DNA of 64,000 bases from Scenedesmus sp. PABB004 (taxonomy: Eukaryota): contig JABVCE010000002.1 in assembly GCA_014905635.1 (NCBI GenBank), positions 558,001-622,000 of the forward strand, in the 5' to 3' direction. Shown here piece by piece: positions 1 through 64,000 of the stretch; the first letter of the stretch is position 1; each line of letters opens with the position of its first letter. A program made the translations under genes and the position numbers. The notes beneath the pieces are model-generated. The model was not told the origin of the DNA and did no database searches. It saw only the letters and a program-made list of their open reading frames with translations.

Positions 1-1253
1 GCCGTCGCCGTACTGGCGCAGCATGGCGAGCACGGGCGCGCCGATGTCGGCCGCGCCGCGCGGCGTGAAGTTGACGGCGCCGATCTCGGCCAGTCTCGCG
101 TCCCACCAGGGGTCGTCGCTGGGCTCCGACAGCACCAGCACGCGGCTCGCGAGCGTGGGCAGGATGCGGTGCACCTCGAGGATTGAGGGGCCGTCGTGGA
201 AGTGGAGGTTGAGCGCGAGCCGGGTGCGGCGGAGCAGCGCGTGCAGCTCGGCGCCAAAGTGCGACTCAGTGAACACCACGCGCAGCGCCGGGCGCGCCGA
301 CGCGGCCACCGACACGAGCCGCGCCTGGCGCCGCGGGCTCGACAGCCAGCCCACGAACGCGACGTCCACGTCCCGCTCGCGCGCCGGCGGCGCGGGGTTG
401 TCCAGCGCGGGCGCGTAGCCGAGCGGGAGGTGCACCACGCGCGCCACGCCGCGGCGCCGCAGCACGGCGATGTTGGCGAGCGAGTAGTCCAGCACCTGCG
501 CGCCGCGCGCGGCGGCGCGGCGCGGCGTGGCACGGCGGGCCGGGTGAGCCGCCGGCGCCGGCGCGGGCTGGGCGGCGCGGCGCGCGCGCGCGGCGCCCGG
601 CGGCGTGCTGCCGCCGCCGCTGCTCGTACCAGCTCGGCGCCGCGCAGCCGCTCGAAGAGGTCCTCCGGCCAGTCGCGCGCGGTGAGCTGCTCGAGGTTGT
701 ACGCGACGTACGACCGCGGCAGCGCGCCGCCGAGGTGGGCGGTGAAGATGAGGTACGTGGCGCTGGCGTTGCCGGCTGGGTCGACCGCGTCCGCGACGCC
801 CACGCGCGGCACGCCCGCCTCGCCCAGCGCGGCGTGCAGCGCGTCCGCCACCCCGTCAAACGTACGGTGATTGCGCAGCACCACCAGGCGCCCGCACCTA
901 GTCAGCGCCTCGGCCACCGTGACGTTGCCGCCGGCAGGCGCGCGCGCCCCACACCCCGGGCGCGACGCCGCTCGCTCGGCAGCCGCCGGAGCCGGCGACG
1001 CGCCGTGTGACAGAAACTCCGCACGCACAGCACTCGCTTCGGTCCGCTCTCTGGCGCCCTGCTGCGGAGGATCGGGAGCCCGACACGTGCGCAGCGGCAG
1101 CGCTCGGCGGGCGGGCGCCGCTGCTGCCGCGCAGCGGCGCCGCCGCTTGCCGCGCACCTGGCCGGGCGCGCGTAGCAGCGCGGCGATCGCCGTGAGGGCC
1201 AGTAGGCCCGCGCCCAGGAGCAGCGCTGTTGCAGGGCAGCGGGCGACCGCCAT
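1..1253 (-). CDS. Putative glycosyltransferase (GT-B, Glyco_trans_1-like) with an N-terminal membrane anchor; 3' end runs off the window
   Basis: Spliced reading gives MAVARCPATALLLGAGLLALTAIAALL, then YVAYNLEQL, VLDYSLANI..VVHLPLGYAP, RDVDVAFVG, LALNLHFH..ILEVHRI and VLVLSEPS. Introns are GT-AG. Confidence 0.6.
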   Translation of the reverse strand, partial: MAVARCPATALLLGAGLLALTAIAALLRAPGQVRGKRRRRCAAAAAPARRALPLRTCRAPDPPQQGARERTEASAVRAEFLSHGASPAPAAAERAASRPGCGARAPAGGNVTVAEALTRCGRLVVLRNHRTFDGVADALHAALGEAGVPRVGVADAVDPAGNASATYLIFTAHLGGALPRSYVAYNLEQLTARDWPEDLFERLRGAELVRAAAAAARRRAPRARAAPPSPRRRRRLTRPAVPRRAAPPRAARRCWTTRSPTSPCCGAAAWRAWCTSRSATRPRWTTPRRRRASGTWTSRSWAGCRARGARRGSCRWPRRRARRCAWCSLSRTLAPSCTRCSAAPGSRSTSTSTTAPQSSRCTASCPRSRAACWCCRSPATTPGGTRDWPRSAPSTSRRAARPTSARPCSPCCASTAT

Positions 1254-1751
1254 GCGACCGCTGCCGTGGCAGCGCCGCGGCTCCGCCTTTGCCCCCCTGC
1301 GTGCCGCCCGGAGCTGCCACTGCAAAGCTGGCGGAAGGAGTGCGGGCGTGCGGCAGCGGCGACGCGCGGCTGACGGAGCGCCGCCGGGCGGCGTCCAGGG
1401 CTCAGCGCGCTGCGGCGCGGCGGGCGCGGCGTCGGCACGCAGCGCGGCTGGTTCCACGGCCGGCGCAGAGAGGGCGCCTCACGCATTGTACAAGCCTGCC
1501 ACGCGCGGCGACGGCGCGCGTGGCAGGCAGGGACCGAGTGCCACAGCCGCAGCACAGCAGCCCCGGCCAACGTCAGTCGACCATTCATCTCCCCAGTCAG
1601 TCACGGCCACCGCCCCCGGGGTCACGTTCCCAGCAGATCAGTCCCCGCCGGGGCAGTCGTCAGCAGCACGCCGCCCTGTGCCCCCGACGGCGCGCACGCC
1701 GGCGCCGCCTAGGCCTAGCCCCGGCCCCGCCTAGGCCTAGGCCGGCGGCGG

Positions 1752-1804
1752 CTAGCGCCGCCGGTGGCGGCCGCCCTGCTCGCGCTCGCGCTCGCGCGCC
1801 TCCC

Positions 1805-1838
<34 letters not shown>

Positions 1839-4800
1839 CTCGCGCTCGCGCGCCTCCAGCTCCGAGTCCACGCTCTCGCCCGCGGTGCCGAGGCGCACGT
1901 CGCTGCCCGAGCGGTGCAGCCCGCGGAGGCCCAGGCCCGCGAGGCCGCCGGCGCTGGCGCTGCCGCCCGACGCGGCGCCGGCCAGGCCGGCGAAGCTGCC
2001 GGCGCCGTGCGCAAACGTGGAGCCGCCGGGCGCGGCCGCGGCACGCTGCACGTCCTGCGCGCCGCTGAGCCCGAGCTGCAGGAATCGGGCGAGGTCGGCG
2101 AGGGGGATGGTCGCGTCCTCGCCCTTGCGCTCCAGGCCCCGCACGCGCACCAGCCCCGGCGGCGCCAGCGAGCGCTCGTCGAGTATGGCCAGCCAGCGCG
2201 CGCCGCAGCCAGCCGCATACTCCCACGCCTCCGTCAGGCTCGGCGCCGCCCGCGGCACCAGCTGCGCGGCCAGGCCCGCGCCCCAGAGCTGCGCGACGAC
2301 CGCCATGCGGTGCTGCGGCGCGCGGCGGCGCGCGGCGCGGCGGGTGAGGCGCGCCCGCACGCAGCGCGCGGGCTGCAGCGCGCGCCGCGCCCCGCAGGCC
2401 CCCAGCCTGCCCCTCGTCGCCGCGCCGCGCACCTCCAGCATGCCGTCGCCGCCGCGCGCGCAGACCACCACGTCGCACGCGCCCGCCGGCAGCCGCCCCG
2501 GGCCCTCCAGCCCGGCGCCGCCGTGCCCGCCGCCGTGCGCGTGGCCGCCGGCGCCGGCGCGGTGCGCACGGCGGCGCTGGAGCAGCGTGATGAGCTTGGT
2601 GCAGTTGATGCTCACTCCGACGCCGCCGGGCGGCGGCAGCACCGCCGACGCCGCGGGCGACCAGAGCGAGCGGAGCAGTCCATCGTAGCGGCCGCCCGCG
2701 GCGACGGCGTTGGTGCACACCGTGCCGGCGGCGCTGGGCGGGCTCTGCAGCAGCACCTGCGGCACGTGGCGCGGCGCGGCGCGGGGCGGGGCGACGCTGG
2801 CGTCAGGGGCGCGGCTGCTGCAGGCGCAGCGGCGCCGCGCCGCCACGCCCGAGGTGCGCTGCGCCGCGCTGCGCGCGCGTGCCTGGAACACGGCGCCGCC
2901 AAAGTGCTCGCTCTGCGGCGGCAGCAGCGGCTCCAGCAGCAGCTGGTCGGGCGCCAGGCCCCACGCGACCAGCAGCCGCGCCAGCTCGCCGAGCTCCTCG
3001 GCCGCGCCGAGCGCCGCAGCCAGGCCCGCGCTGCCCAACTGGGGCTTGAGCTCGCGCAAGAAGGCGCGCAGCGCGCCCAGCTGCGACGCGACGGGCCCTG
3101 GCGAGGCGCCCAGGCGGCAGCGGCGGCGGCGGCGGCGTCGGCGGGAGCGCGGTTGGCGCCGCGCGCGCTCATACACACACGTTGCTGCGCCCACACGCGG
3201 GCCGGCCGCTCACCTGGCAGCTTCAGCACGCACTGCCGGCAGCGGCTGACGGGCTTCGAGTCCAGGCCCAGGCCGTCCAGGCCGGCGCGCACCGCAGGCC
3301 ACATCGCCGCACGGCCGCCGGCGGCCGCCGCGCCCGCAGCCCCCGCGCCGCCGGCCGCCGGCCCTGGCCCGCCGCCGGCGCCGCCGCCGCCGCTGGGCGC
3401 GGCGCCACCGCCCGGCGCGCTGCCGGCGCCGCCGCCGCCGCCGCCGCCGCCCGGCGCTCCAGGCGCGGCGCCGCCGGGCGCTGCACCGCCGCCGGGCGTC
3501 GCGCCGCGCGCGGCTGAGACGCTGAGCGCCGAGGCGAGCAGGGCCATCACGGACGACAGCGGCACGCCCGGCGGCAGGCCCAGCCCCGTGACGGCGGCGT
3601 TGAAGAGCGCCGTGTGGCCGAGGCGCACCTCGCATGCCCCCAGCTCCGGCAGCGCGTCCAGCACCTGGCGGGGCGCGGCGCGGCGCGCTCGGCGCGCGGC
3701 GCCTTGCGCGTGCGTGCGGGGCCGCCCCGCCCGCCGGGGCCGCCGCCGCCGCCGCCGCGCCGCGCCGCGCACCTGCGTGGCGGCCTTGACGACCTCCGCC
3801 TCGCCCAGCATGCGCTCGCGCACGACCGCTTGCGCGCCGCCGGCGCCGCCGTCGGGCGCGATGACGTCAAAGTCTGCCTGCAGGTAGCTCGCCGGCAGGC
3901 CCCGCCCCCGCCCCGCGCGCTGCACGCGGCAGACCTCAAAGCGCTTCAGCCCGCGCTCGAGCGCGCCCGCGGCGCCGCCGGGCGCGTGGAACGACCCGAG
4001 GAGGCTCGGCAGCGCGCCGGGGCCGGCCGCGAGCGCGGCCTGCTGCGCGTACCAGACAGCAAGCGGGTAGCGCAGCTCGTACCGCAGCGCCACCTGCGCG
4101 CCTGAGGGCGCCAGGTACCTGCGCAGCCACGACGCGCGGCGCCGCCACGTTGCGCCAGCGGGGCGCGTCAGCGGGGCACGAGCGGCGCGGCGCGGCGCGC
4201 GTCGGCCCCAGGCGCCCCGCGGCGCGCGCACCTGACGGCGTCGCGCGGCAGCGCGGCGTGGCCGAGGCCGAGGCTGCTGCTGCACATCTGCACCGCGCCG
4301 TGCGCCACGCACACGTCACGCACGGCGCGGACGACCGCGTCGTGCAGCTCGAGCGGCACGTCGAGCGGCGCGCCGGGCAGCTCGCCGAGCGAGAGCGCGC
4401 TCTGCTGGCTCGCGAGCAGCCCCGTGCCAAGCAGCCCCGCCTCGCCCGCCGCGCAGCCGCCGCCGCCGCTGCCGCCGCCCGGGGCGGCGCCGCCGGGCTC
4501 GCCCGCGCGCTCCTTGGCGGCGCCGATGGCAAAGAGCGCGTCGAGCACGCGCTCCGCTGCGAGGGGGTTGTCCGGCAGGCTGCGCAGCAGGTCGGTGAGC
4601 GCCTCGTCCTCGAGCCGCGGCGGCAGCAGGTCGCTCTGCAGCACCTCCCGCGCGGACGGGCGCGCCGCAGGCTTGGCCGCCATCAGCCACCTGCGTGGTC
4701 GGGGCGGGCACGCGGACCTGTGCGAGGGGCGCGCGCGGGGGCGCGCAGGGGCGCGCGGCGCCCGCCGCACCTGACGAGGCGCGCGACCTGCGGGTGCGCG

Positions 4801-7800
4801 GCCTCCCACGCGGGCGGCAGCTTGCCCGCCTCGCGCAGCTCGCGCAGCAGCACGGCGCGCTCCATCGCTGTCGAGAAGGGGTGCCACAGCTCAAACACCA
4901 CCACGCCCAGGCTGTACATGTCAACCTGACGCGGCGAGACGCGCGCGGACGCGCAGCGGCGCCACACCGGCGGCGGCGACGCGTCAGCGGCGCAGCGGCG
5001 CAGCGTGCCGCGCGCCGGCGCGGCTGCGCGCGGCGCGCGCCTTTTCGTCGTAGCTGGCCCAGCCCTGCGCGATCTCCGGCGCGATGTACCACCCCGTGCC
5101 GCACACGCCCGTCACGTCGGACGGCGCGCCCGCGCTCAGCGCGCGCGGGCCGAGGCTGCCCGGCGCGCGGCCGGCGGCGCCGCCGCCGGCCTTGGGGCTG
5201 TGCGGCGCGCCGGCGCCGCCGTCCCCGGGCGCCGCGTCGGCGTCGGCGCCGTCCCCAGGTGCCGCGGGAGGGGTGTTGAACTTGGCGAGGCCGAAGTCCC
5301 CGAGCTTGATGTCGCCGCGGGCGTCGTAGAAGATGTTGGCCTGAGGGGTGGGGGTGGGGGGGGAGGGCGGGCGGGAGGGGGGAGGGGTGTGAGGGAGGGG
5401 CAAGGGAGGGATGGGAGGGAGGGGTGAGGGAGGGAAGAGGAGGGAAGAGGGAGGGGACAGCAACGCGCGTGCGGGCGGCAGCGGCGCTGCACTGGCGCGC
5501 AGCCGGGGCGGGGCGGCGCGCGCCGCACGGGCTTGAGGTCTCGGTGGATGGCGCCCTGCCGAGGGTGTGTGTGTGGGGGGGGGGGGGGGGGGGGGGGGGC
5601 GGCGCGCGCGCGGGGTCGGCGGCGCGCGCGTGCGGCCGCGGCGGCCGCGGCGGCGGGGCCCGCCTGCCCGCAGCACGCGCGGTGCGCCGCGCCTGCGAGT
5701 GGATGTGCGCGAGGCCGGCCAGGATGCCTCGCAGGACCAGCCACGCGTCCGCCTCCTCCATCGCGCCCCCGTCCAGCACCTGTGCGCCGCCGCGGCGGCG
5801 GCGCCCGCCGCTGAGCGCGCGCGCGCACGCACGCCGCGCACGCGGTCTGGGCGGGCTCGGCGCGGCGCCGCGCGTGCCGCGCCTGTGCGAGCGTGCGGGG
5901 CAGAACTCCATTTGAATGTACAGGATCTGCCCCTCACCCCCCGCGCGGCGCCGCGACAGGCCCTTGGTCGGCGGCTGCGACGGCGGCGCGCCGCGCGGCG
6001 GCGGCGGCGCGCCGCGCGGCGGCGGCGGTGAGCCCAGCGGGCGCGGGGCGGCGCGCGGGGCGGCGCGCGGGCGGCGCGCGGCGCCCTGGCGCGCGTGCCT
6101 TGGGCGGCCTGGTGGCGTCGGGCTTGTGCTTGGCACCGCCGGGGCTGGGCGCGGCGCCGCCGCGGCGGCGCGCCGCTGGCAGGCGTGGCGGCATCGAGAA
6201 GCTGGGCTCGCCAAACACAGCGCTGCTGCTCTCGCTGTCGCTGGCGCTGTCGCTGGCGCTGCCGTCCCCGCTGCTGGTGGCATCGTCCTGCGCCGTCCAG
6301 TGCTGGCTGCTGCTGGTCGGCTGCTGCTCGTCGCCGCTGGTGCTGCCCTCCTCGTCGCTCGAGCTCAGGTCGCCCCACTCGCCGCCGTCGCTCTCGCCCG
6401 ACAGCTCGCCGCCGCTCGGCGCGAGCTCCGTCCAGGCCTGCGCGCGGCGCGCCGCGGCGCGCGCGTCGCGGGGCGCAGCGCCGGGGCGCAGCGCCTCGTC
6501 GCCGCGCGGCCCCGCGCGCGCGCGCGGGTGGAGCGCGCAGGCGCAGCGCCCCGCACGGCGCGGGGCGCGGGGCGCGGGGGCGCACCTGGAAGTAGCGCAC
6601 AATGTTTGGGTGGAACGACAGCCGCGACAGCGTGGCAACCTCTCGCAGGATGCGCGCGTAGCTGCTGCCGCCGAGCCGGATCTTCTTGACAGCGTACTTG
6701 CGCCCGTCCAGCCTGCGCGCGGCGCGCGGCGGCGGCGGCGGCGGTGGCGGCGGCGCTGGGCCGCGGGCGCGCGGCGCGGCGGGCTGCGCGGCAGGGCGGG
6801 GCTGCGCGCGAGCGGCGCGCCGGGCGCCGCGCCTGTTGGTGGCGGCCACGACGACGCCGAAGCCGCCGCGGCCGAGGCGCTGGAGCTCCTGAAAGTCGCT
6901 GGCGTAGCGCGACAGCGCCGTCGCGGCGGCGGCGGCGGGCGTGGCGCCTGCGCCGCCGCCGGCCCCCGCCGGGGACTGCGCCGGCGCCGCGCCGGCGCGC
7001 GCCGCAGCGGCGGCCTGCTCGCCCGGCGCCGCCGCGGGCGCGGCGGCCGACGCGCCGGCCTGGGCGCCGCGGGCCCAGAAGAGCTGCAGCAGCTCGTCGC
7101 CCGCGGGCTTGGGCAGCACCTCCGGCGTGCAGCAGCGCGCGATCTCCTGCGCCGCGCGCGGCGGCGCGGCGCGTGGCGGCTGGGCGGCGCCGCGCGCGCG
7201 GGGCGCGGCGCGCGGCAGCACGGGCGGCGCCGGCGCCGCTGCGGGGCTGCTGCCGCCGCACCTGCCGGAAGAGTCGCGCAAAGGCGCGCTCGTAGAGCTC
7301 CGGGCGCTGCGGCAGCTGCTGCAGCAGCCAGTGCACCCACCTCGGCAGCAGCCCCGCCCGGCGCAGGTGGCTGGCCAGCAGCTGCACGCTGGCCGGCGGC
7401 AGCGCCGCGCTCGCGCCCAGGCTGGACGCGCTGCGGCCGCCGCCGGCGCTGGTGGGGCCGTCGCCCGCCGCCGCCGCGACCGCCGCGGGGCCGCCGGCCG
7501 CCATGACCAGGAGGTGGCCGAGCAGCAGCTGGCCGCGCAGGCTCACGCCCTCCGCGTCGTCGCCGTCGCTGTCGGACGTGCCGCTGCTGCCGCCCAGGGC
7601 CGAGCTGCTGGCGTCCGAGCCGCCGCGGCTGGTGGTGTCCGACTCGTCCGACGACGAGGAGGTGCCGCTCACGCAGCTCTGGAACGCCTCGGCGTCGGCC
7701 GCCGCCGCGCCTCCGCGCCGACTGCTCGCGGCGGTGCTGCTCGTGGCGCTGCTGGCGGTGACGCTGCTGTCGTGCATGCGGCGGTACGCCTGGCTGTCAA

Positions 7801-8156
7801 AGTCCCCGAACACGAGCGACGCCAGCCGCGCCGGCGCGGCGCCCGCGCCCGCGCCCCCGGCCGCCGCGCCGGCCTCCGGCCTGCCGGCCTGCTGCTGCCG
7901 CTGCTCCGCCGCCTGCGCCTGCAGCGCGTGCGCCTCCGCCGCGCGGCGCTGGCGGTGGCGGTGCTTGCTTCGGCCGCTCCGGCCGCCCTTGCTGCTGCTG
8001 AGGCTGTTGAGCAGGTCCTGCAGGCCCCTGGGGAGGTTGCTGAAGCTGCAGCTGTGCCGGTGCGACAGCAGCAGCTGCAGCTTTTTGCTCTCGCTCAGGC
8101 CCGGCTGCCCCGGCGCGCCAGACGGCGCCGCCGGCACGACCGCAGTGGCCACCTGC

Positions 8157-8189
<33 letters not shown>

Positions 8190-9394
8190 GGCAGCTGCTG
8201 CTGCTGCTGCTCCACTGCCGCCTGCGGTGCCCGCCCCAGCGGCTGCGCCGCCTTCCCGCCAAGCGCCGCAGCTGCCGCCGCTGCCTTGAGCCCAGCGGCG
8301 CCGCGCGCTGGCGAGCCGGCCCCGCCCAGCGCTGCGCCCGGGCCAGCGCCCAGGCGCAGGCTGGCGGCGAGGTAGGACGGCGTGCGCGGCGACGCCGACG
8401 GCAGCATCTCTGGCGAGGGCGGCGCACCGGCGCGGCTGCGCGGCGGCGGCTCGGGGCTCGCGTCGCCGAGCGCCGCAGCCTTGGCGTTTCGCCGCACCTT
8501 GGGCCTGGCCGGGCCCTGCGGGTTGGCCAGGTTGGGCACGGCATAGGACGGCTCGCCCTCCTCGGCAAAGAGCCCGCCGTCAAACATCCACAGGTCCCCG
8601 CCGAGTGGGTTGGTGCCGCCCGGCCCCGGGCCGCCCAGCGAGAGCTCCGCGTCCCGCTCGGCGGCCTGCCGCTGCATGCGCGCCTGCATCTCGTGCCACA
8701 GGCTCAGCCGCTCGCCCGCGCCGGCGCCGCCCAGGCCGTCGCCGGCGGCCGCCGCCTCGAGCTCCCGCGCCTCAGCCTCGGCCGCCTCCTGTGCCGCTGC
8801 GTTGTGGTCGCGCAGGAACCTGCGACGAGCGCACGGTGCGGCGGCAGCCCAGATCAGCCCCGTGGCGCCCCCGGCTGCGCCGGCCCCCCGCCCCCGCTCT
8901 GGCCTCACTCCTGGCAGCAGTCCACCAGGTTGAACACGCACACCGCCTCATCCTTGGCGAACGCCGCCGCCGCCGCGTCGAGCTGCTGCGCGAGCGCCGC
9001 CGCGTCGTCGTCGCCCAGCCCCACCACCTCCCTGAGCTTGAGCTGCAGCGGTGTCGCCGGGTAGCCGGCGGTGTACCTGCGGCGAGCGGTCGCGGCGGCC
9101 TGGAGCAGGGCCACGCAACAGCGGCAGCAGCGGCCAACCGCTGGCATTGCCGCCGCGCCCTGCACCCGCCGAGGCGCCGCCCGCGCGCGCGCGCCTGATG
9201 CTGATCTGCGCGGCGGTGTGGTTGAGGGCCTCTGTGGCGGGGTGCGGGACGACCTTGAGGGTGAAGCCCAGGCCATCCTCGTCGAGCGCGAGGTCGTGCT
9301 CAAAGATCGCGCCCAGCGCCAGCAGCTCCTCAGCGATCTCCGCCTTGACCACCCGCGAGCTTCCCGCCTTGCCCTTGCGCTTCTTGGGCGCCAT
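1752..9394 (-). CDS. GCN2: eIF2-alpha kinase GCN2 (RWD, kinase, HisRS-like and anticodon-binding-like domains), multi-exon
   Basis: RWD start (EELLALGAIF..YTAGYPATP). Kinase motifs SRYASDFQELQRLGRGGFGVV, YAVKKI, LYIQMEFCP, IHRDLKP, IKLGDFGLAK, GTGWYIAPE and KVDMYSLG. HisRS-like motifs LRYELRYP, YLQADFD and AVAAGGRYDGL. There is a probable 1-bp error at 5897-5900. Confidence 0.93.
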
Positions 9395-10283
9395 GCCCGC
9401 GCCGCGCCCGCCCCGCAGCCGCCGGCGTGCGCCGCCGCTGGCGTGCGCCGCTGCCGGCGCCGCCCGCTGCGCAGACGGCAGCGGCGCGCCAGGTGCGTCT
9501 GTGCCGGCCACCTGCGCACACCCCTGGCATGCTGCGCCGCGCGCCGCGCGGCCGCGCTTCAGCCGACGCTGGGCCCCGGAACCAGGGGGTAGGTGACGTC
9601 GGGGCGCGGTGCGACGGGTCGCCACGCCGACGGCGCGCCGGCCCGCGGCCGGCCCGCGGCGTGCGCGACGGCGCGGCGGAGGCGCCTGGGGCGGCGGCGC
9701 GTCGCGCGCGCAGCGTCAATGCACCGCCGGGAGCTGCCCCCGCGCGCCCGGCGCCGCGGAGTAAGGTTTTACAGTCAGGAATATATAGGGCGAGGTCAGC
9801 GCCCGTGGGTGCGCGACGGCGCGCCCGTTCCTACGCGTCAGCGTGCTCGTGGTATGCGTTTCAGTGCATCGCACGCGGCGGACAGCCCGTGGCTCGCTGG
9901 AGCGCCGGGGCGAGGGCGCCGGGGTCTGCCCTCATCCCTAGCACAGGCTCCCCGCGTCCGGGCGTCTGGTTCGAGCGTCTGGCTCCAGTCCCGGCTGCCA
10001 CAGAACGCGGTGGGAGGCGGCGCGCGCGGCGCGGTGCGCTGAGGGCGACGCTGCGCGCGGGGCGTGCAGCCGAGAAGCTCGCTGCGCAGCGGAGTGTATA
10101 AACGAAACACCGCCCCCAGGGCCGCCCCGCCTGCCGGGAGAGATAGCTGGCAGCTTGTAGGGCATTTCGGGCCGACCGGAAGGGCGGTGCGCGCTGTGGT
10201 GATCACGGCTGACCATGCACCTTCCGCGGGCCTCGACCTCACATATTGAGCGCCACAGCCCCGCTGCCGCCCAGACAGACCTC
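9184..10283. repeat. Left arm of a 1.1-kb inverted duplication (partner 13643-14742)
   Basis: Position x pairs with 23926-x. The ORF track shows mirrored ORFs (9427..10101+ against 13825..14499-). Only about 3 substitutions were noticed. Confidence 0.97.
10044..10160 (+). promoter_or_regulatory. Inverted copy of the conserved subtilisin upstream block (TATAAA at 10097-10102), pointing at the 3' end of subtilisin A
   Basis: Reverse complement of 13766-13882 and homologous to 51279-51390. Confidence 0.6.
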
Positions 10284-11313
10284 AATTCTGAGACGCGTTG
10301 GGTCTGCGGGAGAATTACCAGAGAGAGCATCGCTCGATGTGCCCTCGAGCGGCTGCGCAGCCGCGTGAACAGCTCACAGGCGTGAGCGGCCAACGACGCC
10401 TCTGCCCCTCGCCCTAGCATGCATGCACTGCACACGAGAGAAGGATTTCCTTCTGCGTTTTTGTTCTCGCCCCGCTGTTTGCCGGGCGGGCGGGCACCTG
10501 CGGCGTATGCACGCAGTGGCACACCGTCGGCCGCGGAAAGGGAGCACTCACAGGGCAGTGTGCTGCCACACGGCAGCGTAGGTATCAGCACGCGCCGGCA
10601 GCCGGTCAGTGTGCAGGCGCGCTGCCGGGCTCAGGCCGCCCGCCTGGAACCCCGGCAGCGCCGAGAAAGGAAGGGCGACAAAGCAGCGCCAACTGCGGCG
10701 CAAGACATGCAGTGATGGTGGGTGGAGTGGGTTTAAGTGGAGCCTCGAGCGTGTGCACGTGCGCGCAGTGTTGTGATGACGCGGCGGGCAGGAACGTGGC
10801 GTGATGCAGCAGATGCAGCAGACACCGGAGCAAGGGGATGTGGCTGCAAATTAAGCACAAGCATGCACTCACAAGCAAGCAAGCAAGCACAGGGTGGGAC
10901 GGGGTGCGGGAAGGAAGGCCGAGGCCTCACAAGGCAGCACGCTGGGCCCCCTCAAGCAGTGCTTCAACCAGCCCCGCCACCCCACGGCGACGCGCGCGCT
11001 GGAAACCAAAGGATTCATCCCAGCTGCATCCACGGCAAGCTCTAGCCAGTGCTGTTCATGCACCGGTGCCAGGTGCAGGTACATCGCTGCGTCGCGCGTA
11101 GCAGCAGGCAGACCGTGAGCATTCGCCCAGGAGGCAAGCAGCCATGCTTTCCCAGCAGGCGCAAAGCTGACACAGCCAGCGCAGACCGACGGGTGTGCGC
11201 TAGATGCAAAAAGAGCGCGGCCGGGAGTGGGCGGTGTACTGGGAAGAACGGTGAGGGATGCAGAGAATGAATGGCGCAGCAACAGCAGCAGCCGCAGCAG
11301 GGCTGCGGTGTTT

Positions 11314-13535
11314 TCACCACTTTGCCCATGCCAGCAGGCCGTACACGCGGCTGCGCATCGGCTCCACGGTGGCGCCGGGGAAGCTGTACGACGCCGCGCC
11401 GGTGACGAGGCCCAGCCGCTCCTGCGCCGCGCTGCGCAGCGCCGCAATGACCGCGCCGCCGCCCTCGGCGCGCGACGGGCAGGTGCCAGACAGGATGCAC
11501 GCCGCGGCGACGCCGGCGACGTGCGGGCTGGCCATGCTCGTGCCGGACAGCTCCCTGTAGCCCGAGGGGTCGCGCGCAAAGGAGATGGTGCTGCGCACCG
11601 CGGTGCCGGGCGCGGCCAGCACGCGCGCCTGGTCGGCGGGGGCCGCGGTCGAGGGCAGCCAGTTGCTGAAGTAGGCAGGCGTGTTGGCGGCGGTGTCCAG
11701 GGCGGTCACAGCCACGGCGGCGGGGCAGGAGGCGGGCAGGTAGCCGGCCATGTCGGAGCCGTAGTTGCCCGCCGCGGCGACGATGACCAGGCCCGCGTCC
11801 GAGGCGGCCTGGAGCTGGCCGCACACGTAGTCAAACGTGGGCTGGTAGTCGGCGCTGGTGGGTGGGATGAAGGCAGTGAGCGAGAGGTTGATCACGCGAA
11901 TGCCCTTGGCCTGGCCCTCCGGCCCCGCCGCCCAGGCCACCGCCGAGAGCGCAGCCGACAGGCTGCCGGCGCCCTTGCCGTCAAGGACCTTGAGGGCGTA
12001 GACCGGCGTGCCGGGCGCCACGCCCACCACGCCCGCGCCGTTGTTGCGCGCGCCGATGATGCCCGCCACGTGCGTGCCGTGGCCAAAGATGTCGACGGTG
12101 GCGTCCGCGCTGTCGCCGGCCAGGTCAGCAGCGGGGGTCGCCCAGCTGGTGCCGCCGACCAGGTTGAGGTCGGGGTGCGTGCCGTCCACGCCGCTGTCAA
12201 TCACGCCGACCACGACCTGCTGCGCCGCAGGCAGGCCAGCGGCGTCGATGACGCCCTGCGCCGCGCTGCCGGCCTCGATGCGGCTCACGCCGGCGGGCAC
12301 CTCGTCGCCCGCCGCCAGCGGCGTGCGCGGCAGCACGGGGGTGGGCCGGCTCAGCGTCGGCAGGGTGGCGCTCGGAACGTCCGTGGTGGTGCTGCCCTCG
12401 CTGCTGCCGCCGGTGGGCGCGCAGATGAGCGTGGGCAGGCTCCGGGCGTAGAGCGGCGCGGCGCCGCAGGCGCCAAAGCGCTGGCGCGTCCACGTGGCCT
12501 TGGCGGTCGCCGGGGTCAGGACGCAGGGCTGGCCCGCGGCGTTGGTCGCGACGGCGCCCGTGACAGTGTTGACGGCGCGCAGCTGCGTGTAGGCGATCAT
12601 GCTGGCGGGCTCGCCGCAGGGCTGGCCCACCCACACCAGCGTGTTGGCGGGCGCGATGCAGCCCGGCCACTTGAAGGACGCCGGGGGCGTCGCGGCGAGC
12701 CCGGGGGCCAGCGCGGACGCCTCCACGCACGACTTGGGCCTGACCGTCGCCTGGTGCACGATGCGGCGGTCGGGGATGACCGACGCCACCAGCGAGGAGG
12801 CCTTGATGTGGGGCAGCGCTGCGGCGGACGCCGACACCACCACGGCCTGCACGCCGCGCCGCGGCGCCGCGGCCGCGGCGCTGCGGGCGCCTGCCGCCGG
12901 CGCAGCGGGCTCGCCGATGGAGCGCAGCACAGCAATGTCGGGCTCGCCCGCCGCCGGCGCGGCCGCCGCCGCGGCCGCGCCGCGCGCCGGCGCCGCCGCC
13001 GCGAGTGCCGACTGCACCTGCGCGACCAGCTGCTGCGGCGCCGCCTCGCCGGCCTGCGCGCCGAAGACCACGATGAAGCGGCCCTTCAGCGCAGAGTCGG
13101 TCAGGTCTGCGGGCGCGACGGCGGCAGCGGCGGCGTGAGGCTCTCGCCGCGTTGACCGAAGCGGTGAATCGCGCGGGCGCGGTGACTCCGCCCGGCCGCG
13201 GCCGCGCAGCTCACCAGGAATCGAGAAGTCATCAGCCGCCGGCTGGGGCGCCTGCGCCTGCACGGCCGCGCCGCGGAGCTGCAGCGGCCGGCGCCGGTGA
13301 TGGGCGGGGCCTGCGGGCGCGCGGCGCAAGAGTGAGCTGCTGCGGGCGCGCCCGCAGGTGGTCGAGGGGCGCTCGCCACGCATCCCCGGCCGCCCGGGCC
13401 GTGCGCTGGGGCGCCAGGTGCGCTGGGGCCCTGGCTCCTTGGTCGCGCCGCACCTGCGGCACCAAGAATGCGGCTACTGCTGGCATGGCGAACGGCCAGG
13501 GCCAGCAGGACGAGCGCCAGGGCAAAGGCCCGCAT
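11314..13535 (-). CDS. Secreted subtilisin-like serine protease (S8A), paralog A
   Basis: Signal peptide MRAFALALVLLALAV, a prodomain (GRFIVVF), the triad motifs VIDSG, HGTHVAG and SGTSMASPHVAG, and oxyanion motif AAAGN. Ends LLAWAKW. Confidence 0.93.
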
Positions 13536-13765
13536 GGGAGCCAACTCGCTGCAATGTTCACGAGGGGGTGTCGGCTCCCTGCGTGCGTAGGAGCTCTACA
13601 GGGGTGTTGTGGATGATGTTGTGTGTCGCGGAGTCTCGAATCGAGGTCTGTCTGGGCGGCAGCGGGGCTGTGGCGCTCAATATGTGAGGTCGAGGCCCGC
13701 GGAAGGTGCATGGTCCGCCGTGATCACCACAGCGCGCACCGCCCTTCCGGTCGGCCCGAAATGCC

Positions 13766-13882
13766 CTACAAGCTGCCAGCTATCTCTCCCGGCAGGCGGG
13801 GCGGCCCTGGGGGCGGTGTTTCGTTTATACACTCCGCTGCGCAGCGAGCTTCTCGGCTGCACGCCCCGCGCGCAGCGTCGCC
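13766..13882 (-). promoter_or_regulatory. Putative core promoter of subtilisin A (GTGTATAAACGAAAC)
   Basis: TATAAA at 13829-13824, about 289 nt upstream of the ATG. The same block lies about 284 nt upstream of the paralog B ATG. Confidence 0.65.
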
Positions 13883-14531
13883 CTCAGCGCACCGCGCCGC
13901 GCGCGCCGCCTCCCACCGCGTTCTGTGGCAGCCGGGACTGGAGCCAGACGCTCGAACCAGACGCCCGGACGCGGGGAGCCTGTGCTAGGGATGAGGGCAG
14001 ACCCCGGCGCCCTCGCCCCGGCGCTCCAGCGAGCCACGGGCTGTCCGCCGCGTGCGATGCACTGAAACGCATACCACGAGCACGCTGACGCGTAGGAACG
14101 GGCGCGCCGTCGCGCACCCACGGGCGCTGACCTCGCCCTATATATTCCTGACTGTAAAACCTTACTCCGCGGCGCCGGGCGCGCGGGGGCAGCTCCCGGC
14201 GGTGCATCGACGCTGCGCGCGCGACGCGCCGCCGCCCCAGGCGCCTCCGCCGCGCCGTCGCGCACGCCGCGGGCCGGCCGCGGGCCGGCGCGCCGTCGGC
14301 GTGGCGACCCGTCGCACCGCGCCCCGACGTCACCTACCCCCTGGTTCCGGGGCCCAGCGTCGGCTGAAGCGCGGCCGCGCGGCGCGCGGCGCAGCATGCC
14401 AGGGGTGTGCGCAGGTGGCCGGCACAGACGCACCTGGCGCGCCGCTGCCGTCTGCGCAGCGGGCGGCGCCGGCAGCGGCGCACGCCAGCGGCGGCGCACG
14501 CCGGCGGCTGCGGGGCGGGCGCGGCGCGGGC

Positions 14532-14731
14532 ATGGCGCCCAAGAAGCGCAAGGGCAAGGCGGGCAGCTCGCGGGTGGTCAAGGCGGAGATCGCTGAGGAG
14601 CTGCTGGCGCTGGGCGCGATCTTTGAGCACGACCTCGCGCTCGACGAGGATGGCCTGGGCTTCACCCTCAAGGTCGTCCCGCACCCCGCCACAGAGGCCC
14701 TCAACCACACCGCCGCGCAGATCAGCATCAG
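14532..14731 (+). pseudogene. Duplicated GCN2 exon 1 (partial RWD domain) with no downstream GCN2 exons
   Basis: MAPKKRKGKAG...AAQISIR matches the translation of 9394-9195. Homology stops at 14742. Confidence 0.85.
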
Positions 14732-15085
14732 GCGCGCGCGCGTCTGTGAACGCGCCGCGCCGTGCCGCGCCGCGCTGCGCACGCGCGCGCGCGTCCGGCC
14801 GAACAAGGAACGCAGCGCTCAAAGCTCAAAACCCCGCGAGCTGCGGCCTGGCGCAGGCGGGCAGACGCCACAGCGCGCACAGAGCAAGCAAGCAGAGAGA
14901 GAAGCGCCGCTGGGCGCAGCGCCGCATCCCGTTGGCGCCTTCTCCTGCACAGCAGCTGCACAAACCGCACCGCTCCCCTCCACTCCGCTCAGCTCAGCTA
15001 CCAGCCAGACCAGCGACCCAGCTCTAGCTCTCCACCACCATCGCTGCCGTCGGCGCCAGCGCCGTTATTCGCGCCCGGGCGCCAC

Positions 15086-16462
15086 TCAGAGCTTGGCGAG
15101 CTGCGCGGCGGCGGCGCCGCGCGCGGGGGCCTGCGGCGCGGCGCCGACCTCCTTCATGTAGCGCACAAAGCGGCCCATGATCTCCGGCAGCGTGTCGTAA
15201 CGCGCGTACTGCGCGCGCGCGCGGCGCCAGCGGCGGCGTGGTCACAACCGGCGCAGGGCGTGACGGCGCGGCCGCGGCGGCGCGGCGGCGGCGGCGCGGC
15301 GGCGGCGCGGCGGCGCGGCGGCGGCGCGGCGGCGTGGCGGTGGCGGCGGCGGCGCGCACCTGCACGCCGCGCTTGGCGCACTCGTCCTGCACGATCGCCG
15401 CGATGGCGGGGTAGTGCATGAAGGAGATGGCGGGGAACAGGTGGTGCTCGATCTGGGCGCGACACGCGGCGCGGCGCGCGGCGCAGGCGTCGTCGGACAC
15501 GGTGGCGCGCGCGTGCGGCGGCCGCGGCCCGCGTGCGGTGCAGCGCCGTCGCCGCCGCCGCGCGCCGTGCCGTGCCTGGAGGTTGAGGCCGCCGGTCATG
15601 AAGTTGCCGACCACGCCGCCCCAGTTGGCGCTCGTGAGCACCTGCTGCAGGCCCCAGTCGCGCTCGTCGATGTCCTGCTCCAGGCTCGCCTGCGCGGGCC
15701 CGTCGTCCAGCGGCTTGCTCTCCGGCACGTTGTGGCTGACCGCAAACGTGGTGGACAGCACGATGCTCTGCGCGACGTTGTACGCCGCCGCGCCGACGAG
15801 CGCGGCGACGGGGCCATGCAGCAGCGCGGGCAGGCCCAGGAGCAGGCCGTAGTGGGCCAGCTTGCCCGCCAGCACGGTGCGGCGCTCGCCCTCGGTCGCG
15901 CCGTACAGCGTCGCGCCGCCGGTCCGGTTGGACAGCAGGCCCTTGACGTCGCCGACCTGCGGGCGCGGCGGCGCCGCGCGCACGGGGGCGGGTCGCGCCG
16001 CGGCGCCGCGGCGCTGCGCGGCGGCTGCTGCGGCTGCTGCTGCTGCTGCTGCTGTTGCTGCTGCGGCGGCGGCGGCGCGCCTGGAACATGATCTGCAGCA
16101 GCGGGAAGGTGGCCCACATGTAGATGTGCTGGAACTGGTGGTACCTGGGCAGGTGTAGTGGCGGGGCGGGCCGGAGCGCGGGGGGCGCGCGGAGCGGGCA
16201 AGGCGGTGGGCGCCGCAGCGCCGGCGGGCAGCGGCGGCGGCGCGCGGCTCCGCGCGCCCCGCGCGGCCCGCGTGCGCGCGCACCACGCGCGGGGCAGGCG
16301 CGGGTCGAAGCGCAGGATGGGGAAGGCACTGAACACGTCCTCGTCAAACGCGTCGTCGTTGCAGTGGATGTGGTGAGACACCTGCGCCGCGGCGGCCGCG
16401 GCGCGTGCGCGCGGGGCTGGTCGGCGGCGGCGGCAGCGGCGGCAGCGGCGGCAGCGATGGCA

Positions 16463-16496
<34 letters not shown>

Positions 16497-18160
16497 GTGT
16501 TGTTGACCTGGTGGTGGTAGCGCCACATGAGGCTGGAGCCGCCGATGAGGTCAGAGCAGAGGCCCATGGCCTGGTTGACCCACACGCGCGTGGACATCGC
16601 GCTGCGCGGGCGGGGGCGGCAGCGGGGCGGGGCGCAGGCCGCGGTCGGGCGCAGGGCGCGGCCGGGCGTGCGGGGCGCGGCCGGGCGTGCGGGGCGCGGT
16701 CGGGCGCGCAGGTGGCGCGGCGCCTGCAGCCGAGGCGGCGCGCCGCCGCCGGCCCGCGCACCCGTGGTTGCCGCAGTGCTGCACCGTCAGGCCGATCCAC
16801 GCGCCCGTGAGGCCTGGCCGTCGGCGGCGCGTGCGCGCGTGAGCGCCGCAGGCGCGCGCCGCAGCGCCCGCTGGCGCGCCGCGCCGCCGCGCCGCGCGCT
16901 GCCGCGCCGCGCGCACCCAGCAGCGTGCCGGTGAGCAGGTTGGCGTTCACCGCGTACAGCGCATACGCCGCGAGCGCGGAGCCCAGGATGGTCGCCGCGG
17001 CGGCCTCGCTGCCGGTGCGGTGCGCGCCGCGCACCTCGGCGCCCTTGAAGACCTCCACGCGCACGCGGTCGCGCACGGCGTTGTAAAACTCGCTGTCGTT
17101 GGGGTACGGCGAGCTACAAGGGCGGCGGCGGCGGCGGCGCGGGGTCGGGCGCGGCGCCGCGGGGCCGGGCGCGGCGCCGCGGGGCCGCGGCGCGGCGGGG
17201 CGTCCGGCGCGCGGCGCGGGGCGGCCGCCTCACCGCGGCACCGCGTCGACGGGGAAGCCCTCGAGCACGGGGAGGCGCTTGAGGTGGCCCACCGCGACCT
17301 CGGGGCGCAGGTGGTAGCTCTCAAACAGCGCGGTGCAGTCACGGCCGATCGCGAGGTTGATCAGCCAGCTGCCCGCGGGGTGGCGCTCCACAAAGCTGGT
17401 GAGGTCGTACGCGACGCCGCGGTACACCGTCCACTGCGGGAGGCGCGCGGCGTGCGGCGCGCCGGGGGGGGGGGGGGGGGGTCACGCGCGCGCGGACGCT
17501 GCTGCCCGCGCGGCGGCGCTCGCCGCGGGTCTCGCCGCAGCGCTGGCCGCGGCCCTGCCCTCCCCCCCCCCCCCCCCCGCTGCTGGCCGGGCGGCCGCGC
17601 CACCTTGTACTGCGTCCACTTGGCGTCCTCCCAGGGGTCGCCGCCGGCGGGGATGGGCGCGGCGGGCTCATCATCCGCAGCGGCCAGCTGCACCTCGCGC
17701 TCCGGCGCCGCCACGCCCGCGTGCCAGCTGCTGCGGCGCGGCGCCGCCGCCGCCACACGCCGGGCCGGCGCCTGCGGGGTCGGAGGGAGGGCGCGGCCGG
17801 GCGCTCAGCGGCGAGCCGGCGGCGCCCCACGGCGGTGGTTGGCGCGGCGCGAGCAGCGCCGCCGTGGTTGGCGCGGCGGGAGCAGCGCCGCCGCGCGCCG
17901 CCGCTCGCGGGGCCTCCCGAACCCCCTAAACTTCGGCGCCTCGCTGTTGGCGCCGCGACGAGAGCGCACAGGCTTTGCGCGCCCCGCCAGCGCGCGTGGG
18001 GCCCCAAATTGGGCAGGCCCGGCGCCTGCTGCGCGTGTGGCATCGCCGCGCCCCGCCGCCCACGGCCGAGCGCGCTCACCCGCGCGCCCACGCCGAGGGC
18101 ACCACCGCGGTGCGCCACGCCCTGGTGGCGCGCGCCCGCTCGCTGTTGAGCAAGCTGCAT
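15086..18160 (-). CDS. Cytochrome b5-fused front-end fatty acid desaturase, probably plastid-targeted (possibly delta-4 type)
   Basis: b5 domain YDLTSFVERHPAG..GRDCTALFESYH. His boxes QHCGNH, HQVSHH and QIEHHLFP. The N-terminus is Arg/Ala-rich. Regiospecificity is an inference. Confidence 0.88.
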
Positions 18161-18975
18161 CGCGCGCCGGCGTCCGAGGTCCCGCGGCCCGGGTGTGCTG
18201 GTGCGCGTGCGGCGGCGTGCGCGGGCGGAGAGAGGTGAGCGCGTGGGTGGGCGTCGGCGCGGCGTCGTGGGCCGCCGCGGCCCAGCCGCCGCCCGCTTGC
18301 ACCGCCGCCGCGCCGGGTGCCGACGCGTCACCCCGGGGCGCACGCGGTCGCGCGGTGTGCTGTCGTGGAGGAGGGCAAAAGGCAAAGCTGCGGCTCGTTA
18401 CACCCCCCAACGAACACGCTGCGCGGCGCGAGCGCCGCCACGGATGCTGGTGCCGAAGTCGCGCGCCCACAAATGCTGCCAGAGTCGCACTGCGCCACGA
18501 ACGCTGGTGCCAGAGTCACGTCACGGATGCTGTTGGTGCCAGGGTCGGCCACACAAGGGCGTGCGTGAAGCAAATAAACACAGGAGGGCCGCAGGGGCCC
18601 AGCCAATGCCGCTGTCCGCAATTCTGTTTGGTTCAGGGCCGCGCTGCAGCACCGAAGCCCCCCATTGCTGTGAGGTCAGTGCTCGCTTGAAGTGCGGGCG
18701 CGTGCAGCAGGGCCCACCGGCGGGGTTCGAAGGCAGCAGTGCAGCGCCGCGGCCGCACGCGGTGCGGCCGCCCTGCGCCCCGGCGCGCGCCCACGGCTCG
18801 CCGCGAAGCGGCCGCGCGGGGCCGTGCTTGGCGGCGCGCCCCGGCGCACAGCAGGCGGCACAGCAGGCGCGACCAGGCCGCAGATTCGGACCCCCCACCG
18901 CCCTGGGCAGTGCCAGCCCCCGCCCCCGCGGCAAACGCGCCCCGGCCACGCGCCAGCCGCGCGCGCCGCGCCCGC

Positions 18976-20265
18976 TCACTGCGGCGCGCAGCCGCAGCGC
19001 GCGGGCGCGTCGCGCGCGCCGTCGAGCGCGACGCCGAGGTAGCGCGCCGTGAACTTGCGCCGGCACCACACCTCCAGCGCGACCGTCACGCCCAGCGAGG
19101 CGGCGGCGATGAGCAGGCTCTGCGCCGCCGCGCTCGCGCCCGACGTGCCCAGCGCGAGCATGGCCGCGTCCGACGGCAGGTGCGCCGCCGCGATCGCGGC
19201 CGCCGCCGGCAGGCGCACCTGCTGGCACGCGGGCAGAATGAAGCCGTTCTGCAGCTGCATCGACGCCGTGCGCGTGACCGCGGTCACCCACGCGCCGGGC
19301 AGCGCGTACGCGCCGAGCGCGCCGGCGGCGAGCACCGCCGCGCTGCCGACGCGGCCCGCGACGAGCAGCGGCTCGCGCAGGCGCAGGAACGCGCGGCGCC
19401 GCGCGTGCATGACCGCGTACGGCGCGAAGAACAGCGCCGCGTACGCCACGAGCACGGCCAGCTTGGCCGCGGCGGCGGGGTCGCCGCGCTCGATGCTGCG
19501 CGCGCCCGCGGCGAGGAGCATGCCGCTGCAGATGAGCGCCGCGGTCGCGTCGAGCACCGCCGCGGTGTGGCTCTTGAACACCACGTAGCTCGCCTCCACG
19601 CGCGCGTCGGGGAAGCCACGCACCGCGAGGCACACCAGGTCGCGCAGCGCCGGCAGCGCCGCCGGCGCACAGCCGCCGGGCGCCGCCGCGGCGGCGGCGG
19701 CGCCCGCGTGGGCGCCGCCGTCGTCGCGCGACGCGCACCTCCCGTACTCGCAGGTGCTCGCGCCGTCGCTGCCCCGGCCGGGGCTGGCGCCGTCGCTGCC
19801 CGGGCTGCTGGCGCGGCTGCCGCCGCCGCTGCCGCGCCGTGCGCGCAGCCCCTCGACCGCTGCGACCAGCTCGGCGGGCGGCCAGGCGGGCTGGCTGCAG
19901 TCCGCGTGCTCCGCTGCCGCGTGCGCGCGCGCCGGCTCCGCCGCCCGCTCCGCCGCCCGCCGCGCCGCGGCGGAGTGCGGCTGCGGCTCGAGCGCCGCGC
20001 CGGCGCCGGGCGCGGGCGCGCTGCGCCGCGCGAGGCTGGGCGGCAGCTGCAGGTAGCCGCCCAGCGCCTCCGCCTCGGAGCGGTTGTGCTGGAGCACGCC
20101 GAGCTGGCGCAGGATCTCGCTCCCGCTCTCGTACGAGCTGTGCTCGTCGGCGGAGGGCCGGCGCGACCCCGGCTCTGCGGGCGAGCCCGGTGGCAGCTCG
20201 TGGCAGCTCATTATGCTGTAGGAGCTCAGCGGCGCGCCCGCCGCCGCCTCGTGCAAGCCCACGGG

Positions 20266-20302
<37 letters not shown>

Positions 20303-21379
20303 AGCGCCTGCCACGGCGCGGCCGCGCCGCCGCCGCCGCGCGGCAGCTCCCGGCGCGGCAGCGCGCCGCGCAGGCGCTCGAGGGCGGCGGGGTCGGCGGC
20401 GTCGCCCGGCACCTCCAGCCCCATCGCCAGCGCGTGGCTCGCCGCGGCGGGGCAGCGGTCGAGCAGCAGCACCGCGCTGGCCCACATGTCGCTGTCGAGC
20501 AGGAAGCGGAGCAGCTTCACCGCCAGCCCGTCCGCCTGGGCCGCGCTGAGCGCCGCGGGCACGCCCCCGCCGCGCGCGCCGCCCGGCTGGAGCACCGCCG
20601 CCCAGTGCCGCACGAGCGGCAGCAGGAAGTGCTCGTACGCGTACATCGTCGCCGCGTCGGGCGCCGGCGCGCCGCCGCCGCCGCAGCCGCCGCCGCAGCT
20701 GCGCTGCACCAGCCCCTGGCACGCACGAGACAGCGGAAACTCCGGAGCGCCCGCGCCCCCGCCCAGGGGCGCTTGCGCGGGCACCTCCGCCGCCTCCGCC
20801 GCCGACGGCGGCGCGCCGCCGCCGCCGCCGCGCAGCGCCCGCCGCACGTCGGCCGTGGCGCGCTCGAACATCGCGCGCACCTCCGCCGCGGCGTCCGGCG
20901 GCAGCACCAGCGCCTGGCCGGTGTCCACGACGTCCGTGACGCTGCCGTCGGGCGCGCAGAGCGCGACGTAGGCCGTCAGCACGCCGGGCGTCGCCAGAAC
21001 TGACCCCGGCACCCTCGTCCTGCGGGCCCGGGGCGGCCGGGGCGGGCGTGACGGACGCGCCGTGGGGCGGGGCGCGCCTGAGCTGCAGCGCCGCGGCCAC
21101 CCGGGCGCGGCGCGCGCCGCGGCGAGGCCCGCGATGGCGCGCGCACCGCAGCACAGGGTCGCCCGGCTCCAGCGCGAAGGCGGCCTCGTGCAGCACGCCG
21201 TCATCGCCCACGAGCATCAGCAGCGCGCAGCAGGACGCCCCGGCGGGCCCCAGATCGCCGGCGCGCAGCGCGGCGAGCTTGACGCTGGACACCGCCAGCC
21301 CGACGTCGCCCGGGCCGCCCGCCTCCAGGGCGGCGGGCGAGATGTAGCATGACCCCGGGGAGAGGCACCGCCACGGCAT
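18976..21379 (-). CDS. Unknown protein with a C-terminal multi-pass membrane domain
   Basis: Long coding-like exon from 18976 to about 21020 plus an upstream exon starting MPWRCL. About 6 hydrophobic segments end in LEVWCRRKF. Confidence 0.6.
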
Positions 21380-21760
21380 GGCGCGCGCCGTCGCGGGGCT
21401 AGGGCAGCATTTCTTGGCGCCGTCCCACACGGGGCGCCCGAGCGCGCGATCGATGGCTCCTCGGGGTGGCCGGGACGCGTGTGGGCAGCGGCGCGGGGCG
21501 CGCGCAGCCTGGGGCCTGGCGCCGCCGCGGCGCGCTCGCTGCGGGGGGAAGGACGGCGCCCCAAACTTTTCGCTCCGGACGGCCAGCGCACAGCACACGA
21601 CGACGTTGCCCGACCGGCTGCGCGACCCGCGCGCCCGCAGCAGGGTAGCAGCACCAGCAGGCTCGGCCCGAGCGCCGCCCGCCGGCGCGGCGCCGCCGCT
21701 GCTCTTGCGCCGCGCGCGCTTGGGCTTGGCCGGCGGCGGCGGCGCCGGCGCGGGCGCGGC

Positions 21761-23694
21761 ATGGAGGAGGCGCGGCATGGAGGAGGGCGTGGAGGCTTGG
21801 AGGAGGGCGTGCGCGCGCTGCTGGCGGAGCTGCCGCGCGCGAGCAGCGGCGCCGACGTGTTTGCTGCGGTCGCAGACCACGTGGAGCGCATGTTCGCCGG
21901 CGTGACCCACGTCAGCGTGCTGCTGCTGCCGCGCGACCCCGGCGCGGGCGCGGTGGCGCTCGGCGGCAGCGACGGCGGCAGGGCGCCGCCAGCCGAGGGC
22001 GGAGGCGCGCCCGAGCCCAGCGCCAAGCTGCAGGGGCTGGACTGGTGCAACTGCTGCGTGTTCCGCCTGACCGGGGGGCGGGGTGCCGTGGTGCAGGAGC
22101 CGCCGGCGTGGCCCGTCGCGTGCACGGCCGCCTGCCACGCCGCGGTCGCCGCGGGCGGCGTCGTCGTCACGGGCGACTACGCCGCGCGCGGGCCGCACTT
22201 CCTCGACTGGAAGAGCCTCGCCGAGCAGGGCGCGGTCAGCATGGCCGCGGTGCCTATGTTTGCGCGCGGCCGCCCCGTCGCGGTGCTCTGCCTCGCGTCG
22301 AGCGTGGTGCGGCAGCGCCGCGCGCGGCGCCGCTCGCGTGCCGCCGCTCGCGCGCCGCCGCCGCGCCGCCGCCGCGCTGCCCACGCCGCCCCCACGCCGC
22401 GCTGCCGCCGCCGCCGCCGCGCAGCCGCACGCGTTTGGCGACGCCGAGGCGCTGCGCGCGCTGGGCGGCGTGCTGTCGCCGTACTGCGGCCTGCTGAGCG
22501 TCACGAGCCGCCGCGCCGAGATGGCGCGCCTCGTCAGCGACGCGATCAGCCCCATTGCGGCGCAGCTGGCGGCGCAGAAGCAGCACAGCCAGCTCGCGGC
22601 GCTCGGCGTCACCGTCGAGGCGCGGCACGTCGGCGCGGGGGGCGCCTGCGTCGCGGTCGGCGGCCAGGGCCAAGGCGGCGCAGCAGCGCCGCCGCGCGCG
22701 CGGCGCAGGGGCGCGGCCGCGCCCGCGCAGGCCGCCGCCGGCGCCGCGGGCGGCCGGGCCGGCAAGGGCGGCGCCGGCAGCCCGGGCGAGCTGGCGCCGG
22801 CGGACGGCGGCATCACGCACAAGCGCTTCGAGTCGGGTGCGCGCGCGGGCTCGTGCGTGCGCGCACCCCCTCTGCGCGCCGCCCAAGCGCCCCCCCCCCC
22901 ACCCCTCCTGCAGTGGTCGTCAAGGGCCGCCCCTGCGACGCCGGCGGCGGCGCGCTCGGCGGCGCGGGGTCGCCGTGGTGGTGCGAGCCGGGCGACCCCG
23001 ACTGCGGGGACTTTGTGTTCAACCTCATCAGCATGGCCGTCGTGTACGTCTACTTCAGCAAGGCCGTGGTCGGGCGCGAGAGCCTCGCCGCGATCCTGCT
23101 CTGCATGGGCGTCGCCGCGCTCGACGTGCTGCTGCTGCTGCTGCGCTGGGTCTGGTACGAGCAGTACGTGACGTACGGGTGCGCCCTCCAGCCCCAGGCT
23201 GCGCGGCCGAGCGCCACCGCCGAGCGCGCCGCCGAGCGCGCCGCCGAGCGCGCCGCCGACCACCACCCCGCCGCGCTGCGCGCAGGGGCGTGCTGTCCAC
23301 GCTGCTCGCGGGGTACCGCGCCGTCGTGCTGCCGCTCGCCAACAGCCTCATGACCTGGTCCCTGCTCTCCAAGAGCGACGTCAAGCCTGGCTGGCCCGTC
23401 GTGATGGGCCTCGGGGTTGCGCTGATTGCCTGCGTCGCCGCGGGCTCGCAGGTGCGGTTCTTCCTGCACGCGCCGCTGCAGCTCGTGAGCGTGCTGTTTG
23501 TCGCCACGAGCACGCCCGACGTTTGCGACGCACTGGTCGCCGGCGGCGCGGCGAGCCTGCGCTGCGTGGGCGCGATGGCGGCGTTGCAGCTGAGCCTGGG
23601 CCTGGTCCTGCCGAGCGTTGTCGTGTGCTTGCAGGAGGGCCGCTCGCGCCGCTTCCTGCCGCACATGCAGGCGAAGCGCGTCGCCTTTTCCTGA
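21761..23694 (+). CDS. Protein with a GAF-like domain and a C-terminal multi-pass membrane domain
   Basis: GAF-like segment VVVTGDYAARGPHFLDW..GAVSMAAVPMFARGRPVAVLCLAS. Spliced hydrophobic exons end in QEGRSRRFL. Three GT-AG introns. Confidence 0.65.
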
Positions 23695-24245
23695 CCTGGC
23701 GCCCCAGCGCTGCACCGGTAACTTGCATGAGCTGTGCTGGCGGGGCGCCGAGAGCGTTCCCACCGTCGCTGCCGAGCTGCGTGTGCGGCGGCCAGGGCCT
23801 GGGCGAGGACGCTGGTGCAGGGCGCAGCACTGCGACGCGTGCTTCAGCTGGGCTGCCAACGTGCGGCGCACAGCCCCCGCGACCACACACGTAGCTCACG
23901 GCCTCTCATCCACTCATCGCGGCGAGGGGACGGCCTCCCGCCCCCCGATCGTGCAGAACAGCGCCGGCCGCAACCGCTGCTGCACGCCTTCCCAGGCGCC
24001 CGCCTGATCACCGCAGCGCCGCCAGGGAGCGGCTCGCCCCGCCGTCCAGCAGGGCGGAGCGCGGGCCGGCCGATCGGCGCGGCGCGCGCGCAGCAGCAGC
24101 GGCCGGCCGCGCCGGCGGGCAGCGGCACCGCCCGGCGGCGGCGGCGGCGGCCGCGGCGACCGCGGCGCGGGCAGCGGCAGCGGCGGCGGCGGCGGCGCCG
24201 GCCCGCGCGGCGGCCGACGCCGCGCGGCGGCGGCGGGGCGGCGCG

Positions 24246-25967
24246 ATGATGCTCAACAGCCACGCGCTGCCGCGGCGGGCCAGCAAGGGCGGGCACGACA
24301 CGGCGGCAAAGCTCAAGTACGTCCTGCTCGGCCTCATCGCCGTGGTGGCGCTCATGCTGCTCTACAACGCCACCGTCATGACCCGCATCGCCAACACGCC
24401 GCCCCGCGCCGCCGGCGCCGCGCCCGCGGCGGGCGCCGCGGCGGGCGGCGCCGGCGGCCCGGCGGCGGCGGGGCCGGCGGCGGCGGCGAAGCAGCCGGAG
24501 GTGCTGCCAGCGGGCACCAGCAGCGTGGTCGGCGCGCCGGAGGTGTGGGCGGCGGGCCCGCGCGGCGGCGCGGCGGCGGCGGCGCTCGCGGCGGCGGTCG
24601 GGCCGGAGGCGCTCGCGTCGCTCAAGGCGCTGTGCGGGCGCTGCCTGTACCGCACGCTCACGTCGTACGTGCGCGTGCACGACTTTGGGCGGCTCGCGGT
24701 CGTGCTGACGGGCGACATCCCCGCGATGTGGCTGCGCGACAGCGCGGTGCAGATGGCGACCTACCTGCCCCGCCTCGGCCGCCGCCCGGGGCTGCGCCCG
24801 TCGCTCGAGGGCGCGATCCGCGCGCAGGCGTACTTCATCCTGCAAGACCCCTGGGCCAACGCGTACAACCCGGCGTACGTGGCGCCGTCGTCGCTCAAAA
24901 AGAACGACCGCCAGCTCGGGCGCGGCGGGTGGGTGTGGACGCGCAACTTTGAGCTCGACAGCGTCGCGTACTTCTTCAACTTCCTCTGGAACTACCACCA
25001 GACGCCCGGCGTGTGGGCGCCCGGCGCGCTGCTCGCGGAGCCGCTCGTGCACGACGCGGTCGTCGCGCTGCTGCGGCTGCTGCAGGTCGAGCAGCACCAC
25101 GAGGCGCGCAGCCCGTACCGCTACAGCGAGCTCCCGCGCGACGGCCTCGGCCCGCCGTGCGGCGTGACGGGCATGGTGTGGAGCGCGTTCCGGCCGAGCG
25201 ACGACCCCCAGCAGTACAGCTACAACGTGCCCGACAACATGTACCTCTGGGGCGCGCTGTCGCGCCTGGCCAAGCTCAACGCCGCGGTCTGGCGCGACCC
25301 CGCGATTGCGGCGTCGGCGTTGGCGCTCATGGCCGACGTGCACGCGGGCATCGTCGCGCACGGCATCGTGGAGCCGTCCCCGGGGGTGCGCATGTACGCG
25401 TACGAGGTCGACGGCCTGGGGCACAGCCTGCACGACTTTGACGACCCCAACCTGCCCAGCCTGCTCGCGCTGCCGCTGCTCGGCTACGAGCCGTACGACC
25501 GCGCCGTCTACGCGACCACGCGCGCGCGCATCCTGTCCAAGGCCAACCCCTACTTCTTCGCCGGCACCGAGCTGCACGGCCTCGGCTCGCCGCACACGAG
25601 CCGCGACTACGTGTGGCCGCTCGCGACCGCGGTCGAGGCGCTCACCACGGACGAGCCGCCCGCGCAGGCGGAGCTGCTCAAGATGCTGCTCAAGATGGCC
25701 GCCGGCAACGGGCTCGTGCACGAGAGCGTGCACGTGAGCTCGGTCTCGCAGTTCACGCGCCCCGAGTTTGGCTGGGCCAACGCGATGACCGTCGTCGCGC
25801 TCGAGGCGCTGCTCGGCGTCGACTGCGACGCCGAGGCCGAGGCGCACCGCCTGGCCGTCATCGGCGAGCGCGAGGCGCGCGAGGCGCACACGCCCGCCAA
25901 CGGCGGCAAGGACATCCCCGCCTACTACGAGCAGCTCGAGGCGGGCATCGTGCACGCGCACGCATGA
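24246..25967 (+). CDS. Glycoside hydrolase family 125 (exo-alpha-1,6-mannosidase-like), type II membrane protein, intronless
   Basis: Motifs TGDIPAMWLRDS, FELDS, SAFRPSDD, AYEVDG, DDPNLPSLL, HESVH and FTRPEFGWAN. N-terminal TM segment YVLLGLIAVVALMLLY. Confidence 0.92.
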   Translation: MMLNSHALPRRASKGGHDTAAKLKYVLLGLIAVVALMLLYNATVMTRIANTPPRAAGAAPAAGAAAGGAGGPAAAGPAAAAKQPEVLPAGTSSVVGAPEVWAAGPRGGAAAAALAAAVGPEALASLKALCGRCLYRTLTSYVRVHDFGRLAVVLTGDIPAMWLRDSAVQMATYLPRLGRRPGLRPSLEGAIRAQAYFILQDPWANAYNPAYVAPSSLKKNDRQLGRGGWVWTRNFELDSVAYFFNFLWNYHQTPGVWAPGALLAEPLVHDAVVALLRLLQVEQHHEARSPYRYSELPRDGLGPPCGVTGMVWSAFRPSDDPQQYSYNVPDNMYLWGALSRLAKLNAAVWRDPAIAASALALMADVHAGIVAHGIVEPSPGVRMYAYEVDGLGHSLHDFDDPNLPSLLALPLLGYEPYDRAVYATTRARILSKANPYFFAGTELHGLGSPHTSRDYVWPLATAVEALTTDEPPAQAELLKMLLKMAAGNGLVHESVHVSSVSQFTRPEFGWANAMTVVALEALLGVDCDAEAEAHRLAVIGEREAREAHTPANGGKDIPAYYEQLEAGIVHAHA

Positions 25968-26677
25968 CGTGACGCGCGGGGCAGCAGCCGCGCGCGCGGG
26001 GCTGCAGCCGGGCGGCGCGGCTGCGCGCCGCGGCGGCGGCCGGCGGAGCGGCGCGGTCGGCGACGCCGCAGTCGGCGGCGCCGCGCAGCGCTGCAGGCGG
26101 CCGCGCAGCGGGAGGGAGGGCTGCGGCGGCGTGGGAGGGTAACAGGCCGCACGCCGCGGATTACCCGAGCCGCCAACTCAACCACGCACGCAGCGCCGCG
26201 GGCTCGCCGCCGTCGCATGTACACCGACCGCCTCCTGCTGCAGCCCCGCCGCCCCGCCCGCCCGCCGCCGCAGGCTCTGTACACAGGCGCGTGCCGCCGC
26301 GCGCGCAACGGCCGCCGCGGTCCGGGTCCAGTGGACCATATGAGACAAAAAAACACGAGTTCACGCAGGCGCATCGCCACGCCGTCCCCCCTGCATCCGC
26401 TCCCGCCTGCCTGCCTGCCCCCGCCCCCGCCCAGCCAGCGCCGCCGCCGGGCGCGGCGCGCCGCCGCGGCCGCGGCGCGTGCCCCCCCCCCCCCCTGCAC
26501 GGCCATGCCGCTCCCCAGCGCGCGCCGCCGATCACAGGCGCCCCTGCGCAGCGCCCAGCCAGCCCCCCCCCCCCCCCGCGCTGCTGCCCCCAGCAGCAGC
26601 GCCGTGCCCCGCCGCCCCGCCCCGCCGCCGCAGCGTGCCGCACACGCGTCTCCGGCGGCCGCCGCGCGCCAGGCGCG

Positions 26678-27784
26678 TCACCTGAACAGGCGCGCCGGCG
26701 TCGTCGCGCCCAGCCCCGCGCCCGCGGGGGCGAGCCGCCCCGTGGGCGACAGCGGGTTCCACGGCACCGGCGCCGGCGCGGGCGACGCCGCCGCCGGCCC
26801 CGCCGGCGACAGCGCGTGCGGCCAGCCGCACACCGGCTGCTCCTGCTGCTGCTGCTGCTGCCGCGCGTGCGCCGCGAGCTGGCCCTGGCCCGTCCAGAGC
26901 TGCTGGCGCGGCTGCGTGAACTGCGCGCGGAAGAGCGCGTCCGGCGCGGTGCGCGGCTGCTGCGGCGACGGCAGCGCCGTCGCCGCCGTCTGCCAGTGCT
27001 GCGCCGCCGCCGCGTGCTGCGCGGGCCAGGGCTGCGGCGCGGGCGGCGCGGCGAGCGGCGGCAGGCCCGCCGCCGCCGCCGGGCGCTGCAGCTCGCCGCG
27101 CGGCGTGCTGCAGGTGTCGTCCTCGTCCATGGCCCCCTCCGACATGTCATCGTCGTCCGAGTCGGCGCCGAAGCTCAGCCGCCGCACGGGCGCCTCGCCC
27201 GAGACGCGCTGCGCGGCGGGCCGCGCGGGCCGCGGGCGGCGGTTGGCGGACCGCGCGCGCGCGCGCGGCGGGCGGTCCGCGTGCGGGCGCGCGGCCGCCG
27301 CGGCCGGCCGGCGCGGCTGTCCGGCCACCCCCTGTCCCGCCCCCTCTCGTCCGCGCTCACGTCGAAGAAGGCCGCGGGCGTGCGGCCCTTGCGGGGCGCT
27401 CCCGGGCAGGCGGCGCCAGCGCGGCCCTCGAAGAGCAGGCGCGGCGCCCGGGGCGTGCCGGACTCGTCCGTGGGCGACACGGCCTGCCGGCGGGGGCGGA
27501 GCGGGTGAGGCGGGGCCGGGGGAGCGCGCAATCGACCGCGAGCGCACAAACCCCCGCCCCCGCGCAGCGCGGCCGCGAGCGGCCCTGGCACGGCGCGGGT
27601 GATTCGGAGCCCCTGCCGCCCGTGTCTGGCGCCCCGCCCGGCCGCGCGCGCGCAGCCCTGCGCGGCGAGAGCGCACCCTCGCGCGCTCCGGCGAGCCCTC
27701 CTGCGCCGGCGCGGGCGCGGCGGGCCAGGGCTGTCCTCCAAAAGCTGCGGCGGCGCCATACCCGAACGGGTCGGGCGCCGCCAT
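26678..27784 (-). CDS. Small disordered protein with SIAMESE-related-like motifs (candidate CDK regulator)
   Basis: Three exons joined by phase-0 GT-AG introns give SGTPRAPRLLF..CPGAPRK..FFD|RVSGEAPVRRLSF..CSTPR. Confidence 0.5.
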   Translation of the reverse strand: MAAPDPFGYGAAAAFGGQPWPAAPAPAQEGSPERARVRSRRAGLRARGRAGRQTRAAGAPNHPRRARAARGRAARGRGFVRSRSIARSPGPASPAPPPPAGRVAHGRVRHAPGAAPALRGPRWRRLPGSAPQGPHARGLLRRERGREGAGQGVAGQPRRPAAAAARPHADRPPRARARSANRRPRPARPAAQRVSGEAPVRRLSFGADSDDDDMSEGAMDEDDTCSTPRGELQRPAAAAGLPPLAAPPAPQPWPAQHAAAAQHWQTAATALPSPQQPRTAPDALFRAQFTQPRQQLWTGQGQLAAHARQQQQQQEQPVCGWPHALSPAGPAAASPAPAPVPWNPLSPTGRLAPAGAGLGATTPARLFR

Positions 27785-28041
27785 CGCGCGCCGAGCCCGC
27801 GGTCGGGCGGCAGGGGCGCGCGCTGCGCGGAGCGAGGCTGGCGCGGGGGTGAGTGGCAGCGTGCGGTGCGTCCTCGACGGTCGGGTCGCAGGGAGTGGCC
27901 GCAACGCACGGCCGCGGCGGGGCGTTGGCGGGCGCTTGAGACCTGACCGCGGCCACCGTCACAATTTGAAACGCGTCCGCCCGCCGCCCGCCGCCGCAGG
28001 CCGCCGCTGGCCTCACCGCTCGCCGCCGCTGGCGCGGGCGC

Positions 28042-31000
28042 TCAAAACTCCTCAACCTCCACCCCCACCAGCCCGTCCTGGGCCTCGCCCTCGCCCGCCT
28101 GCTCGCCGCCGTCGGGCGGCCGCGGCGGCTCAGGCTCCTGCTCCTGCTGCTGCCCCTGCCCTTGCTGCTGCTGCTCCGGAGCCACGCCGCCAGCGCCCGG
28201 CGGCAGGCCCGGCGGCCGCCGCCGCGGCGCGCGGCCGCCCGCGGCGCGCGCCGCGCGCTGCCCGGGCCTGGCGCCGCCGGCGTCGACGCTGCCCTCGCCG
28301 CCCTGCGGCGGCGGCGCGGCCGCGGCCGCGTGCAGGCCAGCGATGATGCCCTTGGCGCCGCCGGCGGGGGCCCTCTGCTGCTGCTGGCCGGCCGCTGCCG
28401 CCGCCGCCGCCCCGGCCCCGCCGTCGCCGTGGGGTGAGCTGTACTTGCGCTCGAGCGTGAGCCGCGTCCACAGCAGCCCCAGCAGGCGCCGCCACGCCGC
28501 CGCGGCCTCGCGCTGCTGGCGCTGCACCGCCGCCGCCGCGCGCTCCGCCTCCTTGGCCGTGCACGCGGCGACCACGTCGCGCTCAAACTCCTGCGCGCCG
28601 CGGCGGTGGCGGCGGCGGCGGCGCGAGCGCCGCATGGACGCGTGCGGGCCCGGTGCCGCGGCGACGGCGGCGGCGGCGGCGGGCAGGCGCTGTCGGGCGC
28701 GGCGCCGGCGGGCGCGGCGCGCCGCGCGCGCACCGCGCACACGACCACGCCCTGCAGCTTGGGCAGGTTGCGGCCGCCCTGCACCTCAAACCCCACCAGC
28801 GCGGGCGCAAAGTCGATGCCGAGCGCCCGGCACGCCGCCGCGACGCCGGGCAGCACGACGTGCACAGTGCCTGGCGGCGGCAGACGGCGAGGCGGCGGGG
28901 CGGCGGCGTCTGCCGGCCTGCGCGGCTGCCGCGGGCACGCAGCGCGCGCGGCCGCCCACAGCACGCACCCTCGGGCAGCGCCGCGGCAAAGGGCGGCGCC
29001 TCCACGTTGCCGTGCTCGTTGCGCGGAACCTTGCCGTCGACGGCCGCCGGCGGCGCCCACGGCTCGGTCTGCCACAGCCCGTACAGGGCCTGGGTGGCCT
29101 GCTCGGCGCCGCTCGCGCCGCCGCCCTGCTCCGCCCCCAGCTCGGTGTCGCTGGCCTCGCCGTCGCCGCCGCCGCCGCCGCCGCCGCCGTGCAGCCAGGC
29201 GCCCGAGCCGCGCGCGCCGCGCGCGCCGCCGCGCCCCCGCGCGCCGCCCGCGCCCGGCGGCGCGCGCTTCTTGGCCGTCTTGGCGGGCGCGGCCAGCTCC
29301 TCCGCGCGCACGTCACGCCCGAGGCGGCGCCAGGCGGGGCGGGTGTTGACGTCCTGCAGGTCCGCGCGCGCATAGTAGGGCTCGCCCTTGTGCAGGCCCA
29401 GCTTGGGCGCGCCGGGGACGAGCGCCTGGCGCTGCGGGACGTGGCGCGCGAGCACGTAGAGCGGGTGGGCCTTGAACCCCTCCACGCTGCTCGGCGGCCC
29501 CGCCGCCTGGCGCGCCGCGCGCGCCGACAGCTCCGCCTCCTCGCGCGCGGCGCGCAGCGCGGCGTCGCCGCCGCCGGCGGCGGCGGCGGCGGCCGCGCCG
29601 CCGCCGCGGCACCCTCCACGGCCGCCTGCTGCGCCGTCCTGCGCCGCTTGGCGGGCTGCTGCTGTTGGTCCGGCTGCTGCTGCGCCCCCGCAAGCGGCTG
29701 CTCCTCCAGCCGCTGCCCCGCCGCCGCCGCCGCCGCCGCGCCGGCCTCCACCTGCGCCGCCAGCTGCCGCGGCAGGTGCGCGGACGAGCTGCGCAGCCGG
29801 GCCATGGTGCCGCTCCACCAGGCCTCGTCGCGCCAGCGCATGTTGACCGTGAAGTTGGCGGCGTACCTGCGAGCACGGCGGGGCGGCGCGAGCGGCGCGT
29901 GGGCAGCCGGCGCGAGCGCGCGGGCGCCGTCGGGAGCGCCCCCAACACGCCCCATCGCGCACCGGCGCGTGACGTCCTTGGGCGCGCCGCCCTGGCACGC
30001 CACGACGTAGCTGAGCGGCTGCCGCCGCGCGGTGGCGCCCTCCACGACGCCCGGCCGGTCCCAGCAGCCCAGCAGCGCGTCGACGTGCAGCCAGCGCCCG
30101 CTCGCGCTGCTGCCCACGTAGGCCTCCGCCCACACCGCCGGCGCTGCGCCCGCGCCGGGCTGCCACAGGAAGCCCTGCGGCGGCGCGGCGGCCGCGGCTG
30201 CCGCCTTGAGCGCCGCCGGCGACGCGCCGCGGTTGATGAGCGCGGGCAGCGAGGCGCCCGCCGCCGTGGAGCCCCTGCTGCCGCTGCCGCCGCCGCCGCC
30301 GGCGCCTCCACGGGGAATGGCCGGCACGCCCCTGCCGCTGCCGCCGCCGCCGCCGGTGGGCGGCGGCGAGCCCGCCGCCGGGGCGGGTTTATTCGCTGCT
30401 GCTGGGACGCCCCCCGCCGCCGCCCTGCCCTGTGCCGCCGCCGCCGTGCTTGCCATCGCCATGGCGAGCTGGCGCTCAAACTCCTCGTCGCCCTTGCGCA
30501 AGCTGCGCTGCTCCTGCTCCTGCTCCTCCGCCGCCTGCTCCTGCTGCCCCTCCTGCGCGCTCGAGCTCTCCGCCTCCCTGCTGCTGCCCGCTGCCGCTGC
30601 GCCCTTGCTGCCGCCGCGCCGCTGGCGCTTGCCGCCGCCGTCTGCACCGCCGGGCGCCGTCGCGCCCGCGGGGCTGGCGGCGGCGCTCAGCGCTCGCTTG
30701 CGCCAGCCACCCTTGCCGGCGCCGGCGCCGCCACCGCTGGGCGGCGGCGCCGGCGCCCTGGACCTGGCGGGGTTGATGCTCTTGCCGCGCGCCAGCGCGT
30801 CCACCGCCGCTGGCCGCAGCGGCAGCGGGTCCAGGCTCCTGCGGCGGTGCAGCGCGCGGGCCGGTCGGCGGCCGCCGCAGCCGCCCGGGTGGTCGCCACC
30901 GCGCGCCGCGCGCCGCGCGCCGCGCGCAGCGCACAGCGCGCTCACCACACGCTGCGCGTGAGAAAGCCCGCGCCGCGCAGCAGCGCGACCAGCAGCGCCG

Positions 31001-31891
31001 CGAGCTGCGCTGCGCTGCCGCGCCGCGCCGCGACGCACGCCGCGAGCTGCGCGCCTGGCGGCGCGAAGCCCAGGCCCAGGTCTGACGCCAGGTCCTCCTG
31101 CCACGACGCGCCGCGCCGCCGTGCTGCGCTGGCCGCCTGCACCGGGTGCTCGCTCGTCGCAAACGCGCGGTGAAACCAGCGCAGCAGGTCCGGCAGCCAC
31201 GCCGCGGGCGCCGGGTCCTCGCTGCTCGCCGCCGCGCCCGCGGCGTCGAGCAGCTCCGGCGGCACGATCGACAGCAGCAGCGCCTGCAGCTCCGGCGACG
31301 ACGACGCCTGGTCCGTGATCTGCGCGTGCGCCAGGAGGCACAGCGTGTGCACACGGTGCACCTGCGCGGCGGGCGCGGGCAGGCGGGCGGGCGGGCGGGT
31401 GCGCGTGCGGGCGGGGACCGCCCCCCGTCGCCGCTGCCTGGCGCCGCGGCCCCGGCGCTGCCCCGGCCCGGGCGCCGCCGGCGAGCCCACCTCCAGCGCC
31501 GCCTGCCGCTCCTCCTTGGTGTAGGGGCGGCCGCCCTTGCGCTTGCGGTCGCTGGCGCCCTCGCCGCCGTCGCCTGTGAGGCGGGCGCGCACGATGCAGT
31601 GGGCGCGGCGCTGCTGCTCCGCTGTGCGCGCTGCGGCGCGCACTGGCCGCCGCTCGCCGCGGCGCGCCGCCAGGGGCGGCATGCGCGCCCCGGCCAGCGA
31701 CGGGCCGCAGCGCAGCCCCCGGCGCGCCGCCGGCGCGCCTCAGCAGCAGCGGCGCCGCCTGGCGCCGCCCGCGGGTGCCGCGCACCGAGCTGGATCGTGA
31801 TGTCGCCCGCATCCGCATCCTGCGCCTCGCTGACGACGCCCCCTGGCTGCACCGTCTCCCACTCGGCCTCGAACTCGACGTCTGAGTCCAT
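28042..31891 (-). CDS. XPC: DNA damage recognition protein XPC/Rad4
   Basis: Motifs VHRVHTLCLLAH, WAEAY..WLHVD, YVVAC..KDVTRRY, FKAHPLYVLARH, LYGLWQT..VDGKVPRNEHGNVE and IDFAPALVGFE. Confidence 0.92.
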
Positions 31892-32231
31892 TTCTGGCGC
31901 GGGCGCCGGGCGCGCTGCTGCTGGTGCGGCAGCTGCGGCCGCCGCGTGCGCCGCGGCCGCTCGTGCGGCCGCGAGCGGCGTGTCGCAGACAACAGAGGCG
32001 CGAGGAGGTGGGGCGGGAGAGCCGCCGCGCGACGGCAGCCGGCCGGCCACGGCGGCACAGCGCAGCAGCGCGCGGGGGAACCGGCGCCGGCCGGCTGGGG
32101 GCGGCGGCGCAGCTGCGACGGGAGCTAGGCGGTCTGTCTGGTGCGGGTGGCGAGCAGCCGGCACGCGTTCACTCTCGCTGGCTCAACTCGGAGTCCTCGC
32201 GCGCTCGACCATAACTTTGGCCCGCATGCGC

Positions 32232-33466
32232 TCAGCCCGACAGCAGGTGCTGCTTGAGGAACGCGACCAGCCGCTCAAAGGCGAGCTTCGGCTCCGCCTC
32301 GGGCGGCTCCGCCTGGCCGATCTCTGCGGCGCGCGCGGCGCGGCGCGGCGGCCCGCCCGGGTCGGCGCGCGTGCGGCGGCGGCGGCGCGGCGGCGGGCGC
32401 CTCGCTCGCTCGATGGACGGCTGGCTCACCCTTGATCTTGGCGCGGCCCTTCTCGGTGAGCGCGTTCATGAACGCGTGGCCGCTGTTTGGGAACATCAGC
32501 AGCTCCACGGGGCCCGCGCCCGCCGCCTGCATCTTGGACACCACGGCGGCGATCGACTGCGGCGCGCGGCGCGCGTGCGATGGAGGGGGGCGCGACGTGA
32601 GCGAGGGCCCAGCGGGCGCGACGGCGGCGCCCGGGCGGCGCCTCCGCACCTCTGGGTCGCTGAACCCTTTGAGCGTGTCGAGCTCCCCGAAGTGCGCCTG
32701 CACGGGCACCTTGATGGCCGTCGGCTGCGCGGTGGGGTGCGGGGCGGCGGCGGCAGCGACTGAGCGTGGCCCCGCTGGCGCCGCCGCGGCCGAGGCCGGG
32801 CGGGCGGCCGGGCGCGGCGCGGCGCGGCGTGGCGCGGCGCGGCGTGCGCGGCTCACGTCACAGATGGCGGGGTCGGGGATGCCGTAGAAAGGCGCCGCGC
32901 ACTCGACCGCTGCGTGCTGCGCCGCCGCAAACGCCAGCGCGCCGCCCATGCAGAACCCCACGACGCCGACGGCGGGCGCGCCGCTCGCGCGCAGGTGCGC
33001 GGCGGCGTCGCGCAGCTCCGCGACGGCGGCCTTGAAGTCGAGCGCGCCCATGAGGTGGCTCGCCTCCTCCGCGTCGACGCCGACCTTGCCCTTGTACAGG
33101 TCCGGCACGAGCGTGCGGAACGGCCCCGCGGCCGCGATGAGCGCCGCGTGCTCCTTGATGATGTCGTTCACGCCTGCGGGGGCGGCACCGTGCGTGTGTG
33201 TGGCGCGTGCGTGTGTGTGGGCGCCGGCGGGCGCGCGGGCCGGCGGCGCAGGCGCGGGCGCGCGGGCCGCGCTCACCCCACCACTCCTGCAGCACGATGA
33301 CGGCGGGCGCGTCCTTAGGCCCGGTGGCCCAGCCGTAGCCGCTGCCAAAGTCGACGCGCTCCATGCTGCCGGCGGCGGCGCGGACGGCCAGGCGCCGCGC
33401 GGTGGCGGGCTGCGGGCGCAGCGGGGCGGCGGCGGGCAGGCGGCACGCTCTCGCCGCGGCCAGCAT
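32232..33466 (-). CDS. Dienelactone hydrolase family (carboxymethylenebutenolidase-like) with a transit-peptide-like N-terminus
   Basis: Motifs VIVLQEWWGVND, VPDLY, nucleophile elbow GVVGFCMGG, PFYG, HFGELD and GHAFMN. Confidence 0.9.
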
Positions 33467-33788
33467 GCGGCAGCTGCGACGAGGCGGCGGCGGGAGCGTC
33501 AGCGTGCTGCGGCCGCGGCGGTGCGGCCTGTAGCTGCCCGGGCGTGCAGCAGCGGTGTGCAGCAGCGGCGGCGCATCTGGTGCACCTCTGAGCGTGCTGG
33601 TGGTGGCGCGGCGATGCGTGCGGCCCGGTAGGAGGGTGGGAGGGTGATGTGCGCGACTGGAGGGCAGCGGAGGCCGCGCCCTGCGACGGCGGCAGGGCGC
33701 GAGGGTGCAGCGCCGCGAGCCCTGGCGCTGTTCTGCGGGACCCATGCAGCAACGCACTGCGCGCTCTGCCTCACAGCATGAGGTGGCC

Positions 33789-36700
33789 ATGAGCGGCCTG
33801 CCGCGCCGTGCTGCGCCGCTCCCTCGCCCGCCAGCGCGCCGGGCCGGGCCCTGCATGCGCCCCGCGCTGCTGCGCGCCCTCCTGCCGCCCCGCGGCCTCC
33901 CCGCAGCCTGCCGCGCCGCGGTCGCGGAGCTGACCGACATGGGGCCCCGCCGGGACAAGGGGGGCCCCAAGAAGGCGCACTACACCTGCCACGCGCAGGC
34001 GCGGCGCCGCTGCCGCCGCTGCCGCGGACGCCGTGCAGCGGCTGCGGGGCCGCGCCGGCGCCGGCCCGCGCGCCCCGGCGGCAGCTCGGTGGGCCCTGAT
34101 CCCTCCCGGGCGGCGCGCCGCGCCGGGCGCAGGTGTTCAACGTCGACAACCGCACCGCCTCGCCGAGCGTGCTGCTCACGTTTGACTCGGCGCGCTACCT
34201 GTTCAACGCGGGCGAGGGCATCCAGCGGCACTTCATCGAGTACAAGCAGAAAATGAACAGGGTGCGCGCCGCACGCGAGGGGCCAAGGGCGCGGCGGCCG
34301 CGGGCGGCGGCGCCGGCGGCGGCAGCACTCGACTGCCCACGCGCCCGCCCGCCGCCGCGCCCGGCGGCGCCCAGATCACCACGGTGCTGGCCACGCGCGT
34401 GCACCCCGACGCGCTCGCGGGGCTTCCAGGTGCGCGCCGGCACACCGCGCGCAGGCGCCGGCGCTCGCCGCGGCCGCGCAGCCCACGCCGCCGCCGCCGC
34501 CGCCGCCGCGGCCGCCGCAGGCATGCTGCTGAGCCAGGTCGCGCCGGGCTCGGACGGCCTGTCGGACGACGCCGTCAAGGCGGCCCTGCACGGTGCGCGG
34601 CACGGCGGCGGCGGGCGCCGGCCGGCGCCGGCGGCGGCCCGCGCCGCCGCCGGCCCGCGCCCGAGGCGCGCCGCGCGCCCCCTCGCCGGCCGCAGGCCCC
34701 GACGGCCTCGCGCGCTACTGCGGCGCGTTCCGGCAGTACGCGTCGTCCTTCAAGCTGGACGTGCGCGAGCTCGGTGAGCAGCGGGGCGGGGCAGCAGCGG
34801 GTCAGCAGCAGCGGCGGCGGCGGCCGGCGGCGCCCGCGCGGGCGCCCGCGCGGGCGCCGCCGCCGACCGCGCCCCGCGCGCTGCGCCGCGCAGGGCCGTC
34901 CAGCCAGGGCGCGGCGGTCGCGGACGACTTTGTGAGCATCACGCCCGTGCCGCTGCTGCCAGCCAGCGGCGCCGGCGGCGGCGCGGACGCGCCCGAGGAG
35001 GCGGGCGAGCCGCCGGCGGGCGGCGACGCAGCGGCGGCGGTGGAGGCCGACGGCACCGCGGGGGCGCCGCCCGGCGCGGCCGCCGAAGAGCCGGCGCCCA
35101 AGCGGCAGCGCACCGCCGCGGGCGGTATGCCGGGCGCCGTTGCCGCCGGCGCGGGCGCCGCCGGCGCGGGCCTGGGGCGCGTGTCGCCGCTGGCGCCGCT
35201 GGTGCTGAGCTACGTGTGCCAGCTGTCGAGCACGCCCGGCAAGTTCGACCCCCAAAAGGCGGCGCAGCTGGGCGTGCCGCGCGGTCCGGTGAGGCGGGCC
35301 GGGCGGGCCGGGCGCGCGTGCGGCCAGCCGCGGCGGCGGCGGTCGCAGCTAGCAGCGCGAGGGCTGCGCAACCGCCGCCGCGCCCCTCACGCCGCCGCCG
35401 CCGCTGCCGCCGCCCGCCCCTCCGCGCGCAGCTGTTTGGCGAGCTGCAGCGCGGCAAGAGCGTGACCGCCGCCAACGGCCGCGTCGTCACGCCCGCCGAC
35501 GTCATGGACCCGCCGGAGCTGCCGGGCGCGTGCCTGGTCGTCGTCGACTGCCCCAGCGCCGCGTACCTGCCGGCGCTGCAGGACGCGCCCGCGCTGGCCG
35601 CGCTGCGCGAGCAGGCGGCGGCGGGCGGGGGCGGCGCCGGCGGCGCCGCCGCGACGGCGGCGCCCGCGGGCCGGCTGGTGCTGGTGCACCTCGGCCCGGC
35701 CGAGGTCACGGGCAGCGACGCGTATCGGGCCTGGCTGGCGGGCTTTGGCGCGCGCGCGGAGCACCTCGCTGCCGCCGCGGACGCGCAGGCCGCGCCCACG
35801 ACGCTGCGCGCGGCGGTGCTGCAGGCGCAGCTCAACGCCATTGAGCCGGACGTCTTCAGCCTGCAGGGCTTTGCCGCGCTGGCGCCGGCGGCGGCGGCCA
35901 GCAACGGCAGCAGCGGCGACGACAGCGGCGGCGGCGGCGGCGGGGCGTGGGTGTCCAACGGGCAGCGCGTGGCCAACGGCTACCGGTACACCCTGGCGCC
36001 CAACCGCAACGCGGGCCCCAGCCCGCCTGACGCCGCGCTGCCCGACCTGGCGGCCGTGCAGGTGCGCCCGCGCGCGCCTGCGCGGGCAGCGGCGGCGGCC
36101 GCCGTGCTGGCTGGCTCACGCGCGCCGCGCCGCGCCGCGCCGCAGGCGGCCGTGCGGGAGGGCCGGCCGGCGCTGCACGAGGTGCTGCAAACGTACCGCG
36201 CGGACAAGGCGGCGGCGCAGGCGGCGCCGCCGCCGCCGCAGCTGGCGGGCTTTGGGCGGTGAGCCCGCCGCCGACGCGCGCCGCCGCGCGGCCACGCGCG
36301 CGTGCCGGCCGGCGGCGCACGCGCCGACCCCGACGCCCGCCCGCCCGCCCGTCCGTCCGCCCGCCCGCCCGCCCGCCCGCCGCGCGCGCGCGCGCGCCCC
36401 GCAGGCGCAGCGCTGAGCTGACGCTGCTGGGCACGTGCTCCGCGTGCCCCAGCAACCACCGCAACGTGTCGGCCTACTACCTGGACCTCTTTGACCGCGG
36501 CGGCCTGCTCGCAGACTGCGGTGCGCGCCGCCGCCGCCGCTGCCTGCGCGCGCCCACGCGCCCTGCGCCGCGCCGGCGGCAGGGCGCGGCGCGGCGGCCG
36601 CGCCCCACGCTCGCGGGCGCCCCGCCGCGCGTCTCTCGCAGGCGAGGACACGATGGGGCAGCTCGAGCGCCGCTTCGGCCGCGCCGACGCGGCGCGGCGC

Positions 36701-37543
36701 GTCGCGGGGCTGCGCCTGGTGTGGGTGAGCCACATGCACGCCGACCACCACGGCGGCCTCTACCCGCTGCTGCTGGAGCGCGAGCGCCTGCTCGCGGCCG
36801 ACCGGGTGGCTGCAGGCGGCGGCGACGGCGGCGGCGACGGCGCCGGCGCCGGCGACGACGCGCCGCCGCCGCTGGTCATCCTGGGACCGTGGCCGCTCTT
36901 CCGCGTGCTGTGCGAGTACAGCAAGGCGCTGCCGCTGGGCTTTGCCTTCCTGCCCAACAACCACTTTTACGCCCCGGGGCAGCGCGCGCCGCCGCCGGCC
37001 GCGCTGGCCGCGTACGAGGCCGCCTCGTCGGCCGCGGGGCTCGCGGTCGCGCGGCCGTTTGCGGTGCAGCACGTCGCGCACAGCAGCGGGCTGCAGCTGG
37101 AGAGCGTGGACGGCTGGAAGCTCGTGTTCTCGGGTGGGTGGGCCGGGGTGGGGGGGGGGGGGCAGGCTGTGCGCTGGCTGCCGTGTTCCGGGGGCTGGCG
37201 GCCGCGCCGCGGCTGCGCGGCTGCGCGGCTGCGCGCCCGCCCACGCCGCCCACGCCGCCCACGCCGCACGCTGCTCACGCGCGCTGCCCGCGCCGCGCAG
37301 GCGACACGCGGCCGTGCGCGGGCGTGGTCGAGGCAGCGCGCGGCGCGACGCTGCTGGTGCACGAGGCGACGTTTGACGACGAGCTCGCGGACGAGGCGGT
37401 CGCGAAGAAGCACAGCACGACCGCCGAGGCGCTGTCGGTCGCGGCCGACGCGGGCGCGTTCCGCACCGTGCTGACCCACTTCTCCACGCGGTACCCCAAG
37501 ATACCCGTCATGCGCCCGCCGCCGCCGCCGCCAGGCGGCCCGC

Positions 37544-37580
<37 letters not shown>

Positions 37581-37779
37581 GCCCGCCGCGCCCGGCGGGA
37601 GCGACCTCGCGGCGCTCGGCAGCGTGCTGGTGGGGTTTGACCTCATGTCGCTGAACCTCGCCGACCTCGGCTGGGCGCCCAAGATGCTGCCCGTGCTCGA
37701 CGAGCTCTTCAGGGAGGAGGCGGCGGGCTACGCGGACGACGACGACGCCGACGGCGAGCCGGGCGGCGGCGGGGCGTGA
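33789..37779 (+). CDS. tRNase Z, long form (ELAC2-like)
   Basis: [12 protein letters not shown], flexible arm [61 protein letters not shown] and [10 protein letters not shown]. The start codon is uncertain (33744 or 33789). Confidence 0.92.
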
Positions 37780-37986
37780 CGCGGCCGGGGCGCCCCGGCC
37801 GGCGCGGGCCCGGGCGAGCGCGCGGCGCAGCTTACTCACACGCAGGGCCCCCACACAGCCCCCGCCTCCCCCGCGCGCCGCCTCGGCGGGGCGGGCGCGG
37901 GTCCGATGTTTACGCCAGAGCGCAGCGCGCCCGACACGCCAGCACCGCGGCGCAGCAGCGCCAGCGCCACAGCCGCGCGGCGCCGG

Positions 37987-40397
37987 TCACTGCTTGAACA
38001 GCCCGAGCAGCCGCTGCAGCACGCCGCCGAGGTCGCCCGAGAGCTTGCGCTCCTCCGCCGCCACCTCGCGCTCGACCTGCCAGCGGCGCGGCGCGCGGTC
38101 GGCGGCGGCGCGGGCGCGGCGGGCGGCGCGTGCGCGCTGCTCCTGCGTCTCGCGCTGCTCCTGCGCCGCCGCGCGCCGCGCCGCACCTTGTCCAGCAGCT
38201 TCTGCGCGGTGCGCAGCTCCGCCGCCGCCTCGCGCGCGAGCGCCGCCTCCTCGGCGCTCAGCTCGCGCTCCAGGGTGCCCTCCAGCGCCTCGAGGCGGCG
38301 CTCCAGCACGGTGAAGCCTGGCGGGGTCGCGCGCGCGCGCGCGGCGGCGGACATAGGCAGCAGCGGCGGTCGGGCGGTCGGGCGGGGGCCGCCGGACAGC
38401 GGCGCGGCGCGGCGGCACGAGCGGGCGGCGGTGGCGCGGCGCGCGTGGCGCCCAACCTTTGCCAAAGCTTCGCAGCCCGCCCTCCACGTCGCCCTCCAGC
38501 ACCGCCGCCTCCTTGGCGATGCCCCGCTCCAGCTGGACCGCCTCGCCCTCGATTGTCTGGCCGCGGGGGCGGCGGCGGCGGCGGCGCGGGGAGCTCTGGG
38601 CCCGCGCGCGGCGCGCCCTGCGGGGAAGCCGCCGCCTCGCGGCCGGGGCGGCCGCGCGCGCCGCACCTCGATCAGCGACTTTGGCGGCGGGTGGGGCTTG
38701 CAGGTGTTGTCGGTGAGCTTGAAGTCCGACCACTTGAGCCCCACCTGCTCCACCGCCGCGGTCAGCTCCGGGACGAGCTCCTGGCGGGCGGCAACGCAGG
38801 CGCTCAGGGGCCCTCGGCGCGCGCGGAGCGGGCGCGGGCGCGCACAGCAGGCGGCGCGCCGCCGCCGGCGCCACCGGCGCCGCCGCACCGGCGGCAGCGC
38901 GCGCGCGCGCGTGTAGACGACCGCGCCGCCGTAGCCGTCCCAGGCGTCGTTGCTGCCCTTGTAGTAGACCACGGCGTAGCTGTCCGGCTTGCTCGCGAGG
39001 ATGTACCTGCACACACCGCCCGCGGCACAGCGGCGCGCGCGGTCGGTGTCAACGCCGGGCTTCCTCGCAGCACCGCGCCCGCCCGCCCTTGCCCGGCGCC
39101 CTGCCCTGCAAGCAGCGGCGCCCGCCGTCAGCGCACGGCATCAGGCCGCGCACCAGTCGTCCTGGTAGTGCAGGTACTCGTTGCCGTGGTTGTACAGCAC
39201 GGCGGGCTTGGCGCCGTCCTGCACAAACGTCTGCGCGCACGCGCGAGCCGGGGCGCGGCGGCGGGCGCGGCGGCGGGGCGCGCTGAGCGCACGCGCGCGG
39301 GCGGCGCGCGGGGGCCCTTGTGCGCGCCCGCGCGCGCGATCCGCGCGCCGCCGCGCGCCGCGCGCCGCCGCCGCGGGCCGCGCCTGGATGGTGCTGCGCT
39401 CGATGAAGTCGCCGTTGGGCTTGTTGATGCGCCAGTTGATCTTGGCAGCGAGCTTGCCCGGAGAGGGCACCGCGAAAAAGTGCTCCTGCGCGCGGCGCCG
39501 CGTCGGCGGGCGTGGCCGCGCAGCGTGTGGGCCCCGCCGGGGCGTCGCCGCGCGCGCCGCGCCCGCGCCAGCGCCCGCCCGCCGCCGCCGCGGCGCGCAC
39601 CTGGCAGTCGAAGGTGTCGAACAGCTCGTTCTGGCCCGCCGTGATGTACCAGCGGCCGGTGAAGGCGCCGAGGTCAAAGCCGGCGTCGAGCGCGCAGTCG
39701 GGCGGCACCGGGTAGCGCCCGTCGTCGGCGCGCTGCGGCACGCACTTTTGGTCCGACACCGCGCACGCGTTGAACGTGTCCACCGCCTGGTCACCGTACA
39801 GGTCGCCGCACCTGGAGGTGGGGGGGGGGGGCAGCCCGGCGTGAGGGGGCGCAGGGGGCGTGGGGGCAAGCGGGGTGCGCGGGCGCGGGCGCGGGCGCCG
39901 CCGGCGCGCCTGATCTGGCAGCCTGCCTCGTCCTCCGCCGAGTTGCAGGTGTTGAGGCACACGATGTTCTGCAGGCACTTGGCGTCGCCCAGGCACTGCG
40001 CGGGGCGGCGCGGCCGCGGGCGTGAGGCGGCCGAGCGGCAGCGCCGCGCCGCTGCGCGCGATCGCTTCCCGCGGCGCCGCCGCACCTGCGCGAGCTGCAG
40101 CTGGCACTTTTTGAGCAGGCAGGTCCCGACCTTGACCGTGTCGGTGGCGAGCGCGGGCGGCGGCGCCGACAGCGGCGACAGCGCCAGCGCGCCGGCCGCC
40201 GCGGCCGCCAGCAGCGCTCGCGACAGCGCCGTCGCCGGCGCGTCTTCCGCCGGCGCCGGCGCCGCGTCGCTGCGGCGCCACGCCACGCACGCGGGGCTGA
40301 ACGCGCGTCGCTGGGCCTGCTGGTGGGGCCGCTGGCGCGCGGGCGGGCGAGTGCTGCTGCTGCCGCCGCCGCGCAGCCGCAGCCGCAGCGCCGCCAT
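37987..40397 (-). CDS. VDE: Plant-type violaxanthin de-epoxidase
   Basis: Cys-rich N-terminal domain, lipocalin motifs FTGRWYITAG..FDTFDCQ and NEYLHYQDDWYIL, YYKGSNDAWDGYGGAVVYTR, a Glu-rich tail and a bipartite transit peptide. Confidence 0.95.
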
Positions 40398-41475
40398 GGC
40401 GGGCGAGGCGGTCAGGGCACGCGGTGCGTGACGCGGTGCGTGATCGGCGGCGGCTTCCGGGGTCGCGGCGGGATGATGCCGGGGCGAGCTGCTGTCGAGC
40501 TGTCCTCGCGGCCTCGTCGTCGGCAGAGGGCGCTGCGGCTGGCTCGCGGCGGAGGCGCCTGGCGCGGTGCGCGCGGACGCCAATGAGCCCTGCGGCAGAG
40601 AGAGCGGCGCGCGCGTGGGGCGGCCGCGGTTCGGCGTTGCAACACGCCGCCGCGACCCGAGACCCCGCCAGCCGGCTGCACCACGTGGTCGTCCAACGGC
40701 ATAACGTTCGCCCCAGCTGCGCAAAACGCTGGGGCGCAAGACCTTCACGACGACAAACGCCGGCCGGCGCAAACGCCGCCTCCAGCGCAAACGCCCCCGC
40801 CCCCTGCACGGATGCGCGCGCGCGCGCCCAGCGTTGTGGGCGCCGCCGCCGCCGCCGCCAACGCGACTCTGAGATGCCCTACCCCGCCCCCCGCTCGCCG
40901 CCGGATGCACAGAGAGAGACACCGGCAGCCGCCAATCGCGCGCTGCCGTCCGAGGGTGGGCCGCTCGGTGGCGGCCCCCGTGAGATGTGCTGCTGCTGCC
41001 TGACCCGACCCCGGCGAGGCGATCAACACCCTGCGACGGCCGCTGGCGACCACAGCCCATGCCGCGCCGCGCGCGCGCAATCGCGCCGCGGCGGGCCCCT
41101 CTCAATCCCCCCCGCCCGCCCTCCGCTCGCTCCGCCGCGCGCCGCAATGAGCGGCGGCGATGGGGGCACCAGCTACCATCCCGCCCGGCGCCGAAGAGGT
41201 GATCCCGCCCCGCCCCGCTCGCACCCGCCCGCACACCCGCCCCGGGCCGCGCGGCGGCGGGGGCGTTGCGGCCACCGCCCACCCTGCCACAGCCGCGCCC
41301 CGCCCCTGCCCTGCCCGCCCGGCTCGGGCGCCCCACGGCCCGGCCGCGCGCGCCGGCGCGGCGCGGCCGCGCGGCGCAACGGCGCGCGCGCGGGCCCGGC
41401 GCGGGCTCCCAGGCGGGCCCGCCCCGCGCCTCATTCAATGAGTGACTGAGTGGCTGAGCCTGGCCCCAGTGTGCC

Positions 41476-44400
41476 TCAGAAGAAGAGCTTGTCGTCGCCG
41501 AGGTAGCGGGCGATGAGGGCGGAGTAGTGCGCCTCCAGGGCGGGCCCCGTCAGCGCCTCGGGCGGCAGCGCCGCGCGGCGGTAGGGCAGCAGGGCCTGGA
41601 ACGCGGCCAGCAGGGGCAGCGCCGCGCGGTCGGCGTCGGACATGAGGTGCCGGTAGGCGCCGCCGGGGCGAGTGAGGCAGGCGGCGCGCTGGTAGCGCAG
41701 CAGGAAGAGCGCCTCCTCGCACAGACCCGTCTGGGGTGTGGGGGGCAGGGGGGGGGGGCAGCGGGTGCGGGCGCGGCGGCGGTGTGAGCGGGGCGCCCGC
41801 AGGGCCGGGCCGGCGGGCGGGGCGCAATGCGCGCGGGGCAATGCGCGCGGAATGGGCGCGGCGCGCGCCGCGTGCTGCGTGCTGTGGTGCTGCGTGCTGC
41901 GTGCTGTGTGGCGCGTGTGGCGCGTGCCAGCCCTCACCTGGTTGAGCACGAGGAGCATGTAGAGGTACTCGGGCGCGCCCCAGCTCATGTACACGTTGCG
42001 CAGCCCGCACCCGGGGCTGTACACCCCCAGCGCGCCGCTCAGCGTGCGACGCCGCCTGCGGCGCGGGCCGCGCGGGCGCGGGCGCGCGCAGGCGAGGGCG
42101 CGCGCGGGCGAGGGCGCGTGTGAGGGCGCGCAGGGGCTCGCACGCCGCGCTGTGTGCACGCGCCGCGCCCTCGCTGCGCGACACGCCACGCCACGGCCCC
42201 GGCGGCTGCGCCAACCTGTCAGGGTTTGCGCTGAAGAACTCGCTGTGGCTGATCTGCGGCGCGAAGCGGCAGCCCACGGGGAAGCTCTCGCCCGCGACCG
42301 CCCACTGCGGCTGGCTGCCCCACAGCGGGTGCGCGAGGAGCTTGCCGAGGCTGTGGATGAGCCCCACCAGCGCCATCCAGGGCTTGTCGGGGAACGACAG
42401 CCGGCACAGCTCCGCGACCTGGCGTAGCAGGCGCGAGGCGGGCGTGAGGCGCGCGGCGGGGCGCCGCCCGCGCGCCGGCTCGGCGCCCACCACGCCGGTG
42501 CACTCCCTCACCCCCCCCCCCCCCCCGTCGTCGCGGCGCACCTGCAGCGCGTGCTCCTTAGGTGACATGTCTGGCGTGAGCGGCTCCTCGCCCGGGCCGC
42601 CGAGCGGGCCGCCGGCGTCGCCGATGCTGCCGCGCGGCGCCGCCGCCGTGCCGGCGCCGCCGCCGCCGCTGGCGCCGCCGGCCGCGAGCGCCGCCTCGTA
42701 CTCGCGCATCGACCCCAGCAGGTCAAGCGCCTCCCACACGCTCAACTCGGCGCGGTCGAGCTCGGCAAACGCCTCGGCCTGGCGCTTGGCAAAGTCGAGC
42801 GTCTGCCGCGCGCGGTTGAGCCGCACAAACAGCTCGTACGCCGCGCCCGAGCTGCCCGCGGCGCCGCGGCGCGCAAACAGCGCGCCGCCCGCGGCGCCGC
42901 CGCCGCCGCCGCGGCTGCTGATGCTGCTGATGCTGCTCGCGGCGCTGCCGGCGCTCGCGAGCGCGCCGGCGCCGCGCTGCGGCTCCTCCTGCACGGCCGT
43001 CGGCGACGCCGGCGCCGCGGCGCCGGCCGGCTTCTCCGCGCCGCCGAGCTCCCGCTGCAGCGCGGCCTCCTCCTCTGCGTCGTCAACCTCAACCACGACC
43101 GCGTGCTGCTCCGCCTGGCGCCGCGCCGCGCCCGAGGCGGGCGCCGCGCGCTGCGGCGGCGCCTGCGCCGCGGCGGCGGCCGCGAGGCGCAGGCGGCTCT
43201 CGACCGGCGGCGAGCCGATCGCCGCGAGCTGCTGCGCCTGCTCCAGCGACAGCCGGTGGTGCCCCACCCGGTGGTGCCCGCCCGGCGCGGCGCGGCGGCC
43301 GGGCTCGGCGTCGCCGCGTGGCTGCTCCGGCGCGCGCGTCGCCACGCTCGTGAGCAGCACCGCGCCGTCTGCCTCCAGGCCGTAGTCCGTCGACCCCTGC
43401 CGCCCCAGCGCGAGCGCGTCGGAGCAGTCGACGTAGCCGCCCACGTTGGTGCTGCCGGGCAGCCCGTGGTCGGCCGCGACGCTTGCGCCGCTGCTGCTGC
43501 TGGCGCCGCCGCCGGCGCTGCTCTCGCTGCCGAGCCGCAGCTCCGCGGCGCCGTCCGAGCCTGGCAGCCGCCCCAGCTGCGACAGCTCGACCACCGGGTG
43601 GCGCCGGTCGCCCTCGGCCAGCGGGAGCAGCAGGTCGAGCGCGGAGGGCGCCTGCTCGCCCGCGCGGCACGCCGTCGGCGACGGCGCAAAGGGGTCGCCC
43701 CGCTCCGCCGCCGCCAGCGCCTGGATGGCTGCGTCGAGCCCCGCGCCGCCGCCGCTCATGTCGGTGGCCGAGCTGCGCGCGCTCAGCGGCGACGGCGGCG
43801 TGCCCGACCCCTCACCACCCTCCGCCGCGGCCTGCTGAATCACCGTCTCCAGGCGCGCGCGCCAGGGCATGTTGAGCTCCAGGCTGCCGCGCCGGCGCGC
43901 ATTGGTGCGCGAGCAGTCAAACGACGCGGGGCGGCGCTGGAAGCTCCAGCCCTCCGCCTGGCCCTGGGGCAGCGGCGGCCGCGCAAACGCGTGCTGCTGC
44001 TGCTGCTGCGGCTGCTGCTGCTCCTGGTCTTGCTGCTGCTGCTGGCCGCCGCTTTGCACTCCGGGCAGCGGCGCCGACGTCCAGCTGGCGCCGCCGCTGC
44101 CGCGCTGCGCCGCCGCGCCGGCGCTGGGGATTGCCGACGCCGGGCGCTGCGCGGCGCCGGCAAAGACCGACGGCACCGCCGCATGGCTGGGGGCGGGGCG
44201 CGGCAGGAACGCCAGCGCCGCGGCAGCGCCGGCGGCCGCGCCCGCTGCGCCGCCGCCCGCGCTGAACATCTGCATGCGCGCCGCCGCAGCCGCCGAGGCG
44301 CCGCCAAAGCCAAAGCCGGTGTGGCCAACTGGCGCTGCGGGCAGCGCCGCCGACGTGCTGGCGCCGCCGGCCGCAAACCCGGCCGCCGCGCTCGCCGCCG

Positions 44401-46033
44401 CTGCCATCGCCGCGGCCGCGGACGCGGCCGCCGCCTCCACGCCGCCCGCGGGCGGCTGCGGCGGGCGGCCGCGCGGCGCGGGGCTGGCGCGCCCGATGGC
44501 GCCCGTGGGCTCCTCTGGCAGCAGCCACTGCTCGCACTCGCTGCCCAGCATTGAGCCCTGCCCCTGCAGCTCGACCGACGGGCTCTCCAGCGCCGGCGCC
44601 GCGCCGTCCGGGCTCCCCGCGCCGTCGCGGCCGCCGCCGGCACCGCCGCCCGCCCTGTTGCCCCCTTGCTCGGCCCCGGGGGCGGCAGCGCGGCGCCGCG
44701 CGGCGACGGCGAGCCCGCCGCCACGCCGCCGCCCGGCGCGCCCGGGCTGCGTACAGCAAAGCCGAAGCGCACCACGTGCTCGCCCGTCTCCACGCTGTCG
44801 ATGCTCGCCAGGCTCTGCACGCTGCCCACCGCCGCCACGCCCGCGCCAGCCAGCGCGCCCTGCGGCGCGACGGGCGCGCTGAAGCCCGCCTGCTTCTGCT
44901 GCCGTATGCTGCCGCCGCGCAGCCCGAGCGCCAGCGGCGACGGGCCGGGGCTGAAGAGCGGCGGCGGGCTGTAGGGCGGCAGCGGCGGCACGAGCTGCTG
45001 CAGCGCGGCGAGGTAGCCGCCGGCGGAGCTCGCGCTCGCGTCCGACGCCGCGCGGTCCAGCTCGTGGCCGCCGCCGCCGCCGCCGCCGCCGCTGAGGCTG
45101 GCCGCCGAGCTCACGGGGTTGAGCCCGTACAGCCCCCCGGGCCGCTTGCTCAGGTTGCGCAGCAGCGCCGCGTCTGCGGGCGCGAGCGGCGGGCCGCCCG
45201 GGCTGCCCCAGGGCGCGCCCGCCGCCGCGGCCGCCTGCAGCGACGCCGCGCTGCCGGGCAGCAGCTCGGTGAGCGCGCCGGCCGAGCCGGAGGCGCCCGA
45301 GCGCGGCGGCTCCGAGTCGAGGCTCAGCAGGCTGTTGGTGCTGCTGCCGACGTCGCTCAGCACGACCGGCAGCGAGGGGAAGCGCGCCGCGCGCGCAAAC
45401 TGGCCCGCCCCGTAGCTGGCCGAGGGGAGCGGCGCGCCGCCGGCGTGGCAGTCCGGGCCCTCGCCATGCTGCGCCGCCGCGCCGGCAAAGCCGCCGCCGC
45501 CGCCGCTCGCGGCCAGCTGCGCGGTGTCCGACAGCGATTGATCGCTCCGGCTGCGCTTGATGGGCTTCGCGTCCTCACACGCGTCGGCGCTGCGGGGGCG
45601 AGGGGAAGGGAAGGAGGGGCGGCGGGCGCGGTGGGCGGCGCGGGGGGCAGCAGCGCAGCAGCGGCGGCGACGCAGGCGCGCGCGGCGCGGCGCCGCGCCG
45701 CGCCGCGTCGCGGCGGGGGCCGGCTGCGGCCCAGGTGCTGCCGGGCGCCCGGGGCCCCGCTGGTGCCCCGATCCGCAGCGCTCGGCCGCGCTGGCGGTGC
45801 GCGGCCCCGCGCCAGCTGGGCGGCGATTCGCCGCGTGCCCGGCCCACCCAAACGCGCACCTATGCCCTGCGAGCGAGGCGCCTGCGCGGGCCCGGCGGAG
45901 GGCGCGTGTGAGGCCGCGATAGGCGCACGCGCGAGCGCGGCCGCCCGCCGCGGTCCTCACCGCCGTTCTGCAGCACACAGACGCCTCCGTTCTGCAGGTC
46001 CGAGAAGGAGCGGCTGCGCCGGGGGGTGGCCAT
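41476..46033 (-). CDS. Degenerate myo-inositol oxygenase-like domain (about 41476-42845) with a long low-complexity N-terminal region
   Basis: MIOX-like segments ARQTLDF, LSVWEALDLL, EHALQVAE, GLIHSLGK, PQWAVAGESFPVGC, NPD and GVYSPGCGLRNVYMSWGAPEYLY. The join to the 5' exons needs an inferred intron at 44772-44564. Confidence 0.75.
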
Positions 46034-46216
46034 GGAGCTCAAGCCATCGTGGCCTCCTCGACGGGCCGCTGCAGGGCGGCTCTCGCGGTCTGCTGCGCGC
46101 GGGGGGGACTGCGGATGGACTGTGTGCGCCTGGGCGGGGGCGGACGGGAGCGTTGCCGGCGGCGACGGCGGCGGGGCACGGAGCCCTGGCGCCGCCGCGT
46201 CCGCGCGGGCGCGTCG

Positions 46217-47526
46217 TCACGCGTACACGGCCGAGGGCCGGCAGGCGGTCAGCTGCAGCCGCGTCCGCGCGCCCTCCACCACAGCCTCTGCCGCGACGCC
46301 CGCGGCCAGCGCGGCGGCGCCCGCGCCGCGCAGCGCGGCCGCCAGCGCGCGCGCGAGCTGGCCCAGCGTGGCGGGCACGAGCGCCGGCACGGCGTCCACC
46401 GCCACCAGCAGCTCCGCGGGCAGGCGCGCCAGCTCGGCGCGCGTGAGCAGCGCGGCGGGCAGGCCGGCGACGACGCTGCCGCTCGGCAGGAAGGGCGCGC
46501 CGCCCCCGGGCGCCCCGCCGGCGCCGCGCGCGGCGGAGCTCTGCAGCGCAAACGCCACAAACTCCTGCGACGCGTCGGCCTCGCCGCGGTACGCCTCGGC
46601 CTGCGCCGACAGGGCGGGCAGGCGGTCGGGCGACGGGCGCGGCGGCTGCGCAGGGCGGCCCACCGCTGGGCCCGGCGCCGCGGCGCCCCCCGCACCCACC
46701 GGCATGCTCCCCACCAGCAGCATGCGCGCCGGCTGCAGCGCCGCCAGCACGCCACGCGCCCACGCGGGCGCGCGCTGGGGCGGCGGCGGCCGGTGGCAGC
46801 AGCACACGAGCGCCTCGCCGCCGCACGCGACGAAGAGCGGCGCGGGCTCGCAGCCGTGGCCCCCGCGCCGCCACCCTCCTGCGACGCACCGGCCGGCAGC
46901 TGCACCGTGCCGAGCGCCTGCAGCGGCAGCAGCGGGGAAGTGCGGGCGGTTCAGGCGGCACACGGCGGCCCCGGCGCAGCGGCGCGCATGCGATGAGACG
47001 CCGCCGCACCTCGCAGCCTGCCAGGCAGCCCTCCAGGAGCGCGCAGCTCGCTGCGCTCATCGCCACCACCAGCAGCTGCGGCTTGGCGGTCGGCGGCGCG
47101 CCGGCCGCCCACTGCGGGTGCGCGGCGGGCGAGCTGAGCGGCGCACGCGGCGGCGACGCCCTCGCTGCCGCCGGCGCAGGCGCTGCGTGCCTGGATGCTC
47201 GGGACCGCCAGCGCGTCTGCGGCGGCGTCCACTGCCTGCTCCTCCTCCTCCTGCTGCAGAGCCCGCGTGGGCCAGCGGACTGCGCAGGCGGGCGCGGCGG
47301 CGGGGCGCGGCGGCGCGGCGCGGCGCGTCGGCCGGCGCTGCTGCTGCGCCGCGCGCCGAGGGATCGCGCTGGCGGGCGGCATGCAAGCCGGAGACACGAG
47401 CGTGCCGCGCAGGACCGCAGGCCGGCCGGCTGCGGGCGGCGGCTGCGCCCCCTGCGCCCGGACGCCGCGCCATCACGCAGACGCCGCCGCCGCCGCCGCA
47501 CCTTCGTTGTACTCGAAGATGTCCAT
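46217..47526 (-). CDS. Proteasome assembly chaperone 1-like (PAC1/PSMG1)
   Basis: Segments MDIFEYNE..PASRA, WARGVLAALQPARMLLVGS, YRG and FLPSGSVVAGLPAALL. The C-terminus VYA-stop fits the HbYX motif. Confidence 0.65.
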
Positions 47527-48801
47527 CGCGCGCGGCCTGGGGCGGATTTACCAGTTGAGCGGCGCGACCGGGGCGCAAGCCGCTGTGCAGAGGCAGCGCG
47601 CGCGGGCAGCCGCCGCCGCTGCTGCTGCGCGGGCTCGCACGACTGCGCGCGCGGGCTTGAGAGGCGCACGGGTCTGCCCGGGCATGTGCGGTGGCTGTGG
47701 ATGCACGGGTGGCTGTGCCACCTGCGGCCGCCTGGGCGGCGCAGGTTTTGGTTTTGCAGGTTTTTTTGCAGGTTTCACGGCCGCGGCGCCTCGGCACCCG
47801 AGGGCGGCAGAGTGGAATAGTGCTGTGTGTACCGTGCCGTGCTGCAAACGAGGCAGTGCTTTAACAACACTCGAGCGCAGCTATGGCCGCTCTCAAAGAC
47901 GGGATTCAAGCGCCGAGCGATGGTGCAGTGAGGCGTGAAAGCGTGCAAACCGCGCCCGTCCGGGCGCTGGAGACAGCACAGTAGGGATGAAGGAATTCAG
48001 GCCTCCGCGGTGCGCTCAAGCACACGCGCGTCGTCGTTGCAGCCAGAGGTGATGCCAGCCGGTGCAGCCGGCGCGTGTGAGCCCGTTGGGAGGTTGGGTG
48101 TGGGTTGGGTTGTGCTCAGTGGTTGGATTGTGGGGTGAAGACGTTTCTCTACCGTATGTGCAACAAGGGAGGGCGCGCGCGCGCTCCCGGATCCTGGGCA
48201 AAGACAGCTACATGGAACTGGCAGTGCGGTGTGTGAGAGAGGCCGCCCGCAAGCGCCAACACGCGGCGCGTGGCGGGCGCGGCGGTGCGCGCGGCGCGGC
48301 AGCCCAATCGGGGCCGCCAGGCGCCGGCGTGGATGCGGGTTTGAACAGCAGGTTCACCTGCACACAGCGCCAGCCCAGATTCAAGGGCAGCGCTCGACTC
48401 ATAGCTCTCTAGCTTTGAGAAAGCTCCAATGACGGCCATTGCCAGGCAGAGCCAGGGGCATCCCGAACGTGACGGACGGGCGGCCGTGTGAGGTGCGCGA
48501 ATCAGCACAGTGTGATGCAGTGGTGACCACGCGGCCGCGCCTGCCAGGTTGCTTTGCAGCGACCCGGCAGGGACAAAGCGGATGGTGGTGTGGGGAGTGG
48601 TGAGGGCCCCGTGTCCCACACGCTGTTGAAGCGGAACCAAGCAGTAAAACCCATGCTTTGTACGTACCAGCCGCCGGCCAGTGGCACGCGCAGGTCTTGG
48701 ATCGGGCGGTGACGGCCAGCGTGGCCGTCCCATCTAGGTGGTAATAAGATGCGCGAGAGGCGCTGCAGCAGCAGCAGAGCTGCACCCTGGGAGTGGTGTT
48801 T

Positions 48802-51051
48802 TCACCACTTTGCCCAGGCCAGCAGCCCAAAGATTTTGCCGTACAGCGGCGCGCTCGCGTCGCCGGCAAAGCCATACGGCGCCGCGCCAGCGGACGGCGT
48901 GAGGCCCAGCCGCTCCTGCGCCGCGCCGCGCAGCGCCGCGACCACGGCCATGCCGCCCTCGGCGCGCGACGGGCAGGCGCCGGACATGATGCACGCCGCG
49001 GCGACGCCGGCGACGTGCGGGCTGGCCATGCTCGTGCCGGACAGCGCCCTGTAGCCCGAGGGGTCGCGCGCAAAGGAGGTGGTGCTCAAGACGTTGGTGC
49101 CGGGCGCGGCCAGCACGCGCGCCTGGTCGGCGGCGGGCGCCTTCGTGGGCAGCCAGTTGCTGAAGCCCGCGGGCGCGTTGGTGGCGATGTCCAGGGCGGT
49201 CACAGCCACGGCGGCGGGGCAGGAGGCGGGCAGGTAGCCGGCCATGTCGGAGCCGTAGTTGCCCGCCGCGGCGACGATGACCAGGCCCGCGTCCGAGGCG
49301 GCCTGGAGCTGGCCGCACACGTAGTCAAACGTGGCCTGGTAGTCGGGGCTGGTGGGTGAGATGAACGAGGTCAGCGAGAGGTTGACCACGCGAATGCCCT
49401 TGGCCTTGCCTTGCAGGCCCGCCGCCCAGGCCACCGCCGAGAGCGCAGCCGACAGGCTGCCGGCGCCCCTGCCGTTGAGGACCTTCAGGGCGTAGATCGG
49501 CGTGCCGGGCGCCACGCCCACCACGCCCGCGCCGTTGTTGCGCGCGCCGATGATGCCCGCCACGTGCGTGCCGTGGCCAAAGATGTCGACGGTGGCGTCC
49601 GCGCTGTCGCCGGCCAGGTCAGCAGCGGGGGTCGCCCAGCTGATGCCGCCGACCAGGTTGAGGTCGGGGTGCGTGCCGTCCACGCCGGTGTCAATCACGC
49701 CGACCACGACCTGCTGCGCCGCAGGCAGGCCAGCGGTGTTGGGGACGCCCTGTGCCGCGCTGCCGGCCTCGATGCGGCTCACACCGGCGGGCACCTCATC
49801 GCCCGCCGCCAGCGACACGTGCGGAAGAGGAACGACGGGCTGGCCCAGCGTCGGCAGAGTGGCGTTCGGGGCGGCTGCGATCGTGTCGTTGCTGCTGCCA
49901 CCGGTGAGCGCGCAGAGGAGCGTGGGCAGGCTCCGGCCGTAGAGCGGCGCGGCGCCGCAGGCGCCAAAGCGCTGGCGCGTCCACAGGGCCTTGGCGGCCG
50001 CGGGGGCCAGGACGCAGGGCTGGCCCGCGGCGTTGGTCGCGACGGCGCCCGTGACAGTGTTGACGGCGCGCAGCTGCGTGTAGGCGATCATGCTGGCGGC
50101 CTTGCCGCAGGGCTGGCCCACCCAAACGAGCTTGTTGGCGGGCGCGAGGCAGCCCGGCCACCTGAAGGACGCCGGGGGCGTCGCGGCGAGCCCGGGGGCC
50201 AGCGCGGACGCCTCCACACACGACTTGGGCCTGGCCGTCGCCTGGTGCACGATGAGGCGGTCAGGGATGACCGACGCCACCAGCGAGGAGGCCTTGATGT
50301 GGGGCAGCGCCGCGGCTGACGCGGACACCACCACGGCCTGCACGCCGCGCCGCGGCGCCGCGGCCGCGGCGCTGCGGGCGCCTGCCGCCGGCTCGGTGGG
50401 CTCGCCGATGGAGCGCAGCACAGCAATGTCGGGCTCGCCCGCCGCCGGCGCGGCCGCCGCCGCGGCCGCGCCGCGCGCCGGCGCCGCCGCAGCGAGTGCT
50501 GACTGCACCTGCGCGACCAGCTGCTGCGGCGCCGCCTCGCCAGCCTGCGCGCCGAAGACCACGATGAAGCGGCCCTCCAGCGCAGAGTCGGTCAGGTCTG
50601 CGGCGCGGCGGCGGCGGCGGCGTGAGCTGAGCGGCTTCGCGGTGCTTCGCGGCGACAAGGCGGCGGCCGGGTGAGCGACGAGCCGCAGCTCCTGTCAGCG
50701 GCCGCGCAGCTCGCCTGGGCGCCAGACCTCGTCAGCCTCCGCCAGCGGCTCGTGCGGCTGCACGGCCGCGCCGCGGAGCTGCAGCGGGCGGCGCGCGGGC
50801 GCGCCTGCGATTGCGCGCGCCGCGGAGCGGGGGAGCGTCAGCGAGGCCGGCGCCGGCTCGTGTGACAGATGCGCGAGTAATCCTGCCCTCTGGGCCGCAC
50901 GACGCCGCGCGGCGCGCGCGGGAGGGGCGAGATGAGCCCGCGCGCGCAGCGGCCCACCTGCTGCTGCCGCGCCGCTGAGCAGCGGGCGGGCCTGCGACTG
51001 CGACAAGCTCAGCGCTGCCAGCGCTAGCGTCAGCGCCAGCACACGCGCCAT
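48802..51051 (-). CDS. Secreted subtilisin-like serine protease (S8A), paralog B
   Basis: Signal peptide MARVLALTLALAAL and triad motifs VIDTG, HGTHVAG and SGTSMASPHVAG. The main exon is highly similar to 11314-13106. Confidence 0.93.
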
Positions 51052-51278
51052 GGATTGGGGGGTGGCACCAGGCGGCCTGCTGTTGGCTCCTATGTGCTCA
51101 CGCCTGTGGGTTGTCGAGGGGTGCCTAGTCGATCGAAGAGGTCGCAGAGAGGTCGCATCTGTCGGCGCCGGGGCAGCGGTGGCGCGTCTGGCAGCTGCGA
51201 CGTGCCGGAAATGTGACGGCCCGCAGGTGCAGGCCCTCACCACAGCGTGCACCAGCCCTGCCGTCGCTCCTGCATGCT

Positions 51279-51390
51279 CTACAAGCTGCCAGCTATCTTC
51301 CCCGCAGGCGGGGCGGCCCTGGGGCGGTGTTTCGTTTATACACTCCGCTGCGCAGCGAGCTTCGCTGCACGCCCCGCGCGCAGCGTCGCC
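51279..51390 (-). promoter_or_regulatory. Putative core promoter of subtilisin B
   Basis: Non-coding block shared with 13766-13882, with TATAAA at 51340-51335. Confidence 0.65.
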
Positions 51391-51656
51391 GACAGCGCCG
51401 CCCAGTCCTCGCCCGCGCGGCCACCGGCGTCAGCACGGCCAGGCTTAGGAGCATCGCGGCAGTGGGGCGCGGTGCTTGGTCCGGTAGCTGGGCGGCACTT
51501 GCGCACTGACGTCGACGCTGCACGCGCTCCTGCGCGCTTACCGTCGCGCGCAGGCCGTCGCAACGGCTCCACCACCAAAAGTCATGCAGTTGGGTTCTCT
51601 CACTGGCCACCACAACACCGTCGACCCGACCGCCTGCGCTGCGCGCGCCGCGCCGC

Positions 51657-54600
51657 TCACGCCGCCACGGCGGCCGCGGGTGTCGCAGCGGCAGCAGGCT
51701 CGGCCGCGAGCGACGAAACGGCCGCCGTTGAAGGGGTGGGTGCGGCCGGGGGCGTGGTGACCGCGCCCGCCCCAGCCTGAACGATGGGCGCGGCCGCTGC
51801 CGGCGCGTTGACAGGCTCGACGGCTGCCGCCTGCGCCGACGCCGTGGCGCCGGTGACCGCCACGGCGGGCCCAGCAGCCGCCGCCGGCACCGCGGCGGGC
51901 TCGGCGGCTGGCGCCTGCGCCGGCGCAGGCGCCAGCGCCGCGACCGCCGCGGCGGCGGGCTCGGTGGCTGCCGCCGGCGCCGGCGCAGGCGCCAGCGCCG
52001 CGACCGCCACGGCCGCGGGCTCGGCGGCTGCCGCCGGCGCCGGCGCAGGCGCCAGCCCCGCGACCGCCACGGCCGCGGGCTCGGCGGCTGCCGCCGGCGC
52101 GGCGGCGGCGACCACCGGGGGGTCGTCGCGGCCGCAACCGCGACCGCGCCGCCGCTGGGCGCCGCGGTCTTCTTGGGCGGCGGGGGGATGGCGGTCATGT
52201 CCATGTTCTTGAACCCAGGCCAGTCAATGGGCTTGTAGGTCACACCGTTCCAGCGCCACTTCTTGGCGGACGCCACAGTCGCGTTGGCGGCGGGCTTGGC
52301 GGCGGCGGGGGCGGCCGCGCCGAGCGCCTTGGCGGGCGCGGCGGCGCTGCTGCTCGACGTGGGCGCGGCCGCCGGCGTGCTGTCGGTGGCAGCAGGCGCG
52401 GGCTCCGCGCGAGGCACGGCGGGGGCGGGGACGCTGCCAGCGGCCGCGGGCTGCTTGGCCGCCGCGCCGGTGCTGGCGTCCGCCGCCGGCGTGGGGGTGA
52501 CCTTGGCCTGCGTGGAGGGCTGCTGAGGCTCCTCCTGAGCGGGCGCTGGTGCCAGCTGCCTGGCACCGGCAGCGGCAGGGGCGTCCGCGACCGGCTGCTG
52601 AGGCGCTGCCGGCTTGGGTGCCGCCGCCGGCTGCTCAGGCTCGCTGGCAGGCTGCTCGCGCTTGGGCGCCACCGCCGGCTGCGCAGGCTCGCCGGCAGGC
52701 TGCTCGCGCTTGGGCGCCGCTGCCGTCGGCTGCGCAGGCTTGCTGGCAGGCTGCTCGCGCTTGGGCGCTGCCGCCGCCGGCTGCTCAGGCTCGCTGGCAG
52801 GCTGCTCGCGCTTGGGCGCTGCCGCCGGCTGCGCAGGCTCGCCGGCAGGCTGCTCGCGCTTGGGCGCTGCCGCCGCCGGCTGCTCAGGCTCGCTGGCAGG
52901 CTGCTCGCGCTTGGGCGCTGCCGCCGGCTGCGCAGGCTCGCTGGCAGGCTGCTCGCGCTTGGGCGCCACCGCCGGCTGCGCAGGCTCGCCGGCAGGCTGC
53001 TCGCGCTTGGGCGCCGCTGCCGTCGGCTGCGCAGGCTCGCCGGCAGGCTGCTCGCGCTTGGGCGCTGCCGCCGCCGGCTGCTCAGGCTCGCTGGCAGGCT
53101 GCTCGCGCTTGGGCGCTGCCGCCGGCTGCGCAGGCTCGCTGGCAGGCTGCTCGCGCTTGGGTGCCGCCACCGCCGGCTGCGCAGGCTCGCCGGCAGGCTG
53201 CTCGCGCTTGGGCGCTGCCGCCGTCGGCTGCGCAGGCTCGCCGGCAGGCTGCTCGCGCTTGGGCGCTGCCGCCGCCGGCTGCTCAGGCTCGCTGGCAGGC
53301 TGCTCGCGCTTGGGCGCTGCCGCCGGCTGCGCAAGCTCGCCGGCAGGCTGCTCGCGCTTGGGCGCTGCCGCCGTCGGCTGCGCAGGCTCGCCGGCAGGCT
53401 GCTCGCGCTTGGGCGCTGCCACCGCCGGCTGCGCAGGCTCGCTGGCGGGCTCCTGGCCCTTGGCCTCCGCTGGCTCACTGGGATCCTGAGCGTCCGCGCC
53501 GCCCGCAGCCTGCGTGCCCGTCGCCGGCGCCTCGGGTGCTGCGCCGTCGGCCGGCTGCTCGGGGGCGGGCGCGGTGGCGGCGCTGAGGCCGCTGCCGGCC
53601 TGGGCCAGCTGCTCCTCCAGCTCCGTGATGCGCGCGCGCATGCTGGCCATGACCGCCTCGCACGGCTCGCACGCCTCTGTGCCCGGCTCGGGCGCGTACA
53701 TGTGCTCCGGGCAGGCCTCACACTCGGCCGCGCCCTCGGCGCCCGAAAAGGTCCCGGGGTCGCAGGGCTGGCACTCGGTGGAGTTGGCGGGGGCGTGCAT
53801 GCCCTTGGGGCAGGGCTCGCAGCTGCCGGCGCCGGCGCCGCTGTGGCTGCCCGGCGGGCAGACCTCGCAGCGCTCCCAGCCGGGCTGCGCCCAGCTGCCC
53901 GGGGCGCAGGGATCGCAGGTGGCAGAGCCGGAATCAGACACGTAGCCGGGCTCGCACGGCGTGCAGTCGGTGGAGTTTGAGTCAGGCGCGTGCATGCCGG
54001 CCGGGCACTCCTTGCACTCCTTGGCGCCCTCGTCGCCGCTGAACATGCCGCGCGGGCAGACCGAGCACTTGCCTGTGCCCTCCTTGTCGGCGTAGCTCCC
54101 GGGCGGGCACGGCGTGCAGGTCGAGGCGCCCTCGCCTGCGACGGCCGCGGCGGCGGCGGCGGGGCGGGGGTGAGCCAGCTGCCGTCTGTGGGCGGCCGCG
54201 CTGGCCGGTGCCGGGCTGGGCGTGTGGCATGAGAGCCCAGCCCGTGCGCACCTGCGTAGCTGCCCGGCGGGCACGGCTTGCACTCCCTGGTCTCGTTGCC
54301 GGGGCTGGTGCTACCGGGCCGGCACGGCCTGCAGGCGCCGTCCACCACGAAGGAGCCGGGCGGGCAGTTGCTGCCGACTGCGGGCGGAGCGGTGGCACAC
54401 CGGTCAGCGGCGGGAGGGAGGGCGGGGGCGGGGGCGGCGGCGGCGGGACCGAGCGCGCCCCGGCGCGCGCTCGGCGCCGCCGGCTCACCGCGGGGCGTGG
54501 ACCGAGGGGGGCTGAAGTGCCCGCTGTCGGGCGGGGTGGTGTCGTCGGAGGGGTTCTTGGGCGGGCTGCCGCCGGTTGCGTTCTTGGGCGGCGGGCCGCC

Positions 54601-55677
54601 GTGCGGCGGGCCCGTCGGCGGCGGCGGGATGCCGGAGCCCGGCGGCGGCGGGGGGCAGCCGGGCGCGCAGGGCCACTTGCCCGGGCAGCCGGAGCAGGGG
54701 TTGGGGTAGCAGCCGCCGCCCTTGCCCTTGCGCGAGCGCCCGCTGCAGGGCGGCGGGAAGTCGCAGCCGGAGCGGCCGCAGGGCGGCTTGCCGCAGATGA
54801 CGCCCACGGAGGTGATGTACTCGCTGTAGTCGTTGCACGCGTCGCTGCACGGCGGCGCGCCGTGGCCGTAGCTGCCGGCGTCGCCGCAGCCGGCGCAGGG
54901 GCCGGCGTCGTAGTGCTTGGCGTGGTAGCGCCGGGCCTTCTTGCCGTGCAGCCCGATCACGCGCTCCTTGGCGTCGCGGCAGGCCATCTTGCTGCCCTTG
55001 CCGCCGTGCTTGCCGAAGAAGGGCGAGTCGCCGTAGCGGCCGTGGAAGCAGACCGCCTCGACCGCGGCGTCGCTCGCGAGCGCGCTGATGCCGACGAAGC
55101 CATTGGTCGCGCCAAAGGCAAACGGCGCGCCGCCGGCGGCGCGGCCCGCGGGCTCGGCGCGGCTGCCGTCGGAGCAGAGCACGTTGATCTGCTCCACGCG
55201 GTCGCCCGAGCTCGCGCCCTTGAACGCGGTCACGTACGACTCGGGCGGGCAGATGAGCTGGAAGGCCGTGCCCTCGGACCCGCCCTGCGCGGGGAACACG
55301 CTGCCGCCTGGGGCGCGGGGCGCGGGGCGGGGTGGGCGGGGCGCGGCGCGCGGGCGCGAGGGTGGGCGGCGCGCGCACTGAGCTGCGGCGCGGCGGCCGG
55401 CAGCTCGTACCTGAGGCCAGGACCTTGGCAATAGCGACGGAGGTGTCATCCGCGCTCGCTGCGGCTGCGGTCGGTGTGGCGCCCGGCGGGGTCAGTTGGC
55501 GGCGCGGCCCAAGCACATCCACGCGCGCGGGCGCGCGTACAGACTCAGAGGCCACCCGCAGACCCGCTGCCGCCGTTGCCAGGGGTGCCGACCAGCCCGC
55601 AGCTCACCCGCGCAGCTCGCGATGCAGCACCCCGCCAGCAGCACGGCCGCGCTCAACGCGGCCCGCCGGCGCGCCAT
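51657..55677 (-). CDS. Secreted modular protein: jacalin-like lectin domain, Pro/Cys-rich linker, GCC2/GCC3 (TNFR/ephrin-receptor-like) Cys repeats, coiled coil, tandem KR repeats and Ala/Pro tail
   Basis: Signal peptide MARRRAALSAAVLLAGCCIASCA. Lectin-like motifs GGSEGTAF..CPPESYVTAFKG and ERVIGLHGK..ITSVGVIC. Repeated CxxCPPGSY units. A probable 1-bp indel at 52117-52122 joins the final segment. Confidence 0.7.
51890..52100. repeat. Coding minisatellite, 60-bp unit, about 3.5 copies (AAEPAAVAVAALAPAPAPAA)
   Basis: The sequence lines starting at 51901, 51961 and 52021 are near-identical. Confidence 0.85.
52612..53445. repeat. Coding minisatellite, 48/51-bp units, 16 copies of A(2-4)PKREQPA(S/G)EP(A/E)QP
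   Basis: The core GCAGGCTGCTCGCGCTTGGG recurs. All unit lengths are multiples of 3. Confidence 0.95.
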
Positions 55678-56004
55678 CGCAACGCCTGGGATGGCAGGAG
55701 TCACTGCGTGGAGCGCAGTATCGGGCGGCCGTGTCCGCGCGTTTTCCCTAGCGTCCGGAGCGCGCGCCAAAAAAAAAACGACCACGCCCGCAGGTTGGCG
55801 GGGAGCTGCGGGAGCTGCCGCGGACAGGCGGGAGCAACTGAGAAGTGGGGCGTGAGCGAGCGCGCCGCGGTAACAGCCGCCGGCGTCGCGACACAGCAGG
55901 CGCGTTGGGCGCGGCGGCGCCCCGACAGGCGCCCGCGCCAACAGCGCCGCCGCCGCTAACCCGCCGCGGCGCGCCGTGGGCGGTTACACCAGGCGTCCGG
56001 GGGC

Positions 56005-57332
56005 TCACAGCGCCAGCGCCAGGCTCTCGCCGGGCGGCGCGGGGAACTCGAGCTTGGTGGCGCCCAGCCCCGCGGCCACGAGGCGCGCGCGCAGCTCGGC
56101 CGCGGCGGCGCTGCCGCGCACCGACATGAGCGCCGTGAGCTGGCCCTCCTGGTCGAGGTCGGCGTTCAGCAGCGGCACGAGCACCTTGGGGCGCAGCAGG
56201 CGCAGCAGGGCCGCGAGGTCTGTGTCGCCCTTGAGCAGCGGGTAGCCAGCCAGCAGCACGCTCTGCACCGGCGACACCACGACGTCCACCGGGCCCACGC
56301 CGGCCAGCGAGGACGCATCAAAGTCGCAGTGCGGCTCGTAGTAGAGCGACGCGGGCGTCTCGACGCCCAGCTCCTGCGCGCGCGCGCGCGCGCGCGCGCG
56401 CGCGGTCGGCGGCGGGCGCGCCGCGGCGGCGCGCGGCGCGTGGCGCGTGCCGCGGCCGCGCGCGCACCCGCAGCACGTAGCCGTTTTGCCGCGCCGACCA
56501 GGGCGGCCCCACGAGCGCGCCCGCGGTCGCGCGCAGCTGCAGGCGGCCGCCGCAGATGTCGAGCGCCTGCCCCGGCGAGATGGTGGTGAGGGAGTCAAAG
56601 CCGAGCGGGGCGATGCGCTCCGCGGCCTCGGGCTGCGCGATGATCGGCACGCTGCGCGGCAGCGCGCTCAGCGTGGGCATGTGCGTGTGGTCGTCCACCC
56701 ACTGCGCGCCAGGGGGGGGGGCAGAGAGTGAGCGCTCGGGCCGGCGTGCGCTCGCGCCCGCGCGCCCCGGCGGCAGCAGGCCCCCCGCGCGCGTGCGCGT
56801 GCGCACGGGCCTGGCTGATGATCACTGCGTCCGTGTCGCCCGCGACGGCGTCGACCGAGATGTCGACGCCGCTCGCGCCGCCAAAGCCGCGCTTGCGCCC
56901 GGTGTAGAGCCAGGCCTGGTCAAAGAAGGAGAGGTCGCCGACGAGCCAGGGGTCGACGAGCACTCTCGCGCCGCAGTTGTTAAATTTCACCCAGAACGCG
57001 TTGCCCTCGTACGACACGTACGTGATGCCGTGGTGGAAGGTCTTCTGCTGCGGCGGCTGCTGCGGCTGCTGCTGCTGCGGCGCCGCCGCCCGCGCCGCGA
57101 CGCGCGCCGCGCGGCAGGGCGCGCCGCCCGCCGCGCCGCCCCACCTGCGCCGGCGACGCGTGGCGCGGGCGCGGGGCACCGGCGGTGAGGGTGCGGTTGA
57201 GGGGCCGGCAGCAGGCGCGCTGCGAGCGGCGCGCGCTGCGCCCTCGGCGGCGCGGCCAGACAGCAGCGGCGGCGCCGCGGGGGGCAGCAGCGCCGGCGCG
57301 CGGCGCAGCCACGCCTCTCGCACCGCGCGCAT
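56005..57332 (-). CDS. Metallo-beta-lactamase-fold protein (Lactamase_B_3-like), probably plastid-targeted
   Basis: Motifs YEGNAFW, VLVDPWLVGDL, IISQ|WVDDHTHMPTL, GALVGPPWSARQNGY, LYYEPH and DVVVSPV. Confidence 0.82.
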
Positions 57333-57863
57333 CTGGCGGTCGGGGCTGGCCGGCAGGCGCCAGCTGCGCTGCTGAGGAGCATGGCGCGTGCGATTGCTGG
57401 CCGCGAGCAGCTGCTGGTCCCGCTCGAGCAAGGTGAGGCGTGTGCGTGGCAGAGGAGGGAGGGCTACGCGCTGCCGTCTGCGTGCGACGGCGGGAAGAGC
57501 GGCGCAAACACGGGCAAGGCAGCGGGAGGGCCGCGAGTCTGTGGCCCCCGCGCTGCTGCAACGCGCCACCCAGGCCGTCGCCGCGCCACGCGATCGCGTT
57601 AGCACGCAACGAGAGCCTCCCAGCCGCGCCAGCGCGACCGCCGGACGAGCGCCCAGGCAGAGCCAGCAGCAGCGAGGCCGCGTCCACCAGGTGCTCGCGT
57701 CGCGCCCGATGAGGGCCGCCCATTGGCCCACCGCCGCCTTGCCGCAGCGATCTCTCGGTCGCTCGCTGCTGCGCGCGCCGTGGCTGAGCTGTCTCGCGGG
57801 GCTGAGCTGTCCGCGCGCGCCGCCGCCGCTGCTGCGCGATCGCCCGCGCAGGCGAGCGAAGAG

Positions 57864-58926
57864 ATGGAGGCCGCGCCCGCCCCGCTCGTGGCGCTGCAGC
57901 AGGCGGCGGGCCACCTGCAGCGCAGCATCGCCAACGCCTTTGGGGGCGCGCACCACCAGTGCGTGGCGGCAGCGGCGGCGGCGGCGGGCGACGCGCCGCT
58001 GGCACCACCCGCGCGCGCCGCGCGCAGCGCCGCCCACGCGCGCGCCGCGCGCCCGCAGGCCGCGCCGCGTGCTGCGGCCGCGGCTGCTGGCGGGCCGCGC
58101 GCGCGCGCCGCCGCGGCGCGTGGGCTTTGGCGCGCCGCTGGCGGCGATCATCCCGGGCGACACCGTGGTGGAGCAGGTGCTCACGACGGGCGTGTCCAAC
58201 TTTCTGTGAGCGACAGCTGCGGCGGCGGCGCGGCGGCGCGGCGGCGACCGGCAGCGGCGGGACCCCTGGCCGCGCCCTGGCCGCGCGCGCCCGACGACCC
58301 GCCGCGCCCGCGCCCGCCCCAAACTCGCAGGAGCCTGTACAACACCGCGCTCGTCGCGCGCCTCGTGCTCACCTGGTTCCCCAGCCCGCCCGAGTTCATT
58401 GTCGGCCCGCTCTCGTGCGCGGCGCCGCGCCGCGGCGCCGCGCCCCCTCCCTCCGCCCGCCCGCGCACCGCGGCGCCGCGCCCCCTCCCCCGCCCGCGCG
58501 CCGCGCCGCGCACGCCGCCGGCCCTGCCGCCCGCCCGCGCGCGCCCTCACGCCTCAACCCCTCACCCCCCTGAACCCCCTGAACCCCAGCACGCTGTGCG
58601 ACCCCTACCTCAACCTCTTCCGTGGCATCATTCCGCCCCTCGGCGGCAGCCTCGACTTCAGCCCCATCCTCGCCTTTGTGCTGCTCAGCGTGTTCACAAA
58701 CACCGCCGCAGCGCTGCCCTGCGAGCTCGGGCCCGACGGCGGCGACGGCGGCGACGCGCCCGACGGCGCGGCCGCGGGCGCGGCGCGGCGCGGCGCGGCG
58801 CCGGGCGCGGCGCGCCGCGCGCCGCTGGACTGGCTGCCCATGAGCCGCTACCAGGCCGCGTGGGCGGCGCGCGTTGCGGGCGCGCGCGGGCAGCGGGCGC
58901 AGCAGGCGGGCGGCGCGAGCGCGTGA
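57864..58926 (+). CDS. YGGT-family (YLMG-like) chloroplast membrane protein
   Basis: LYNTALVARLVLTWFPSPP..LSTLCDPYLNLFRGIIPPLGGSLDFSPILAF. Confidence 0.9.
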
Positions 58927-59297
58927 GCCGCGCCGCCGGTGTCGGCCGCGGGTCGGGGGGCCGGGGAGTTCCGGCAGGGGGGTCGGACTGTTCGGGACCG
59001 CCCGTGCGGCGCGCGTGCTGGTGTGTTGCACCAGTGAAACATCACGGACGCGCGCTAACATCACAGGCGCGCCGCCGCGGCCATCCAAGTACTGCACAGA
59101 GGCGCGCCGCGCGCAGGACGCCCGCAAAAGCCGCCCGCCGCTCCACCCAGCCGCGCACGCGAGCTGCCGTCGGCGCAGGAACACGTTCACACGGCGCCGC
59201 GCTGCGCCTGTTCTCAGCCCCCCACCCCGCCCCGCGCCGCCCCACCCAGTCGGATCCAGCAGCAGCGACGCGAGCCCTGCCGCGCCCGCGCGGGCGC

Positions 59298-60165
59298 TCA
59301 CTCCCACTCGATCGTGCTGGGCGGCTTGCTGGTGATGTCATACACCACGCGGTTCACGCTGCGCACCTGCGCGGCGGCACGCCGGGGCGGCGGCGGGCCG
59401 GGGCGAGGTCGGGCGCGCGCGGGTGTCGGCCACGGCGCGCGGGCCGCGGCGGGCGCGGGCGCGGCGCGGGCACCGCGCGGGCGGCGCGCGGGCGGCGCGC
59501 GCGTCGCGCCTGGTTGCAGATGCGGGCCGACACGGTGCGCAGGAACTCGGCGGAGAAGGGGTACCAGTCGGCGGTCATGCCGTCGCTGCTCGTCACCGCG
59601 CGCAGGCCCACGACATGGCTGTGCGTGCGCTGGTCGCCCTGCGGGCGCGGGCGCGGCGGCGGCGCGCTCGGCCGCCGCGCTGCGCGCGCACGCTCCTGCG
59701 CGCAAACTCCGCAAACTCCGCGCCGCCGCTGCGCCGCGCGGCGCCGCACCTGCACGCCGACCGACTTGATGGGCAGAAAGACTGCAAAGGCCTGCCAGAT
59801 GTCGTCGTAGAGGCCAAACTCCTTGATGGTGCTCACGTAGATCTCGTCAACCAGCTGCAGCACCTGCGGGGGGGATGGCGGCGGCGGCGGCGGGCCGCGC
59901 ATGTGCGCGGCGAGCGCGGGTGAGCGCACGTGCGCGGCGCGGCGCGGCGCGGCGCGGCGCGGCGCGCGGGAGGAGCGGGCGCGCGGCGTGCCCCGTCTCC
60001 CCCGCCGCGCCGCCGCGGCGGGGCGCACCTCGAGGCGGTCGCCCTCGGTCACGTCGCCCAGGATGCGCACGCCCATGCCCGGCCCGGGGAAGGGGTGGCG
60101 CTTGATGAACTGCTCAGGCACGCCCAGCAGCCGCCCGATCGCGCGCACCTGCGCCGACGCGGCGC

Positions 60166-60201
<36 letters not shown>

Positions 60202-62669
60202 TGGGCGCCCCGCGCGCGCCCGCTCCTGCGCGCCACACCGCGCGCTGCGCTGCGCTGCGCTGCGCTGCGCTGCGCTGCGCTGCTGCGGGTGCGGCGGGTG
60301 CGGCGGGTGCGGCGGGTGCGGCGGGTGCGGCGGGTGCGGGTGCGGGTCGGTTGCCGCCACGCGCCTCGTCCTTGAAGAGCTCCCTGAAGGGCTCGATGAG
60401 CTTGAACTGCAGGTCCTTGGGCAGGCCGCCGACGTTGTGGTGTGACTTGATGGTGTGGCTGTGCTTCTGCCCGCTCCCGGGCGGGGGCAGGACTCGATGA
60501 CGTCGGGGTAGAGCGTGCCCTGGGGGGGGGGGGCAGTGAGGGGGGGGGGTGTGGGTGGGTGTGGGTGGGTGGGTGGGTGGGTGAGGGGGGTGTTGTGCAG
60601 TGAGGCCCAGCCGCAGCGGGCCCAGGCGGGCGGGCCGGGCCGGGGGTGGGGCGGGGGCAAAGCGCGTGGGCGTGCGCGCAGGCCCGCCGCCGCGGTGCGC
60701 CGCGTGCGCGCCTGCACGAGGAACGCGGGCTTGTGGCCGAGGGTGGCCTCCATGTTGGCCGCAAAGGCCTTGAAGACCTCGATGAACTGCGCGCCGATGA
60801 TCTTGCGCTTGGCCTCGGGGTCGGCCACGCCGCGCAGCGCGGCGAGCATCGGGCCGCTGTGGTCGACCATCGTGACGGGGAGGTGCAGGTGCTGCGTGAA
60901 CATCTCCATCACGCGCTCGCCCTCCTGCGCGCGCCGCATGCGTGCGCGCAGTATGCGTCAGCGCGCGGTGCAAGTCAGCGCGCGACGCGGGCGCGGCGGC
61001 CCCTGCCCCCCCCCCCCCCAAGCGCGCCTTGTAGCGCAGGAGGCCGTGGTCGACAAACACGCAGTGCAGGCGGTCGCCGAGGACCTTGTGCACGAGCGTG
61101 GCCGCGACGGTGCTGTCCACGCCGCCGGAGAGCGCGCAGATCGCGTGCTGCCCGGGCACCACCTGCGCGACAGCCGCGGCGGCACAGGGGCGGCGGCGGG
61201 CTCGTTCGCGGCCGCGCCGCGCGGCCGCGCCGCCTGGCCCGCGCGCCGCCGCCTGGCACGCGTGCCGCCTGGCACGTGCTGTGCTGCGTGCTGTGTGCTG
61301 TGTGTGCTGTGTGCTGCGGTGTCACCTGCTGCTCGATGAGCTTGACCTGCGTCTCCAGCACCTCGGCCATCGTCCAGTCGGGCGTGAGGCCGGCAATGTC
61401 GAGCAGGAAGTGGCGCAGCGTGTCGGTGCCCTGCTCCGTGTGCGCGACCTCAGGGTGGTACTGCAGCCCAAAGATGCGCCGCTCGGGGTGTTCGATCGCT
61501 ACGACCGCGCCCTGCGCGGCGAGGCCAGGTGCGCGCCGCGCCGCTTCGGCGGCCGGCCGGCCCGGCGGCGGCCGCGCGGCGCCGCGCGGAGCCGCGCGCT
61601 GCGCGTCGCGCCGCGTCGCCGCCGCGCCTGCTCGCTCTTGGCGACGACGTGGAAGCCGTCGGGCAGCTTGGTCGCCTCGTCGCCGTGGCTCATCCAGACG
61701 CTGGGCTTGGTGTTGCTCTGGAAGCTGTACAGGCAGCTGCCCGGCTGGATGAGGATGGGCATGCGCCCGTACTCGCCGCCCACGACGCCCGTGCCGACCT
61801 CGCCGCCGAGCATCTGCGCGCGCGCCGCACCGTCGGGCGCCGCGGGCGGGGTCGGCGCGGCGGCGCGGCGGGTGTGGCGCCGGCGCTGGTGCCCGCCGCG
61901 GCTCATGGCCTCCTGCGCCCCTCGCGCACGCCACTGCCGCTGGCCCCGCGCGCACGCTCGACACTCCACCCACCCACACCGTCTCACACACCCAGCCTCA
62001 CACCCCCACACAGCCACCCACCCACGCATCAACACGCACGCGCGCCGCGGGCTAACCCCGCACCTGCACGATGAGCTGCATGCCGTAGCAGATGCCCAGC
62101 ACCGGGATCTCCTCGTCGCGGCAAAAGTCAAAGAACTCGGCCGGCACGCGCGGCGAGCCCTCAAGGTGCACCGAGTTCGGCCCGCCCGACAGGATGATGA
62201 CCTTGGGCTTCACGCTCTTGATGCGCTCCTGCGAAGCGGGGGCGGCGCGGGCGCCGCGGGCGGCGGCGGTCGCGGGCGTCGGTTGCGGCGGCTGCGCCAG
62301 CGGAGCTGTGGCGGCGCGCGGGCGCCGCGGCGGCCACAGCCGCCGCCGGCGCGCACGCCGGCCCCGCCCCCGCGACGCTGGCAAGCACCGCGGCCGCCCG
62401 CGCGCGCCGCCGGCGGCCCCGGCGCGCCGCGGGGCCGCGGCGGGCGGCCGCCGGCGCCGCTGCTGCGCCGCCGCGCCCGATCGCCGCCGGCGCCGCACCA
62501 TCGAGGCGTCTCCCGGGAACATCATGGAGAACACGCCGATCTCGCGGATGCGGCGGCAGATGAGCTGCGTGTACTGGGAGCCATAGTCGAGCACGAGGAC
62601 GACGGCGTGCTCATCGTGCAGGCTGGTGTGCGCGGCCCCGGCGCCGTTGGCGGTGCCGTTGGCGGTCAT
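59298..62669 (-). CDS. guaA: GMP synthase (glutamine-hydrolysing)
   Basis: Motifs [79 protein letters not shown] and [14 protein letters not shown]. Probable 1-bp error at 60483-60487. Confidence 0.97.
60238..60347. repeat. Intronic compound microsatellite (GCGCT)n followed by (GCGGCGGGT)n
   Basis: Directly visible inside a GMP synthase intron. Confidence 0.9.
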
Positions 62670-63119
62670 GATGGCGGTGCCGGGAGCGGTGCCTCCGACA
62701 CGAGACGGGCGCCGGCCGGCCTGGCGGGCGCGGCGAGATGGCCGACACGGGCGCGCGGGGGCTGCGGCGGGCGCGACGGCACGGCGCAGGCAGCGCATGA
62801 GTGGGCGCGATCGGCCAGGGGCCCAGCGTTTCAAGCCCGCGGGCTGGGTCGCACCGCGCAAAAGTGACAGCCGTGCGCAGCACGCCGCGCCGCACCCGCA
62901 CGCGAGCCGCACCCCGTTGGTGTGACCCCGCCGCCCCCGGCGCACCGCAGCGCACGCCAGCCGGCCAGGCGCGCGGCTGCGCCGGCGCGGCGCGGCGCGA
63001 CGTGGCAGCAGCGGCGGCGGCCGCACAAGAGCGGCGGCGCCGCCAGGCCGGCGGGCCGCGGCCGCAGCGCGTTGGCAGGTGGCTCTGGCCACGAGCGTGT
63101 GGCCGCCAGGGCGACGGCC

Positions 63120-64000
63120 ATGGCAGGCCTCCTCAGCCACGCGGCGGCGCAGCGGGTGCGCGTGGCCCGAGCGCGCCGCGCGCCGCGCGGCGCGCCGTGC
63201 GCGGCCGTGGCACGGGCCGCGCCGCCGCCGCCCAATCCTGCGCTCCGCCGCCGGCGCAGGCAGCGCCCGGGCCCGCGCGCCTCCTGGCCGCGCTCTGGTC
63301 GAGGCGCCTCTATGCAACAAGCGCGGCGCCGCCGCCCGGTGGGGGCGAGGCCAAGTGCGCCGCCGCGCCAGCGGGGCGCGCGGCGCGGACGTGTGCGCGC
63401 ACCGCCGCCGGCCGGGCCACGCCCGCCCACGCCCGCCCGCGCCCGCCCACGCCGGCGCGCAGGCGGGAGCGGAGCCGGCAGCTGTCGGCGCTGGCGCGCT
63501 ACGGCCGCGACCTGACCGCCGAGGCGCGGCGGGGGCTGCTGGACCCGGTCATCGGGCGGCGCGACGTCATCAGCCGCACGCTGCAGGCGCGGCGCGGCGC
63601 ACGCGCGCGGGGCACGCGCGCAGCGCGCGGGCCGGGCCGGCGCGGCGGCGGTCCGACGACTGCGGCGCGGTCGCAGGTGCTGCTGCGGCGCGCCAAGCAC
63701 AACCCGCTGCTCATCGGCGAGGCGGGCGTGGGCAAGACGGCGATCGCCGAGGGCATCGCGCAGCTCATGGCCGCGCCCGAGCCGATGCGGGGGTGAGAGC
63801 TGAGCTGACCTGCACATTGCGCCGCGCCGCGCCACGCTCGGGAGGCCCGCTGCGTGGCCGGGCCACCGACGCGGCGCGCGCCGCCGATGCGGCGCCGTGC
63901 GCAGGCTGGGCGGCAAGCGCCTGATCGCGCTCGACGTCGCGTCGGTCGTCGCGGGCGCGACGTACCGCGGCGAGTTCGAGGAGCGCCTGCAGGTGCGCGC
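63120..64000 (+). CDS. Clp/Hsp100 AAA+ ATPase (ClpB-like), 5' part only
   Basis: [41 protein letters not shown] and [21 protein letters not shown]. Confidence 0.9.

Follow-up and report, generated by a model that had tools for sequence, protein, structure and literature searches.

A subtilisin gene between near-identical inverted copies of a GCN2/subtilisin promoter segment in Scenedesmus sp. PABB004: a probable old inversion whose arms are likely homogenised by gene conversion

Known inverted repeats and inversion scars

In Saccharomyces, the 24-kb flip/flop (FF) region is bounded by 4.2-kb inverted repeats (IRs), and these repeats are closer to each other within a strain than between strains (Salzberg et al., 2022, PMC9731477). 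According to the available parts of this source, conversion in non-allelic recombination homogenises the IRs, and inversion is a by-product with no clear phenotype; ~4% of the events are said to cross over and to invert the spacer, and across ~53,800 yeast mitoses no change was observed (PMC9731477). The subtilisin A locus described here was found in a window of 64,000 nt (the whole stretch of DNA that was analysed) of Scenedesmus sp. PABB004. It resembled the FF region as far as the latter is described, in that unique nuclear gene content lay between inverted repeats that were probably homogenised, and in that the structure was common to diverged lineages. In the FF region, entire genes lie within each IR, the spacer has been documented in two orientations and the arrangement is genus-wide, according to the same parts of the source (PMC9731477). 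In contrast, the arms around subtilisin A were 1.1 kb long and comprised a split head-to-head promoter with an orphan exon, and the one-gene spacer was read in one orientation.

Staggered-break inversions in Drosophila leave inverted duplicates of non-repetitive DNA, including parts of genes, at their breakpoints (Ranz et al., 2007, PMC1885836). In the available text of that study, 12 inversions had one breakpoint region duplicated only, and the duplications were shorter than ~1.9 kb. The duplicates had a mean identity of ~88%, and several were mutated and presumed to be nonfunctional; the term "gene conversion" is absent from that text (PMC1885836). The algal order, A D B' D' C (A, GCN2; D and D', the two arms; B', the inverted segment with subtilisin A; C, the 3' end of a desaturase gene), was exactly the product of the staggered-break model of Ranz et al., as given in that text (PMC1885836). 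Unlike the Drosophila duplicates described there, the algal arms were held near each other by a 3.3-kb spacer and were 99.7% alike.

The actively maintained inverted repeats of Caenorhabditis are more conserved in structure than in sequence across lineages (Zhao et al., 2007, PMC1803023). As far as this source describes them, they are homologous gene pairs with intergenic DNA, whereas the algal arms flank an unrelated single gene. In the partial descriptions at hand, the palindromes of mammalian X and Y chromosomes are like the algal arms in arm-to-arm conversion, which is likely for the latter, and in an identity of >99% round a unique spacer. However, they have far larger arms with whole gene copies and are located on sex chromosomes. 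In the FLNA-EMD inversion, arm-to-arm conversion reportedly holds the identity at >99% round a unique spacer, again with much larger arms.

Neither this locus nor a comparable cassette in a green alga was described in the literature searched, most subscription papers and supplements lying outside it. The locus is likely one more case of a known kind, the homogenised inverted repeat or inversion scar. Its distinctive feature would be the composition of each arm, which appears to pair a working half with a passenger. The whole arm-spacer-arm unit is 5.6 kb long, within a single long read or PCR product, and it offers a compact model for a question that is open in yeast, namely selection versus passive persistence of homogenised repeats. 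Half of each arm had no evident job, and the eight other inverted pairs of this genome, at 89–99% identity, form a comparison series. The biology of the protease or of GCN2 is probably little changed by the finding.

Arrangement of the arms, the spacer and the flanking genes

The source genome comprised 40 Mb in 80 contigs, and the GC content of the window was 78%. From left to right, the locus was organized as GCN2 body (minus strand), arm D, spacer with subtilisin A (minus strand), arm D' and the 3' end of the fatty-acid desaturase gene. The left arm (9184–10283) and the right arm (13643–14742), 1100 nt each, were reverse complements with three substitutions, at 9362/14564, 9718/14208 and 10210/13716. 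Their identity, as read from the assembled contig, was 99.7%, a difference of 0.3%. The original prediction had proposed such arms with about three substitutions, and this proved correct, except that its first site, 9361, is 9362. By blastn the match reached 9184–10294 and 13633–14742 with one more mismatch and one gap (1106/1111), the gapped alignment lengthening it by 11 nt at the inner end. This was the longest inverted pair listed in the window, and the second had 118 nt at 70%. Two full copies of the arm were found in the source genome, which is a lower bound, plus a 168-nt block at 51237–51398.

The spacer (B', 10295–13632) was 3,338–3,359 nt long, varying with the boundary chosen, and its non-coding part (10294–11316) was single-copy in the source genome. 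The flanks outside the two arms showed no similarity to each other by blastn and no target duplication. Transposase families matched none of the ORFs scanned, and Rfam gave no match within 9000–15300. The original prediction had likewise seen a spacer of ~3.36 kb holding subtilisin A, and neither transposase nor target-site duplication; the measured length, the Peptidase_S8 match given below, the scanned ORFs and the unrelated flanks agreed with it.

The GCN2 body as examined (4987–9076, minus strand) consisted of the RWD exon 2 and the exons of the kinase N-lobe. It was called from an RWD match (E 1e-4, just below the Pfam cut-off), a Pkinase match and best PDB hits to the eIF2-alpha kinases PERK and GCN2. 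Exon 1 (9195–9394, minus strand) had 200 nt and a predicted GC donor, and it was in frame with exon 2, which starts at 9076. The right arm contained an orphan copy of this exon (14532–14731, plus strand), intact and with the donor kept. Both copies encoded the same 65 residues with one synonymous change, and the orphan, if unspliced, would read through 166 codons toward the 3' end of the desaturase gene, whose 3' exons form flank C (15086–16343, minus strand; stop at 15088–15086). A TATATA at 9782–9787 (minus strand) is a candidate TATA box of GCN2, and its mirror copy was located at 14139–14144 (plus strand).

Subtilisin A (11314–13535, minus strand; ATG at 13535, stop at 11316–11314) encoded an S8 domain (Peptidase_S8, E 8e-40) with the catalytic motifs VIDSG, GHGTH and GTSMA all present. 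Its N-terminus, MRAFALALVLL, was signal-peptide-like, and short 5' introns are likely. Among the best 8000 candidates scored, the nearest named homologues belonged to green algae such as Tetradesmus obliquus (40–60% identity) and Raphidocelis subcapitata, and S8 proteases of bacteria came next. The locus was accordingly taken to be nuclear and chlorophyte. A paralog, subtilisin B (48802–51051, minus strand), was found 37 kb away, with 89% DNA identity over 2043 nt.

The only upstream DNA that could be aligned between subtilisins A and B was a block of 168 nt at 89% identity. In the right arm the block (13724–13890, minus strand) contained a TATAAA at 13829–13824, 289 nt above the ATG. The block of subtilisin B (51237–51398, minus strand), 89% identical to the arm block, had its TATAAA 284 nt above the ATG. 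The mirror copy in the left arm (10036–10202, plus strand; TATAAA at 10097–10102) faced the 3' flank of subtilisin A. TATAAA was rare, with 11 occurrences in 984 kb, three of them in the three copies of the block. The unique alignment, the matching TATAAA-ATG distances and this rarity made it very likely that the block is the core promoter of the subtilisins. In the 120 kb round six other subtilisin loci, no match to the block was better than E 0.015, and no near-identical inverted arm pair was present.

The left arm (similarity to 10294) would thus serve as the working promoter and exon 1 of GCN2 and carry the promoter block of the subtilisins as a passenger. The right arm (similarity to 13633) would supply the promoter block of subtilisin A and carry a passenger GCN2 promoter and exon 1. 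That each arm joins GCN2 exon 1 to the subtilisin promoter block had been part of the original prediction, and the exon copies and the block alignment confirmed it. The poly(A) signal TGTAA was found neither in the 3' flank of subtilisin A nor in flank C. This was dropped as a sign of read-through into the arm, because TGTAA occurred just 89 times in 984 kb.

Junctions in a relative and similarity of the arms

Parts of the stretch were present in five runs. Four of them (X1–X4) were compared with positions 10284–15260 at 85% likeness, and two metagenome runs, X1 and X2, contained a close relative. These were two samples of one study and represented one independent lineage, with a depth of 2–10. 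Junction joints were found at a likeness of 85, and joints below 95 can be due to repeats or to another organism. One joint, 13665(−) to 10294(+), led from the arm to the far end of the spacer and was present in both runs, its short side having 175 letters in X1 and 30 in X2. A contig of X2 (13324–13694) ran from the arm into the 5' end of subtilisin, and a contig of X1 (14483–14773) ran from exon 1 into flank C, with 31 letters beyond the arm, which was the minimum, at depth 3. The relative therefore carried three of the four junctions, both inner ones and, as a borderline case, the outer right one, in a compared stretch that begins at 10284. A joint from the spacer end to flank C was not among the 10 joints listed (277 loose ends besides). 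Runs X3 and X4 gave short or unrelated pieces only, with no junction. None of the records compared ran through an arm into the flanks on both of its sides.

The arm contig of X2 began at 13665, where both inner contigs overlapped it, and its depth of 9.53 was close to the sum of theirs (5.2 + 3.9), which is what a repeat of two copies would show when collapsed. The depth in X1 was equivocal: the arm had 9.9–10.0 and the spacer 5.3 and 7.1, but a promoter contig whose gaps were of the subtilisin B type had 8.3. Where the arm contains exon 1, its depth was only 3.0 (X1) and 3.8 (X2), and single-copy coding pieces were similar (2.0–3.8).

Between the relative and the window, the arm showed 17/688 (X2) and 21/875 (X1) substitutions, and the non-coding spacer showed 26/1065 and 29/1167. 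The divergence was ~2.4% in arm and spacer alike, which is ~9 times the arm-arm difference. If the two arms are older than the split of the lineages and have evolved apart, they should differ at least as much as the lineages do, at ~27 sites. Only three differences were seen (Poisson P 6e-9, or 7e-4 with the expectation halved, an even clock being assumed), and the 3/1100 between the arms also differed from the relative-window divergence by Fisher's test (P 2e-5). This indicated that gene conversion has likely homogenised the arms. The arm contig of X2 had 13 substitutions, and at 12 of them both arms of the window shared the other base; at position 13716, X2, X1 and X4 agreed with the left arm of the window. 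Contigs drop variants, and the closer similarity within a genome was obtained by comparing the arm pair of the window with the collapsed arm of the relative. For the argument on homogenisation, the two arms of the window and the junctions common to both lineages are sufficient, and the arms of the relative need not be identical.

The lineages differed in the inner boundary. At the inner left junction (10262–10294), 32 letters of the window were a copy of the right side, whereas between the same anchors the relative had 16 other letters. Such a shift fits a conversion tract that moved the boundary, in either direction. The original prediction had called the inversion recent, and this part was not upheld, since the junctions are common to a lineage that is 2.4% diverged. 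Near-identical arms do not give the age of the inversion.

Origin, possible flipping and similar duplications

We consider it probable that an old inversion with one staggered breakpoint produced the locus, that arm-to-arm conversion kept the arms 99.7% alike, and that any flip of the gene by crossover would change little. The ancestral order would have been A D B C, namely GCN2, the shared segment D, subtilisin and the 3' end of the desaturase gene. A head-to-head ancestor is the simplest explanation for a single segment in which GCN2 starts at one end and the promoter of subtilisin lies at the opposite end. Breaks that were staggered across D and blunt at the boundary of B and C would have given A D B' D' C, an order present in the relative 2.4% diverged. 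Judged from the counts above, changes would since then have been copied between the arms by conversion. The left arm would serve GCN2 and the right arm subtilisin, and the remaining halves would be passengers spared decay by conversion. The inversion of a head-to-head GCN2/subtilisin pair with a duplicated breakpoint, as first proposed, was thus supported in part, by the block shared with subtilisin B and by exon 1 in frame with the GCN2 body.

At the locus, the segment was bounded on either side by inverted duplicates of non-repetitive DNA, and the breakpoints were without transposon. Template switching and staggered breaks would yield an identical product. A 7-nt match between the spacer end and flank C, CGCGTCT, was rejected as a template-switch scar, because matches of 7 nt also arose between random 20-mers, in 1% and 8% of the trials, and because three of its letters lay within the part of the junction that was absent from the relative. 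The un-inverted order was sought among 27 metagenome loci matched by subtilisin A; all were 26–40% identical, and none was evidently algal.

That the arms are alike simply owing to a recent duplication is quite improbable. Their identity of 99.7% and the intact orphan exon would suit such an event, and most other inverted pairs of the genome, at 89–97%, are what a decay series would give. However, the diverged lineage had the same junctions, and its differences from the window started ~20 nt from the inner junction (10312, 10417–10462), the region in which chromosomes without the inversion are expected to exchange least often. High-GC DNA is difficult to assemble, and this could favour an artefact in which a single arm was assembled twice or diverged arms were polished to near identity. 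We regard this as very improbable, because independent contigs contained the two inner junctions and the one on the outer right, and because the arms differed at three sites and had distinct flanks. With a divergence of 2.4%, a diagnostic site would be present in most short reads, which argues against polishing. Mis-assembly, against which the original prediction advised a check, was thus disfavoured by the recurrence of the junctions in the contigs of an independent relative.

Long inverted arms around a cargo gene also recall a transposon with long terminal inverted repeats or an invertible switch driven by a recombinase. Yet the arms consisted of host promoter and exon sequence in two genome copies, the flanks were unrelated and without target duplication, and subtilisin was all that the spacer held. 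The promoter is in both 1.1-kb arms, hence inversion cannot switch subtilisin A, and an origin of this kind is extremely unlikely. A selected regulatory cassette is somewhat easier to envisage, though still unlikely. Its passenger promoters would be active and would run antisense to subtilisin A (from 10097) and the desaturase gene (from 14139), or its transcript would pair with itself. Both TATA-like boxes lay inside the arms, so both copies were complete; the structure was kept through 2.4% divergence, and a core at 13665–13853 had changed at 0/189 positions compared with 12/247 alongside (P 0.002, for a post hoc split). However, conversion alone would explain the intact passengers, the working copy already predicts the conservation of the core, and such duplications were frequent in the source genome.

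For the old, conversion-maintained inversion that we favour, the promoter inside the identical arms means that subtilisin A would have an identical promoter in front of it before and after a flip. GCN2 would not be affected, and the event would be nearly silent and no switch. Rare crossovers may turn the spacer round again, and the chances that flipping occurs on an evolutionary time scale appear roughly even. The passenger halves, in which the subtilisin promoter points inward and the GCN2 promoter with its intact exon points outward, would need no function to persist, since conversion would keep refreshing them, and the passenger promoters could produce antisense RNA. In a far-reaching and unlikely version, the inversion would have split a bidirectional promoter by duplication, and conversion would chain the two copies, so that the promoters of the GCN2 stress kinase and of the secreted protease co-evolve, the protease gene re-inverts in natural populations and the passengers fire antisense to subtilisin A and the desaturase gene as a conserved control. 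If this were true, the many inversion scars of the genome would mean that new regulation can generally arise in this way in green algae rich in GC.

Inverted pairs of at least 400 nt with at least 85% identity, within 30 kb of each other, were surveyed by megablast in 984 kb. This was not a random sample, and it comprised 464 kb of the window's contig (the window included), 200 kb each of two other contigs and 120 kb round subtilisin paralogues. At least nine loci with local inverted duplications were found, the subtilisin A locus included. Their identities by blast ranged from 89 to 99.6%, with two of the nine at 99% or more. The genome often makes local inverted duplications, and the subtilisin A locus is the top of the distribution, not a lone oddity. 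Three of the eight other pairs were searched genome-wide, and all three were confined to their own locus. In one other inverted pair, the arms flanked two convergent genes that had an upstream copy in common.

Boundaries of the inverted arms

The first intron of GCN2, whose exon 1 is carried by each of the two 1.1-kb arms enclosing subtilisin A, apparently started with GC instead of GT (window 9194–9185 and 14732–14742). This GC was located within a CG run, and both arms ended there.

Subtilisin paralogs and the S8 family

The codons of subtilisin A (window 11320–13110) and its paralog subtilisin B (window 48811–50580) comprised 476 identical ones, 33 synonymous differences and 79 non-synonymous differences. 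The non-synonymous to synonymous ratio, taken from a simple codon count and not a formal dN/dS, was high and may reflect relaxed or diversifying selection. A coding tandem repeat with a period of 48/51 nt (window 52612–53475) was present in the gene that lies upstream of subtilisin B.

The S8 proteases formed an expanded family in the Scenedesmus sp. PABB004 assembly (contigs C13, C16, C36, C24, C76, C4, and C77), and the catalytic domain was uninterrupted in several of them. Among the best 8000 candidates scored, the closest homologues belonged to green algae. Because bacterial homologues came next, at 30–46% identity, an ancient acquisition of these proteases from bacteria is possible.

Other inverted duplications

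Besides the subtilisin A locus, the other near-perfect palindrome in the 984-kb sample of the assembly was an inverted gene duplicate of 2.6 kb with 99.1% identity and a spacer of 628 nt (C24:637628–643474). An additional inverted copy of its spacer DNA (476 nt, 94% identity) was found at C24:645537–646004.

At C1:2028072–2038572, one inverted pair was nested within another; one measured 433 nt with 93% identity and the other 639 nt with 89%. The inner pair lay upstream of two convergent genes, a layout that looks as if they shared a common duplicated promoter.

Three locus-confined inverted duplications (92–97% identity) were found on C13, at 443135–446392, at 492765–501559, and at 539290–540036, the last paired with a right arm inside the first 2.6 kb of the window (1782–2533).

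Tandem and dispersed repeats

An 8.5-kb tandem array with a period of 172 nt and ~99% identity occupied C1:2003777–2012272. A dispersed repeat of ~8 kb (89–99% identity), probably a transposon family, was observed at C1:2175923–2184199, C24:674244–682777, C76:1053780–1056000, and C13:800413–802000.
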